Origin: Candidatus Hodarchaeota archaeon
GTDB lineage: Archaea; Asgardarchaeota; Heimdallarchaeia; Hodarchaeales; Hodarchaeaceae
DNA: 50,522 nucleotides
Assembly (NCBI GenBank): GCA_029856365.1
Contig: JAHQWW010000018.1
Span: forward strand, 1 to 50,522
Direction of reading: 5' to 3'
Position 1 is the stretch's first letter. Each line of letters starts with the position of its first letter. This document shows, one piece after another, positions 1-50,522 of the stretch. A program made the position numbers and the translations under genes. A model generated the notes under the pieces. The model was not told the origin of the DNA and ran no database searches. It saw only the letters and a list, made by a program, of their open reading frames with translations.

Positions 1-1
1 A

Positions 2-1075
2 TTTGAATCAAAAATGACACTTGAAGATATTGAATTTGGCGCGCGGTTGGGAGCCCTTGAAGCTTTGGCTTCAGGAACCACAACTCTCAATAGCATGTAC
101 CATCATAGCGAACTTGAGGTTAAAGTTCTAACTGAAATAGGATTGCGAGCTGTTGTGGGTCATGTTTGTTTTTCTTGGAGAAAGAAGGATGACTATCGTG
201 AGACTCAAAATGTCATCAGGAAATTCCACACATCAAGTAATGACCGTATTCGTTGTTCTATAGATCCTCATTCCGCCTATACTGTCGATTATGACTTTTT
301 ACAACAATTACTTGAGCTAAAAAATGAGTATCAAGAAAAATATGAACATCCACCATTTTTACACACGCATGCTGCTGAAACTAAATTTGAAACCCAGCAA
401 ACTCGTGATTATTTAAAAGAATCGGGCTTTGAATTAATTGCTGAAAAGGTAGAATCCCCTATTCAATATTTTCATGACTGTGGGATTTTGAAAGATGCCT
501 GTATAGCCCATGGGGTCTGGGCATCAGAAAAAGACATAAATGTATTGAAGAAAGATGATGCTCGTGTTGCTAGTTGTCCAGTTAGCAATTTAAAGCTATC
601 ATCTGGAATTGCTCCCATATATACTTTGATTCAATCTGATGTTACAGTAGGGTTTGGTACTGACAGCAGTAGTTCGAATAATACTCTGGATATGTTTGAA
701 ACTGTGAAAATTGGGTCGTTATTACAAAAAGTCCATGCTGGATATAATCCACAAGCCTTACCAGCTTATCAATCCTTGTGGCTCGGTACTAGGGGTTCTG
801 CTAGAGCAATTCATTGGGATGATTCAATTGGGTCTTTGGAAGTAGGTAAGAAAGCGGATATTATTTTGGTAGACTTTCGCTCGCCTCATTTAATTCCCAC
901 TTGGAATGAGGTTTCACAATTGGTGTACTCGACAAAAGGAACAGATGTTTCCGACGTTATTATTGATGGGGAATTAGTGTTTTGTGATAAAAAATTTAAG
1001 AGAATAGATTTCAGCCAATTTCACCAGGAAGCTAGTAATTATATTCAGAAGCTTAAAAATCGCATTGATCAGTAG
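2..1075 (+). CDS. Amidohydrolase, 5'-methylthioadenosine/S-adenosylhomocysteine deaminase (MtaD)-like; 5'-truncated by the window edge
   Basis: Motifs SGTTT, PHSAYTV, HTHAAET, AHGVW, SNLKLSSG, GTDS and GSLEVGKKADI are present. The frame is open back to position 2 and the N-terminal HxH motif is missing, so the gene starts upstream. Confidence 0.8.
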   Translation, partial: FESKMTLEDIEFGARLGALEALASGTTTLNSMYHHSELEVKVLTEIGLRAVVGHVCFSWRKKDDYRETQNVIRKFHTSSNDRIRCSIDPHSAYTVDYDFLQQLLELKNEYQEKYEHPPFLHTHAAETKFETQQTRDYLKESGFELIAEKVESPIQYFHDCGILKDACIAHGVWASEKDINVLKKDDARVASCPVSNLKLSSGIAPIYTLIQSDVTVGFGTDSSSSNNTLDMFETVKIGSLLQKVHAGYNPQALPAYQSLWLGTRGSARAIHWDDSIGSLEVGKKADIILVDFRSPHLIPTWNEVSQLVYSTKGTDVSDVIIDGELVFCDKKFKRIDFSQFHQEASNYIQKLKNRIDQ

Positions 1076-1145
1076 TTACAAAAGAAATGGAGAAGAGTAA
1101 GCATTCAGTTTTCAATCTCCAATGGAAAAATCTGAACTCACATAG

Positions 1146-2153
1146 TTAAGGTTTATCTGTTAATAATCCCTGTTCTCTCATCCACATTACCGTTTTTTCA
1201 ACACCAGATTCATAATCTACAGTTGGATTGAAACCTAGTATTTTTTTTGCTTTGGTATTTGCATAGTTTCTGCTAGTCTGGATTTTTTTTATTGCATTGG
1301 AAATATATGGATATCCTAGACCTTTTCGTTTGTAGAAGTTCATTATTAGAGGCCAAAAAATTCTAGCTATAATCATTGGAAAATGAGGGATAAATCGTGG
1401 TGATTTATTACCAAGTTCAACAGCGATAACCTCAAATAATTCTCTCCAAACCTGAGGTTCATCAGATGCTAAGATAAAAATTTCTCCAATGGCCTTATTT
1501 GGATTTTCTACGATTTTGATAAATCCCTGAACAACATCATCAATGTATGTAAAGTGAATAGTACCTTTAGGTGAACCAGGAAATATTCTCCTTATTATGC
1601 TTCTTTCCATTGACTCAATTATCTCTGTAAATACGTAATAATCACCAGGACCATAGACTCCACTTGGTCTAACTATAGTGAGTGGAAGACCGTGTTCATT
1701 TTGTAAGCTAAGCAATGCTTTTTCGGCTTCCATCTTACTACGTCCATAAACCTCATCAGGATTATAGTTGGATTCTTCTGTGCCATTTACGACGATACCT
1801 AGTGCTTCCGTAGAAGAACAATATATAAAATGCTTTACTTTTGCTTCTAAGCAGGCTTCTGCAAGCTTTTTTGTGGCCTCAACATTCTGTTTAAAAAGAG
1901 ATTCTTCTGAAGCCTCAAAATTATAATTCGCTGCGAAATGAAGCACGATGTCTTTTCCCTTAACAGCAAGACTGAAAGTTCTGTAATCTATCAAATCAAA
2001 ATTGACAAATTTTACATCTAGTTTCTCTAAATCCTCTTTTTTAGAAGTTTTTCGAATAGCACAATAGATATCATATTCACCCTTTTTGGCAATTAACGCC
2101 TGTATAAACGCATTACCAATAAATCCAGTGGCTCCTGTAACAAGGATTTTCAT
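1146..2153 (-). CDS. NAD-dependent epimerase/dehydratase (extended SDR, 3-beta-HSD-like)
   Basis: MKILVTGATGFIG Rossmann motif, YGRSK catalytic YxxxK, RPSGVYGPG. Likely start is ATG 2153. Confidence 0.85.
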   Translation of the reverse strand: MKILVTGATGFIGNAFIQALIAKKGEYDIYCAIRKTSKKEDLEKLDVKFVNFDLIDYRTFSLAVKGKDIVLHFAANYNFEASEESLFKQNVEATKKLAEACLEAKVKHFIYCSSTEALGIVVNGTEESNYNPDEVYGRSKMEAEKALLSLQNEHGLPLTIVRPSGVYGPGDYYVFTEIIESMERSIIRRIFPGSPKGTIHFTYIDDVVQGFIKIVENPNKAIGEIFILASDEPQVWRELFEVIAVELGNKSPRFIPHFPMIIARIFWPLIMNFYKRKGLGYPYISNAIKKIQTSRNYANTKAKKILGFNPTVDYESGVEKTVMWMREQGLLTDKP

Positions 2154-2347
2154 TTGAATCGAAACCAAGTCTTATATATACTAGTAATTAAATTTTAGGC
2201 TTGATTGGTACTTATTAGTATGAATTGTCACGCTAAATCAGAACAGAGTACTACATGTTAATTCATATGATTTTAATATCGATTCCAATTTTATTGACTC
2301 TATGAAAGCATTAATTTATAATAGTAAATCCTTGATAGAAAAATGGA

Positions 2348-3070
2348 TTAGATTTCAATGTTTTTGAGTACTGTTTCGATGTCAACTGGAAGGGAAAAAG
2401 TTTGAAGGGAATCCAGTTCTTCTTGAGCAGTGACTTCAATGGATTCAAGCATTTGGTTGAAAATGTCTTCAATCTCTTCTAACCGTCCTTTCGTTTCAGG
2501 ATATTTAGGATTAATACTACAACAACCTCCTGGAAGGATCGAAAGGCTGTAAAGGCCCCATTTTTTAGAGAGGAGGATAACTTCTTCTTTATTATATCCT
2601 ATTAAGGGTCTAAACGTAGGTATCTTAATTTTAGAAATAACAATAGGTAAATTATCTAATGTTTGACTCGCTTGTTCACCTAGAATTTCGCCTGTGACAA
2701 TGATATCAGCCTTTATCTGTTGAGCGTACATTTCAGCTTTTACAAACATCTGTATTCGACAAAGTAGGCATGTTTGGCGAAGTTCTCTTCCCTCAAGATT
2801 ATTCAAAATTATTTCCTGTGTTTTTCCATGAGAGATTATAGCTAAAGAAACAAGAACCTTTGAATTACGTTCTGCTATCTTATTACCAATGGTTACGACT
2901 TTTTCTAAAGTTCCAAGAGAGTGAAACGGAAAATTATGGTAATGCAGCAGGAACGGCTGAAATCCATTTAAGATAGCAATTTGGGCTGCGACTGGACTAT
3001 CTATCCCACCAGAAATAAGACAAACCGCTTTCATGTTGGAACCATATCCAAGTAGGATCTTGTTCATCAA
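2348..3070 (-). CDS. thiI: ThiI-family PP-loop sulfurtransferase/ATP pyrophosphatase, catalytic domain only
   Basis: SGGIDS PP-loop, CLLCR, TGEILGEQASQTLDN, RPLIGYNKEEV, GCC. No N-terminal THUMP domain. Confidence 0.75.
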   Translation of the reverse strand: MMNKILLGYGSNMKAVCLISGGIDSPVAAQIAILNGFQPFLLHYHNFPFHSLGTLEKVVTIGNKIAERNSKVLVSLAIISHGKTQEIILNNLEGRELRQTCLLCRIQMFVKAEMYAQQIKADIIVTGEILGEQASQTLDNLPIVISKIKIPTFRPLIGYNKEEVILLSKKWGLYSLSILPGGCCSINPKYPETKGRLEEIEDIFNQMLESIEVTAQEELDSLQTFSLPVDIETVLKNIEI

Positions 3071-3275
3071 TTATTAATACTAAGCAACAACTAGTGAGTC
3101 ATACATAAGGCACTTATGTTTTGAAAACTGAAAAATAGGTTGATAAACGTTGTTGATAAATTCATGAAAATAAATGAATAGTGAAACATTAAAAAGGTAG
3201 ATTGTTAAAGAGTGACACCTAACTTCCTAAGAGCATTGTAAAAACTTCGGGGGATTTACCAGTCGAGGAAAAATA

Positions 3276-3593
3276 ATGGCCATACCTAATTTTTCAGTTA
3301 ATCGCTGTTCCAATAATTCGCAGCGTTGGAATGTTTATTTTAATTCCTCAAAACCTTTCCACATGCATTCAATTCAAGAAATATTGGAAAAAAAGCATTA
3401 TCAAATACTAGCTACTACTCCTAACATAACTGTCTTTCGATCTAAAGATGTTCGTCTCACATGTTATACCGAAGGGCTTATTCAAGTTGACTTATATGAC
3501 TCCTCAAAAAAAGGATTAAAGGATATCGAACATCTTATTAAAGATATTTTTGATTTAAATTCAATCAATTTCTCTGGTGAGTTATTTGGGTGA
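3276..3593 (+). CDS. Small hypothetical protein (105 aa)
   Basis: GAGG SD-like motif upstream; overlaps the next gene; plausible alpha/beta composition. Confidence 0.6.
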   Translation: MAIPNFSVNRCSNNSQRWNVYFNSSKPFHMHSIQEILEKKHYQILATTPNITVFRSKDVRLTCYTEGLIQVDLYDSSKKGLKDIEHLIKDIFDLNSINFSGELFG

Positions 3594-4140
3594 AAATCAG
3601 TTAGAAATTATAACAACAAAGTATGACAAAGAAACACAGCAGGAAATAACAGGGACGTACTTTTTTCCACTAGATCGCTATTATTACGCTGGTGATCCAG
3701 GCCATATTTGGTTCAAACCCATTAACTCTATCTTTGAAGTAGGATTCGATTCTTTTGGCCAACAACAAGCAGGACCACTTCTTCATATACGAACCCGTCC
3801 CCTTGGACGAGAATTCCCTCAGGGGGCTGCTTTTGGAACTGTTGAAAGTGATAAGTGGATTGGTCCACTCCGTCTACCTTTATCTGCTGTCCTTGTTGAA
3901 GCAAACACAGCAGTTCTAGACAACCCTACGTTAATAAATGAGAATTGTTACAGAGCTTGGGTGATCCAAATCAAGCCAACAAAATTCGATGAAGAAATAT
4001 CCTCTACCGATGTTATCACTAAGGGGGATCTCCTACAGTTGAAAGAATACTCTATCTCTGACCTAGAAAAGTACGAAGAGCAAATCATTAAATGTAGAAT
4101 TACAGATCTAGAGACTGGAGAAGAAATTGATAAATGTTGA
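3577..4140 (+). CDS. Glycine cleavage H-like lipoyl-carrier protein (GcvH/LbpA-like)
   Basis: HIW...GFDSFGQQQAG, GTVESDKWIGP (lipoyl-Lys), P..IN..CY..WV..IKP. Confidence 0.8.
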   Translation: MSYLGENQLEIITTKYDKETQQEITGTYFFPLDRYYYAGDPGHIWFKPINSIFEVGFDSFGQQQAGPLLHIRTRPLGREFPQGAAFGTVESDKWIGPLRLPLSAVLVEANTAVLDNPTLINENCYRAWVIQIKPTKFDEEISSTDVITKGDLLQLKEYSISDLEKYEEQIIKCRITDLETGEEIDKC

Positions 4141-4521
4141 ACTATGATTAACTTATAATTGATACGTTTTTTAAACACACTCAATATACACCTATATCAG
4201 GTCACCAAAAAGTCATAGATATTGTATATAATTTCATTAGGGAATGGAAATTTAAAATTATCGTCAATAGAAATAATAATATTTGAGAAGAATTCAATAA
4301 TGTTTTAATGCTTCTCGTATCTTCTGATCTCCTCGCCCAACAGTAATTTGAAGATAAAGATAAGCATTATTGAAGATTCATGAGATTATAACCAATACGG
4401 GACACACCTTAAAAATAATTGTATTGAAAATTAATCTAGTAAATCTTATATATGTAGAAAACTAATTTCTCAACAGAAAGAATTTAGTCGCTCTGATCTC
4501 TTTTTCAGGGGAACATACCAT

Positions 4522-4647
4522 ATGGATCTTATAACAATTATACTAACTCTTTTAAGTTTAGGGCTTTTAATTGCATTGGGAGGTTTCCTACTCATCGGAA
4601 TTCTCATTATATTATATTTAGTTGTTACAGGAAGACGATGGGATTAA
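4522..4647 (+). CDS. Putative 41-aa single-pass membrane microprotein (not in ORF track)
   Basis: Manual translation: MDLITIILTLLSLGLLIALGGFLLIGILIILYLVVTGRRWD*. Purine-rich AGGGGA upstream; TTATATA TATA-like box near 4446. Confidence 0.55.
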   Translation: MDLITIILTLLSLGLLIALGGFLLIGILIILYLVVTGRRWD

Positions 4648-4667
4648 TAGTTACCTCGTGATACTAT

Positions 4668-5150
4668 CTATACGGGAGCAGAATATTTAGCTTGATTACC
4701 AAAATTTTCTGTAATAATGATATCTAGAATAGAGATTAAATCAGGACTGTTTTTCTGTAACCAAGAACTGATTTTTTTATGTAAATAGAAAGCTAAGCTT
4801 TCTGCTGTAGTCTGCTCTATTCCATCCAATATTAAAACATCTTGTTTGGGAAAAGAATACATTTTATTATTTACAGTAACTTGCCAGTTCTTCTCTTTCA
4901 ATTCTGATTGAATGCTTACATTTGATGATTTTGCAGGAAGAAGGATTTTTTGATTTAAGAGTTGGAGTTCATGCTTTATAACATCATTTACAGCTTTAAA
5001 ATCTAAGAATTTCTCTTGTTTATATTGGATTTTAACAGTTACGGAATAATTGTGACCATGCAAACGTTCACACTTACCAAATCCAACTAAGAAATGACTA
5101 GCAGAAAAAGAGTTCTTGGCTTGTGAAAATATCTGTTCATGAGAAGGCAA
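4668..5150 (-). CDS. queD: 6-pyruvoyl-tetrahydropterin synthase / QueD family
   Basis: FSASH, CERLHGHNY, TTAESLA, C-terminal E residue. Confidence 0.8.
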   Translation of the reverse strand: MPSHEQIFSQAKNSFSASHFLVGFGKCERLHGHNYSVTVKIQYKQEKFLDFKAVNDVIKHELQLLNQKILLPAKSSNVSIQSELKEKNWQVTVNNKMYSFPKQDVLILDGIEQTTAESLAFYLHKKISSWLQKNSPDLISILDIIITENFGNQAKYSAPV

Positions 5151-5328
5151 AATTTGTGACCAACTATTTCGTGGTTGCTTATAACTGATGATAACGTACT
5201 CAAATCATTTCCATATTATATTCAACCCTTTTATTAAGAACATGGCATATTATCGCAATATCATGTCTTCTTTAATTCTTTACCTACAATTATTGACCAA
5301 ACTATACAATATTGTAGGAGAAAGCTCA

Positions 5329-5853
5329 TTGGCAGTTCAAGATTTCACTGCGAAATTAGTACTCTTAGGAGACGGAAGGGTCGGGAAAACTTCATTATGT
5401 TCTCATTTGTGTACCCAAAGGATCCCAGGAACTTATGATCTTACTGTTGGTCTTAATATTGAGGTTCACGAAACTGACTTAAAAGGAACATCCGTAAAGC
5501 TTGTTTTATGGGATTTAGCTGGACAACAACGTTTTGGATGCGTGCGGCCTGGTTTTTATTATGGAGCGCGAGTCGCTTTAATCGTATTTGACCTTCAAAA
5601 CCGTGGATCCTTCTTTGATGTTAAACATTGGATCCGAGAGTTAAAGGATCATAGCCCGAACACTCCATTTATACTTGTAGGTAACAAAACTGACCTTCAA
5701 AAGCGAGAGGTCTCAAAGGAAGAAGCAATAAGTCTTGCTCAGGAATTCTCAGTTCATTATTTTGAAACGAGTGCCTTAAAAGGGAAGAATGTTGAAGAAT
5801 TGTTCCAATTGGCTACTCGCATTGCTCTTCAAGGAACAGCTGTTGCATACTAA
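5329..5853 (+). CDS. Rab-like small GTPase (Ras superfamily)
   Basis: G1 GDGRVGKTS, G3 WDLAGQ, G4 NKTD, G5 ETSAL, plus RabF-like KLVLW, RFGCV and FYYGA. Likely start is TTG 5329 after AGGAG; the ORF track starts at 5188. Confidence 0.9.
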   Translation: MAVQDFTAKLVLLGDGRVGKTSLCSHLCTQRIPGTYDLTVGLNIEVHETDLKGTSVKLVLWDLAGQQRFGCVRPGFYYGARVALIVFDLQNRGSFFDVKHWIRELKDHSPNTPFILVGNKTDLQKREVSKEEAISLAQEFSVHYFETSALKGKNVEELFQLATRIALQGTAVAY

Positions 5854-6093
5854 TTTCGCATTTTTTAACTAAGATTGTAAGATAGCGTTTTTTTCCATGG
5901 TGAGGGAGACACACTATCCTCATACTCTAGAGAGATTCTATAAAATCAGAGAATCCGAAAGAGATTGATCTCGAAACTTACTAAAATTGAATAATAAGTA
6001 GGATGAATAGTTGTAAAACCATATTTATTACGATTTTATCTAATCTTAGCAACTCTATTGTAAGGAAAATCCTCCTGGTTTGGTGAAGTATGA

Positions 6094-6771
6094 ATGATTC
6101 GGAGTATTAGAATGCAACGACATGGAGTAGCTGTTTCAATTCTAATAATATGTATATTGTGCAGCTCTACTATTCAATCTAGCAGTCATTCTTCAGGAGG
6201 AGCAATTGATGTTCTTCAGATCCATCAAGTAATAAATACTCTTACAGCATACCAAGCTGAGCAATTCACTGTGAGTCTCACAATTTACAATGTATATGGT
6301 TTCAAAGATGTTCTTGATGTCTCAATAAAAGTAAAAATTCCTGAAGAGGTTGAGTTCTTATCTAGTTCAGAACCAGATCTTGATCTTGAAATCAAAGATA
6401 ATTCAGAAGAATTTGACTATAATTTTGGTAAACTTAGAATTGATGAAAGTATACGCTTTTCAGTTATATACAACGTTACTTCTGCTGAAACAAAATCTGT
6501 TACATTAGAGGCTGTAAATGCTTCCTTTCGATTAGAAAATGGAATCACAGGATGGGTTTTATCAAATACAGAAAGCATTGGTTTAAGGGGGAAACAATTA
6601 ATTACAACAACAGAATCACTGCTTCCTATTCCTAAGGGAGAAATAAATGAGATAGATTTTGGCTCATTTAAAATCCCAATCATACCGATTCTTTCAATTA
6701 TTGGTTACTTACTTCCCTTAGTATTTTTTGGTGTGAGTATCATCGTTTTAAGACGCATTCGGTATTTATAG
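6094..6771 (+). CDS. Type I membrane protein with Ig-like DUF11/TRAP-beta-like domain
   Basis: Signal peptide, FTVSLTIYNV...LDVSI beta-sandwich pattern, C-terminal TM followed by RRIR. Confidence 0.6.
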   Translation: MIRSIRMQRHGVAVSILIICILCSSTIQSSSHSSGGAIDVLQIHQVINTLTAYQAEQFTVSLTIYNVYGFKDVLDVSIKVKIPEEVEFLSSSEPDLDLEIKDNSEEFDYNFGKLRIDESIRFSVIYNVTSAETKSVTLEAVNASFRLENGITGWVLSNTESIGLRGKQLITTTESLLPIPKGEINEIDFGSFKIPIIPILSIIGYLLPLVFFGVSIIVLRRIRYL

Positions 6772-7017
6772 GAATGAATCTAAAAAGGATTGAATTCATA
6801 ACCCTAAAAATTTCATTATAGAAGTAAATAAGAATACAAGAAATAATTCTTCTGGCATTGTTTTTTCTTTTTTGGATGATGTAATAAAATTAAAGCTCTT
6901 AATTCTTTAAACCTCTCCTTAATTTGGAATTGATGGCTAAATTCGATCCATTTGCCGAATAGTTTAAAACAGAGAAGGTACTAGTTTGCAGTTGTATGAA
7001 TTCAGTGTCATTAGAAG

Positions 7018-8445
7018 ATGAAAATTACTATGACATCCTCCCAACGTTTTATTCATCCTTATTTGCCTCAGACTGAAACTCAAATTGAAACAATGCTCGA
7101 ATCAATTGGTGTTTCGACGATTAGCGAACTCTTTTCCAGCATTCCAGAAAAATTACGCCTCACAAGAAAACTGAATCTTCCCCCTACTCATTCTGAGCAA
7201 GAAACGCTATCTATTGTTAAAAAAGCACTTAGAAAAAACAAGACTGTAGATGAAATCTCTTCATTTTTAGGAGCAGGAATTTATCAACATTTCATTCCCA
7301 CCGTTATTCAAACACTTTTAAGTCGCTCAGAATTCTATACGGCCTACACACCGTATGCTCCTGAAATTTCTCAAGGGATGCTTCAGGCATTATGGGAATA
7401 TCAATCATTGATAGCTGAAATCACAAAATTGGATCTTGTAAACTCGTCTATGTATGACATGGCTACAGCTTTAGGAGAAGCAGCCTTAATGTGTACCCGA
7501 GTGACAAGAAAAGAGATCTTTCTTGTTCCTTCTTACCTTCAACCTGAAAAATTTCAGACTCTTCTAACTTATACTCAAGGAGCAGGGATCTCCATTAAAA
7601 CATACCCTTTCGACAAAGAAACAGGGAAAGCTGATCTATATGCAATATCAGAACTGACTAAATCTCATAAAAATCAAATCTCTGGTATTTATATCGAGAA
7701 TCCTAATTTCTGGGGAATTATAGAAGAGGGTGTTCAAGAAATTGGGAAAATTACTCATGACTTGAAAGGAATTTTTGTAATAGGTTTTGATCCAATTTCC
7801 TTAGGAATTCTGAAGTCACCTGGTGATTATGGAGCTGATATTGCTATTGGAGAAGGACAATCGATTGGATTACCTATGAATTTTGGAGGTCCATTACTAG
7901 GTATTTTTGCTGTAAAAAATGACCGAAAACTTTCACGAGCCGTACCTGGAAGGATTATTGGTATTACAACAGAAGTGAAATCCGCAAATAGAGCTTTTAC
8001 AATGACACTTCAAACGCGAGAACAACATATTCGCCGTGAAAAAGCGACTTCTAACATTTGCACAAACAATGCTTTATGTGCATTGGCTTCGACTATATAT
8101 TTAAGTTTACTTGGGCCAATAGGATTAGAACGATTGGCAGAACTCTGCATGTCTCGCACGACATACTTATTGGAGGAATTACACTCTATTGATGGCATTA
8201 AATCCCCTTATTTTTCAGGAGTACCTTTCAAGGAATTTATTTTTCAGTTAAATTCAAAATTTTCCTCAAATGATCTCGAGATCTTCCTTCAAAATAACAA
8301 TATTCAAGGAGGTTTATCATTACAACCATATTTTCCAGAATTAAAACAATGTTTTCTTACAGCAGTCACAGAGACGACAAAAATTTCTGATATTGACCAA
8401 TTCACTCAAAAAATTCGAGAATTCATCTTAGAACATGGAGGGTAA
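7018..8445 (+). CDS. gcvPA: Glycine dehydrogenase (decarboxylating) subunit 1
   Basis: FLGAGIY, EFYTAYTPY.PEISQG.LQ, SMYD.ATA, LQTREQHIRREKATSNICTN. Confidence 0.95.
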   Translation: MKITMTSSQRFIHPYLPQTETQIETMLESIGVSTISELFSSIPEKLRLTRKLNLPPTHSEQETLSIVKKALRKNKTVDEISSFLGAGIYQHFIPTVIQTLLSRSEFYTAYTPYAPEISQGMLQALWEYQSLIAEITKLDLVNSSMYDMATALGEAALMCTRVTRKEIFLVPSYLQPEKFQTLLTYTQGAGISIKTYPFDKETGKADLYAISELTKSHKNQISGIYIENPNFWGIIEEGVQEIGKITHDLKGIFVIGFDPISLGILKSPGDYGADIAIGEGQSIGLPMNFGGPLLGIFAVKNDRKLSRAVPGRIIGITTEVKSANRAFTMTLQTREQHIRREKATSNICTNNALCALASTIYLSLLGPIGLERLAELCMSRTTYLLEELHSIDGIKSPYFSGVPFKEFIFQLNSKFSSNDLEIFLQNNNIQGGLSLQPYFPELKQCFLTAVTETTKISDIDQFTQKIREFILEHGG

Positions 8446-9982
8446 CAAAATGTTCAAACAAACAACATGGGAAAAGTCTTTGATATTTGAACTATCGATT
8501 CCAGGAAGAATAGGGTATGAAGTGGCTGAATTATCTGATAAAGAAAAATCTCTACTTAGTCAGTCAAAACAAAGAATTCACCCGGATCTTATGCGTAAAA
8601 AACGGTTAGATCTTCCAGAAGTAAGTGAACTCTCGGTAGTTCGACATTTTACAAGGCTTTCTCAAATGAATTATGGAGTTGATACAGGATTCTATCCCTT
8701 AGGCAGTTGTACAATGAAATATAATCCTAAGATTTGTGATTTTGTCACCACCTTCCCAGAAGCACAAAATATTCACCCATATCAGGATCCTAGCACTGTA
8801 CAAGGATCACTCCAAATCATGTTTAAATTAGCAAAATGGCTAGCTGAACTCTCAGGAATGAGTAAAGTAACACTTCAACCAGCCGCAGGAGCTCATGGAG
8901 AATATACTGGTATAATGATTGTCCGTAAATACCACGAGTCACAGGGAAATTTAGAAAAGAAAACAGAAATAATTATTCCAGATAGTGCACATGGGACGAA
9001 TCCCGCTACGGCCACGATGTGTGGGTTTAAAACAGTAATCATACCATCTAATGAAGATGGTTGTGTTGACCTAGAAGCATTACGGTCAGCTGTTACTGAT
9101 AGAACTGCAGGTATGATGCTTACGAATCCCAACACCCTAGGTATCTTTGAACAGAATATTGAAGACATAATAAAGATTATCCATGATGTTGATGGTCTTG
9201 CATACTATGATGGGGCAAACTTCAACGCCATAATGGGCAAAGTACGACCGGGAGATATGGGATTTGATATTGTCCATTTTAATCTTCATAAAACTTTTGC
9301 CACTCCGCACGGTGGTGGTGGACCAGGTGCAGGGCCTGTTGGAGTCATAACACGATTAGAACCATTTTTACCCGTACCAACAGTAGATTTTGATCCTGAT
9401 ACCCAAACATACTTTTTCCAATACGATCATCCATTCTCAATTGGTAAAGTCAGGAGTTATTTTGGTAATTTCTCAATCATACTTCGAGCATTTACTTATA
9501 TTCTCAGATTAGGCAATGAAGGATTAAAAGCGGTCTCAGAAATGGCAGTCTTAAACGCAAATTATATGAAAAGTCTATGTCAAACGATAAAAGGATTTTC
9601 AGTTCCCTATGGCAAAGATTCTTTCTGTATGCATGAATTTGTATTGTCATCGAAACAGATTCTTAGAGACACAAACATTTCAGCCCTTGATATTTCAAAA
9701 TTCATCATTGATAGAGGTTTTCATCCTCCTACTGTATATTTTCCTCTAATCGTACCTGAAGCATTAATGATTGAACCAACTGAGACAGAACCTAAAAAGA
9801 TGTTAGATGACTTTATACAAATTTTAAAGGATATTTCCCGATTGGTGTATTCAGATCAAGAAGAAGAACGAAACCAGATCTTGGAAGCTCCTTGCAACAC
9901 TTCAGTAAGGCGTATCGATGATGTGAAAGCAGCTAGGAATCCAATATTGAGCTATCGAATGTTAAAACAGCAGGAAGAATAA
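8435..9982 (+). CDS. gcvPB: Glycine dehydrogenase (decarboxylating) subunit 2
   Basis: PLGSCTMKYNP, QPAAGAHGE, HGTNPA, NLHKTFATPHGGGGPG (PLP Lys), EPTETE. Confidence 0.95.
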   Translation: MEGNKMFKQTTWEKSLIFELSIPGRIGYEVAELSDKEKSLLSQSKQRIHPDLMRKKRLDLPEVSELSVVRHFTRLSQMNYGVDTGFYPLGSCTMKYNPKICDFVTTFPEAQNIHPYQDPSTVQGSLQIMFKLAKWLAELSGMSKVTLQPAAGAHGEYTGIMIVRKYHESQGNLEKKTEIIIPDSAHGTNPATATMCGFKTVIIPSNEDGCVDLEALRSAVTDRTAGMMLTNPNTLGIFEQNIEDIIKIIHDVDGLAYYDGANFNAIMGKVRPGDMGFDIVHFNLHKTFATPHGGGGPGAGPVGVITRLEPFLPVPTVDFDPDTQTYFFQYDHPFSIGKVRSYFGNFSIILRAFTYILRLGNEGLKAVSEMAVLNANYMKSLCQTIKGFSVPYGKDSFCMHEFVLSSKQILRDTNISALDISKFIIDRGFHPPTVYFPLIVPEALMIEPTETEPKKMLDDFIQILKDISRLVYSDQEEERNQILEAPCNTSVRRIDDVKAARNPILSYRMLKQQEE

Positions 9983-10035
9983 TTATATGCCTTATTATGC
10001 TCTTTCTTGTCTAAAATATAATCAAATAATAATAT

Positions 10036-10659
10036 CTACTGGTTTTTAAGCATCTTATCAAATGTTGTTACAAGATCTAATCTGTCAAGAGAGAGAATGA
10101 CATCCCCTCGGGTTTTTTCTGTTATGTTTCGTACAAAATCGGTCTTTTTTCTTAGATTGAATGTTAATCCATCAGGGTAATCTAATGTAATTAAATGCGA
10201 ATAGAGCTCATCCATCATATCAAGTGCTTCAATTGCAGTCTCTTTCTCCTTTTTTCTAAGAGAATCAAGAGCTACTCTGCGCAGTTCACCAATAAAATCA
10301 GGAATGCCATGAAGATAAGCCAAATAAGGTATTTTCAAGTCGAGATAACTGGGGAAAGGTTTTTTCTGAAGAAAAGAGCAAAGAAAAACTGATTCTGCAT
10401 ACTCTTGATTACAGGATAAAAGCATACCAAAAGGGGATGGATTCATTCGTTGAGCAAGATCATTAATCCTAGCAATCAAAGTACTATTTTTCTCAATCAT
10501 TTTAATCGCTGTACTCATTTCTTTCCGATGTAAATGTCGAATAGCAATTGATGAATTACGAATTGCCAATCGTCCTAATTTTATTAGTTCCTCTCGCGCC
10601 TCGTTATCAAGTTCCATCTTTTCCCGTATTTCTGAAAACATTTCTTCAATTTCAACCAT
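10036..10659 (-). CDS. Translin/TRAX (archaeal C3PO-like) protein
   Basis: REELIK..R, QEYAES, YLHGIPDFIGELRR, LRKKTD. Confidence 0.85.
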   Translation of the reverse strand: MVEIEEMFSEIREKMELDNEAREELIKLGRLAIRNSSIAIRHLHRKEMSTAIKMIEKNSTLIARINDLAQRMNPSPFGMLLSCNQEYAESVFLCSFLQKKPFPSYLDLKIPYLAYLHGIPDFIGELRRVALDSLRKKEKETAIEALDMMDELYSHLITLDYPDGLTFNLRKKTDFVRNITEKTRGDVILSLDRLDLVTTFDKMLKNQ

Positions 10660-10777
10660 TTTTATTACCTAATTTTTTGTAAGATCCTCTCCCATGGATC
10701 ATTATAATTGTAATTGAGATAAAATCATATATAATATTAATTTATTTTCCCAAGGTTGCTTTTGTTTATTTCATACA

Positions 10778-10862
10778 TGCGGGGGGTGAGATTTGAACTC
10801 ACGAACGCCTATGCGACTGGATCCTAAGTCCAGCTCCTTTGACCTGGCTGGGAAACCCCCGC
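10778..10862 (-). tRNA. tRNA-Leu(TAG)
   Basis: Reverse complement GCGGGGG...CTGGA-CTTAGGA-TCCAG, long variable arm, GTGAG-TTCAAAT-CTCAC, CCCCCGC-A; 85 nt. Confidence 0.95.
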
Positions 10863-10870
10863 TATGCTTT

Positions 10871-11182
10871 CTATAATTCCAGGTTTATGCCTACTGCTTG
10901 GCGAATTAGTTCTGCAAGGGGATCTTTGGCGTCTTTTTGTTTTATTGGTAATTCCATTATGATAGGGAAAGGATTTTTTGCTATAAATTCAGTAATTTCT
11001 TGGTGATAACGTTCAGCAATGTCAGGAGTAATCAAGATAATACTAATGTCCTTCCGTAACCATAAACTAGATAAAATTTTGTAAGGGTTTTCATGATCTT
11101 CCTCTAAAGGATAGACTTCTCCTATCCCGGCTAATTTAAGCCAATTACATGTTTCAGGATCGCCAATAGCAGTTATATAGAT
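10871..11182 (-). CDS. atpF: A/V-type ATP synthase subunit F (missed by ORF track; probable ATC start)
   Basis: Manual translation: (M)YITAIGDPETCNWLKLAGIG...DISIILITPDIAE...FPIIMELP...DPLAELIRQAVGINLEL*, the subunit F pattern. GAGGTGA SD lies 6 nt before ATC. Confidence 0.85.
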   Translation of the reverse strand: MYITAIGDPETCNWLKLAGIGEVYPLEEDHENPYKILSSLWLRKDISIILITPDIAERYHQEITEFIAKNPFPIIMELPIKQKDAKDPLAELIRQAVGINLEL

Positions 11183-11196
11183 ACCCTTTCACCTCA

Positions 11197-11511
11197 TTAC
11201 TCTTCAAGAATGGCGCGAATTACAATATCAATCGCTTTTTCTTTATTTTTGGAAGCTTGTTCTTCTAACTCCTTTTTACGGTTTTTTGTTTGAGCTTCAA
11301 GCTCCTTAATTTTAGCTTGATAATTCTCATGAATCTTTTTTAGTTGATCAGTCTCTACGTCTGATTTTGTTGTACCTGCTTGTTTGAGTATCTCTTTGGC
11401 TTCTGAACGGGCCTTATCAATAATCTTTTGAGCTTCAAGAGTAGCTTCATTGATTATATTTTCAGCCTTTTTTTCTGCATCCCGAATAAGATGTAATAGG
11501 TCACCAGTCAT
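11197..11511 (-). CDS. atpH: A/V-type ATP synthase subunit H (G-like peripheral stalk)
   Basis: IRDAEKKAENIINEATLEAQKIIDKARSEA coiled-coil pattern, 104 aa, adjacent to atpF. Confidence 0.7.
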   Translation of the reverse strand: MTGDLLHLIRDAEKKAENIINEATLEAQKIIDKARSEAKEILKQAGTTKSDVETDQLKKIHENYQAKIKELEAQTKNRKKELEEQASKNKEKAIDIVIRAILEE

Positions 11512-11542
11512 TGTTAAGAACTCAGATATTAGTTAAGGTTAG

Positions 11543-11617
11543 TGGGTCGGAGCAGATTTGAACTGCTGACTTCTTGGGTGTAAGCCAAGTGTCATAACCA
11601 GGCTAGACCACCGACCC
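11543..11617 (-). tRNA. tRNA-Val(TAC)
   Basis: Reverse complement GGGTCGG TGGTCTAGCCTGGTTATGAC A CTTGG-CTTACAC-CCAAG ... AGCAG-TTCAAAT-CTGCT CCGACCC-A. Confidence 0.95.
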
Positions 11618-11803
11618 TTTCTACGGTTATTAGAGGCGTTCTACCACTGATTGAAAGATTTATTCCTGTTCTAACCTACATTGCCTTTTTAGGAAAAGGA
11701 ATTTATAATTTATTGCTTTTCGCAAATTGTATCTTCCACTATCAAGAAGAAGTAATTTTCTTTAAGTGACAACAATAATCTAAAAAAGAAGGATCATTGC
11801 GAA

Positions 11804-12871
11804 ATGGGCACTCAAATTGGAAAATTGTTAACTAAATGTCGTGTTAAGATTGAATATTCCGATTTACATGGAAAAAGGATCGGAATCGATGCTTATAATA
11901 TGATTTATGCCTTTTTAGCCCCTATCCGGTACAGACAAACTGGAGGGGGATTTCTTACTGATGCGGATGGCAATGTTACTAGTCATCTCTCTGGTCTCTT
12001 TTATAGAATGACGAATCTTTTACCTTATAATATTCGCCCTGTTTTTATTTTTGATGGTAAACCTCCAGTTTTCAAAGAAAAAGAGATCGAAATCAGAAAA
12101 GGTCGGAAAGAAGAAGCTGCATTAAAACGCGAAGAAGCTCTGGCCATGGGAGATCTTGAGAGTGCAATGAAATTTGCCGCAGTGACTTCTAAAATTACCC
12201 CTCAAATAATTGATGATTCAAAACGACTTATCGAATATTTTGGGATTCCTTCACTTCAAGCTGCTTCAGAGGCTGAAGCCCAAGGGGCCTATATGGTACA
12301 AAAGGGAATACTTGACGCAATGGCTTCTCAAGATTACGATTCTTTTTTATTTGGGAGCCCTGAAGTTATCCGTAATTTAACTGTGACAAGGAGAAGGGTA
12401 GCAACGAAACAAGAAAGCTTTGAATTAACTCCAGAAAAGGTAAATTTTAAGGCACTACTTGAAGAATTACAGTTAGATAATAGAGACCAATTAATTATGC
12501 TTGGGCTTCTTGTTGGAACTGATTATAATCCTGGAGGGATAAAAGGAATTGGACCAAAAACTGCTTTAAAATTAATTCATAAATATAGAACGCCAAATTC
12601 CCTCCTCGAATATCTAGATTCAAAATATTCCATCAATGAAGTTTTTCCACATCCTCCAACAGGATTATTAGATTATTTTAGATCTCCCGAAGTAGATGAA
12701 GATATTAAATTCACTTTCCGAAAGCCACAGATTTCTAAAATTAAGGAGTTTCTCGTAGAAGAACGGGACTTCAGTAACGAAAGAATTGAAAGACAACTTG
12801 AAAGAATGGTCTCGAAAAGACGTAAAATCAAACAAAAAACCGATCAGCTGGCTCTTGACAAATTTTTTTAG
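11804..12871 (+). CDS. fen: Flap endonuclease 1
   Basis: IDAYN..Y.FL..IR, TSHLSG.FYR, FDGKPP..K, EAEAQ, SQDYDS.LFG, GTDYNPGG.KGIGPK; C-terminal PIP-like QLALDKFF. Confidence 0.95.
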   Translation: MGTQIGKLLTKCRVKIEYSDLHGKRIGIDAYNMIYAFLAPIRYRQTGGGFLTDADGNVTSHLSGLFYRMTNLLPYNIRPVFIFDGKPPVFKEKEIEIRKGRKEEAALKREEALAMGDLESAMKFAAVTSKITPQIIDDSKRLIEYFGIPSLQAASEAEAQGAYMVQKGILDAMASQDYDSFLFGSPEVIRNLTVTRRRVATKQESFELTPEKVNFKALLEELQLDNRDQLIMLGLLVGTDYNPGGIKGIGPKTALKLIHKYRTPNSLLEYLDSKYSINEVFPHPPTGLLDYFRSPEVDEDIKFTFRKPQISKIKEFLVEERDFSNERIERQLERMVSKRRKIKQKTDQLALDKFF

Positions 12872-12883
12872 GTTTATTCTGCT

Positions 12884-13567
12884 TTAAACGCCATATTTGC
12901 CTCTTAATGGTACGAAGGCAACTGATGACAATCTTTCTTCAACTATTTCAGTATCACTGACTTTCCGATACCGATTCATCTGTTGCCATAATCCTGGTCG
13001 ACCTATAGGCATTACTAACGTTCCATTAACCCGTAGTTGCTTTATTAAAGGAGGAGGAACAGTTGGTCCAGCAGCTGTTAAAATAACCCGATCATAAGGC
13101 GCTTCCTCTTCATAGCCTAATGTACCATCGCCTTCAATGACAGTAACTGCTTGATTAAACCCAGCTTGAGTAAGGTTCTTCCTAGCAAACTCCACTAATT
13201 TAGGTACAATTTCTATCGAGTAAACATGACCAGGAGCTTCATCAGCAGCTACAATTGCTGCGATTAATGCAGCCTGGTAACCAGATCCTGCTCCTATCTC
13301 AAGGATTCTTTGACCAGGAGCTAGTTCGAGGTAATCCAAAATCATAATGGTCATGTGGGGAGCAGAGATTGTTTGCCCTGTATTCATCAATGGTAATGGA
13401 TGGTCTAAGTATGCTGAGGAGGACATTTTTTCTGGAATAAATTTCTCACGTGGAACTTGTAGGAAAGCATCAAAGGCTTTCTCGTCTTTAACGTACCCTC
13501 TTCGCCGGTAATGATCAATTAATTGTTCTTTTCTCGCCTTATAATCTGTCATTTTAATTTCCCTCAT
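12884..13567 (-). CDS. pcm: Protein-L-isoaspartate O-methyltransferase
   Basis: VPRE.F, GQTISAPHM, LEIGAGSGYQAA, GDG..G..E.APYD, V.FVPL. Confidence 0.95.
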   Translation of the reverse strand: MREIKMTDYKARKEQLIDHYRRRGYVKDEKAFDAFLQVPREKFIPEKMSSSAYLDHPLPLMNTGQTISAPHMTIMILDYLELAPGQRILEIGAGSGYQAALIAAIVAADEAPGHVYSIEIVPKLVEFARKNLTQAGFNQAVTVIEGDGTLGYEEEAPYDRVILTAAGPTVPPPLIKQLRVNGTLVMPIGRPGLWQQMNRYRKVSDTEIVEERLSSVAFVPLRGKYGV

Positions 13568-13597
13568 ATTTATGTGAAATCAATTAAAGAATTCCTT

Positions 13598-14701
13598 TTA
13601 GACCAGCTGTAAATCTACATTCACTTGAACTCGAGAGGGTGAAACCGCTCTGCCTATTTTAATATATAGTTCTTTATAAGAATTGATGTTTGCTAGTTCT
13701 GTCGAGATTAAATTACGAATTTGTTCTTCAGGTTTCTCAGATTTTGAAATAAATTGATAGAAAGTAATTATTCCTCCTTTTTTCAGTAATCTAGCAGCAT
13801 AAGGAAGATGCTTCACTGACTCTTGGGGGAGATTTATGATTATTCGATTAAAATAACCTTTTAATTTCAAAATATTTCGAGAATCCCCGATAATAGGATG
13901 AATATTTCCCCGTAGCTTATTTCTCTTAATACTTCTTTGTAATGCATGTATTGCATGGGGATTGATATCGATGGCAACTATTGTACAAGGAGATTCTTTT
14001 GCACAATGTAATGCAAAAGATCCTACACCAGTAAACATATCAAGAATGATGTCACCTGAGATAACGGACATGGCAACACGATGATGCTCTTCAGCTAAAC
14101 GTGGGTTGAAATACGCTCGTTCAAGATCTACAAAAATAAATACCCCATATTCCTGATGCCAACTTTGCCAGACCTTCTCTCCTGCAAGATACTCTATAGG
14201 ATATACCCGTTCAGCTCCTTTAATAAAATCACTTTTATTCACTACAGTCTTAAGTCGGGATGATCGAGATAAAATTAATTCACCCACTCGCTGACGAAAT
14301 GAAAGAGAAGTACAGGATGGGTCCAGCTTCAAGACTGCAATTTCTCCCAATTGGTCGAACTTCAGAGAGATTACCTCCCAATCTACATTTGGAAATTCTT
14401 CTCGAAGGGTCTCAATAATTGGTTCATGTTCTGAACGACTTGGAAATTCCCATACTTGAAATTTGAAAGAAAAATCACTTAAAAGTTTAGGAATTTGTTT
14501 AGGATCAGTGATAGGGAAATATACAAAATCTTGTGTCTTAATTGGCTTCTTATGAAAATAAATGAGATTAGATTTAATCAAACGGAGACGAGCTACTTCA
14601 GCATCTTTGAGGGGAACACCGACTCCTAATATTGGTTGTTGACTTTGTATTGGCCCGACTCTCCGAATATATTTCCTTGTTTGTAACAGACCTACATTCA
14701 T
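13598..14701 (-). CDS. trm5: tRNA (guanine37-N1)-methyltransferase, Trm5 family
   Basis: DQLGEIA, H.EYG..F.VD..AYFNPRL..E, DMFTGVGSF, DINP, INLP. Confidence 0.8.
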   Translation of the reverse strand: MNVGLLQTRKYIRRVGPIQSQQPILGVGVPLKDAEVARLRLIKSNLIYFHKKPIKTQDFVYFPITDPKQIPKLLSDFSFKFQVWEFPSRSEHEPIIETLREEFPNVDWEVISLKFDQLGEIAVLKLDPSCTSLSFRQRVGELILSRSSRLKTVVNKSDFIKGAERVYPIEYLAGEKVWQSWHQEYGVFIFVDLERAYFNPRLAEEHHRVAMSVISGDIILDMFTGVGSFALHCAKESPCTIVAIDINPHAIHALQRSIKRNKLRGNIHPIIGDSRNILKLKGYFNRIIINLPQESVKHLPYAARLLKKGGIITFYQFISKSEKPEEQIRNLISTELANINSYKELYIKIGRAVSPSRVQVNVDLQLV

Positions 14702-14789
14702 CTTATTCTTTATCTTATTGTGTCAAAAAATAATATATATACTTCATGCAAGATAGAAATAAGAAAGAGACAAAAGAAACGGTTATTAA

Positions 14790-14893
14790 CGGGCGCAGAG
14801 GGACTTGAACCCCCGACCAACGGGTTTCTTCAGATTAAATAATTATACTAACCGTTAAGAGCCCGCCGCTCTACCTTGCTGAGCTATGCGCCC
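14790..14893 (-). tRNA. tRNA-Lys(CTT) with 30-nt intron (14826-14855) at canonical position 37/38
   Basis: Reverse complement GGGCGCATAGCTCAGCAAGGTAGAGCG GCGGG-CTCTTA[ACGGTTAGTATAATTATTTAATCTGAAGAA]A-CCCGT TGGTCGGGGGTTCAAGTCCCTCTGCGCCC-G. Confidence 0.92.
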
Positions 14894-15043
14894 TTTGCAA
14901 TGTCATTTTCTCTTTTCAACTGGAGTTATAAAAATAATAGGGTTTCTTTTTTTAAAGATTTTATTGTTCTGTGAAAAAAAAGCTGTTTCCATGTTTTATT
15001 TATTTGCTAAAGCTTGTAACAAGTAATTACCCTAAAACAGATA

Positions 15044-15063
15044 AAACTAATATTTATGAGTAT
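15044..15063. promoter_or_regulatory. Imperfect palindrome, candidate RbkR operator
   Basis: AAACTAATATTTATGAGTAT (ACTnATA-nn-TATnAGT dyad) at the 5' end of the HTH-riboflavin kinase gene. Confidence 0.4.
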
Positions 15064-15799
15064 GAGGACTATTTATATGAATGTCATGATAAAAAGCAAA
15101 AAGAAAGAAAATATTGAGATTGTTGATTATCTAAATCTACTAATTGCAATAGGTAAGATGGGGGGCACTCGTCGTCCAGTTTTCAGTACCACTAGTGAAT
15201 TAGGAAAAAAAGTAGGTATTTCCCAGCAAAGTGTTTCACGAAAACTAACAAAAATGGAAAATGCAGACCTTATCGTACGAAATTACAAACAGCGAGGTAA
15301 TACAATTAAGATCACCCCAAAAGGAATAGCATCACTTGAACGGGTGTTTACAGATCTATGGATGATATTAACTGCGGAGGGACGAGAGCTAACTGAGAAG
15401 ATAACATTAAAAGGAACAGTATGCACAGGAATGGGTGAAGGGGCATATTACATGAGCCAAAAAGTGTATAAAAACCAATTTACTTCACTCCTGGGTTTTG
15501 AACCTTTCACTGGTACTTTAAACTTGCAATTATTAGAAGATTCTAGTTTGAGGAACTTTGAACGAATACTACGCAGTCCCTCAAAGTTTATCAAAGAATT
15601 TACTGAAGACGGACGAAGATTTGGTAAAGTTTTTGTTTGGCCAACTTACCTGTTAATAAAAAATCAAAAAATACCCTCAGCTTTAATTCATCCTGATCGA
15701 ACCCATCATAACAATCAAATTGAATTAATTGCAGAAGAAAATGTCAAAAGAACCTATGGCGTAAAAGATGGGGATGTGCTGGATATTATCTTGCGATAA
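15056..15799 (+). CDS. ribK: CTP-dependent riboflavin kinase with N-terminal wHTH (RbkR-type)
   Basis: N-terminal HTH (ELGKKVGISQQSVSRKL), G.V.TG.GEG.YY, LGFEPF.GTLN, PDRTHH, ELIA. The true start may be a downstream ATG. Confidence 0.9.
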   Translation: MSMRTIYMNVMIKSKKKENIEIVDYLNLLIAIGKMGGTRRPVFSTTSELGKKVGISQQSVSRKLTKMENADLIVRNYKQRGNTIKITPKGIASLERVFTDLWMILTAEGRELTEKITLKGTVCTGMGEGAYYMSQKVYKNQFTSLLGFEPFTGTLNLQLLEDSSLRNFERILRSPSKFIKEFTEDGRRFGKVFVWPTYLLIKNQKIPSALIHPDRTHHNNQIELIAEENVKRTYGVKDGDVLDIILR

Positions 15800-15819
15800 T
15801 CTGATGTTTATTTCAACAT

Positions 15820-16515
15820 TTATTCAAAAGAATGCTCATCAAGGTTCTTAATTTTTAAGGAAGATTTTTCATTAGGAATTCTCGCTTCTAATTTGAGAAT
15901 TTCGATATTTTCGAGCCCATAGTCACTTAATAATTTGGATAATTTAGTTTCGGAAAGAGATTGATCATACCCCAATACAATAACATCTGGTTTAACAGTA
16001 ACGACTATATCTAGGAATTTATTTGGATCAGGTGTTCCTTCCCGAACTACATCAACTATATCTACATGTGAAAGTAATTCTATCCGATTTACTTGGCTGT
16101 TAAGAGGAGGACGTCCTTTATTTAATTTCACAGTCTTATCAGAAGCTACAACAACAAATAGTAAATCACCATGACTTTTTGCTTCATTTAATGTCTTCAA
16201 GTGACCTAGATGTACGATGTCAAAGACTCCCCCTGTTAGAACTATCTTTAAATTGTTCTTACCACCTTCTGTTATAGAATAATGCTCTGGTGGATCTGTT
16301 ACTGATTTTATCATATGAAGACTTTTCAGTACCGACAAAAGTGCTAATCCTTCATCCCGTGTTCGTTTCAGACTACTTGCAAAATCAGATACACTAAAAC
16401 TCCCTTTTTTAAATGTTAACAAGTAAGCTGTTTTTAAAAATTCCTTAAGAAGTGCATGGAACGCCTCATTGGATTGTGATTCACTTTTCATCTCGAACAA
16501 CCCGCAATCAAACAA
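15820..16515 (-). CDS. ribL: FAD synthase (cytidylyltransferase family) with N-terminal wHTH-like domain
   Basis: GGVFDIVHLGH (HxGH), VVASD, KGRPP, PDVIVLGYDQ, SS..IK. The ~85-aa N-terminal extension ends in YSITEGG (wing pattern). Confidence 0.75.
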   Translation of the reverse strand: MFDCGLFEMKSESQSNEAFHALLKEFLKTAYLLTFKKGSFSVSDFASSLKRTRDEGLALLSVLKSLHMIKSVTDPPEHYSITEGGKNNLKIVLTGGVFDIVHLGHLKTLNEAKSHGDLLFVVVASDKTVKLNKGRPPLNSQVNRIELLSHVDIVDVVREGTPDPNKFLDIVVTVKPDVIVLGYDQSLSETKLSKLLSDYGLENIEILKLEARIPNEKSSLKIKNLDEHSFE

Positions 16516-16571
16516 GTTTTTAGAATCTTATTAAATAGTATCAGCCATAATTTTATTTTCAAAAGCAGCAG

Positions 16572-17384
16572 CTATTTATATACTCCTTGATTTGACAATT
16601 GGACTTTCCATAAAGTTTTCACAGTTTCTTCTTCAGTAAAATGTAGTGCCTCAGCACAAACTATCAGAGCTTGAGGAGGACCAATTTTTCCCCAAGCTAA
16701 TGTTGTCACTTTGTCAGCAGCACCAGCCGAAATAACCTCCCTTTCAGTTCCAATGTGAGCCAAACCAACTAATAAGTCAGTTTTTATGAAAACATTTTCT
16801 TTTCTTTTTTCTTCTAATTCCAATAGAATGGAAATTGCTTCATTCACCGCGAGGAACTCTCCAGTAATTAGATCAATATCTAGAAGAACTAGTGTATGAG
16901 CTCCTATTTGTTTATTAAGTTTGATTACTTTATATGGAAATTCACTTGCATTATGAGGAAAGGGACAGGTTACTGTCCTGCCAAAACGATATGCTGACAA
17001 CCCAGAAACAGAAGCAGCAGCAGTTACTATAGAAGAATTATGGATAATCCGACATTTAAAACCTCTTTTGATTGCTGCTATTCTGAGAGAATTATGGGTT
17101 GTTGCAATAAAAGGATCTCCAGGAATTAAAATGGCTGCAGACTTTCCCTTAATGTTTTCTAAAAATAACTGATCATCATCTTCCAAATCTTTTCGGGAGA
17201 CAATGGTAATTTTTGGTTTAATTTGTTTCAGGAGTGGGGGAATTTCTCTAGGGACAAAATTGGTATATTGCTCAATGAAAACCTTATCAATATTTGTCAA
17301 GATATCAAGAGTTTCTAAAGTACAACTCTTGAGTCCTGATAATCCCATACCAATGAAAAAGAGCTCTGTTTCAGCTTTACGCAC
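16572..17384 (-). CDS. dph5: Diphthine synthase
   Basis: LFFIG.GL, EQYT, GDPFIATTH, N.SI, GLS.YRFGRTVT.PF, HTLVLLDI, LHFTE.E. Confidence 0.93.
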   Translation of the reverse strand: MRKAETELFFIGMGLSGLKSCTLETLDILTNIDKVFIEQYTNFVPREIPPLLKQIKPKITIVSRKDLEDDDQLFLENIKGKSAAILIPGDPFIATTHNSLRIAAIKRGFKCRIIHNSSIVTAAASVSGLSAYRFGRTVTCPFPHNASEFPYKVIKLNKQIGAHTLVLLDIDLITGEFLAVNEAISILLELEEKRKENVFIKTDLLVGLAHIGTEREVISAGAADKVTTLAWGKIGPPQALIVCAEALHFTEEETVKTLWKVQLSNQGVYK

Positions 17385-17467
17385 TTTTGGTCATCTGTTA
17401 AGAAATGTGAATCTATACTGCTGTACGATTAGGAATTATTTAACCTTTTTCTGGAAGATAACCATAG

Positions 17468-17965
17468 CTAGAGTTTTCCTTCCCAAATTGAATCACCAAG
17501 ATAGTGGATATTATGAATAACTTTCCCTTTTAAGCTAAGAAGTTCTTTCGAGGATTTTAAACTCTTTCCAAGAGCTAATACTGCATCTTGAGGATTAGAA
17601 ACAATTACAATACTATTGACATTGAATTCATGGTTCATAGAAGTAATTCCTTGGGCAAAAACGTCCGCACCGTTTAAGATATGCTGAACTGCTCCTTGAT
17701 CAACCTTTACGATAGGAAAATCAATGTGTGGATTCTCTCTAATAAATTGTATAGTTGGTAAATACCTATTCTCAAATAAAAAAAAACGAACTTCGTAGTT
17801 TCGATTAAAAAGCAGGTTATTTAAGTTTTCATCATCTTCGCTGATAAATTGAATATTTTCTTTCAAAACACTAACTGAGATATTAGGTGCAAAAATCGCT
17901 GTTATAATCTTTTTTCTTAATTTTGATCCAACTTCTTTTTTGGCAGGCATGAAATTCCAAACCAT
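17468..17965 (-). CDS. PUA-domain RNA-binding protein (MCT-1/Tma20-like)
   Basis: YLPTI, P.V.VD.GAV..ILNGADVF..GI, GK.I.NIHYLGD.IW. Confidence 0.85.
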   Translation of the reverse strand: MVWNFMPAKKEVGSKLRKKIITAIFAPNISVSVLKENIQFISEDDENLNNLLFNRNYEVRFFLFENRYLPTIQFIRENPHIDFPIVKVDQGAVQHILNGADVFAQGITSMNHEFNVNSIVIVSNPQDAVLALGKSLKSSKELLSLKGKVIHNIHYLGDSIWEGKL

Positions 17966-17970
17966 ACCTT

Positions 17971-19905
17971 CTAGTTGAACCGTATTGTTTCTAGGTTTAG
18001 TGGTACATCAACTTTGACATGATATCTTTTTGATAATGCCTGAGCCAATGATTGAGACTTTTTCCGTTGACCATGTATTAAAACGACCCTTTCAGGCTTT
18101 GGGCTGAGTTCACGGAAGAAATTCATAATCTCTCCTCTATCAGAATGGCCACTGAATCCGTCGATCTGATGAATTTCCATTTTAACTGGAAACATTTTCA
18201 TCCTACCATCTTCTATGCTGCGAATTTCTTTTACTCCTGAAGCTATTCGTCTACCCAGGGTTCCTTCAGCTTGGAATGATACAAAAACAATTGAATTACG
18301 TGGATCGTTAGCCAACTCTTTAAAGTATTCTACAGAATTACCTCCCGTCAACATACCTGAAGTAGCTAAAATAACAACAGGTTTCCCAGATAAAATTGAT
18401 TGTCTCTCACTTTGGTTGTCTACACGGTGAAATATTTCGCTTAAGAACGGGTTCTGCCCTTCATTAAATATTTGATCTTGTAAGAATGATGATAAATACT
18501 CTGGATGACATGAATGGATTGCTGTTGCTTCAGCAATTAATCCATCTAGGTATATAGGAACATCAACCAACTGGTGTTTTTGATAATAATTTGATAAGAC
18601 AACCATTAATTCTTGTGGTCGTCCTACAGCTAGGCTAGGGATCAGTACTTTTCCTCCTCGTTTTACTGTTTGATTAATGATTTTAATTAGCTGAACTTCA
18701 GCATCACCACGTTTAGGCATAATGTCTCTAGGCCCAGCATAAGTAGATTCCATGATAATGGACTCTAGACGGGGAAACTTCGTATTAGCACGATCTAATA
18801 ACCGAGATCTTTTCCCCTTGAAATCATTGGCAAAAGCGATATTATATCGTCCATCTCCAACGTGCATATGCATAATTGAGGATCCTAGAATATGCCCTGC
18901 CGGAGTCATAGTTAAGCGTATATCATTACTTAAATCAGTAACTTCCCCATATCGACGTGTTATAGTATGTAAAATCATTCTTTTAATATCACGCTGACTA
19001 TAAGGAACTAATTTATTCTCTCTTCCTGCCACATCAATGTAATCTTTCTGAAGAAGCGTCATGAGTGACAACGTTGCATCATTGGCGTAAACAGGCCCCC
19101 GATACCCCCATTTATATAAAAAAGGGAGCATCCCACTATGATCCAAATGTGCATGAGTAATAAGCACAGCATCAATGTCTGCAATATCAAATTCAGGGAC
19201 ATTGAAGAAAGGAAACATCTGGTTTGGTTCTCGAGATCCTACATTTATTCCACAATCAACAAGAATTTTTGTCTCAGCTGTTTCCAAAAGCATACAAGAT
19301 CTTCCAACTTCAGAAAAACCTCCTAAGCCTGTTAACCTAATGTAATCATCCTCGATAACCTTAGGACGATGTATACGCTTCCCAATATTCAATAATGCGT
19401 GTTTACGCAATTCAGATTTGTTGGTAAGGGTTTTTCTGATAGAATTTATTAATTGTGATTGTATTGGAGGAGATCTAACTACTTTTGGACGCCACATGGA
19501 ATCTCGTGCTATCTCACGCAGTGTCGTGCCACTACGTCCGATGACTGCCCCTGGTTTCTTCGCTTCAATGATGACTTCTCCTAACTCATCATCGAAAATT
19601 ACATTTGTTATTTCCGCGTTTTCAGGGACAATCTCCATGATCCTTGCTCGAGCTTCCTCTTTAGCTCTTCGTACTGATACGTCTGATCTAATGACTATTC
19701 TTTTTCTTAACGATTTCGCTAAACTTTTGACAATATCCCCATTTTCCATGAGAACTGTGGGATTTAAAGAATAAATGACTACAAAAGGCCCTTCGAACAC
19801 TACCTTGGACACCTGAGCATCTGGTGGTAATCTACTAATGAGATCTGCTTTTAGTTGGTCAATAGCTAATTCACGACTGAACTGTTTGTCCTTTTCTTTT
19901 ACCAT
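17971..19905 (-). CDS. fttA: KH-domain beta-CASP ribonuclease aCPSF1 / transcription termination factor FttA
   Basis: FEGP, KH domains (KPGAVIGRSG), LGGFSEVGRS, THAHLDHSG, AGHILGS, FSGHSD. Confidence 0.95.
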   Translation of the reverse strand: MVKEKDKQFSRELAIDQLKADLISRLPPDAQVSKVVFEGPFVVIYSLNPTVLMENGDIVKSLAKSLRKRIVIRSDVSVRRAKEEARARIMEIVPENAEITNVIFDDELGEVIIEAKKPGAVIGRSGTTLREIARDSMWRPKVVRSPPIQSQLINSIRKTLTNKSELRKHALLNIGKRIHRPKVIEDDYIRLTGLGGFSEVGRSCMLLETAETKILVDCGINVGSREPNQMFPFFNVPEFDIADIDAVLITHAHLDHSGMLPFLYKWGYRGPVYANDATLSLMTLLQKDYIDVAGRENKLVPYSQRDIKRMILHTITRRYGEVTDLSNDIRLTMTPAGHILGSSIMHMHVGDGRYNIAFANDFKGKRSRLLDRANTKFPRLESIIMESTYAGPRDIMPKRGDAEVQLIKIINQTVKRGGKVLIPSLAVGRPQELMVVLSNYYQKHQLVDVPIYLDGLIAEATAIHSCHPEYLSSFLQDQIFNEGQNPFLSEIFHRVDNQSERQSILSGKPVVILATSGMLTGGNSVEYFKELANDPRNSIVFVSFQAEGTLGRRIASGVKEIRSIEDGRMKMFPVKMEIHQIDGFSGHSDRGEIMNFFRELSPKPERVVLIHGQRKKSQSLAQALSKRYHVKVDVPLNLETIRFN

Positions 19906-20394
19906 TAATTCCTACCTCGGTGAAATGTGGTCTTTTTTTGAAACCCTTTGCATAAACAGCAGATTTTAGGGTATACAGTTAGTAAGTTATTATAGATTAA
20001 ATGTCAATGTATCCTTTTGTTAATCTTATGACAATTTTTTCTCTTATTTAGGATATATTCATTTTATTTTAGTGATTTGAATGATTAGTTATGAATAAAG
20101 ATGTGTAAAACCGTATAGAGGCCTTTCTTCTACACCCAAATAAGGGATCTTTCATATTTCTTTTCAAAGTCTGAAATTAGATACTACAATTATGGAATTA
20201 TGCGCCGAGTGCATAAGTCAAAGTTAATTGGAAGGAAATAGAAAATATCACAAGAACTAGAACTATTTGACTTAACTAAATCGAAAGAAGAACTTTTTCT
20301 TATTAAAATTCCCTTGTACACTCCTACACACACAGAGTTTATAAATATTGTGCCAATGTTCCCAAATGGGACTGGATACAAGGACAGCAAACAA

Positions 20395-21486
20395 ATGTCA
20401 GGATCAGAAATCCTCGAATCAGTGGTACCAAGATCAATTATAATTGGAAAATCAACCATTCATCGAATTCCCGATGTTATTCAATCACTTGGATTAAAAC
20501 AGAAGATAATGATTCTTACGGGCCCTCATACTCGGTTTGTCGTTGGAGAGGACATTTTTAATGTATTAACCAATCAAGGCATGAATTGTGAGATCGTTAT
20601 TGTTGAGAACGCATCTCTTGAAGCAGCAAAGAGTTATGTTGATCTTGTAGAGCAATATAAGCCTAATGTTATAATTGGGGCTGGGGGGGGGAAAAATATC
20701 GATGTTTGTAAATATTGTCTAAATCAAATATCTCGAAAATTGGAAATGATTTCTGTCCCGACGACAACCTCCCACGATGGTCTTGCTTCTCCTTTCATTT
20801 TCCTAAACGATCCTACAGAAAAATATATTGGAGAATGCCGACCTCCTATTGCTGTAATCGCAGATGTGGAGAAAATATTAAGTCATCCTGATTTAATTCG
20901 CTTTATTGCTGCAGGAGTCGGGGATACAGTTGGTAAAATCACTGCTATCTGGGATTGGCGACATGCTTGGCGTATAAAATCAGAAAAGTTTTCACGTTTT
21001 GTCGGAGGTGTTTTAGAAAATGCTGAAACTCTTTTTCAAAGTCAAGTATCTGAAGCTCTTATCGATCCTGAGCATGCTGTTCAGGTGGTATTAAAAGCAC
21101 TCCTGATTGCTGGAGTGTTAATGGGAACATCAAATGACATCCGTGTCGGTTATGGTTCGGAACATATGTTCTCGGCTGCATTAGCTGCACAAACTCCAAA
21201 TGCTGATATCCTTCATGGAGAACGAGTTGCGTTAGGAGCAATCATGATGGCCAAATTACAAGGACAGAATCACAGAAAAATTGTGAATATTCTAAAAAAT
21301 GTTGGCTGTCCAACAAATGTTGAAGATCTAAATGATAAAATTCTCCCTGAAGCCATTGTTACAGCACTTCATACAGCACATAAAACTAATTCAATGTATA
21401 CAGTATTAGGCCATTCCGGGTTAACAAAAGACGCTGCATTGAATATTGCTCAGATAACAGGAGTGATCAGCGAGCTTCATAAGTAA
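20395..21486 (+). CDS. egsA: sn-glycerol-1-phosphate dehydrogenase
   Basis: GAGGGKNIDVCK, SVPTTTSHDGLASP, AGVGD..KITA..DW, GSEHMFS, HGE.VALG. Likely start is ATG 20395. Confidence 0.85.
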   Translation: MSGSEILESVVPRSIIIGKSTIHRIPDVIQSLGLKQKIMILTGPHTRFVVGEDIFNVLTNQGMNCEIVIVENASLEAAKSYVDLVEQYKPNVIIGAGGGKNIDVCKYCLNQISRKLEMISVPTTTSHDGLASPFIFLNDPTEKYIGECRPPIAVIADVEKILSHPDLIRFIAAGVGDTVGKITAIWDWRHAWRIKSEKFSRFVGGVLENAETLFQSQVSEALIDPEHAVQVVLKALLIAGVLMGTSNDIRVGYGSEHMFSAALAAQTPNADILHGERVALGAIMMAKLQGQNHRKIVNILKNVGCPTNVEDLNDKILPEAIVTALHTAHKTNSMYTVLGHSGLTKDAALNIAQITGVISELHK

Positions 21487-21573
21487 CATTTAAAATTGAT
21501 ATTTGGGTGGTCTTTTCTAGTTTCTATTTTAAACATCAAAATTAAAATCTTCATAAAAAGGATAAGAATCACA

Positions 21574-22314
21574 ATGGCATCTGACACTGAGAGCCCAGTT
21601 ATTGGTATTATTACCAGCAGCTTTACAGATGCAGGTCCACAAGTGATTTATAATACCACAAAAGAACATATATCCGAGGATCAGGCACTTAACCTTTCCA
21701 TTCGGATTATGACAGTCATTGGAGAGGAAATTTCGAAATATGAGCTTTATGGCCCACTGCCAGTCCCTTCAAATGATGAACTTCTATGTCTAGCTTATGT
21801 GTTTCGGGTAGAATCAACGTTTACGACTGACCCAAGGCTAAAATTCCGCCCAACAGTCATAAGTATAATCTTTAGAAGAGCCCTTAAGAGAGAGATTTCT
21901 CGTGCGCAAGGGATTATTTTATCATACCTTTCCCAAGTGACAGCTAAAGATTTCAAAAACGAGGATGACCTCAAACCAGAAAAAATGGAAGATATTCATA
22001 AAAGGTTATCAGCACTAATTGCTACAAACCCAGTCCGTATCTATATGATACAAAATGATCTCATCCAAGAACACACAGGGAGCCTTGATGTTCCCACAGA
22101 CGCTTACGTTATTGCTGATATGCAGACAAATGTCTTTTACATAATTTTCGAACCCTATATCTCACCTCTGCGAAAGCGGCAGGTTGTGATCCTTGTTGAC
22201 TCTCTCAATGAGAAAACATACCGAAGAAGATTCAATAAACAAATAATTGATTCTGAAGAGGAGGCAAGACGTCTTTTAAACTTCTATGGATTGAAACGTA
22301 GAAAGCAGCAATAA
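21574..22314 (+). CDS. Hypothetical protein: N-terminal longin/uDENN-like domain, C-terminal gelsolin-like domain
   Basis: IITSSFTDAGPQVIY...YGPLPVP...AYVFRV...DPR (longin/uDENN-like). VRIYMI...DAYVIAD...FYIIF...SPLRKRQ...IIDSEEE (gelsolin-like). Likely start is ATG 21574. Confidence 0.55.
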   Translation: MASDTESPVIGIITSSFTDAGPQVIYNTTKEHISEDQALNLSIRIMTVIGEEISKYELYGPLPVPSNDELLCLAYVFRVESTFTTDPRLKFRPTVISIIFRRALKREISRAQGIILSYLSQVTAKDFKNEDDLKPEKMEDIHKRLSALIATNPVRIYMIQNDLIQEHTGSLDVPTDAYVIADMQTNVFYIIFEPYISPLRKRQVVILVDSLNEKTYRRRFNKQIIDSEEEARRLLNFYGLKRRKQQ

Positions 22315-22325
22315 AAAAAGGGGGA

Positions 22326-22724
22326 TTGATTGTGAAATTAGAGAGTGCTTATGGAATAGAACTAGACAGTCTTAAAGACTTGGTTCGCCTTGTCTCGAGT
22401 GCAAGTCCTGATCGCCCATCTACTATTTTTAAGTGGGATTCAGAAGATAACTCAGAGGTATATTATGGATCTTTCGCAATATTCCCAGGATACTACGATT
22501 TTAAAGCTTTGCCTGTTCTTTTCTTCGTTGTCCGCGATTCTTCGATTGAAGAGCAAAACCAATCGCTAGTACGATACGATTTACAGGCCAAAAAGAACCA
22601 GATCTCGTTTCTAAGCCATATAGAAGAAAAGGACCTAGAACATGTCCATACGGGTCTTGTAAGGTTCATTCCTATTGTGAAGCTAAAAAAGGCGCCTAAG
22701 ATTTTTTCTACCTTGACATTTTAA
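22326..22724 (+). CDS. Conserved archaeal hypothetical protein
   Basis: In operon with 11-12 nt gaps; SLKDLVRL and YYDFKALPVLFF resemble an uncharacterised TACK/Asgard family (from memory). Confidence 0.6.
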   Translation: MIVKLESAYGIELDSLKDLVRLVSSASPDRPSTIFKWDSEDNSEVYYGSFAIFPGYYDFKALPVLFFVVRDSSIEEQNQSLVRYDLQAKKNQISFLSHIEEKDLEHVHTGLVRFIPIVKLKKAPKIFSTLTF

Positions 22725-22736
22725 GAAGGTCGTTTT

Positions 22737-23522
22737 GTGCTCAAAGAAGGGAACATTGTTCGTATAATTGAAATTTCTCAGAGACAATCAAAAGCCTGGA
22801 TAATATCTCTGGCGCAGAATGCTGAACTCTCAACACATCTTGGTAATATCCTCCATAATGATTGTATAGGTAAAAATTTTGGGGATATTCTATCCTTAAC
22901 CAAAGGAAAAGTTATTATCTCGAGACCTTCTCCTCGTGATTATATACGCTATTTTCGTTTAAAAACCCAAATTCTTTATGAAGATGATTGTGCTATCGCT
23001 TGTAGTCTTGCTGGGGTTGGTTCTGGTATGTATGTTGGAGAAGCAGGGACTGGTTCAGGAGCATTAACGACATTTCTAGCTCATCATGTCCAACCTTCAG
23101 GACATGTCTTTTCCTATGATATAAATACCAAGTATCTTACCAATGCTCAAAAAAATTTGGCAAAAACCGATTTATCTGATTACATAACGTTTAAACTTCA
23201 GGATATTCGTTCACCACTTGAAGAACGTGAATTGGACGCATTTTTCCTGGATTTTTCTTCTCCATATGAAGCCATTGATAATATTGCTCCCGTTCTAAAT
23301 GGTGGTGGGCACCTAGTCTGTTTCATTCCTAATTGGGGGCAAGTTGAACAAACTGTTGCTCAAATCAGACAATGTCCATATTTTGTACACCAAGAAACTT
23401 TTGAAATAACTCGTCGTAATTTCATTGTGAATCCAGATAAAGGTATAATGAGGCCTGTTTTTCGTGATCTTGTATATTCGGGTATACTTATCCATGCTAT
23501 TCGCGTTAATCCTGACAAATGA
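22737..23522 (+). CDS. trmI: tRNA (adenine57/58-N1)-methyltransferase
   Basis: THLG...H, TQILYEDD, EAGTGSGALT, FLDFSSP, FIPNWGQV. Confidence 0.9.
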   Translation: MLKEGNIVRIIEISQRQSKAWIISLAQNAELSTHLGNILHNDCIGKNFGDILSLTKGKVIISRPSPRDYIRYFRLKTQILYEDDCAIACSLAGVGSGMYVGEAGTGSGALTTFLAHHVQPSGHVFSYDINTKYLTNAQKNLAKTDLSDYITFKLQDIRSPLEERELDAFFLDFSSPYEAIDNIAPVLNGGGHLVCFIPNWGQVEQTVAQIRQCPYFVHQETFEITRRNFIVNPDKGIMRPVFRDLVYSGILIHAIRVNPDK

Positions 23523-23531
23523 GATGTATAA

Positions 23532-24425
23532 ATGATACAGATCCCTAAACATGTCTATGAAAAGTTCTTGCGCTTTGCTTTGGAGAATGCTAACCCCTTA
23601 GATCCACGAAATTGGAAAGAATGCATCGGATTAGTTTTAGGACGAATCACAGAGGATGAGATTCTTATCACAGACATTGTACCCATCGGATCTGGCACTG
23701 CAGTTTTTGTTGACATTACAGATTACGAGAAGGTGTTTTCGTTAATTTTACCTAGCAGGATTAACGCTGGAGAAGTCATTGTAGGATGGGCACACACTCA
23801 TCCTGGACTTGGTCTCTTTCTATCAGGCACAGACATACGTACACAACAGATGTATCAGCAGATGCATCCAAAGGCTTTCGCTCTTGTATTAGATCCCACC
23901 AAAATTTCCAAAAATTTCTCTGGATTCAACATCTATCGTCTTGATGAGTTAAGATCTCATCCCAGAACTGTAGATTATTACTTTGACGAGTATTTTGATT
24001 TTTTAGCAAGTCGAGAAACCCTTACCTCTGAATTGTATCTAGTTCCAGAAGTCCCAGTCATTATTTCTGCAACCGAAGTTTCTTGGAATGCCATAAATAT
24101 TATGCTCTCTGGAGATACCGAGATTCCAGTTAATCAACCATTAGAAGTGAAATTGGAAATTAATTTACCCTTTTGTCAATTCATTCGCGTCGAATATCAG
24201 ATCAATACTGAGAATTTGGCAGAGGATCCGTTCCCAATGCAATTGCTTCATAGTAAGACCATTTACCACGAAATTATCTCGTCAGGCACCCTAAGTATCT
24301 TTACTTTTCGCCCCAAAAAGATTAAACCTACCTATATCCGAATCAAAAATCTCTTCCTATCAGATTACCAGCAAAAACTGCAAAAAATGCCCGATTTATG
24401 TTTGAAAACTCAAATAAAGGGATAA
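23532..24425 (+). CDS. MPN+/JAMM metalloprotease (Rpn11/CSN5-like) with C-terminal beta domain
   Basis: ECIGLVLG...VGWAHTHPGLGLFLSGTDIRTQ..YQ...AFALVLDP; complete E-HxH-x7-S-xx-D motif. Confidence 0.88.
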   Translation: MIQIPKHVYEKFLRFALENANPLDPRNWKECIGLVLGRITEDEILITDIVPIGSGTAVFVDITDYEKVFSLILPSRINAGEVIVGWAHTHPGLGLFLSGTDIRTQQMYQQMHPKAFALVLDPTKISKNFSGFNIYRLDELRSHPRTVDYYFDEYFDFLASRETLTSELYLVPEVPVIISATEVSWNAINIMLSGDTEIPVNQPLEVKLEINLPFCQFIRVEYQINTENLAEDPFPMQLLHSKTIYHEIISSGTLSIFTFRPKKIKPTYIRIKNLFLSDYQQKLQKMPDLCLKTQIKG

Positions 24426-24439
24426 TCTAGAAAAGAAAT

Positions 24440-25186
24440 CTATTGAGCTGCTTGGCGATACTTACGATCCCCATAGAGTCCAAACACAACTAAGGTTAAA
24501 AATATGAATAAAACACCGACGAAGGCATAAATAATTACATATGGGGGGGTTGGATAGCTTTTTATAAGCTCAAATGTTATATTTTGGCGATAAAAACTAG
24601 TTATTGGTGTTTCATCGATTCCATTTATATGATATTGAACCCGAAACACGAATTTATAGACATCAAAGGTAGGTAATTCCAGAGAAGGAATAATCATAGC
24701 TTCGGATTTAGTGGAATTAGGCTCAAGAATGAATTCAACAAGGTTTAATCTAGGATTCTCTGAATCATAATAAATAGAAAGAATAGCAGTACGATTTAGA
24801 GTATGTTTTTCTCCTGAAATGACCCTATAGACATCTACAGCAAATTGGTGAATGACTAGACTCTCTGAACGTCCAATGACAGTTGAATAGCTAGCATTTA
24901 AGCGAAGAGTTGTCTTATTTACCAGTTGAGGTAGAGGATTTTCTTGAAATTCAGGGCTAAGAGCCTCTGAAATTAAATCTTCTAGAGGGACAAATCTGTT
25001 TTGTACCTTTGCTTCGATATTAACCACATCAATAATGAGTAAATCTGTATTAGCATTTACGTTGTTTGATGAGGCTTTGACTACAACTGGGAAAACAGAG
25101 AGTTGTTGTTCACATCCACTTGAAATGGTAATTATTAATAATAAAATCATAGCTTTTGCAAATAATTTTATCATTAGCAGTTTCAA
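24440..25186 (-). CDS. Type I membrane protein, possibly TRAP-alpha-like
   Basis: Signal peptide, beta-rich ectodomain, C-terminal TM (VIIYAFVGVLFIFLTLVVFGLY) followed by basic RKYR. Confidence 0.55.
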   Translation of the reverse strand: MKLLMIKLFAKAMILLLIITISSGCEQQLSVFPVVVKASSNNVNANTDLLIIDVVNIEAKVQNRFVPLEDLISEALSPEFQENPLPQLVNKTTLRLNASYSTVIGRSESLVIHQFAVDVYRVISGEKHTLNRTAILSIYYDSENPRLNLVEFILEPNSTKSEAMIIPSLELPTFDVYKFVFRVQYHINGIDETPITSFYRQNITFELIKSYPTPPYVIIYAFVGVLFIFLTLVVFGLYGDRKYRQAAQ

Positions 25187-25379
25187 CCTTATACATCTAG
25201 ATTAATTGCCCCGTTTTAGTAATTGGGCATTTGGACTTTTATTTCTTATTAAGATATAAGTGTTGAAGCTGTGATGCTTCTTCACTGTCGTTCTTAGTAT
25301 TCAATCTTGATACATACCTTACAAACCGAGCTGTTAATGAATGGGCACAGAAGCAGCCAGAAGTATAAATGGGTAAAGT

Positions 25380-25997
25380 TCAGTCGAGAAAGAGGATATT
25401 ATGCACTTTGTACCGGATGATATCTTCGCGACGACCTAACCTTGCTTCAATTGTATTATGTACGGTTAGAGATTTTTTACTAATTATTGCCCCACCTTCT
25501 ACTGAATCACTTTCAAAGGTTGTTACTTTAATTGTAGTTTTGATACCACTAATTTTCATAATTTCAGATTCTAATCGTTTAATATCGATTAGTGAGACGT
25601 CTTCTGAAGCAAGGTTAACGGTTAACTCTCCTCCTGTAAGAGCGACTCCTCCTTGTACTATAAGATTAGTTAAAGCGGAAAGATATTCCTCAGATTTTTT
25701 ATCTTTCCATTCTTGGATTCGTTTCAGACTTTCCGTAAATACTTGCTCTAATAACCTTCCTTTAACATTATTTAATTCAATCTTATTTGTTATCCGAAAT
25801 CGAGATAACTCACGTTGAGCCTTTTGTTCTTCTTCTTTCTCTTTTCCAGCTAAAATCTTCTGTGCTATCCGCTCTGATTCGCTATGAGCTTGATTGAGGA
25901 TCTCGCTAGCCTCTCGCTTGGCCTTTTCAAGAATAGCTCTAGCTTGTTGATTAGCTTCTTGGATAATTTCGCTTTCAAAATAATCATTTTCAGTCAT
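25380..25997 (-). CDS. atpE: A/V-type ATP synthase subunit E
   Basis: N-terminal EA...A..ILEKA..EA coiled coil; C-terminal GGAII...V.NT.EARL. Confidence 0.85.
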   Translation of the reverse strand: MTENDYFESEIIQEANQQARAILEKAKREASEILNQAHSESERIAQKILAGKEKEEEQKAQRELSRFRITNKIELNNVKGRLLEQVFTESLKRIQEWKDKKSEEYLSALTNLIVQGGVALTGGELTVNLASEDVSLIDIKRLESEIMKISGIKTTIKVTTFESDSVEGGAIISKKSLTVHNTIEARLGRREDIIRYKVHNILFLD

Positions 25998-26135
25998 AAT
26001 CTTTCCTTTCTCTATTCAACGTTTTTTGGCAAGCATTCTTTCCTACTGAAGGCCCCTACAGTATTAATTGTTCTTCATCCACCTTGTTGAGTTTGAAATG
26101 CAAACCTAGATGAGACTTTTTATGTGGTTCTATGT

Positions 26136-27164
26136 TCAATCGAGTTGCATTACTGGATAGTCTTCAGTTAATAATTCTTCTATAACCGCTCTAATCGCGT
26201 TTTGTGCTTCTTTAACCTCTTCTAAATCAAAAAATTTGCTTATTTCCTTTTCAACAAGATATTCTGGTTCCTTTTCACCGTCCTCAGATAAAATTAGGAA
26301 GATTTCTTTTTCAAGTACACCACGAGAGAATTTGGCTTTTAATTGGTTGAAAATAATCTCATGCGCAAGCAAAATTTCTAATTGGCGACTACTGATTCGA
26401 TTGATGACCTCTTCAGTAAGAATCAGAACCGAAAAAACCTCTTTAACCTGATTGACAGAATTCATAGTTAAGACAGGAACAAATATTGGTTCAAAGCGGC
26501 TTACTGTATGGATTTGAAAAAGATAAGCGTTCACATTGATTCTATACTTACTTACAAGCTGAGAATATTCCTTAAGGCTCGAATGGATGTTGGCTAATGC
26601 ACTTTTAGCTTTTTGAAATTCCTTTAAGTGCCTCATTCTTTCAGTTTTCATTTTTTCAACAATAGAAGCCGTAGGGATGATCTTAAGACCCATTCTTATT
26701 TTCATCCTTAATTGAACCTCTATCTTTTCTGTAAAATCTTTGAATGGAATGATTTCTCGTTTTTGACGACGAATAGGATGAAGACGTTTGATATCTTCAA
26801 AAGCTTTTATCTCTGCTTCTAAAATAGATTGATTTTTACACATGATCCACTTTGTTACCGCAGCAAAATATTGCATTCCTGTTTGAAAAGTTAAAGAATC
26901 TAGGGATTGAAATATGGGGATAGAAAATGCAATTAAAAGAAAATCTTCGCCCTCTTGTGAAATTAATTGAAAATAAAACGGACTTATCTTTTTGTTTTCT
27001 CGCTGTACTAAGCCATTTACACCGAAAAAACGGACATGATCAATCACATCCAATAATTCTTCATATTGGATGGTTACCCTCTCGAATTCCATTGCCATCC
27101 ACTCTTCAATAACCAAGTGAAACTGAAACTTTTGACTTGGTGGAATATCTTCACGAGAGCTCAT
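26136..27164 (-). CDS. Hypothetical soluble protein (342 aa)
   Basis: Long ORF co-oriented with its neighbours; LEILLAHEII resembles a degenerate zincin helix. Confidence 0.65.
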   Translation of the reverse strand: MSSREDIPPSQKFQFHLVIEEWMAMEFERVTIQYEELLDVIDHVRFFGVNGLVQRENKKISPFYFQLISQEGEDFLLIAFSIPIFQSLDSLTFQTGMQYFAAVTKWIMCKNQSILEAEIKAFEDIKRLHPIRRQKREIIPFKDFTEKIEVQLRMKIRMGLKIIPTASIVEKMKTERMRHLKEFQKAKSALANIHSSLKEYSQLVSKYRINVNAYLFQIHTVSRFEPIFVPVLTMNSVNQVKEVFSVLILTEEVINRISSRQLEILLAHEIIFNQLKAKFSRGVLEKEIFLILSEDGEKEPEYLVEKEISKFFDLEEVKEAQNAIRAVIEELLTEDYPVMQLD

Positions 27165-27215
27165 ATTACAGAAATTCCTCGTCTTGTTCTAGTAAGAAGA
27201 TTATCTTTAATGAAG

Positions 27216-28268
27216 TTAATAACGTCTGCCTGCATGTCGATATGCGACTCCAAAGAGGAATAAGAAAATCCCAAAAGCCATGAAAATAGCTGTTGAACGG
27301 CTAATGACTTTTAAATCTCCAGAAACAAAGTTAACTATCTGAAAAAATACAAGAGTCAACCAACCTATGATACTAGTATCCCTACTTGTTGTGAGTCCTT
27401 TCCAATACCTCACAATAAGCATGAAAACTCCTATAACCACTGCACCGATATGAAATAATTCAAGAAAGGCTTCTGTGGGAAAGATTTCTGGATCAATGAC
27501 CAAATAAATAAATTCTAAGAATATAAAGAGTATAGCAGAAATAAGAGTAATAAGAGGGCCTGGAATTCTAACAGTAGGATCTTCTTGTTGAGCTCCTTCA
27601 TAGATTAAGTATAGAATCCCTCCAATTGTTGCAGAATCCGCTAATATCAATGCTGATGTGTAAATAACATCTAATTGGGTATTCCAAATATTGAAAAGTT
27701 TTAAAAAGAAACCAAAAATACCAGCTTGCTCACCAAGAGGATCATAACCAAAATAAAATCCAATAATTACCAGCAGTGGTAATGGTAAATATAGTAAAGT
27801 TAGTAATATGGTTTTTCGCTGACTAGAGATCATTTTTCCTTCTTCACACCATTTCAATAAGTATACTGCGATAAAATACCCCCCAAACAGCGAAATAATG
27901 GGAGTAATCATAGGGAATAGAAAAAGTATGCCCACTACAAAGTTAAAACCGTAAAAAGCTTTAACTGTGGTCGGTAATCGCCAAACTTCTTGCCCAAAAG
28001 ATTCATAAGCATCACCAATTTGATATCTACTCCCATAGGTCCAAAAAAAGAAAGGAACAGACATAAAAAGAGGGCCAATCATATAAACAATGATATCCGA
28101 AAAGATACGTAAATCATCTGTGTTTAAAAACCATATAACTCCATTAACAAAAACAAAAGACAATAAATAAAAGTAGACAGGGATGAATATAAATTGTAGA
28201 ATCACCAACAACCGTCCATAATGAATATAGGTTTCGTAATCACTCAATTGATTTTTTACTCCTAACAA
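27216..28268 (-). CDS. Polytopic membrane protein of unknown function
   Basis: About 9 hydrophobic segments over 350 aa. Confidence 0.7.
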   Translation of the reverse strand: MLGVKNQLSDYETYIHYGRLLVILQFIFIPVYFYLLSFVFVNGVIWFLNTDDLRIFSDIIVYMIGPLFMSVPFFFWTYGSRYQIGDAYESFGQEVWRLPTTVKAFYGFNFVVGILFLFPMITPIISLFGGYFIAVYLLKWCEEGKMISSQRKTILLTLLYLPLPLLVIIGFYFGYDPLGEQAGIFGFFLKLFNIWNTQLDVIYTSALILADSATIGGILYLIYEGAQQEDPTVRIPGPLITLISAILFIFLEFIYLVIDPEIFPTEAFLELFHIGAVVIGVFMLIVRYWKGLTTSRDTSIIGWLTLVFFQIVNFVSGDLKVISRSTAIFMAFGIFLFLFGVAYRHAGRRY

Positions 28269-28406
28269 TAGTTGAGCTTGCTAAAGAAAATACTTCTCTC
28301 TTTTTAAAAACATACCTCTCGTGTTCCTTAAAAATAAATTTATTAGGTCATTTTTAAGAGGCCTATCCTTGGATGCTCCAATTAGTATTTTTGTGAGAAT
28401 ACTAAT

Positions 28407-28718
28407 ATGAATGATTCTAAAGAAGAGGAAAAATTCCCCTATAAATCGGAATACTATCATTTAATTAAGGGGAAGACTATTTCACGGCGTGGTAGGTGGT
28501 GGACAGCGGTTCTTCTAGTCCAAAATGTTGATGATGCTGATAAACGAATTGTGGTTATTCAACGCTGGCAAAAACGTAGAAGAGCAGATCCTGACGCGGA
28601 GGGGAAGATCTCTAGCTATTGGGCGCCTGCAAAAGCTTTTACACTCAACTCTAGCAAACCCTGGGAAACTCTCAAAGAAACAGTCGAAGAATGGCTTACA
28701 ACAAATGATTGGAAATAA
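28407..28718 (+). CDS. Small Trp-rich hypothetical protein, possibly PC4/Whirly-like fold
   Basis: KTISRRGRWWTAV...IQRWQK...W...FTLNS..PWETLKETVEEW: several beta strands plus a C-terminal helix. Confidence 0.55.
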   Translation: MNDSKEEEKFPYKSEYYHLIKGKTISRRGRWWTAVLLVQNVDDADKRIVVIQRWQKRRRADPDAEGKISSYWAPAKAFTLNSSKPWETLKETVEEWLTTNDWK

Positions 28719-28800
28719 TTGTGAGTTCTTTCTGAATGGTTTATGTTTAATTTTATAGTAAAAACTGATTTTCAAAAGAGAAGATGATTATTTAGGCATT

Positions 28801-30132
28801 CTAAGCTATTTTGATGTACTCATATGCCTTCCTGGTGGTTTCAAATCCATAATGAATGGTTTGATAATCTGCACGGAATTCGGCAACTTCAGTAGCGACT
28901 TTAGTAGGGTCTTTTTGATCCACAATGACTGATTTAAAGAATTCAGCAATCCTTTCCATTTCTTTTTCCTTCATCCCCAATCGAGTAATTTCCTGTGATC
29001 CAATACGAATTCCCCCTGGGTTCCTATAATTACGCTTTTCTATGATATCCCAAGGGAGAAGATTGCGATTAGCGACAATATTAGCCTTTTCTAATCTTTG
29101 TTCGACATCTTTTCCCAATCCAATCGTATTTTGAAAATTACTGATGTCAACAAGTAGTGTATGAGATTCCGTAAAGCCTTTATCGGGACATACTACTTGG
29201 AAACCTCTTTCATACAACGCTTGACCCAAAGCTTTTGCATTAATGATCACTTGTTTAGAATAAGGAAGACCATACTTTTTGAATTCAGTAGCAGCAACAG
29301 CAAGGCCTGCAACATGCATCAGATGGTGATTAGATGTTGTACTAGGAAAAGCTGCAGCTTTTATTTTCTCTGCAAGCTCTTCTCTAGCTGCTAAAACGAT
29401 TCCTTTCTGAGGACCTGGAAAGGTTTTATGAGTGGACATTGTCATTGTATCAGTTCCTTCTTGTAAAGGATCTTGGAACTGTTTAGCTGCGATCAATCCT
29501 GCGACATGAGCAGCATCATAATTTATGTGAGCCCCAACTTCATGAGCGACAGGTTCTAATTCCTTTACAGGATGAGGAAATAGAAAAACACTCGCTCCAA
29601 ATTGAAGGAGTTTTGGTTGTTTTTCTCGAATGGCTTTGATAGCAGCATCAACATCAATATTTAAGCCATAACGATCAAAAGGAATGTAATCAACTTCCAA
29701 TCGGGAAACTGCTCCAGCTGTCCCACCAATGAAAGCTCCAGTCTTGGCTTTTAATGGCCCAGACGAGATGTGTCCTCCCACAGGAATAGAAATAGCCATC
29801 ATCTTATCATTGGCTTGAGTAAAAGCAGAATAGACTGTTAAATTTGCAACAACGCCAGAAATTGGGCGAGCATCAATGAATGGTGCTTTAAAAATCTCTT
29901 TTAGCAACTTTAGACATAATTCCTCAATTTCATCAAAGTATTGGTTCCCTGGATAGACTCGTTCACCTATCCAACCCTCTGCATACCGATGCACAAGATC
30001 AGAAATGGCAGCTTCCCGTACTGCTGGGCTTGTCACATTTTCACTTGCAATAAGTGGGATTGATTTACTCCAGTAATCATGATGTTTTTCCAAAATGGAT
30101 CTAATTTTTATAAAATCAGGATCTAAGGCCAT
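28801..30132 (-). CDS. glyA: Serine hydroxymethyltransferase (archaeal type)
   Basis: LIASEN.TS, RYAEG, GGHIS, YDAAHVAGLIA, STHKTFPGPQ, GIRIGSQE.TR.GM. Confidence 0.95.
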   Translation of the reverse strand: MALDPDFIKIRSILEKHHDYWSKSIPLIASENVTSPAVREAAISDLVHRYAEGWIGERVYPGNQYFDEIEELCLKLLKEIFKAPFIDARPISGVVANLTVYSAFTQANDKMMAISIPVGGHISSGPLKAKTGAFIGGTAGAVSRLEVDYIPFDRYGLNIDVDAAIKAIREKQPKLLQFGASVFLFPHPVKELEPVAHEVGAHINYDAAHVAGLIAAKQFQDPLQEGTDTMTMSTHKTFPGPQKGIVLAAREELAEKIKAAAFPSTTSNHHLMHVAGLAVAATEFKKYGLPYSKQVIINAKALGQALYERGFQVVCPDKGFTESHTLLVDISNFQNTIGLGKDVEQRLEKANIVANRNLLPWDIIEKRNYRNPGGIRIGSQEITRLGMKEKEMERIAEFFKSVIVDQKDPTKVATEVAEFRADYQTIHYGFETTRKAYEYIKIA

Positions 30133-30367
30133 ATACTTCTCACCAATCGTATTCTTTTAGTAGTTCTCGTCATTTGAATTAACTGATTACGATAACCCAG
30201 AAATCGCCAAAATTTAAAAAAATTCTCAAGATGTTTATAGATATCTAACTATGTATTTGATATGTTCAGAATACTGCTTATTCAAACCTCTTTTTACTAT
30301 AAAGAGATTTTTATTCTACTTAAGAGTCACAAAGAAAAAATCAATTGAATTGATGATGTGATCAGTA

Positions 30368-31501
30368 ATGAAAACCCAGCTTTATAACTGGCATGTTAAG
30401 AATGGTGATATGATCAATTTTTCAGGATTTAAAATGCCTGTAATGTATAGCTCCATTAAGGAAGAGCACATGGCTGTAAGAAACGCCGCTGGTCTTTTCG
30501 ATGTCTCGCATATGGGGCGGATGTGGATCGAAGGACATGATGCAGAAAAATTTTTGAATTTACTTGTACCCCGAGACCTGAAAAAAACTCAGGTGGGTAA
30601 AGCAGCATACACATTCATGTTGAATGAACAAGGAGGATTTCGAGACGACATAGTTTTCGCAAGAATTGAAAATAATAAGTGGTTACTAGTTTGGAACGCA
30701 GGAAATCTTGAAAAGATCAAATTATGGATGAATGAGTTCAAAAATATCCTTACCCAATTCATTGATCTAGACCTAACTTTAGTAGAAATCTCTTCAAGCT
30801 CCGCCATGTTTGCATTACAAGGTCCAAAAGCACATCAAGTGTTATTAAATGCTTTTAAGGGAGAAATCGAGCCTCCGCTTCCTTGGCGTGCTTTCCCAGT
30901 ATCATCTAATGATATTGATTTAATACTGTCTGGAACTGGTTACACTGGAGAAAAAGGATGTGAAATAATTGTTCTTGATACCACTTGTGAAGATCCATCG
31001 AAAGCAAATAGGATTTGGAACCTTGTTCTTGAGGCGGGTAGTAGACCATGTGGACTTGGAGCGAGAGACTCTCTTCGGTTAGAAGCAGGATTAGCTCTTT
31101 ATGGAAATGATATTAACGAAAAAATTAATCCTATTGAGGCCGATCTATTTTTTCCACCTTTCATTCATATGGATAAACCCTATTTCATCGGAAAATCCCA
31201 ATTAGAGAATTTATCAAAGAAAAAATCCAACCATATCCGCATTGGATTTATAGCTCGTAAGAAAGGGCCAAGTCCAAGACCAGGAGTCAAACTCTTTAAA
31301 GAGGAACAAGAAATTGGATTTGCAACCTCTGGGGGATTTTCACCCCTATTGAACCTTGGGATTGGGATGGGGTATATAATCACAGATTTGAATAAGGAAG
31401 GAGTTTCCATTCAGTTTGAAGTTCGTGGAAAATTATATGAAGCGGAGATCATTAAATTTCCCCCGTTTGATACTGAGAAGTATGGTAAAAATAGAAAGTA
31501 G
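30368..31501 (+). CDS. gcvT: Glycine cleavage system aminomethyltransferase T
   Basis: MPVMYSSI.EEH.AVR..AGLFDVSHMG, ALQGP, TGYTGE.G.E, CGLGARDSLRLEAG..LYG. Confidence 0.95.
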   Translation: MKTQLYNWHVKNGDMINFSGFKMPVMYSSIKEEHMAVRNAAGLFDVSHMGRMWIEGHDAEKFLNLLVPRDLKKTQVGKAAYTFMLNEQGGFRDDIVFARIENNKWLLVWNAGNLEKIKLWMNEFKNILTQFIDLDLTLVEISSSSAMFALQGPKAHQVLLNAFKGEIEPPLPWRAFPVSSNDIDLILSGTGYTGEKGCEIIVLDTTCEDPSKANRIWNLVLEAGSRPCGLGARDSLRLEAGLALYGNDINEKINPIEADLFFPPFIHMDKPYFIGKSQLENLSKKKSNHIRIGFIARKKGPSPRPGVKLFKEEQEIGFATSGGFSPLLNLGIGMGYIITDLNKEGVSIQFEVRGKLYEAEIIKFPPFDTEKYGKNRK

Positions 31502-31544
31502 GCTGGATTAGAATATTAATTCCAATCTAAATCTCTATTCTTGA

Positions 31545-34500
31545 TTATTTTTTCCTTTTCTTATCTTTATCACTTTCTCCTGCTTCTCCACTGATGGAAC
31601 CTAATTCAGATAGAGCATCTGAAAATAAATCAGCTAAATCTGGTGTTTTTATCAGAGATTCCTCTGTTTCTTTCATAGGAGTGATTTCTTGATACTCTAC
31701 TTGGGGGACATCAAAAATATCCTTTGTTGCAGATTCTTCTTCTTGTATCAAAATATCCTCGATTGAATCAGTTCGAGTCTCTGTTGTAACGACACTCGGT
31801 TCTCTCAATGCTTCCTCAAAGATGCCATCTTTTATGTCTTCTGCAACTTCTTTGGCCTCCTCCTCTTGAATAATTTTTTCATGAGGGAGTAAATCAGGAG
31901 CTGCAACTGACACATCACTTGGAAGCTCTTCTGGCTCAATCTTTGGTTCTACAAGTTCCTCTGTTGAAGATGGTAGAGTTCCTTTCTTCCATAGCCGTCC
32001 AAAGCTATCTACCTCCCATTCTTCATCCTCTGGTATCCCCTCTTCTCTGAATTCTGGTTCTGGTCGCTCAGCCTCAATAGAAGGAGTTTCCACCCGTGGA
32101 ATGAATAGAGATTCCACTTCTTCCTCTGACAGAGCGGCCTGTTTCACTTCTTTTTCGTGAGGAAGCTCCTCTACAGGCGGGTGAAGCTCTTCTAGAGATA
32201 TTCTAGCTTCCCTTGGAGGAACCTCTTGACCTGGAGAAGGTGCTGCGGAAAATAAGGTACTTATTTCTGCATCTGTAAGAGCTGCTGTTTCAGGTACTTC
32301 TGGTTCTTCATAAGGGAGTGGTTCGATAATTTCTTCTAATTCAGGTCGTGAAATTTCAAGTTTATCTTCACTAGGAGCTTCTACAGTACTCGATTCAATA
32401 GCTCTAGTCACGGGAACCTCATCTAAAACAGGGAAGATTACTTCTTGATCTACTTTAACTTGAGCTTTTTCGGGGACTTCTTTACCAAATTCTTTTATGA
32501 CACTTACGAATTCTTCGTCAATCTTTTCATCTATCTCCTCTTGAGAGGATTCAACAGAAGTAGTGACTTCTGGTGTTGGAGGAACAATTGCTTCTGTTTC
32601 AACGAGCTGAGGCACTGGTTCAGGTTCTTCTTCTAGTTCAACAGTTTCTATTTTTCCAATTTTCTCCTCTACGTGAACCATTCGCTGTTCTGCTAGCATT
32701 GCATAGTCTTTCTTATATTTCTTAGGTTTGATCCCAAGTTCATCAATGTATTTCTGAATTAACTCTAAACGATCGTTATCCTTGACCTCCTCCGCGTGAT
32801 GTAACATAAAGACTAAGATTCCTCCAATGTTTTCTTTTTTATTTATCATGGAACTTAAACGAGTCATGTAATCAAGATAGGTGTACACGATTTTGAGATT
32901 ATCTGATTTGATAGCAACCTCAATAAGATTATACATTACGTTGAATAATTCGTCAAGATCCTGAAGCTCCTCGAACTTTTCCAATGTTTCTTGGAACGAT
33001 GCGAGAGCAGCGACATTATTAGAAGAAATTAAAAATTCTGTTAAACTGGTAAGTAATTGGGCTTCATATTTGTCAGCTTTATATTTCTTACATATGTTTA
33101 TACCTCTCTGATAGGCTCTAATAGCTTGTTTAGGAGAGGGAATCCGTTCTGCTAGTTTTGTATAGAGCGTCACAACGCCTTCAAAATCATTCAAGCTGCG
33201 ATAGAAACTTGATGCTTGATAGGCATATTCTGATGCCAAATCTGGGTTTTCTGAAGCTACAAACACTGCAAATTTTTGTATGATTTTTGCAGTAATTAAT
33301 CGTCCTTCTCCACCAAATCTATCTTCAGCAGTTTTAATAACGCGATCTGTGTATTCTCGTGCGTCCTCGAGTAAGGAATTGTTAATAAGTTCTTGAATAA
33401 AATCGAAAGAAGCTTGTAAAACTTCTACAATTGGTTTTTCAGTTTTTTCTAAGACAATTGCCATTAAGCGTGAAGCATGGGGGATTTGGTCAGCGTTTAA
33501 TAATTTATAGGTATACTTATTTGCAATTCGGTCTCCTTCATCTCCCCATCCCTCATCATATGTTGAAATTACAAAATTAACAATAGCCTCTGCATTTTCT
33601 TCAGAAATTTCATTGGACTTAAGCATATCATCGAAAATCTTTTCTGAAAAAGAAAAAAGATCCTCAAATGGTGGGTTCAATACCTGTTTAGCTGTTCTAA
33701 TTAGCTGAATATCAGGGTATTTATGGAATAATGGTTCCAAATATTTACGGGTAATTTTCTTGAATTCAACTTTTTCTCCCCGAATCTCCATAATTCGGCG
33801 GAAAATCTGAAATGCAGATTCTTGATCTTTCGCCTCATATAAAGTATTAAAAATCATTTGCAAAAATTCAAGTGCCTTCTCTCCTTGATTCTCCTCATCT
33901 AACAGGTTTGCAACTTCTAAACCAAATTTTGCAGAAGTTGCTGTATCTCCTCTATCTAATGCATTTTTTGAGTAATCTTTCATGGCAGTAATTGCCAGTT
34001 TGTGCTTTTTATGACTCTTTCCAAATCTAAGGATTAAATCTGTCATTCGATTTGCTTCTTCAAATTGTTCATAGCTAAGAAATTTATCACGAATCTCTTC
34101 AAGGTATTTCATAACTTTAGTGATGTCACCTAATCGTTCATAATATCGAGCATTCTGAACACTAAAGATATAAGCGTCTTGAAACTTTCCAAGCTCCAAC
34201 TGTTTGTCAATCAGAGGTGAAACAATATTAATACAATTCTTATAGTCCTCTTTCTGCTCTATTTCTTTAAGAATCGAATCTGTTATCCGTTGAGCTAATT
34301 CGACTGAATTTTCAAGGATCTGTTTTTGAAAAGAAATTAATGTTTCCATGGATCCTTCAGGATCACCCATTTCATGATAAACTTCTGCTATTCTTTGGAT
34401 ATAATATTCAACTAAATCAAATCTTTCAGTATTTTCTAAAATATAATCAATAAATCGAGTCATACTATCAATTGTTCTAGTATAATCCTGGTGCTTTTTC

Positions 34501-37064
34501 TGGATTATAACCAACTGATTCATAATAAATGCAGCATTATCAAATTTGTTTAATTCCTGTAAATCTTTAATAAAACCTTGCAATACTTTATAGTCAACTT
34601 GATCAGTTTGGATCATTAAATTTGATGAATATTTCATATACTCGAAAACCATGTCTAACTGGTTATATTCTCTTAATTTTGTTATGAAATTCTGACAGAA
34701 TTTAATAACCTCAGTGATTTTATCTCCAGTTGATAACAACCGTGAAAGCTCTTGATTAACCATCTCCTGTGCTGACAAGATCGCGTGGTTCACCAATAAA
34801 TCATCAACGTATTTAATAACGATCTTTTCTCGCTTCCTTGCATCACCGATTGTCTGAAGAGCAGCTTGAATGTATGCTTTTGCTTGGTCTTTTAATCCTA
34901 ATTTTCCAAATAAATCACTGATTATTAACTGTTTTTCAACACGACGTTTTTCATCAGTCTCATATGCCTTTTCAACAAGAGATTCTACAAATCTTATATA
35001 ATCTTGTGCTGCTTTCGTTTCTTTTAGATCTACCAGCCCCCTAACGATGTTTAAACTAAAATCAATTGCCTCAGGGATTTTGTTTAATTCATAAAAAAGC
35101 TTGATTGCTTTATTCCCATATTCACAGGCTTTAACGTAATTCTCTGAATCTAATAAAAAGGTTGTACTTTCAACAGTTACTTCTAGTGCTTTCTCTTTTT
35201 TATCTTGGGTTTCTAAAGATATTAATAACTGATCAACATATTTTAAATATGTTTGTTTGTCATTTACTTCCTGTAAAAGATTCAATAAATTTTCAAGAGA
35301 TTCAAGCAACTCAAAATGTACTTTCCGCTCTTCTTGTGATTCGAAAGCTTGATCTAACAGATAACCTATTTCTTCTTGATAAGCAGCTTTCTGTGGAGTA
35401 TCAGCAATTTTACTCAATTGTTTAACGGCATAACGGGCATAGCGTAGCGCATTTTCCTCCATAACTGATGGAAGTCTTGCATTTTTATAGAATTCAACCT
35501 GTGTTCTGCCAAGCTGTATAACATACTTAAGAGTCTCAACATTTTCCTCGTCAGATAAATAATGGTCTAATAATAACCCACAAAGATTAGCAGCATTCAA
35601 ATAGGATTCACTAGATACTAACTTTTCCAATGAGTCTAAAACGAACTTATGAGTAGAATCAACATCAATCTCTAATAATTCTTCAACTAACGCGTTTCTG
35701 AGCTTTATTGCTTTGGTAGTCTGCTTTTTCTCCTCGAAATAATCTAAGAGCTTTTTTCCGAACTGAAGAATCCCTTTTATGTTTTTTTCTCTTCTAAAGC
35801 GTTCAAGAAGGACTTCTGTTATTCGTGCAGCGGCTTTAAAATCGTTTTCTGCTTCATGTTGTTCAATAATCTGCAAAAAATGACCAACAGCCACATTGAG
35901 TATGATATCACTCATAGGTCGCTTAGTAAGCTGCTGAATTGCCTTGAATACTTTCTCCGAGGCGTCATAAAGATAACTAAAGGAAATTTGTGGAATTTTT
36001 TGATTAATTAACCTAGCTAGTTCATCTTGATCAATCTTAACCTTGGTCATATCGGAATACGACCCATCTTTTGTTTTAAATCGAACAAACCAAGAGTTCA
36101 TCTGGCGTAAAATAATACAAACTACCCCACCTGTATGCTCAATTTCAACTTCTTTAACAGGTAGTGGTTGACCTTCATTTACAAATGTCGTAACTTCTGA
36201 AATAAATTGATCGAAATCTTCAGCTTTAGAATATCCAGAAACATCCAGCATCGACAAATCGACCATGGCCATTTCATCTTCAGATTCTTCTACTTCTGAA
36301 ATAGTAGTTATAGGTTCTTCAGTACTTGATATTGCGTGAATTTTTGGGATTTCTTCTATCTTATCAGTCTCTAAATAGTCCTCAGGATGTAAGATGATTT
36401 TCTGTAGCTCCCCTGCTGTATCATAAATAGCGGAGAACGAAAGAAAATCAATCCCTGACTCACTTATCATTGCAACAAGAATATCTTCACTTATGGCGTC
36501 TTTATGAAATTTCTTCCGAATTACAGGAGTCTCATTTTGATACAGGATAATAGCATATTTACCGTCACGACAATAATATACCTCTGCATAACCTGCTTGA
36601 GAATAGGGCATCTCAAATTTCTTGAGTAATTTATCACCAGAGTCAATAAAAATCTTGGATTCAGGTTCAGCAGAAATTTGAACATCAGCAGATTCTTCTT
36701 TCACAGCTGCTATTGGAGCAATCTCTTCAAGATCCTTTGTTTCAGAAGGTTGAACGACAATCCTTGGTTCTTCCTCTTCAACCATTAATTGTTGAAATTC
36801 TTTTTTGATTGTTGTTAAAAGAAGTTCTGCGACATCAAAAATAGCTGAAAAACTGAAAAATTCAATTCCCACATCACTCAATAGATCAACCATATTATCC
36901 AAGCTTAACTGTGATTCTGAGACTGAAGAAGACTTGAGGTGACGTTCGTGTTGATAGAAAGTAAAAATATATTCATCACGACTCAAACTATCCCTTATTT
37001 CACATTCAACGCCCGAAGTGGAGGGTAGTTCCAATCTAATCTGTTTTTCTTCATGAGTTGCCAT
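31545..37064 (-). CDS. Giant hypothetical protein (1839 aa): three N-terminal repeats, alpha-solenoid, acidic disordered tail
   Basis: Uninterrupted 5.5-kb ORF. Repeats end in SFSAIFD, SFSAIYD and SFSYLYD; TPR/SNAP-like helices in the middle; E/P-rich C-terminus. Confidence 0.8.
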   Translation of the reverse strand: MATHEEKQIRLELPSTSGVECEIRDSLSRDEYIFTFYQHERHLKSSSVSESQLSLDNMVDLLSDVGIEFFSFSAIFDVAELLLTTIKKEFQQLMVEEEEPRIVVQPSETKDLEEIAPIAAVKEESADVQISAEPESKIFIDSGDKLLKKFEMPYSQAGYAEVYYCRDGKYAIILYQNETPVIRKKFHKDAISEDILVAMISESGIDFLSFSAIYDTAGELQKIILHPEDYLETDKIEEIPKIHAISSTEEPITTISEVEESEDEMAMVDLSMLDVSGYSKAEDFDQFISEVTTFVNEGQPLPVKEVEIEHTGGVVCIILRQMNSWFVRFKTKDGSYSDMTKVKIDQDELARLINQKIPQISFSYLYDASEKVFKAIQQLTKRPMSDIILNVAVGHFLQIIEQHEAENDFKAAARITEVLLERFRREKNIKGILQFGKKLLDYFEEKKQTTKAIKLRNALVEELLEIDVDSTHKFVLDSLEKLVSSESYLNAANLCGLLLDHYLSDEENVETLKYVIQLGRTQVEFYKNARLPSVMEENALRYARYAVKQLSKIADTPQKAAYQEEIGYLLDQAFESQEERKVHFELLESLENLLNLLQEVNDKQTYLKYVDQLLISLETQDKKEKALEVTVESTTFLLDSENYVKACEYGNKAIKLFYELNKIPEAIDFSLNIVRGLVDLKETKAAQDYIRFVESLVEKAYETDEKRRVEKQLIISDLFGKLGLKDQAKAYIQAALQTIGDARKREKIVIKYVDDLLVNHAILSAQEMVNQELSRLLSTGDKITEVIKFCQNFITKLREYNQLDMVFEYMKYSSNLMIQTDQVDYKVLQGFIKDLQELNKFDNAAFIMNQLVIIQKKHQDYTRTIDSMTRFIDYILENTERFDLVEYYIQRIAEVYHEMGDPEGSMETLISFQKQILENSVELAQRITDSILKEIEQKEDYKNCINIVSPLIDKQLELGKFQDAYIFSVQNARYYERLGDITKVMKYLEEIRDKFLSYEQFEEANRMTDLILRFGKSHKKHKLAITAMKDYSKNALDRGDTATSAKFGLEVANLLDEENQGEKALEFLQMIFNTLYEAKDQESAFQIFRRIMEIRGEKVEFKKITRKYLEPLFHKYPDIQLIRTAKQVLNPPFEDLFSFSEKIFDDMLKSNEISEENAEAIVNFVISTYDEGWGDEGDRIANKYTYKLLNADQIPHASRLMAIVLEKTEKPIVEVLQASFDFIQELINNSLLEDAREYTDRVIKTAEDRFGGEGRLITAKIIQKFAVFVASENPDLASEYAYQASSFYRSLNDFEGVVTLYTKLAERIPSPKQAIRAYQRGINICKKYKADKYEAQLLTSLTEFLISSNNVAALASFQETLEKFEELQDLDELFNVMYNLIEVAIKSDNLKIVYTYLDYMTRLSSMINKKENIGGILVFMLHHAEEVKDNDRLELIQKYIDELGIKPKKYKKDYAMLAEQRMVHVEEKIGKIETVELEEEPEPVPQLVETEAIVPPTPEVTTSVESSQEEIDEKIDEEFVSVIKEFGKEVPEKAQVKVDQEVIFPVLDEVPVTRAIESSTVEAPSEDKLEISRPELEEIIEPLPYEEPEVPETAALTDAEISTLFSAAPSPGQEVPPREARISLEELHPPVEELPHEKEVKQAALSEEEVESLFIPRVETPSIEAERPEPEFREEGIPEDEEWEVDSFGRLWKKGTLPSSTEELVEPKIEPEELPSDVSVAAPDLLPHEKIIQEEEAKEVAEDIKDGIFEEALREPSVVTTETRTDSIEDILIQEEESATKDIFDVPQVEYQEITPMKETEESLIKTPDLADLFSDALSELGSISGEAGESDKDKKRKK

Positions 37065-37267
37065 CTATTATCCCTTGGTGATGTTGATCAATAGCTAGGT
37101 ACCAATACAAGAGAAATTGCCAAAAGGTTGTTCAATGAACGCTCTTTCTACTCAGTTGTTTAGTAACTTTTCCGTTCTAAAAGTTTTCCAATTTCACCAA
37201 AAATGACTCAATGTCTAAAAAGTGAATCGATTTCAAAATTTTTGTTGAAATTTACAGACATTTGCCT

Positions 37268-38629
37268 CTAGAATTCTCTAGGAGTCGTCATTTTAGGTAA
37301 CATTATTTGGAAAATTTTCGTATACAGTATGCGCACAATTGGAACATCAAAAAACGTTCTTAGAATTCGTAAACCTAGATATCGTCCAGACTCAAGGACT
37401 TTCCCTTCAAGTGATATCTTATCTATCCAGAAAGGCTTGCGAAATAAACTCATGATTAAATGGTAATTAATAATAGTAATAAGATCCCAAGCTCTTTTAA
37501 TATGTTGTTCAGGATAATTTAATACTTCTCCCATACTCATTCGAACAATCTCAACGATATGATAGATATCAATTTTACTACCAAAAATCTCACGAGAAGC
37601 CCACAACAGATAGAGACATCCTCCGCAATATGTCATCATGGCATCTGCCCCTGTTGCTTCTGCTTCTTGAAACTTCTTCTTTGACGTAGCCATTATATCA
37701 AACACGATATTTATGGGATGTTTCCATGAAGCTCCAGCACCAAATCCGCAACAAAGAGAATTTGCTTTGTTATGTTTCATTTCAACAATTTTACAACTGG
37801 AATGATTTAGTAAAAGTCTGGGAGAATCCCAATACTTCCCTCCACCTGCTTTAGAATAACAGTTATCGTGAATAGTGACCTTAAGATTTAATTTCTTTTT
37901 AATAGGAATCTCACCGTCATTGATTTTAGTAAGTAATAACTCATGGAAGTTTTGAACCTCACAATCATGTGTAACACCCATTTCAAAGGGATGTACATTA
38001 GTTAACATCCAATGTACAGCATCCAACGCTGGTACCACTCTCTCGACCTTCCATTTCTTGAAATCACGTCTACATTTCTCAGCAATGTGTTTAACTACAT
38101 CTAAATACCCTCCTTGATACAAATAGCCTCCACCCTCCCAATGATCTAGCGCATCAATAGGTGTGAAGTATCTTAGTAATTTACTATTATCAAAAACGAA
38201 TGGTAAAAGGTGAAGATAATTACTAATGAGAAGAATAGTTCCTTTTGGAGTTTGAGCTTTCCATGTATTAATCCAAGAAAGCTCTTCAGATGTCATGAAA
38301 ACGCGTAACATCTGCCAGATATTATCCTTCATCGTAGGACATACAAATCGATATATAGGTGGGGCACCTCTTCGTTTATAGAGCTCGTTCCACCGCTCTA
38401 AGATTAATTGGTAAGGTTTACAATTGATAGGACAATATAGATTGCAAGAAAAACATGTGGTGCAGTGTGACAAGATGTATTTGCTTTCATGACCCTCAAT
38501 TAGATTATTTATTTCTTCTTTTGCCACTTTTAAAGGAAGTTGAAGTTCAGGGCAAAGGTGGAAACACTCACCACATCTTGTGCACGAATACTCATTGAAT
38601 ATTGCCTTGTTCCGAGATTTTGTATTCAT
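37268..38629 (-). CDS. HdrD/GlcF-like Fe-S oxidoreductase (2x[4Fe-4S] plus CCG domain)
   Basis: CTRCGECFHLCP, CTTCFSCNLYCP, HDNC...CCG...CGGC. The first CCG domain lacks its cysteines. Confidence 0.85.
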   Translation of the reverse strand: MNTKSRNKAIFNEYSCTRCGECFHLCPELQLPLKVAKEEINNLIEGHESKYILSHCTTCFSCNLYCPINCKPYQLILERWNELYKRRGAPPIYRFVCPTMKDNIWQMLRVFMTSEELSWINTWKAQTPKGTILLISNYLHLLPFVFDNSKLLRYFTPIDALDHWEGGGYLYQGGYLDVVKHIAEKCRRDFKKWKVERVVPALDAVHWMLTNVHPFEMGVTHDCEVQNFHELLLTKINDGEIPIKKKLNLKVTIHDNCYSKAGGGKYWDSPRLLLNHSSCKIVEMKHNKANSLCCGFGAGASWKHPINIVFDIMATSKKKFQEAEATGADAMMTYCGGCLYLLWASREIFGSKIDIYHIVEIVRMSMGEVLNYPEQHIKRAWDLITIINYHLIMSLFRKPFWIDKISLEGKVLESGRYLGLRILRTFFDVPIVRILYTKIFQIMLPKMTTPREF

Positions 38630-38659
38630 ATTGGTACACTCTTGAAGACAATACTAATT

Positions 38660-39937
38660 CTAGTAGGTATTTTCTTTGGGTTTTTCCGGAATTGGTGGAA
38701 GAGAGAAGGTCTTCCCTGACCACATTTTGGGGATTTGATTCTTTATAATCCCCCGAAACATCTTAGATGCTGTTTGGTTTACCAAACGTTTAGGATTTTC
38801 TCTAATAGCAAGTTGTAGTAATTCTATAATGTGATAAATCTCCATTCCAAATCTTCTAAAATAAAGTTTCTTAGATACATGGTATTGTTGATTACAACCT
38901 GAACAATACACACATAAAATGTCAGCTTTCGTTTGTTTTGCTAGATTTAAATTTGTTACTGTTGCTTTACGCATGTTAAAAGGATGATATGCTGAATCTA
39001 CGCTGAATCCTGCCCCAATCCCACAACATCTCATATTTTCTCGGTTATAAGGAAGCTCAATAACCTTACATCCAATTGTCTCTAAAATTCTTCGGGGAAA
39101 ATCCATATATTCATCCCCAAACATTTTTGCATAACAAGAATCTTGAATGGTTACTGTTAAATCCAACTTATTAGTAATTCTAATTTCATCAGCTTCTAAT
39201 CGGTTCCATAACCATTCAATGTAAGATGTAATAGACTCAAATTGATATTTGAGTCCATACTCAGGTAGAACATTCCGAAACATATTTGTGCCAGCAGTAC
39301 AAAGAACTAAGAGCTTTTTAGGGTTTAGGAAGTTAAACCATTTGTCTAATCGTTTGCTGACTTCTTTTAAAGCTTTTATATGGCCTGCTCTGAACAGTGT
39401 TTCTCCACAACAATATTCAAGTCGTCCTCGAATGTCACATCCTTCAAATAGACTTGATTGTACAAGCGTAGGGGTGAGAATCACGTTACAACCAGGATAT
39501 GTTAAAGTATCTCTTTCAAGAGGATCTAAACTCCTCCATTTCTCTATAATATCCCTTTCTTTATGTGTCATTCTTTCCAAAGTGTAAGTTCGAAAATTGG
39601 GGTAGAAAGGAGACAAAGTCATAAAATATTTTCCTCGAATCCTTAAACCTTCACGTTTATACTGTTCTTGCCAGCGTTGAAGGATCAGGCTTGTTGGATT
39701 ACATTCTTTTTTGCAATAGAAATTGCAGGTGAAACAACTTTGGCACTCGGATAATATTTTTGTTGGATTTCCAGCTATTAAATTCTTCATTCCTTCTATT
39801 GCTTGATTTAAGGATAGATCCATGATAGGACAATGAGTGAGGCATTCACCGCATTCATCACATTGCTCGAATTTGAACGTGCTGAAAAAATTACTAGTAA
39901 TTGGCTCCAATTTCCTATTCATTCTATCCAAATCCAA
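38660..39937 (-). CDS. HdrD/GlcF-like Fe-S oxidoreductase (2x[4Fe-4S] plus two CCG domains)
   Basis: CDECGECLTHCP, CQSCFTCNFYC, YPGC...CCG...C, DSC...CCG...CSGC. Confidence 0.85.
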   Translation of the reverse strand: MDLDRMNRKLEPITSNFFSTFKFEQCDECGECLTHCPIMDLSLNQAIEGMKNLIAGNPTKILSECQSCFTCNFYCKKECNPTSLILQRWQEQYKREGLRIRGKYFMTLSPFYPNFRTYTLERMTHKERDIIEKWRSLDPLERDTLTYPGCNVILTPTLVQSSLFEGCDIRGRLEYCCGETLFRAGHIKALKEVSKRLDKWFNFLNPKKLLVLCTAGTNMFRNVLPEYGLKYQFESITSYIEWLWNRLEADEIRITNKLDLTVTIQDSCYAKMFGDEYMDFPRRILETIGCKVIELPYNRENMRCCGIGAGFSVDSAYHPFNMRKATVTNLNLAKQTKADILCVYCSGCNQQYHVSKKLYFRRFGMEIYHIIELLQLAIRENPKRLVNQTASKMFRGIIKNQIPKMWSGKTFSLPPIPEKPKENTY

Positions 39938-39969
39938 CAGTTGATTATTATACCTGTAATTATCAGTCT

Positions 39970-41220
39970 TCAGATAGATTTTTCAACATAAATTTGGAGT
40001 AAATTCAAAATTGTTTCAACTGATTTCTCCATGGCAATAACAGGGACGAATTCTTTTTTACTATGAAAGTTTATGCTTCCAGCAAAAATATTGGGTGTAG
40101 GAAGTCCCATATAACTTAACCGTGCACCGTCAGTACCACCACGTACTGGTTTGCGGATAACTTCAACACCAGCTCGTTTGATAGCCTCTTCTGCATAATC
40201 AACAACATGAGGAACCTTATCAAGTTGATATTTCATATTTTTATATTGCTCTTTTAGATCAAACTCAATCTTGGCTTTAGGATTTTGTTCCTGTATCTGT
40301 TTAATAATTTCTTCAATTTTCTTCATTTTTTGATGGAGTTCAGCTAAATCAAAATCACGTAATATAAAACGCAATTTGGCCTCATTTACAGACCCTTTAG
40401 CTGACAAAACGTGATAATAACCCTCTCTTTTTTCAGTTGTTTCAGGTGCTTGATCTTTAGGAAACTGGGAAATGATATCACCCAGAATACGTACAGCATT
40501 GACCATCTTGTCTTTGGCATAACCAGGGTGAAAATTAAAACCAGTAATAGTAATAGAACCCCCTGCTGCATTGAATGTCTCTGATTCCAATACACCCATC
40601 TCATCACCATCAATAGTATATCCAAAATCTGCGCTTAACGATTTAACATCTAAAGCTTCCACTCCATGACCCACCTCTTCATCTGGTGTGAAAACTATTT
40701 TAATAGTTCCATGCTTAATGGATGGGTCACTAACTAAAGTAGCTATAGCGGTCATAATAGCAGCAATCCCTGCCTTATCATCCCCTCCAAGCAAAGTTGT
40801 ACCATCAGACGTTACAACATCACTCCCAATAAACTTTTTCAAACTAGGTGTTTCTTGGGGAGAAATAACAAGATTAGGATTACCTGGAAGAACAATATCT
40901 CCCCCATCGTAATTTTTAATGATTTGGGGTTTAATATTTTCCCCTGGTTCTTCTGGGGAAGTATCCATATGAGCGCATAAACAAAGAACAGGAACTTTAT
41001 CAGTTAAATCCTTCGAAAGATTCGATTGAAGTGTTGCGATAACATAACAATGTTCATCTACAGAAGCATCCATTAAACCAAGCGCTTGCAATTCTGTGAC
41101 CAATAAATTGGCCAGATTAAACTGTCTTTTAGTACTAGGAATTTCAGTAATATCTTCCTGACTTGTTGTATGAATTGAGACATATTTTAGAAATCGGTCC
41201 AATACAGATGACATAAACAC
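39970..41220 (-). CDS. pepT: Peptidase T (M20B tripeptidase)
   Basis: PST..Q..LA, AHMDTS, DGTTLLGGDDKAG, FTPDEEVG, HPGYAK.KMVNA, RGGTDGARLS.MGLP.PNIF. Confidence 0.95.
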   Translation of the reverse strand: MFMSSVLDRFLKYVSIHTTSQEDITEIPSTKRQFNLANLLVTELQALGLMDASVDEHCYVIATLQSNLSKDLTDKVPVLCLCAHMDTSPEEPGENIKPQIIKNYDGGDIVLPGNPNLVISPQETPSLKKFIGSDVVTSDGTTLLGGDDKAGIAAIMTAIATLVSDPSIKHGTIKIVFTPDEEVGHGVEALDVKSLSADFGYTIDGDEMGVLESETFNAAGGSITITGFNFHPGYAKDKMVNAVRILGDIISQFPKDQAPETTEKREGYYHVLSAKGSVNEAKLRFILRDFDLAELHQKMKKIEEIIKQIQEQNPKAKIEFDLKEQYKNMKYQLDKVPHVVDYAEEAIKRAGVEVIRKPVRGGTDGARLSYMGLPTPNIFAGSINFHSKKEFVPVIAMEKSVETILNLLQIYVEKSI

Positions 41221-41353
41221 ACCAACTATACCAGCCAGCTAGAAGGTTTTGTTAAAGGCTTTACTACTTAAAAACTAAGAGAAAATCTTAATTAGAATAC
41301 TTGAAATAGTCGTTACCATTTGTTTTCACCTATGATTATTAGGAGCGACAAAT

Positions 41354-42805
41354 TTGGAAGATATATTACAGTATGTTCTAGATCTGGGGAAAGGGGATGA
41401 ATATTTAGACATCCGATTGGAATACTTTCAGAATATAATGATTAAATCAATCAATGAGGAAATAACAAAGGCATTTACTTACCAGAAAAAAGGCCTTGGA
41501 GTTCGAGTTTTGTCTAATGGTGCTTGGGGATTTGCAAGTACTCAGGATTTAAGCAAAGACCAATTAGAAAAAACTGTTGATATTGCTCGAAAAATGGCAC
41601 AGGTCGAATCGAGCCGGACAAAGACCCCAATTCAATTGGCAGAAATTCCAGTCTCAATAGACCGAGTTGAGGTCAAATGTAAAATTGATTTTCGGGAAAT
41701 TCCACTTGAAGACAAAATCAGAGATATTTTAGGATGGCATAAAGAGATTCATTTATCTGATAACATAGTGAGAACTATTGTTGATTACGCTACTATTTCC
41801 GCAAGAAAATTTTTTTGGAGTAGTGAAGGAACGAAGTTAGAATTCATTCGCCCAATCGTTAATGTAAACTTAGGAGCTGTCGCTAAGGGCGAATCTGGTG
41901 TACAGGCATATTATCAACCGTGGGGGGGAACTACTCCTGATGTTGGGGGGACAGGCGGCCATGAAATTCTCGGCAAGAATGGGGACCTCACTGAGACTTG
42001 TTACAAAACAGGAGAAAAAGCTTTGAGTTTAGCTAACGCTAAACCAGCACCAAATCTCCGAAACATCCCCATTGTTTTCGATCCATCTTACATGGCACTA
42101 CTTGTCCATGAAATTGTTGGACATCCATCTGAAGCAGATCGTGTTCTTGGATGGGAAGCAGCATGGGCTGGGAGTACGTGGTGGAAGGGAATGAGTGAAA
42201 ATGAGGGAAATCCCACTAAGATTGGATCTAAATATGTTACAGTTTATAATGATCCAACAATTCCAAAAAATTTCGCCTACATGTTATATGATGATGAGGG
42301 AACGCCATGTAAGAGAACAACTCTGATCAATGAGGGAGTTCTCACTGAACGTATGCATTCACGTGAGACTGCTTTCATTATGGGCGTAGAACCGAATGGT
42401 GCCATGAGAGCAAACACGTATGAATATCATCCTATTATTCGTCAAATCAATGTTTATTGGGGGACTGGAGATTGGAAGGCAGAGGAAATAATAGAGGACA
42501 CCAAAGATGGTGTCTATCTCCTTGGTGCCAATATACCTTCTATTGATGACCAGCGATTTAATTGGGCAATTTCAAGTCAAGAAGGATTTTTAATTAAGAA
42601 TGGAGAATTAACCGATCACTTTTACTCATGTACAGCAACAGCAACCACCCCGGCCTTTCTTCAAAGTATTGATGCTCTTGCTGGAGACGATCAGCTATTA
42701 TTTTGGTCTGGATGCGGAAAAGGAGACCCAATGCAGGGTGGAACTGTTTCTAATGGAGGGCCAACAATGCGTGGAATTGCGACATTAAAAGGACCTGGAA
42801 GCTGA
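41354..42805 (+). CDS. tldD: TldD-family metalloprotease
   Basis: GVRV..NGAWGFAS, HEIVGH (HExxxH), YDDEG, GCGKG.P.Q...GGP. Confidence 0.9.
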   Translation: MEDILQYVLDLGKGDEYLDIRLEYFQNIMIKSINEEITKAFTYQKKGLGVRVLSNGAWGFASTQDLSKDQLEKTVDIARKMAQVESSRTKTPIQLAEIPVSIDRVEVKCKIDFREIPLEDKIRDILGWHKEIHLSDNIVRTIVDYATISARKFFWSSEGTKLEFIRPIVNVNLGAVAKGESGVQAYYQPWGGTTPDVGGTGGHEILGKNGDLTETCYKTGEKALSLANAKPAPNLRNIPIVFDPSYMALLVHEIVGHPSEADRVLGWEAAWAGSTWWKGMSENEGNPTKIGSKYVTVYNDPTIPKNFAYMLYDDEGTPCKRTTLINEGVLTERMHSRETAFIMGVEPNGAMRANTYEYHPIIRQINVYWGTGDWKAEEIIEDTKDGVYLLGANIPSIDDQRFNWAISSQEGFLIKNGELTDHFYSCTATATTPAFLQSIDALAGDDQLLFWSGCGKGDPMQGGTVSNGGPTMRGIATLKGPGS

Positions 42806-42820
42806 TAAGAGGAGATACAG

Positions 42821-44221
42821 ATGCAAGATTATTCAGAACGTTTAGAATATGCTTTAGTAAAAGCAAGAGGAAAAGAAAATACAGCTCAGGCTGAAGTATT
42901 TCTGGGCGCGAATCATCTATTAACTCTTCGGTCAGCAGTAGGAAAAATTCTCGAAAGTAAAGTCATACAGGATGCTGGGATCGGAATACGTATTTTAACA
43001 AAGGACAATGGCTTAGGATTTTCTTCAACGTGTGATCTCTCTGATAAATCGATTTTAGATGTCATTGAAGAAGCAATAGCACTATCAAAATATCGTAAAG
43101 TCAATACGGAATTCTCTTTTTCGTTTCCTCAAAAAGCTAAAAGAAAATGTACTTTCTACGATAAACAATTAGTTGAAGCGATTTTCTCTTACGATAAAAT
43201 CAATGATCAAGTCAACCAAATGTTACAAGAAACTTTAGATCAGGATCCAGCTATTAAAGAGTCAGCAGGACCAACTCATTTAGTAGAATACTCCAAACAG
43301 ATCATGAATACTAATGGTGTAGATGTGTCAGAGAAGGGCACTTTCTGGAATATAGAAGTGCTAGCTGTCGCTGAATCATCTACAGATAGACGGGAAGGGT
43401 CAGATTCTTCTGCAGGTTGGAATATTAGTGAAATTGATACATCCTCCCTTTCATACCATGCAGCAGACATGGCTGTACGGAGTCTTGATGGCCAAAGAAT
43501 TGAAGCTGATTCCTACGAACTAATTCTCAGCGCCATGTCTGTATCAACTTTTATAGGGTGGCTAGCTTATTTAACATATCCTCAAAACCAAGAACGAAAT
43601 ATGCCTCTCCTGAAGGATAAAATTGGGGAAAAAATTGCCTCAGCACTGATGACGGTAGCTCATGATCCTTTGATAGTGCCAAATCCCGTTTCGGGAGCAT
43701 ACGATGACGAAGGGGTGCCAACAAAAGACATTAAGATAATAGAGGAAGGGATCTTCAAAGAAATACCACTTGATTCTTTCTATGCCACACAATTCCAGAC
43801 AGCATCGAATGGTACTGGATATCGATTCCAAGCAGCTTCAGGAATGACAAGTTATCCTGGTCAGCTTTATCAAAGCGAGCCATTACCTCTTTTACCTGCT
43901 GTTTATATAGAAGATGGAGAAAGTACTGTGGATGAAATGATAGCAACAACAAAGAACGGGATTTTTCTCGATTTCTTGCATTATGCTTATGTGACAAACG
44001 GGGGAACCGGCGATTATACTGGTATTCTAAGGCAAGGATCCTTTTTAATCAAGAATGGGGAAATCTTTCAACCAATTCAGAAATGTCGTTTGATGGATAA
44101 TATCCTTAATATGGCTAAGAATATCGAAATGGTTGGACCAAGTCGGATGGCTGGTCATTGGCGAGATATGATAAAAGTTCCTCCTGTAAAAGTATCCAAT
44201 GTGAATATTATACCATATTAA
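42821..44221 (+). CDS. pmbA: TldE/PmbA-family protein
   Basis: GIGIRI...GFSS, YDDEGVPT, GDYTG; lacks HExxxH; directly follows tldD. Confidence 0.85.
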   Translation: MQDYSERLEYALVKARGKENTAQAEVFLGANHLLTLRSAVGKILESKVIQDAGIGIRILTKDNGLGFSSTCDLSDKSILDVIEEAIALSKYRKVNTEFSFSFPQKAKRKCTFYDKQLVEAIFSYDKINDQVNQMLQETLDQDPAIKESAGPTHLVEYSKQIMNTNGVDVSEKGTFWNIEVLAVAESSTDRREGSDSSAGWNISEIDTSSLSYHAADMAVRSLDGQRIEADSYELILSAMSVSTFIGWLAYLTYPQNQERNMPLLKDKIGEKIASALMTVAHDPLIVPNPVSGAYDDEGVPTKDIKIIEEGIFKEIPLDSFYATQFQTASNGTGYRFQAASGMTSYPGQLYQSEPLPLLPAVYIEDGESTVDEMIATTKNGIFLDFLHYAYVTNGGTGDYTGILRQGSFLIKNGEIFQPIQKCRLMDNILNMAKNIEMVGPSRMAGHWRDMIKVPPVKVSNVNIIPY

Positions 44222-44263
44222 AACTGCTTTCCCACATTAAGAAAGGAAAAGGATAACTGATCC

Positions 44264-45001
44264 TTAACCTCGTGTTACAGGCAAATACGGCGCAAGTAAA
44301 GAAGCCAGTAGACCAATTTCTCGATTTTGTGTATAAACGATTCCAGGACCAGTGTAACGAATAACAATCCCCTCACCACCGAGGAAGAAACTTTTCGTTC
44401 CACCTACTTTTGAAGCTTTGTGTTGCATATGGGATTGAAAAGCCATCATCACACCATTGTCACAAACAAATTCTTGTCCTGGCTCTAGTTCATGACGCTC
44501 TACAAATCCATACCCACCGATCCACACATCCCCCTCACCCTCAGCCATGATTTTCGTCAGTACAAGCCCTTCGCCTCCCAACATGCTCTTAAATCCACCC
44601 AGTTTTGACGTTACTGATATACTGGTTGTTCCACAAATATAAGCATCTCTACTTAATGTCCATTCTTCACCTTTGTCAAGGTGGAGATGTACAATATCGC
44701 CTGGAGCACCATGTGCAAAGGCAATCATACCAGGAGGTGCACCATCAGGAAGAGAGAAGAAGTTTTGAAACATCGATTCACCTGAGAATTTTCGTTTCAA
44801 TCCCCGCATAATACCTCCTGCCGATTCTGTCTCCATATTGATATGGCCATCCATATAAACCATAGCTCCGCCCTCGGCTCGTACCTGTTGACCAGGTTGA
44901 TCTAAATAGATTCTCACAACAGAGAATGCAGGACTACCTGTAATTTCATATTTTAAAAATGATCTTTCTTTATTGAATGACATATTTTCATCTCTTAACA
45001 T
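44264..45001 (-). CDS. AIM24 (TIGR00266/DUF124) family protein
   Basis: V.AE.GAMVYM, GESMFQN.F, GGEGL, GGEG.V.RYTGPG.VYTQ.R. Confidence 0.9.
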   Translation of the reverse strand: MLRDENMSFNKERSFLKYEITGSPAFSVVRIYLDQPGQQVRAEGGAMVYMDGHINMETESAGGIMRGLKRKFSGESMFQNFFSLPDGAPPGMIAFAHGAPGDIVHLHLDKGEEWTLSRDAYICGTTSISVTSKLGGFKSMLGGEGLVLTKIMAEGEGDVWIGGYGFVERHELEPGQEFVCDNGVMMAFQSHMQHKASKVGGTKSFFLGGEGIVIRYTGPGIVYTQNREIGLLASLLAPYLPVTRG

Positions 45002-45163
45002 GTTAAGCTTTCGAACTAGTGTGTTTAAAGGCTGAAAATAAATGATATTTAAAAGTAAAGCGATATGTAAATGATTCTCTTAATCTGTTTTATTGGAAAA
45101 AAAGGAATTAATATGATTTTATGGATTTTTAACTTTGTAACGAACCCATAGCATCTCAATACT

Positions 45164-46443
45164 TCACGAGGATCGCCTTTTCCGAAGATCATATATACTG
45201 GAACGTAATTTTTTATGGCCTGTTTTGGTGTATTTCTCCTCGCTCAACACATCATTTAACATCTGAACGTTTTGTGCTTGGAGCCTCTGAAGATTTGCTG
45301 ATCCAGTCTGAGAAATTTTTCGGTTAAGCTTTTCTTGAAACATATTCATGGTTTGCTGTGCTCCTGAAAAATCCCCGTGATCCGCCATCGCCATTGCCTC
45401 ATACTGGACAAATGCAGCTTCTAATAAATGCACATTTTCTAAAATATGATCATCTTCCATGGTTAGAAGCTTTTCATCAGTTGTATAGCTAATATTACAC
45501 GAAATTGGTTTGAGATGGATTGGTTCTGTTGATCCACTTCGTGGAACCCATTGAACATTGAATGTTACAGCCTCAATTTCACGTTCTTCATTCTTTATAG
45601 GGGGCATTGTCACATCTAGGATAATTAATAACTCATTTCCACTTCTGAGATCACCCATTTTCGTATTGTTCGATAAGCGGTCTTCGTAAGGAACTCCTAG
45701 CGCCCTTCGTATTTGAACTCCTTCTATTTTTTGCCATGCCACCTCAATATTATAAGCAGCGGTCGTCAGTAGTCCTTGAAATTCTTGTTCAATGAATTTA
45801 GGGATATCAGCAGCAGTTGTAATAAAATAAAATGATCCTCCAGCAACATCAGCTACATTCACCATTAAGTCCTTGTCAAAATCATCACCAACTCCAAAAG
45901 TGCTAATACTAATACCTCCCTCATAAATATCAGTCACAGAGTCTCGAATTCGGCTACGATCAGTGATTCCCTCGTTTACAAGACCATCAGAAAGGAGGAG
46001 AACTACATTCCGATATTCAAGATGTTTTGCTCTTTCAACTTGTTTTGCTCCCTCTATAACACCCCCATGGAGGTTTGTTCGGCCACGACTGCGAACTGAA
46101 CGGAGCCGATTAATGATTGAAGCACGATTAGTAACCTTTGCTGATGAGATAATAGTATCGACTCTATGATCATAAATGGTTAAAGCAAATGCATCATCTT
46201 TTGAAAGATTATTAACAATAATTCAATGGCCTCTTTAGCTTTTTCGAGTTTAGATCCATGCATGCTCCCTGAACGATCGAGAACTACTCCTAAATTCAAG
46301 TTTGTTCTGGAAACTTGGATTTCTCTTCCTGTTGATTTTAATTGAATATAAAGATGTGTCTCACCGTTGGTTAATGCATATGGTGAACTCGGGGTTACCT
46401 CAATGTTAATATCCTCTTGATCTTCTACTTCTATCATAATCAT
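45164..46443 (-). pseudogene. von Willebrand factor A (MIDAS) domain protein, split by a 1-nt frameshift at ~46220 (about 426 aa restored)
   Basis: The 5' part has LGVVLDRSGSM..SKLEKAKEAIE. After GAA TT the other frame reads IVNNLSKDDAFALTIYD...GRTNLHGG...LLLSDGLVNEG with no stop and joins ORF 45164-45937 (STFGVG..FD..LM...GG.FYFI). Confidence 0.85.
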
Positions 46444-46448
46444 TCCTT

Positions 46449-46988
46449 CTATTTGACTTGCTCAAGCTTTTTTTGTACTTTATATACCTTCTCCCCTTTC
46501 TTGGTGAGCTTGTGGCGTTTTTTGGGGCGCCCTGGTCCCATTATTTTCTTTTCTACTGGAAATTCTGGTTTGATTAAACCAAGACTACTTAACTTTTGTA
46601 AGCCTACATTAATCGTTGTAGGAGACATTTTCGCTTTTTCTTGGAGTTCAACCACGTTTATATCTTTATGCTGTTTGATTTGATGGAGAAGGGCACGATG
46701 AGACCGTTTTAGCTCTGTTATCTCAGGATGTTGAAGAATCTGCCGATCAAGGATATCTTCGGCCTGTGGAGTAAGGATATAAGTGCTAGAATCTGGAGGT
46801 CGTCTGATGATAAATCCAGCCAGTTCTAGTTCTTTTAATCTTCTATAGATTGTCGCAGTTGTTAGAGAAATTGAAGTACCTTTTTCTGTAAAATGCTTGT
46901 TGATTTCAGTACTTCTAATAGGTTGAGACTGACTTCTGATAAATTCCAGAATCTCTTTCGTCCCTGTGGAAGCCAGTAAGTCTAACAT
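46449..46988 (-). CDS. Tandem winged-helix-turn-helix transcriptional regulator
   Basis: Two wHTH units: TATIYRRLKELELAGFI...YILT and MSPTTINVGLQKLSSLGLI...GRPKKRHKLTKKG. Confidence 0.85.
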   Translation of the reverse strand: MLDLLASTGTKEILEFIRSQSQPIRSTEINKHFTEKGTSISLTTATIYRRLKELELAGFIIRRPPDSSTYILTPQAEDILDRQILQHPEITELKRSHRALLHQIKQHKDINVVELQEKAKMSPTTINVGLQKLSSLGLIKPEFPVEKKIMGPGRPKKRHKLTKKGEKVYKVQKKLEQVK

Positions 46989-47012
46989 GATTTAAACCCA
47001 TTATAATACTCG

Positions 47013-48086
47013 TTACTCATCAGACATCTGTTCAAGAGTAATTTGTTGTTGAATCCGCGGATCCTGAATATTCTGAACCTGAATCCGAGGCATCCCAGGA
47101 ACCCGATTAGGTGTTCTCCCCTTGAGAATATCGACTTGTTCTTTGGTAGCGTATAGGTGTACAGGATTCCCTTTGTAATGGAGACTGATACCTTGCCATT
47201 TCTTGTTATTGAATCGGAATAGATCACCTGTACCTGTTGCTTTCTCTTTTTTCACATTGATTTCTTTGAATTCATTTTTCAGAATCTCTTCTAAATTCTC
47301 AGGTAGTTTCTGATCTGTTTTCATTTTCTGCATGAATACTCTATCAGTAAGAAACCCTTTAAGCACAACTTCACTAAACTGGTTCCAAAGCTTAGGGGAG
47401 CCATAAATCTCAACACCCAGTAGCTTATCGCCATATACACAGATAATTCCAATCTGGTTCTCAAGCTTTGTTGCTGCGGAAAGTGTTTCTTGGAGTTGTT
47501 TGAGATCTTCATCTTTTTCATATGATTTTTCTTGAAGTTCTCGATAACTATGAGTCGGAGCAGCTTCTTCACCTAGTTGTAATGCGCCCGCTGCAGCATA
47601 TACAGTTTCCCACACTGTGGTCTGATCTCCAGCTTTCGCAGACACATTTGCCATTTGTGAAGCCATTCGAGTTTTAGCTGACTTGAATTTTAAAGAAGTC
47701 GATTTTCCACGAGAGCTGGAGTACCTCCAACGAGACTGTTCAATGCACTTAGCGGGAATTTTTAAAGGATTAAACTGATCATGGCCAATAGGTATGAGAA
47801 TAGGCTCAAAAATGGTTCTATCCTGCTTCCCTCCCTCTACTTGATGAAGATAGGGAATCAAAACTGGGAGATCGCTTTTGTTAATCGCTTCGAGTATTTC
47901 TACACTTTCTGAACCTTCACTTTCCTGGATCCATGCGAGTTCTTGCTCCTCGGCCTCAAGCAAACCTAATACGAGTGTTGATACATCACTCTTAAGCAGA
48001 GGATAAATAGAAAACTTATCATGAGTAACAGGAGTACCAATGTCAAAATAACTTCCTAAATCTTGAATTAATGTTTGAAAATTCAC
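47013..48086 (-). CDS. ARPP-1 / DUF6569-family protein
   Basis: I.E..GSESV..L...N.S..PVLI......GGKQDR.....ILIP...IP..CIEQSRW...DQ..VW...QIG family pattern. Likely start is GTG 48086 after GAGGTG. Confidence 0.75.
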   Translation of the reverse strand: MNFQTLIQDLGSYFDIGTPVTHDKFSIYPLLKSDVSTLVLGLLEAEEQELAWIQESEGSESVEILEAINKSDLPVLIPYLHQVEGGKQDRTIFEPILIPIGHDQFNPLKIPAKCIEQSRWRYSSSRGKSTSLKFKSAKTRMASQMANVSAKAGDQTTVWETVYAAAGALQLGEEAAPTHSYRELQEKSYEKDEDLKQLQETLSAATKLENQIGIICVYGDKLLGVEIYGSPKLWNQFSEVVLKGFLTDRVFMQKMKTDQKLPENLEEILKNEFKEINVKKEKATGTGDLFRFNNKKWQGISLHYKGNPVHLYATKEQVDILKGRTPNRVPGMPRIQVQNIQDPRIQQQITLEQMSDE

Positions 48087-48354
48087 TTTTTTCCACCTCA
48101 ATTTTTTTTAAGACCTTCTCAGCGTAGAGAGTAAGTATTAATCGCTTGGAATTCGTAGGTAATCTAACAAGTAACTTTGCTTGTTCCAATTCTTTGATTC
48201 ACTGGTAAATTATTGCAGTAGTAAGTGTCAAGCTAGGTGATTGAGTGAAATAAGCATTAATCATGGCTGCTGTTGCGCCAGGATTACGATTTAAGTAGGA
48301 AAGAATAACTATCGAACCCTTGGTAGAGAGAAGATCACTAGTTTTTTTCATCAT
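48043..48354 (-). pseudogene. wHTH regulator with an in-frame TGA at codon 52 (48199-48201); paralog of the N-terminal domain of 46449-46988 (not in ORF track)
   Basis: Manual translation: MMKKTSDLLSTKGSIVILSYL...LTTAIIYQ*IKELEQAKLLVR.P..S...ILT..AE.VL. This aligns with MLDLLASTGTKEILEFI...LTTATIYRRLKELELAGFIIR.PPDS..YILT..AE.IL. Confidence 0.8.
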
Positions 48355-48410
48355 GAATTATCAAAAAGTGTAATATTTATAAAACTTTCGGAATTATCAA
48401 AATCTGTAAT
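48355..48410 (-). promoter_or_regulatory. BRE/TATA promoter flanked by two 20-bp operator-like repeats
   Basis: GAATTATCAAAAAGTGTAAT (48355-48374) and GAATTATCAAAATCTGTAAT (48391-48410) are 18/20 identical. Between them the minus strand reads CGAAAG-TTTTATAAAT. Confidence 0.75.
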
Positions 48411-48662
48411 TAATTATTTAACAAGTTCTAAGAGTAAAATAAGCCTTCACTGAATAGTATGGGAAGAATAGAATAGTAATAGGCCTTAATTCATATGACG
48501 AAAGAAAATTTATTGAAGAATAATATAAGCAATCAATTTATTGAAATAAATCTTTACACTAGAGCGGATTAGATGTGGTATTGACCGAAAAGAGTCTCTA
48601 TTGGTTGATTAAAATTAGCAAAAAAGGAAGAGAGGTAGAAGATTGATTAGTAATAATGGATT

Positions 48663-50102
48663 CTAGTCATTATATGGAGCTCTCTCTCCAGCTAGGAACT
48701 TCTCATGATGGCTTTTGACACGCATGAAACAGGTAAAGCCAATGAGAAAGAGGACGAGTAACAAACCAATACCCACTTTATATGCCAACGCATTTGATCC
48801 AAGCCCTGCTGCAGAGGCAAAAAACCCAATTACTCCCCCAAACAAGATCATACCAATAGCACTACTTCCCTTGCCAGCCAATTTACTAAAGCCGAAATAT
48901 CGTCCTACTTTCCCAGGCGGGGCGAGTTCAACCGTCATGGTTCTTTGAACAACCCAAATAGAACCCATACCAAATCCAATTAAAATCGCCATTAAATAAA
49001 TGGTAGTATTAGGTAAGAACCTTAGGTAGATTGGAAGATTTATATTCTCATCAAAACTATCTGCAAAAATAGGAATAGCTAGAGCAACTAACCAAACAAT
49101 AGAAACGATCATTGCGAGAAATTTGGGGCCCTTCCGATCAGCGATTGGACCAGCAATACCTGTTAATAATACTGCAAAGATAACTCCCACTAAAAGCAAT
49201 AAAGTGGCTAAACCCTCACTCAATCCGAACCCATTGACTGCTGCAGGTTTCATAATATTAATTACGGTCTGGACCACATCAACAGTGAAGAACCAACCGA
49301 TAACAAACCAACGCATGTCCTTATAATACCAAATCTCTTTGGCTGTTTCAATTGTTTCGGAAACGGCGGAACCAAGTAAATTCCGGAAGCCAATTTCTTT
49401 CAATCGATTCTTCCCAGCTACTTCCTTGGCTAACAAAAATGGTAATGCAATTAAAAGGAATCCAAGAGCGCAAATAAGCCACATCGAACCCAGATGCCCG
49501 AGCCAATCAGCTTTAGGGCCCAGAACAGCATCATATTGGCTAGGATCAATTGTACCGATATTATCAGGAAGTGTTACTGCTTCGGTGAAAAAGTCGATAG
49601 CTGTAAAATTGAATATAACTGCAAAAAATGAACCAAAATACCCTAAAGCGACTCCAACAGCTGAAACCCATCCAGTATCCTTATCTTGACAGATCCGAGG
49701 AATCATGGTATCATAGAACAAATTCCCCCATTGATAGAAAATGTTGGCGCTCAAGAAGAAGAATAATGCAACGAATACATTGTCAAATAGGAATACAAGG
49801 CCTGTAAAGAGAATAGTAAGAGATCCAAAGAGAATGGTACCTGGTTTGCCCTTTCCATTATTGTCAGCAATAGTACCCATGACAGGAATAGTGATAGCTA
49901 CTATTAACGTGCTAAGGGAAACAGCAATACTCGCTAAAAAATAGCTTAACCCGTAATCAAAACCATTTTTCATTCCTAAGAGGGTTCCGTACTGTAACAC
50001 CGTCATGGACACGATTCCCATACTGAAGATTGTATTTGCAATATCATACGTTGACCACAGAAGAACATTCAATTTAGAAGTAATGGGGGTTTGTTCGCTC
50101 AT
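48663..50102 (-). CDS. MFS transporter (UMF1/ATG22-like)
   Basis: W..YD.ANTIF, GTIAD..G, FYD.M.P, GPIADRKGPK, G.YFGF..L.GK; about 12 TM segments. Confidence 0.88.
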   Translation of the reverse strand: MSEQTPITSKLNVLLWSTYDIANTIFSMGIVSMTVLQYGTLLGMKNGFDYGLSYFLASIAVSLSTLIVAITIPVMGTIADNNGKGKPGTILFGSLTILFTGLVFLFDNVFVALFFFLSANIFYQWGNLFYDTMIPRICQDKDTGWVSAVGVALGYFGSFFAVIFNFTAIDFFTEAVTLPDNIGTIDPSQYDAVLGPKADWLGHLGSMWLICALGFLLIALPFLLAKEVAGKNRLKEIGFRNLLGSAVSETIETAKEIWYYKDMRWFVIGWFFTVDVVQTVINIMKPAAVNGFGLSEGLATLLLLVGVIFAVLLTGIAGPIADRKGPKFLAMIVSIVWLVALAIPIFADSFDENINLPIYLRFLPNTTIYLMAILIGFGMGSIWVVQRTMTVELAPPGKVGRYFGFSKLAGKGSSAIGMILFGGVIGFFASAAGLGSNALAYKVGIGLLLVLFLIGFTCFMRVKSHHEKFLAGERAPYND

Positions 50103-50384
50103 AAGATTGACTCCAATGAAGGGTAACTCCTTTTTTTTTCATCCACCTAAGAATTTTTCCTGCATTTGAATGAGGTGAGGAAAACACAAAACACTCCTTG
50201 AAAATTAGAAAATCACAATGATATCATAGTTTGATATGTTTTTGTCTGTAATTGTTGCCACACTTTTCCATAGTTTTTGCCATATCTTTATCTAGATTGA
50301 AAACATTACAGTACATGGGGTTAGGTCAGAAATATACACCCTCTCTACTTGCTGATAAACCCTGTAAACCCACCAGAAAGCCAT

Positions 50385-50433
50385 GGGCATCCAACGAACC
50401 GAAAAACCTTATTTTTCCTAACGTTGGGTGCCC
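50385..50433 (+). repeat. GC-rich inverted repeat / stem-loop in intergenic DNA
   Basis: GGGCATCCAACG (50385-50396) pairs with CGTTGGGTGCCC (50422-50433), 12 bp with one G-U; inner GAAAAA/TTTTTC stem. Confidence 0.55.
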
Positions 50434-50522
50434 CTCCCTCCCCCCTCTTACCTTTTATTGGTATTTGAACTTGTTTCACTCTTTTATCATTCCTCACCTA
50501 CCTTCTGCAACATCTCCATATA

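Follow-up and report, generated by a model that had tools for sequence, protein, structure and literature searches.

The locus at positions 45164 to 48410 of the window (the whole 50,522 nt stretch of contig JAHQWW010000018.1 that was analysed) raises the question whether its minus-strand coding segments make up a working regulatory unit or what is left of one. The initial annotation had described them as four tightly linked genes, in the order wHTH, ARPP-1, double wHTH and vWA, forming an autoregulated ARPP-1 plus vWA partner system. The coding segments do lie on the minus strand where they had been placed, while the four-gene unit did not stand, the operon having three genes in congeners. 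The region is probably a half-decayed copy of a self-regulated three-gene operon which is specific to one genus of the Hodarchaeales (Asgard). The source genome is a MAG in 204 contigs, 84% complete, with an assembly size of 4.24 Mb.

Eight congeners (G007, G017, G009, G014, G011, G015, G019 and G005) carry an intact operon in the same chromosomal place, whose first ORF, of 438-472 aa, encodes a wHTH-ARPP-1 fusion; the double wHTH gene and an intact vWA gene of 422-427 aa come next. Their ARPP-1 is 50-87% identical to that of the window, and the gene order, the flanks (MFS; AIM24 and TldD) and the twin boxes upstream are alike; the window differs from them in that the fused wHTH contains a TGA and is uncoupled in frame, and in that the vWA gene is frameshifted. 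The order wHTH-ARPP-1, double wHTH, vWA, whose conservation had been proposed as a check, is kept in 9-10 species of the one genus. As the eight congeners encode the small wHTH together with ARPP-1 in a single ORF and the vWA in another, uninterrupted one, the window holds three genes with three lesions, a three-gene operon in damaged form, and the appropriate annotation would be two pseudogenes plus two intact genes rather than four genes. The description of the operon as inserted among housekeeping genes was misleading, since the synteny of MFS, operon and AIM24-TldD is kept across the genus. The G+C content of the operon is the same as that of its flanks.

The first segment, at 48046-48354 on the minus strand, is what remains of the wHTH domain that congeners have as part of the ARPP-1 fusion. 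A TGA at 48199-48201 interrupts its frame within the recognition helix (TTAIIYQ followed by the stop, where the closest orthologues that are intact read TTATIYRR). The substitutions in this helix (T>I, R>Q) were considered as proof of relaxed selection and discarded, because the distant orthologues G019 and G005 vary there. The second lesion, at about 48100-48110, is a deletion of 2 nt which becomes evident by DNA alignment with congeners at the junction of wHTH and ARPP-1 (TTA-A9-TAATAGGTGG in congeners, TTA-A8-TTGAGGTGG in the window) and which leaves the two domains in different frames. The third lies in the ArnB-type vWA pseudogene (45164-46443, minus strand), where a deletion of 1 nt at about 46216-46222 (GAATTT to GAA-TT) shifts the frame after approximately codon 75, so that Pfam matches the two halves in two frames (46183-46443 and 45167-46222). 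That two of the four segments are invisible or split in the ORF track was correctly described, the vWA being read in two frames and the small wHTH frame holding the TGA. Between the damaged segments are found the intact genes for ARPP-1 (47013-48086, minus strand, 357 aa from a GTG) and for the double wHTH protein (46449-46988, minus strand, 179 aa). With a nonsense TGA and an uncoupling 2-nt deletion the fused wHTH reads as dead here, and so does the vWA, with its 1-nt deletion and subsequent substitutions at invariant sites. The MIDAS-vWA domain that had been recognised is real and of the ArnB type, and its motif DRSGS can still be read in the broken gene; a working vWA protein is not to be expected from this frameshifted copy. 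An ARPP-1 plus vWA partner system could not be upheld for this locus, where both the vWA and the leading wHTH are pseudogenes and neither would work.

In the nearest species (G006) the same two parts have been hit by different events, namely an internal deletion in the wHTH, a 1-nt deletion at the junction and the clean removal of the vWA. The decay might then extend to the whole operon, which would be a dead relic having lost its transcription, with ARPP-1 and the double wHTH merely not yet hit. Three independent lesions within 3.3 kb would fit such a relic, as would the sister species, with its further deletions and a premature TAA which takes off the last 10 residues of ARPP-1. Against it stands the dN/dS between the two damaged lineages, which is 0.10 for ARPP-1 and 0.13 for the double wHTH (comparators: TldD 0.13, AIM24 0.04), values that average over the whole divergence, so that a recent silencing of the entire operon is possible. 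None of 178 orthologue-invariant sites is changed in ARPP-1 and the double wHTH taken together, whereas the vWA is changed at 7 out of 159 such sites (Fisher p 0.005), A155V and E190K among them, and no contrast of this kind between the vWA and ARPP-1/double wHTH was present at invariant sites in five intact orthologues. Furthermore, both species have kept intact the promoter, the two boxes and the internal SD with its start codon. Judged by these comparisons ARPP-1 and the double wHTH appear to remain under purifying selection, and we regard a relic of the whole operon as unlikely. The operon region was not found in any run recorded as RNA.

The double wHTH and ARPP-1 thus probably still work in the window as a two-gene unit. 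The double wHTH protein, a candidate autorepressor, shows by Pfam (46452-46988) a PadR-like domain at residues 13-64 and a MarR/HTH_24 domain at residues 93-147, and 0 of its 47 orthologue-invariant sites are changed. TTATIYRRLKELE, the first of its recognition helices, matches the helix in the fused wHTH of congeners, in line with the two related wHTH regulators recognised from the outset. PADLOC returned for this protein generic HTH similarity to Csa3/CARF regulators only.

The paired operator-like repeats proposed upstream of the first gene proved to be real. They have the form ATTACA-N3-TTTGATAA and are located on the minus strand at 48358-48374 (proximal box, ATTACACTTTTTGATAA, abutting the ATG at 48354) and at 48394-48410 (distal box, ATTACAGATTTTGATAA, upstream of the BRE/TATA element). 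Two of these 17-bp boxes were observed in the window where 0.09 would be expected, and the 4.24 Mb assembly has no further match. The boxes are quasi-palindromic, lie on either side of the TATA box and extend over the start. The BRE/TATA-like element itself (cgaaag plus ttttataaata, 48374-48390, minus strand) is conserved in the alignment of congeners and is a putative promoter by its sequence; its TATA-like part lies approximately 25 nt before the ATG, which suggests a leaderless transcript. A box match with at most two mismatches occupies the same place in 9/9 related loci with promoter sequence, most of these loci having the two boxes; a match to the distal box was found upstream of the fusion start in loci L020, L021, L023-L025, L027 and L028 and, with 2 mismatches, in L032, and it was absent in L022. 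The autoregulation that had been suggested is compatible with a specific, conserved twin operator at a leaderless-type promoter, while the binding of a regulator to it is what we infer: the double wHTH would bind both boxes and repress its own leaderless transcript. The boxes and the double wHTH can also be listed as a candidate regulator/operator pair, with a 17-bp box unique in the genome. At the other end of the operon a run of seven T (45097-45103, minus strand), about 60 nt past the vWA stop, is a possible archaeal terminator. A scan for sigma-70 promoters and terminators gave no more than the shuffled expectation, sigma-70 models not being relevant to archaea.

The assignment of the 47013-48086 protein to ARPP-1, on which the earlier proposal depended, is confirmed by a full-length match to PF20208 (144.3 bits with a cut-off of 27, E 6.3e-42), which in the ORF 47016-48101 covers positions 3-296 of the 297 of the profile; the Pfam profiles show the vWA domain to be equally real. 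ARPP-1 is single copy in a scan of the whole genome, and 0 of its 120 orthologue-invariant sites are changed. Residues E60, Q93, R95, C119, E121, R124, Q160, W164 and G218, invariant in 120 diverse members of the family, are all present in the window. An SD-like GAGGTGG (48093-48099) is separated by 6 nt from the GTG at 48084-48086 (minus strand), which is the probable start of a stand-alone ARPP-1. Conservation of this internal SD and its start codon extends to 9/9 loci, and in all 8 intact fusions an SD-like motif (AGGTGG, AGGAG or GGTGAT) precedes a GTG or ATG by 6-7 nt at the domain boundary. In the window ARPP-1 would be translated from this conserved internal SD and the GTG at 48086.

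The AF2 model of a wHTH-ARPP-1 orthologue (pLDDT 89.8) is beta-rich with helical inserts. Fold searches with the fusion model (Foldseek against PDB and BFVD; VIA-align wide) gave wHTH matches only, being dominated by the wHTH domain. No PDB sequence matched the ARPP-1 profile with an E of 1 or lower, with PF20208 excluded the ESM Atlas yielded no usable match for ARPP-1, and PADLOC had no match for ARPP-1 or the vWA. The eukaryotic ARPP-16/19/21 proteins are unrelated to ARPP-1. ARPP-1, which has an invariant Cys/Glu/Gln/Arg cluster, is predicted to be an enzyme or a ligand-binding domain, and those who proposed the family suggest an action on sugar or nucleotide moieties (PMC9503650). The family comprises about 3,000 clusters at 50% identity and was found in 173 of the 399 Asgard genomes searched.

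The ARG-centred systems are those from which ARPP and vWA were originally reported; vWA chaperones occur in them as ARPP does, and a pair of ARPP with WYL has been described (PMC9503650). The locus could on these grounds be a stripped-down ARG-centred conflict (antiviral) system processing ADP-ribose, and a minimal variant of the ARG/phosphatase systems had indeed been considered. The likeness extends to the same Pfam family with the conserved Cys (C119) and Gln (Q93, Q160) emphasised in PMC9503650, and to the pairing of ARPP-1 with a transcription factor. It does not extend to the genes, which in this operon are those for the wHTH, ARPP-1, the double wHTH and the vWA only: there is no coupled phosphatase, Nudix, WYL or HIRAN, the partner is a wHTH and the vWA is of the ArnB type. 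The reported absence of ARG, macro and phosphatase genes from the operon is correct, ARG being absent from the flanks as well. The search of the genome for such partners, which had been recommended, yielded an ARG fragment (109 aa on contig C13, the sole ARG match in the genome), a macro gene and MoxR genes, all on other contigs. Around 39 other Asgard ARPP-1 loci, with 147 neighbours in total, the families common to at least two neighbours included neither ARG, macro or phosphatase families nor vWA, and the minimal-variant idea finds no support there. The survey of neighbourhoods thus bore out the order wHTH-ARPP-1-wHTH-vWA within the genus and failed to extend the linkage of ARPP-1 and vWA outside it. 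Across Asgard it is a small DNA-binding protein that recurs next to ARPP-1. One other Asgard family (f20) has a separate ArsR-like gene 2-21 nt upstream of ARPP-1 in 8 loci, and in 3 more loci a homologue of this gene is found at -26 to +6 nt. The stable chromosomal position and the slow evolution (dN/dS about 0.1), lacking the variability of a defence island, and the PADLOC result also speak against a reduced ARG system, which is in our view quite improbable.

The half-decayed operon, which we prefer, presupposes that the lesions exist in the organism and are not sequencing or assembly artefacts of a MAG whose operon is in truth intact. The fragmented and incomplete state of the assembly leaves room for such errors, two of the lesions adjoin homopolymer runs, and the Logan unitigs of X1, X2 and X5 all stop at 48089, those of X1 and X2 restarting at 48060. 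However, the vWA break is found without indel in Logan contigs of 4 separately assembled runs from 4 studies, two of the four being non-candidate sources, and X5 and X6 are independent samples carrying it. The TGA and the junction were seen in 2 runs from 2 studies, which may include the source sample, and the junction is covered by contigs of X1 and X2 only. The surplus of substitutions at invariant vWA sites also speaks against artefacts, and at the junction the difference amounts to 2 nt along with substitutions, which is no simple error in homopolymer length. The lesions are not assembler errors, and an intact operon in the organism is very hard to believe.

Equally implausible is a locus of four genes with all segments functional, the TGA being overcome by readthrough or recoding and the vWA produced through a frameshift or in the form of two polypeptides: the TGA is a lone in-frame stop with homology on either side, and the junction and the vWA break lie within A/T-rich runs, but programmed recoding was rejected since eight congeners do without it in intact ORFs, the break cuts the vWA fold between beta1/alpha1 and the remainder, the vWA is changed at the family-invariant positions A155V and E190K, the same parts are deleted outright in the sister species, and no conservation of a SECIS or slippery site can be invoked because the orthologue sequence differs there.

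What was lost with the vWA can be described from its intact orthologue, the model of which (pLDDT 92.1) consists of a beta-sandwich, a MIDAS vWA domain and a C-terminal helical domain. The MIDAS residues (DxSxS...T...D: DRSGS, T122, D152) are invariant in 81 vWA homologues. The best PDB matches of the model are 8s05_A/B, 4fx5 and 5a8j, with Foldseek E 3.7e-27, TMq 0.73 and TMt 0.80 for ArnB 8s05_A, and by this model the vWA has the architecture of ArnB and of the Sec23/Sec24 core. In Sulfolobus, vWA proteins of the ArnB type are regulators of gene expression; a ZnF-FHA partner (ArnA) and control through Ser/Thr kinases and PP2A also mark this class. The orthologue shares with ArnA-ArnB/ArnE of Sulfolobus acidocaldarius (8s05, 5a8j; PMC12852372, PMC6509490) the ArnB architecture and the context of gene regulation, at a sequence identity of approximately 18%; in distinction to ArnA-ArnB, the operon has no ZnF-FHA (ArnA) gene, the partners being wHTH proteins. 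In sequence the orthologue is closer to bacterial vWA proteins of about 425 aa (YfbK-like; 4fx5 of Catenulispora), with 29-33% identity in the alignment, a query coverage of about 95% and the same order of domains. The 125 immediate neighbours of these bacterial proteins include 16 histidine kinases, 9 MerR, 6 phosphoribosyltransferases and 2 FHA, and neither ARPP-1 nor the double wHTH is among them. The three-domain arrangement is also that of the trunk, beta-barrel and helical domains in the Sec23/Sec24 core of COPII (Foldseek E about 1e-14, TMq 0.5-0.6), a likeness already noted for ArnB (PMC12852372); the vWA has 422 aa as compared to more than 700 aa and lacks the zinc finger, the gelsolin domain and the coat context. 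As its nearest sequence relatives are bacterial, this likeness is no evidence for a vesicle coat. A prediction of the complex of the ARPP-1 domain with the vWA (intact pair of G009, with alignments) had a score of 0.00, uninformative either way.

In its intact form (type A) the operon combines a wHTH-ARPP-1 fusion, a double wHTH with a first recognition helix matching the one in the fusion, and a vWA adaptor of the ArnB type. Two other types of operon are found in the genus. Type B, in 2 congeners, has ARPP-1 and the double wHTH without vWA and without small wHTH; type C, paralogous and present in 5 congeners, has the small wHTH, the double wHTH and the vWA without ARPP-1. From these five congeners it follows that wHTH proteins, rather than ARPP-1, are the constant partners of the vWA. 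In 13/13 completely read operons of types A and C the vWA occurs along with the fused or small wHTH, and the two are absent or broken together in type B, in the window and in G006, a descriptive pattern over about 18 phylogenetically related loci of one genus. Within that sample it indicates that these two proteins act as a pair which modulates the system and is not its core.

A more specific mechanism, which we put forward tentatively and consider possible though rather doubtful, would have the two proteins as an obligate pair: the vWA would reach DNA through the wHTH and gate the double-wHTH repressor at the twin operator, and in type A the pair would tether ARPP-1 to its own promoter. If so, the window and the sister species would be natural double knock-outs, in which a gated system has been reduced to a unit of repressor and ARPP-1, and the pair would offer the first mechanistic handle on how ArnB-like proteins act on transcription, for which no DNA link is known. 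The genus is in any case a natural experiment, with operons with or without ARPP-1 and with or without the pair of vWA and small wHTH, and it hints at which of the proteins work and belong together. Two lineages have lost exactly the vWA and wHTH pair, with ARPP-1 and the double wHTH kept, as it appears, under selection.

The window carries a half-decayed copy of a putatively self-regulated operon restricted to one genus. What it adds is a series of losses (in this genome and in its sister species), a paralogous operon devoid of ARPP-1, a conserved internal start and the finding that ARPP-1 is not linked to a vWA in general. The window sequence contains, on the minus strand from 48354 to 45164, five open segments: a small wHTH remnant in two pieces of 51 and 48 codons, in one frame and split by a TGA (48199-48201), a 362-codon ARPP-1 ORF (47013-48101), a 179-codon ORF for a double wHTH protein (46449-46988) and two vWA pieces in different frames, the first of 87 codons (46180-46443) and the second with an ORF of 257 codons, or 352 from stop to stop (45164-46222). 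The identity of ARPP-1 proposed in the initial annotation was confirmed by a full-length match to Pfam PF20208 (E 6.3e-42; 144 bits, the cut-off being 27; positions 3-296 of the 297-position profile). Pfam also resolves the 179 amino acid protein into two wHTH domains, PadR-like (residues 13-64) and MarR/HTH_24 (residues 93-147), and both vWA pieces match PF00092, at profile positions 2-28 and 27-173. The operon is flanked by an MFS/Atg22-like transporter gene upstream and AIM24 downstream, with a PmbA/TldD gene being divergent. The names that homologues bear point to Hodarchaeales, within the Heimdall group, as the source lineage.

In a search of 60 relatives, 15 of 21 congeners had an ARPP-1 orthologue, and in many cases the open frame around the match extends to about 450 amino acids instead of 364. 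ORFs were called on 11 kb stretches of the congener loci. In eight congeners (G007, G017, G009, G014, G011, G015, G019 and G005) a single ORF of 438-472 amino acids encodes both the small wHTH and ARPP-1, followed by a double wHTH gene (184-204 amino acids) and a vWA gene which is one intact ORF (422-427 amino acids); the MFS, AIM24 and TldD synteny is common to the intact operons where contigs reach far enough. The four kinds of domain initially assigned to a four-gene operon are all present, but the unit of the eight congeners has three genes; by this comparison the true unit is one of three genes and the window copy carries three lesions.

The first lesion is the TGA, which replaces an Arg of the closest intact orthologues in the recognition helix (TTAIIYQ and stop, compared to TTATIYRR). 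The second, in the A-rich linker, is a loss of 2 nt that separates the wHTH and ARPP-1 frames, and the third a 1-nt deletion in the vWA gene after about codon 75 (GAATTT to GAA-TT), both as judged against the orthologues. All were checked on Logan contigs of four sequencing runs aligned to the region. Contigs of all four runs (X1, X2, X5 and X6, from four studies) cross the vWA break and show no indel relative to the window; neither X5 nor X6 is a candidate source. The TGA and the junction are covered by contigs of X1 and X2 only (two studies). Unitigs end at 48089 in X1, X2 and X5 and restart at 48060 in X1 and X2, and one X5 contig has four differences and a loose end within 48028-48089; these breaks and the deviant contig suggest that strains vary close to the junction lesion, on its downstream side.

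When only positions invariant in the eight intact orthologues were counted, changes were found at 0 of 131 sites in the window fusion (0 of 120 for ARPP-1 alone), 0 of 47 in the double wHTH and 9 of 161 in the vWA; leaving out the two vWA columns beside the break gives 7 of 159 (vWA versus fusion and double wHTH, Fisher's test, p 0.005). The same test gave no such contrast in five intact orthologues. The window vWA deviates at 3 of 57 family-conserved columns, compared to 0-2 in 22 orthologues; two of the three changes, A155V and E190K, are at positions invariant in 81 homologues. The excess of changes at invariant sites in the vWA only, together with the break in four runs, shows the vWA to be a genuine pseudogene, which has been drifting for some time, unlike ARPP-1 and the double wHTH. 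Given the 1-nt deletion and these changes, the ARPP-1 plus vWA partner system initially proposed does not hold for this locus.

The sister species (G006; 89% identity to the window in ARPP-1 and 94% in TldD) is damaged in the same two parts, wHTH and vWA, through different events: about 70 codons are lost within the wHTH, the junction has a 1-nt deletion, and the vWA is removed by a clean deletion leaving its first and last few codons. Its ARPP-1 (L020:5031-6074) deviates at 0 of 120 invariant sites. Between window and sister species, the dN/dS values of ARPP-1 (0.10) and of the double wHTH (0.13) compare with those of the flanking genes TldD (0.13) and AIM24 (0.04). A TAA cuts the last ten residues of the G006 ARPP-1, the corresponding tail in the window being QITLEQMSDE; in the fusion model this tail is disordered (residues 427-449, pLDDT <50). 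The tail could be a docking peptide for a MIDAS site, its truncation in the vWA-less G006 being a single case. A run of about 100 N (L020:6330-6430), from an assembly gap or from withheld bases, directly precedes the promoter of the G006 operon and restricts what the sequence shows of the upstream neighbour.

A vWA search within the genus detected a second group, 49-53% identical, in G002, G003, G013, G018 and G020, located off the ARPP-1 contigs or in genomes in which ARPP-1 was not found. The operons of this group (L075:5995-8228, L076:5995-8195, L077:3627-5860, L078:5061-7260 and L079:1546-3748) are composed of a small homologue of the fused wHTH (122-133 amino acids), a double wHTH (176-186) and a vWA (428-433). 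This small wHTH is extended at its C-terminus by about 45 amino acids with scattered Cys. Two further congeners (G001 and G016) carry ARPP-1, double wHTH and a GNAT gene without small wHTH or vWA. Loci are of type A (wHTH-ARPP-1 fusion, double wHTH, vWA), type B (ARPP-1, double wHTH) or type C (small wHTH, double wHTH, vWA), with the double wHTH as common denominator. All 13 complete type A and type C loci contain both a small or fused wHTH and a vWA, the type A loci of G012 and G008 being left unscored because contig ends truncate them; in type B, the window and G006 each of the two is missing or broken. This co-occurrence is to be taken as a pattern in related genomes and not as statistical proof. 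The window and G006 are type A loci decaying towards type B.

The paired operator-like repeats noted initially are two boxes, ATTACA-N3-TTTGATAA, at 48358-48374 (proximal) and 48394-48410 (distal), compared to 0.09 expected in the window, and no further match is found elsewhere in the 4.24 Mb assembly. A BRE/TATA-like element lies between them and the proximal box abuts the ATG; the distance of about 25 nt from TATA to ATG fits a leaderless mRNA. Both boxes precede the fusion start in L020, L021, L023, L024 and L025, a single box in L022 and L027, and degenerate copies are present in L028 and L032. In G009 the twin boxes are preceded, at a distance of about 120 nt, by a third operator-like box (L023:4569-4585, one mismatch). 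A related box, TTTATACTTTTTGATAA, is found approximately 70-130 nt upstream of the ARPP-1-less operons. The double wHTH has a first recognition helix, TTATIYRRLKELE, almost identical to the one in the congeners' fused wHTH, so both proteins would read the same half-site.

At the boundary of wHTH and ARPP-1, an SD-like motif (GAGGTGG, AGGTGG, AGGAG or GGTGAT) precedes a GTG or ATG by 6-7 nt in the eight intact fusions (L021-L025, L027, L028 and L032) and in the window, where motif and GTG occupy 48084-48099. In G019 the encoded RW is changed to RR, retaining the SD-like character. No comparable motif accompanies the annotated starts examined for other genes of the operon. ARPP-1 could accordingly be made alone from 48086, which suggests one gene with two products, the fusion and free ARPP-1; such a stand-alone start would explain how the uncoupling of ARPP-1 from the wHTH is tolerated.

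The nine residues invariant in 120 diverse ARPP-1 members (E60, Q93, R95, C119, E121, R124, Q160, W164 and G218) are all kept in the window. The fusion model has a pLDDT of 89.8; in fold-library searches every match concerned its wHTH part and none the ARPP-1 part, no sequence relative of ARPP-1 was found in PDB, and PADLOC gave no match. ARPP-1 has been proposed to act on, or covalently capture, sugar or nucleotide moieties via a conserved Cys (PMC9503650). PF20208 is present in 173 of 399 Asgard genomes searched, and HMMER on public data gives 2,965 clusters (50% identity). In 53 annotated ARPP-1 loci, a neighbouring vWA and the wHTH fusion were found in this genus only. ARPP-1 is not generally linked to a vWA, and in these loci the gene order initially suggested, kept in the eight congeners, does not extend beyond the genus.

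Among 147 genes, two either side of ARPP-1 in 39 other Asgard loci, families of ArsR-type wHTH (HTH_20 and HTH_5, 8 members each) are the most frequent; vWA, ARG and macro are not among the 25 commonest families listed, which reach down to two members. Eight loci of f20, an Asgard family outside the genus (L044, L048-L052, L072 and L073), have an ArsR/HTH_20-type wHTH gene of about 136 amino acids 2-21 nt before ARPP-1, and in three other families (L040, L056 and L069) a homologous protein of 143-169 amino acids (HHalign 97%), without Pfam match, is found at -26 to +6 nt. From these neighbours a small DNA-binding protein is the recurrent ARPP-1 partner across Asgard, and the ArsR-like wHTH gene with ARPP-1 a conserved TF and ARPP-1 pair, consistent with the ARPP+WYL-TF pair of Iyer et al. 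2022 (PMC9503650). In L043:4318-4821, L067:7007-7384 and L074:7029-7376 a small protein resembling ribbon-helix-helix by eye is encoded upstream of, and divergently to, ARPP-1, with no Pfam match and no likeness to the wHTH family. Small GTPases recur within two positions of ARPP-1 outside the genus (Ras 4, Arf 4, Roc 3), which may merely mirror their abundance in Asgard, and a prokaryotic RING-finger protein (zf-RING_2/Prok-RING_1; L030:6429-6944) is divergent to the stand-alone ARPP-1 of G020 at 348 nt. The only ADP-ribosylglycohydrolase match in the window's genome (contig C13:5653-5937, profile positions 1-112 of 287, 109 amino acid open frame) may be a gene fragment or pseudogene; neither this nor the macro domain and MoxR genes are linked to the operon, in agreement with the initial annotation.

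The AF2 model of the intact G009 vWA (pLDDT 92.1, pTM 0.89) has strands at its N-terminus, a vWA domain with MIDAS, a beta-sandwich and, at the C-terminus, a domain of four helices. Searched against PDB structures (TM for query/target), it matched ArnB in the ArnAB complex (8s05_A; E 3.7e-27, TM 0.73/0.80), a Catenulispora vWA (4fx5; E 6.0e-26, 0.73/0.73), ArnE (5a8j; E 1.2e-22, 0.65/0.73), ITIH1 (E 3.2e-19, 0.53/0.39) and Sec24/Sec23 (E about 1e-14, query TM 0.5-0.6); Heimdallarchaeota homologues and likeness to the Sec23/24 core have been described for ArnAB (PMC12852372). Outside the genus, the closest relatives by sequence form a very large family of bacterial proteins about 425 amino acids long (29-33% identical, approximately 95% query coverage). 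Histidine kinases (16), MerR regulators (9), phosphoribosyltransferases (6) and FHA proteins (2) are the commonest families among 125 genes immediately next to bacterial members, a context of signal transduction and transcription, not of coat or defence. In these bacterial loci (L082-L160) a histidine kinase of about 550-590 amino acids is often found within a few bases downstream, or a MerR-family regulator upstream.
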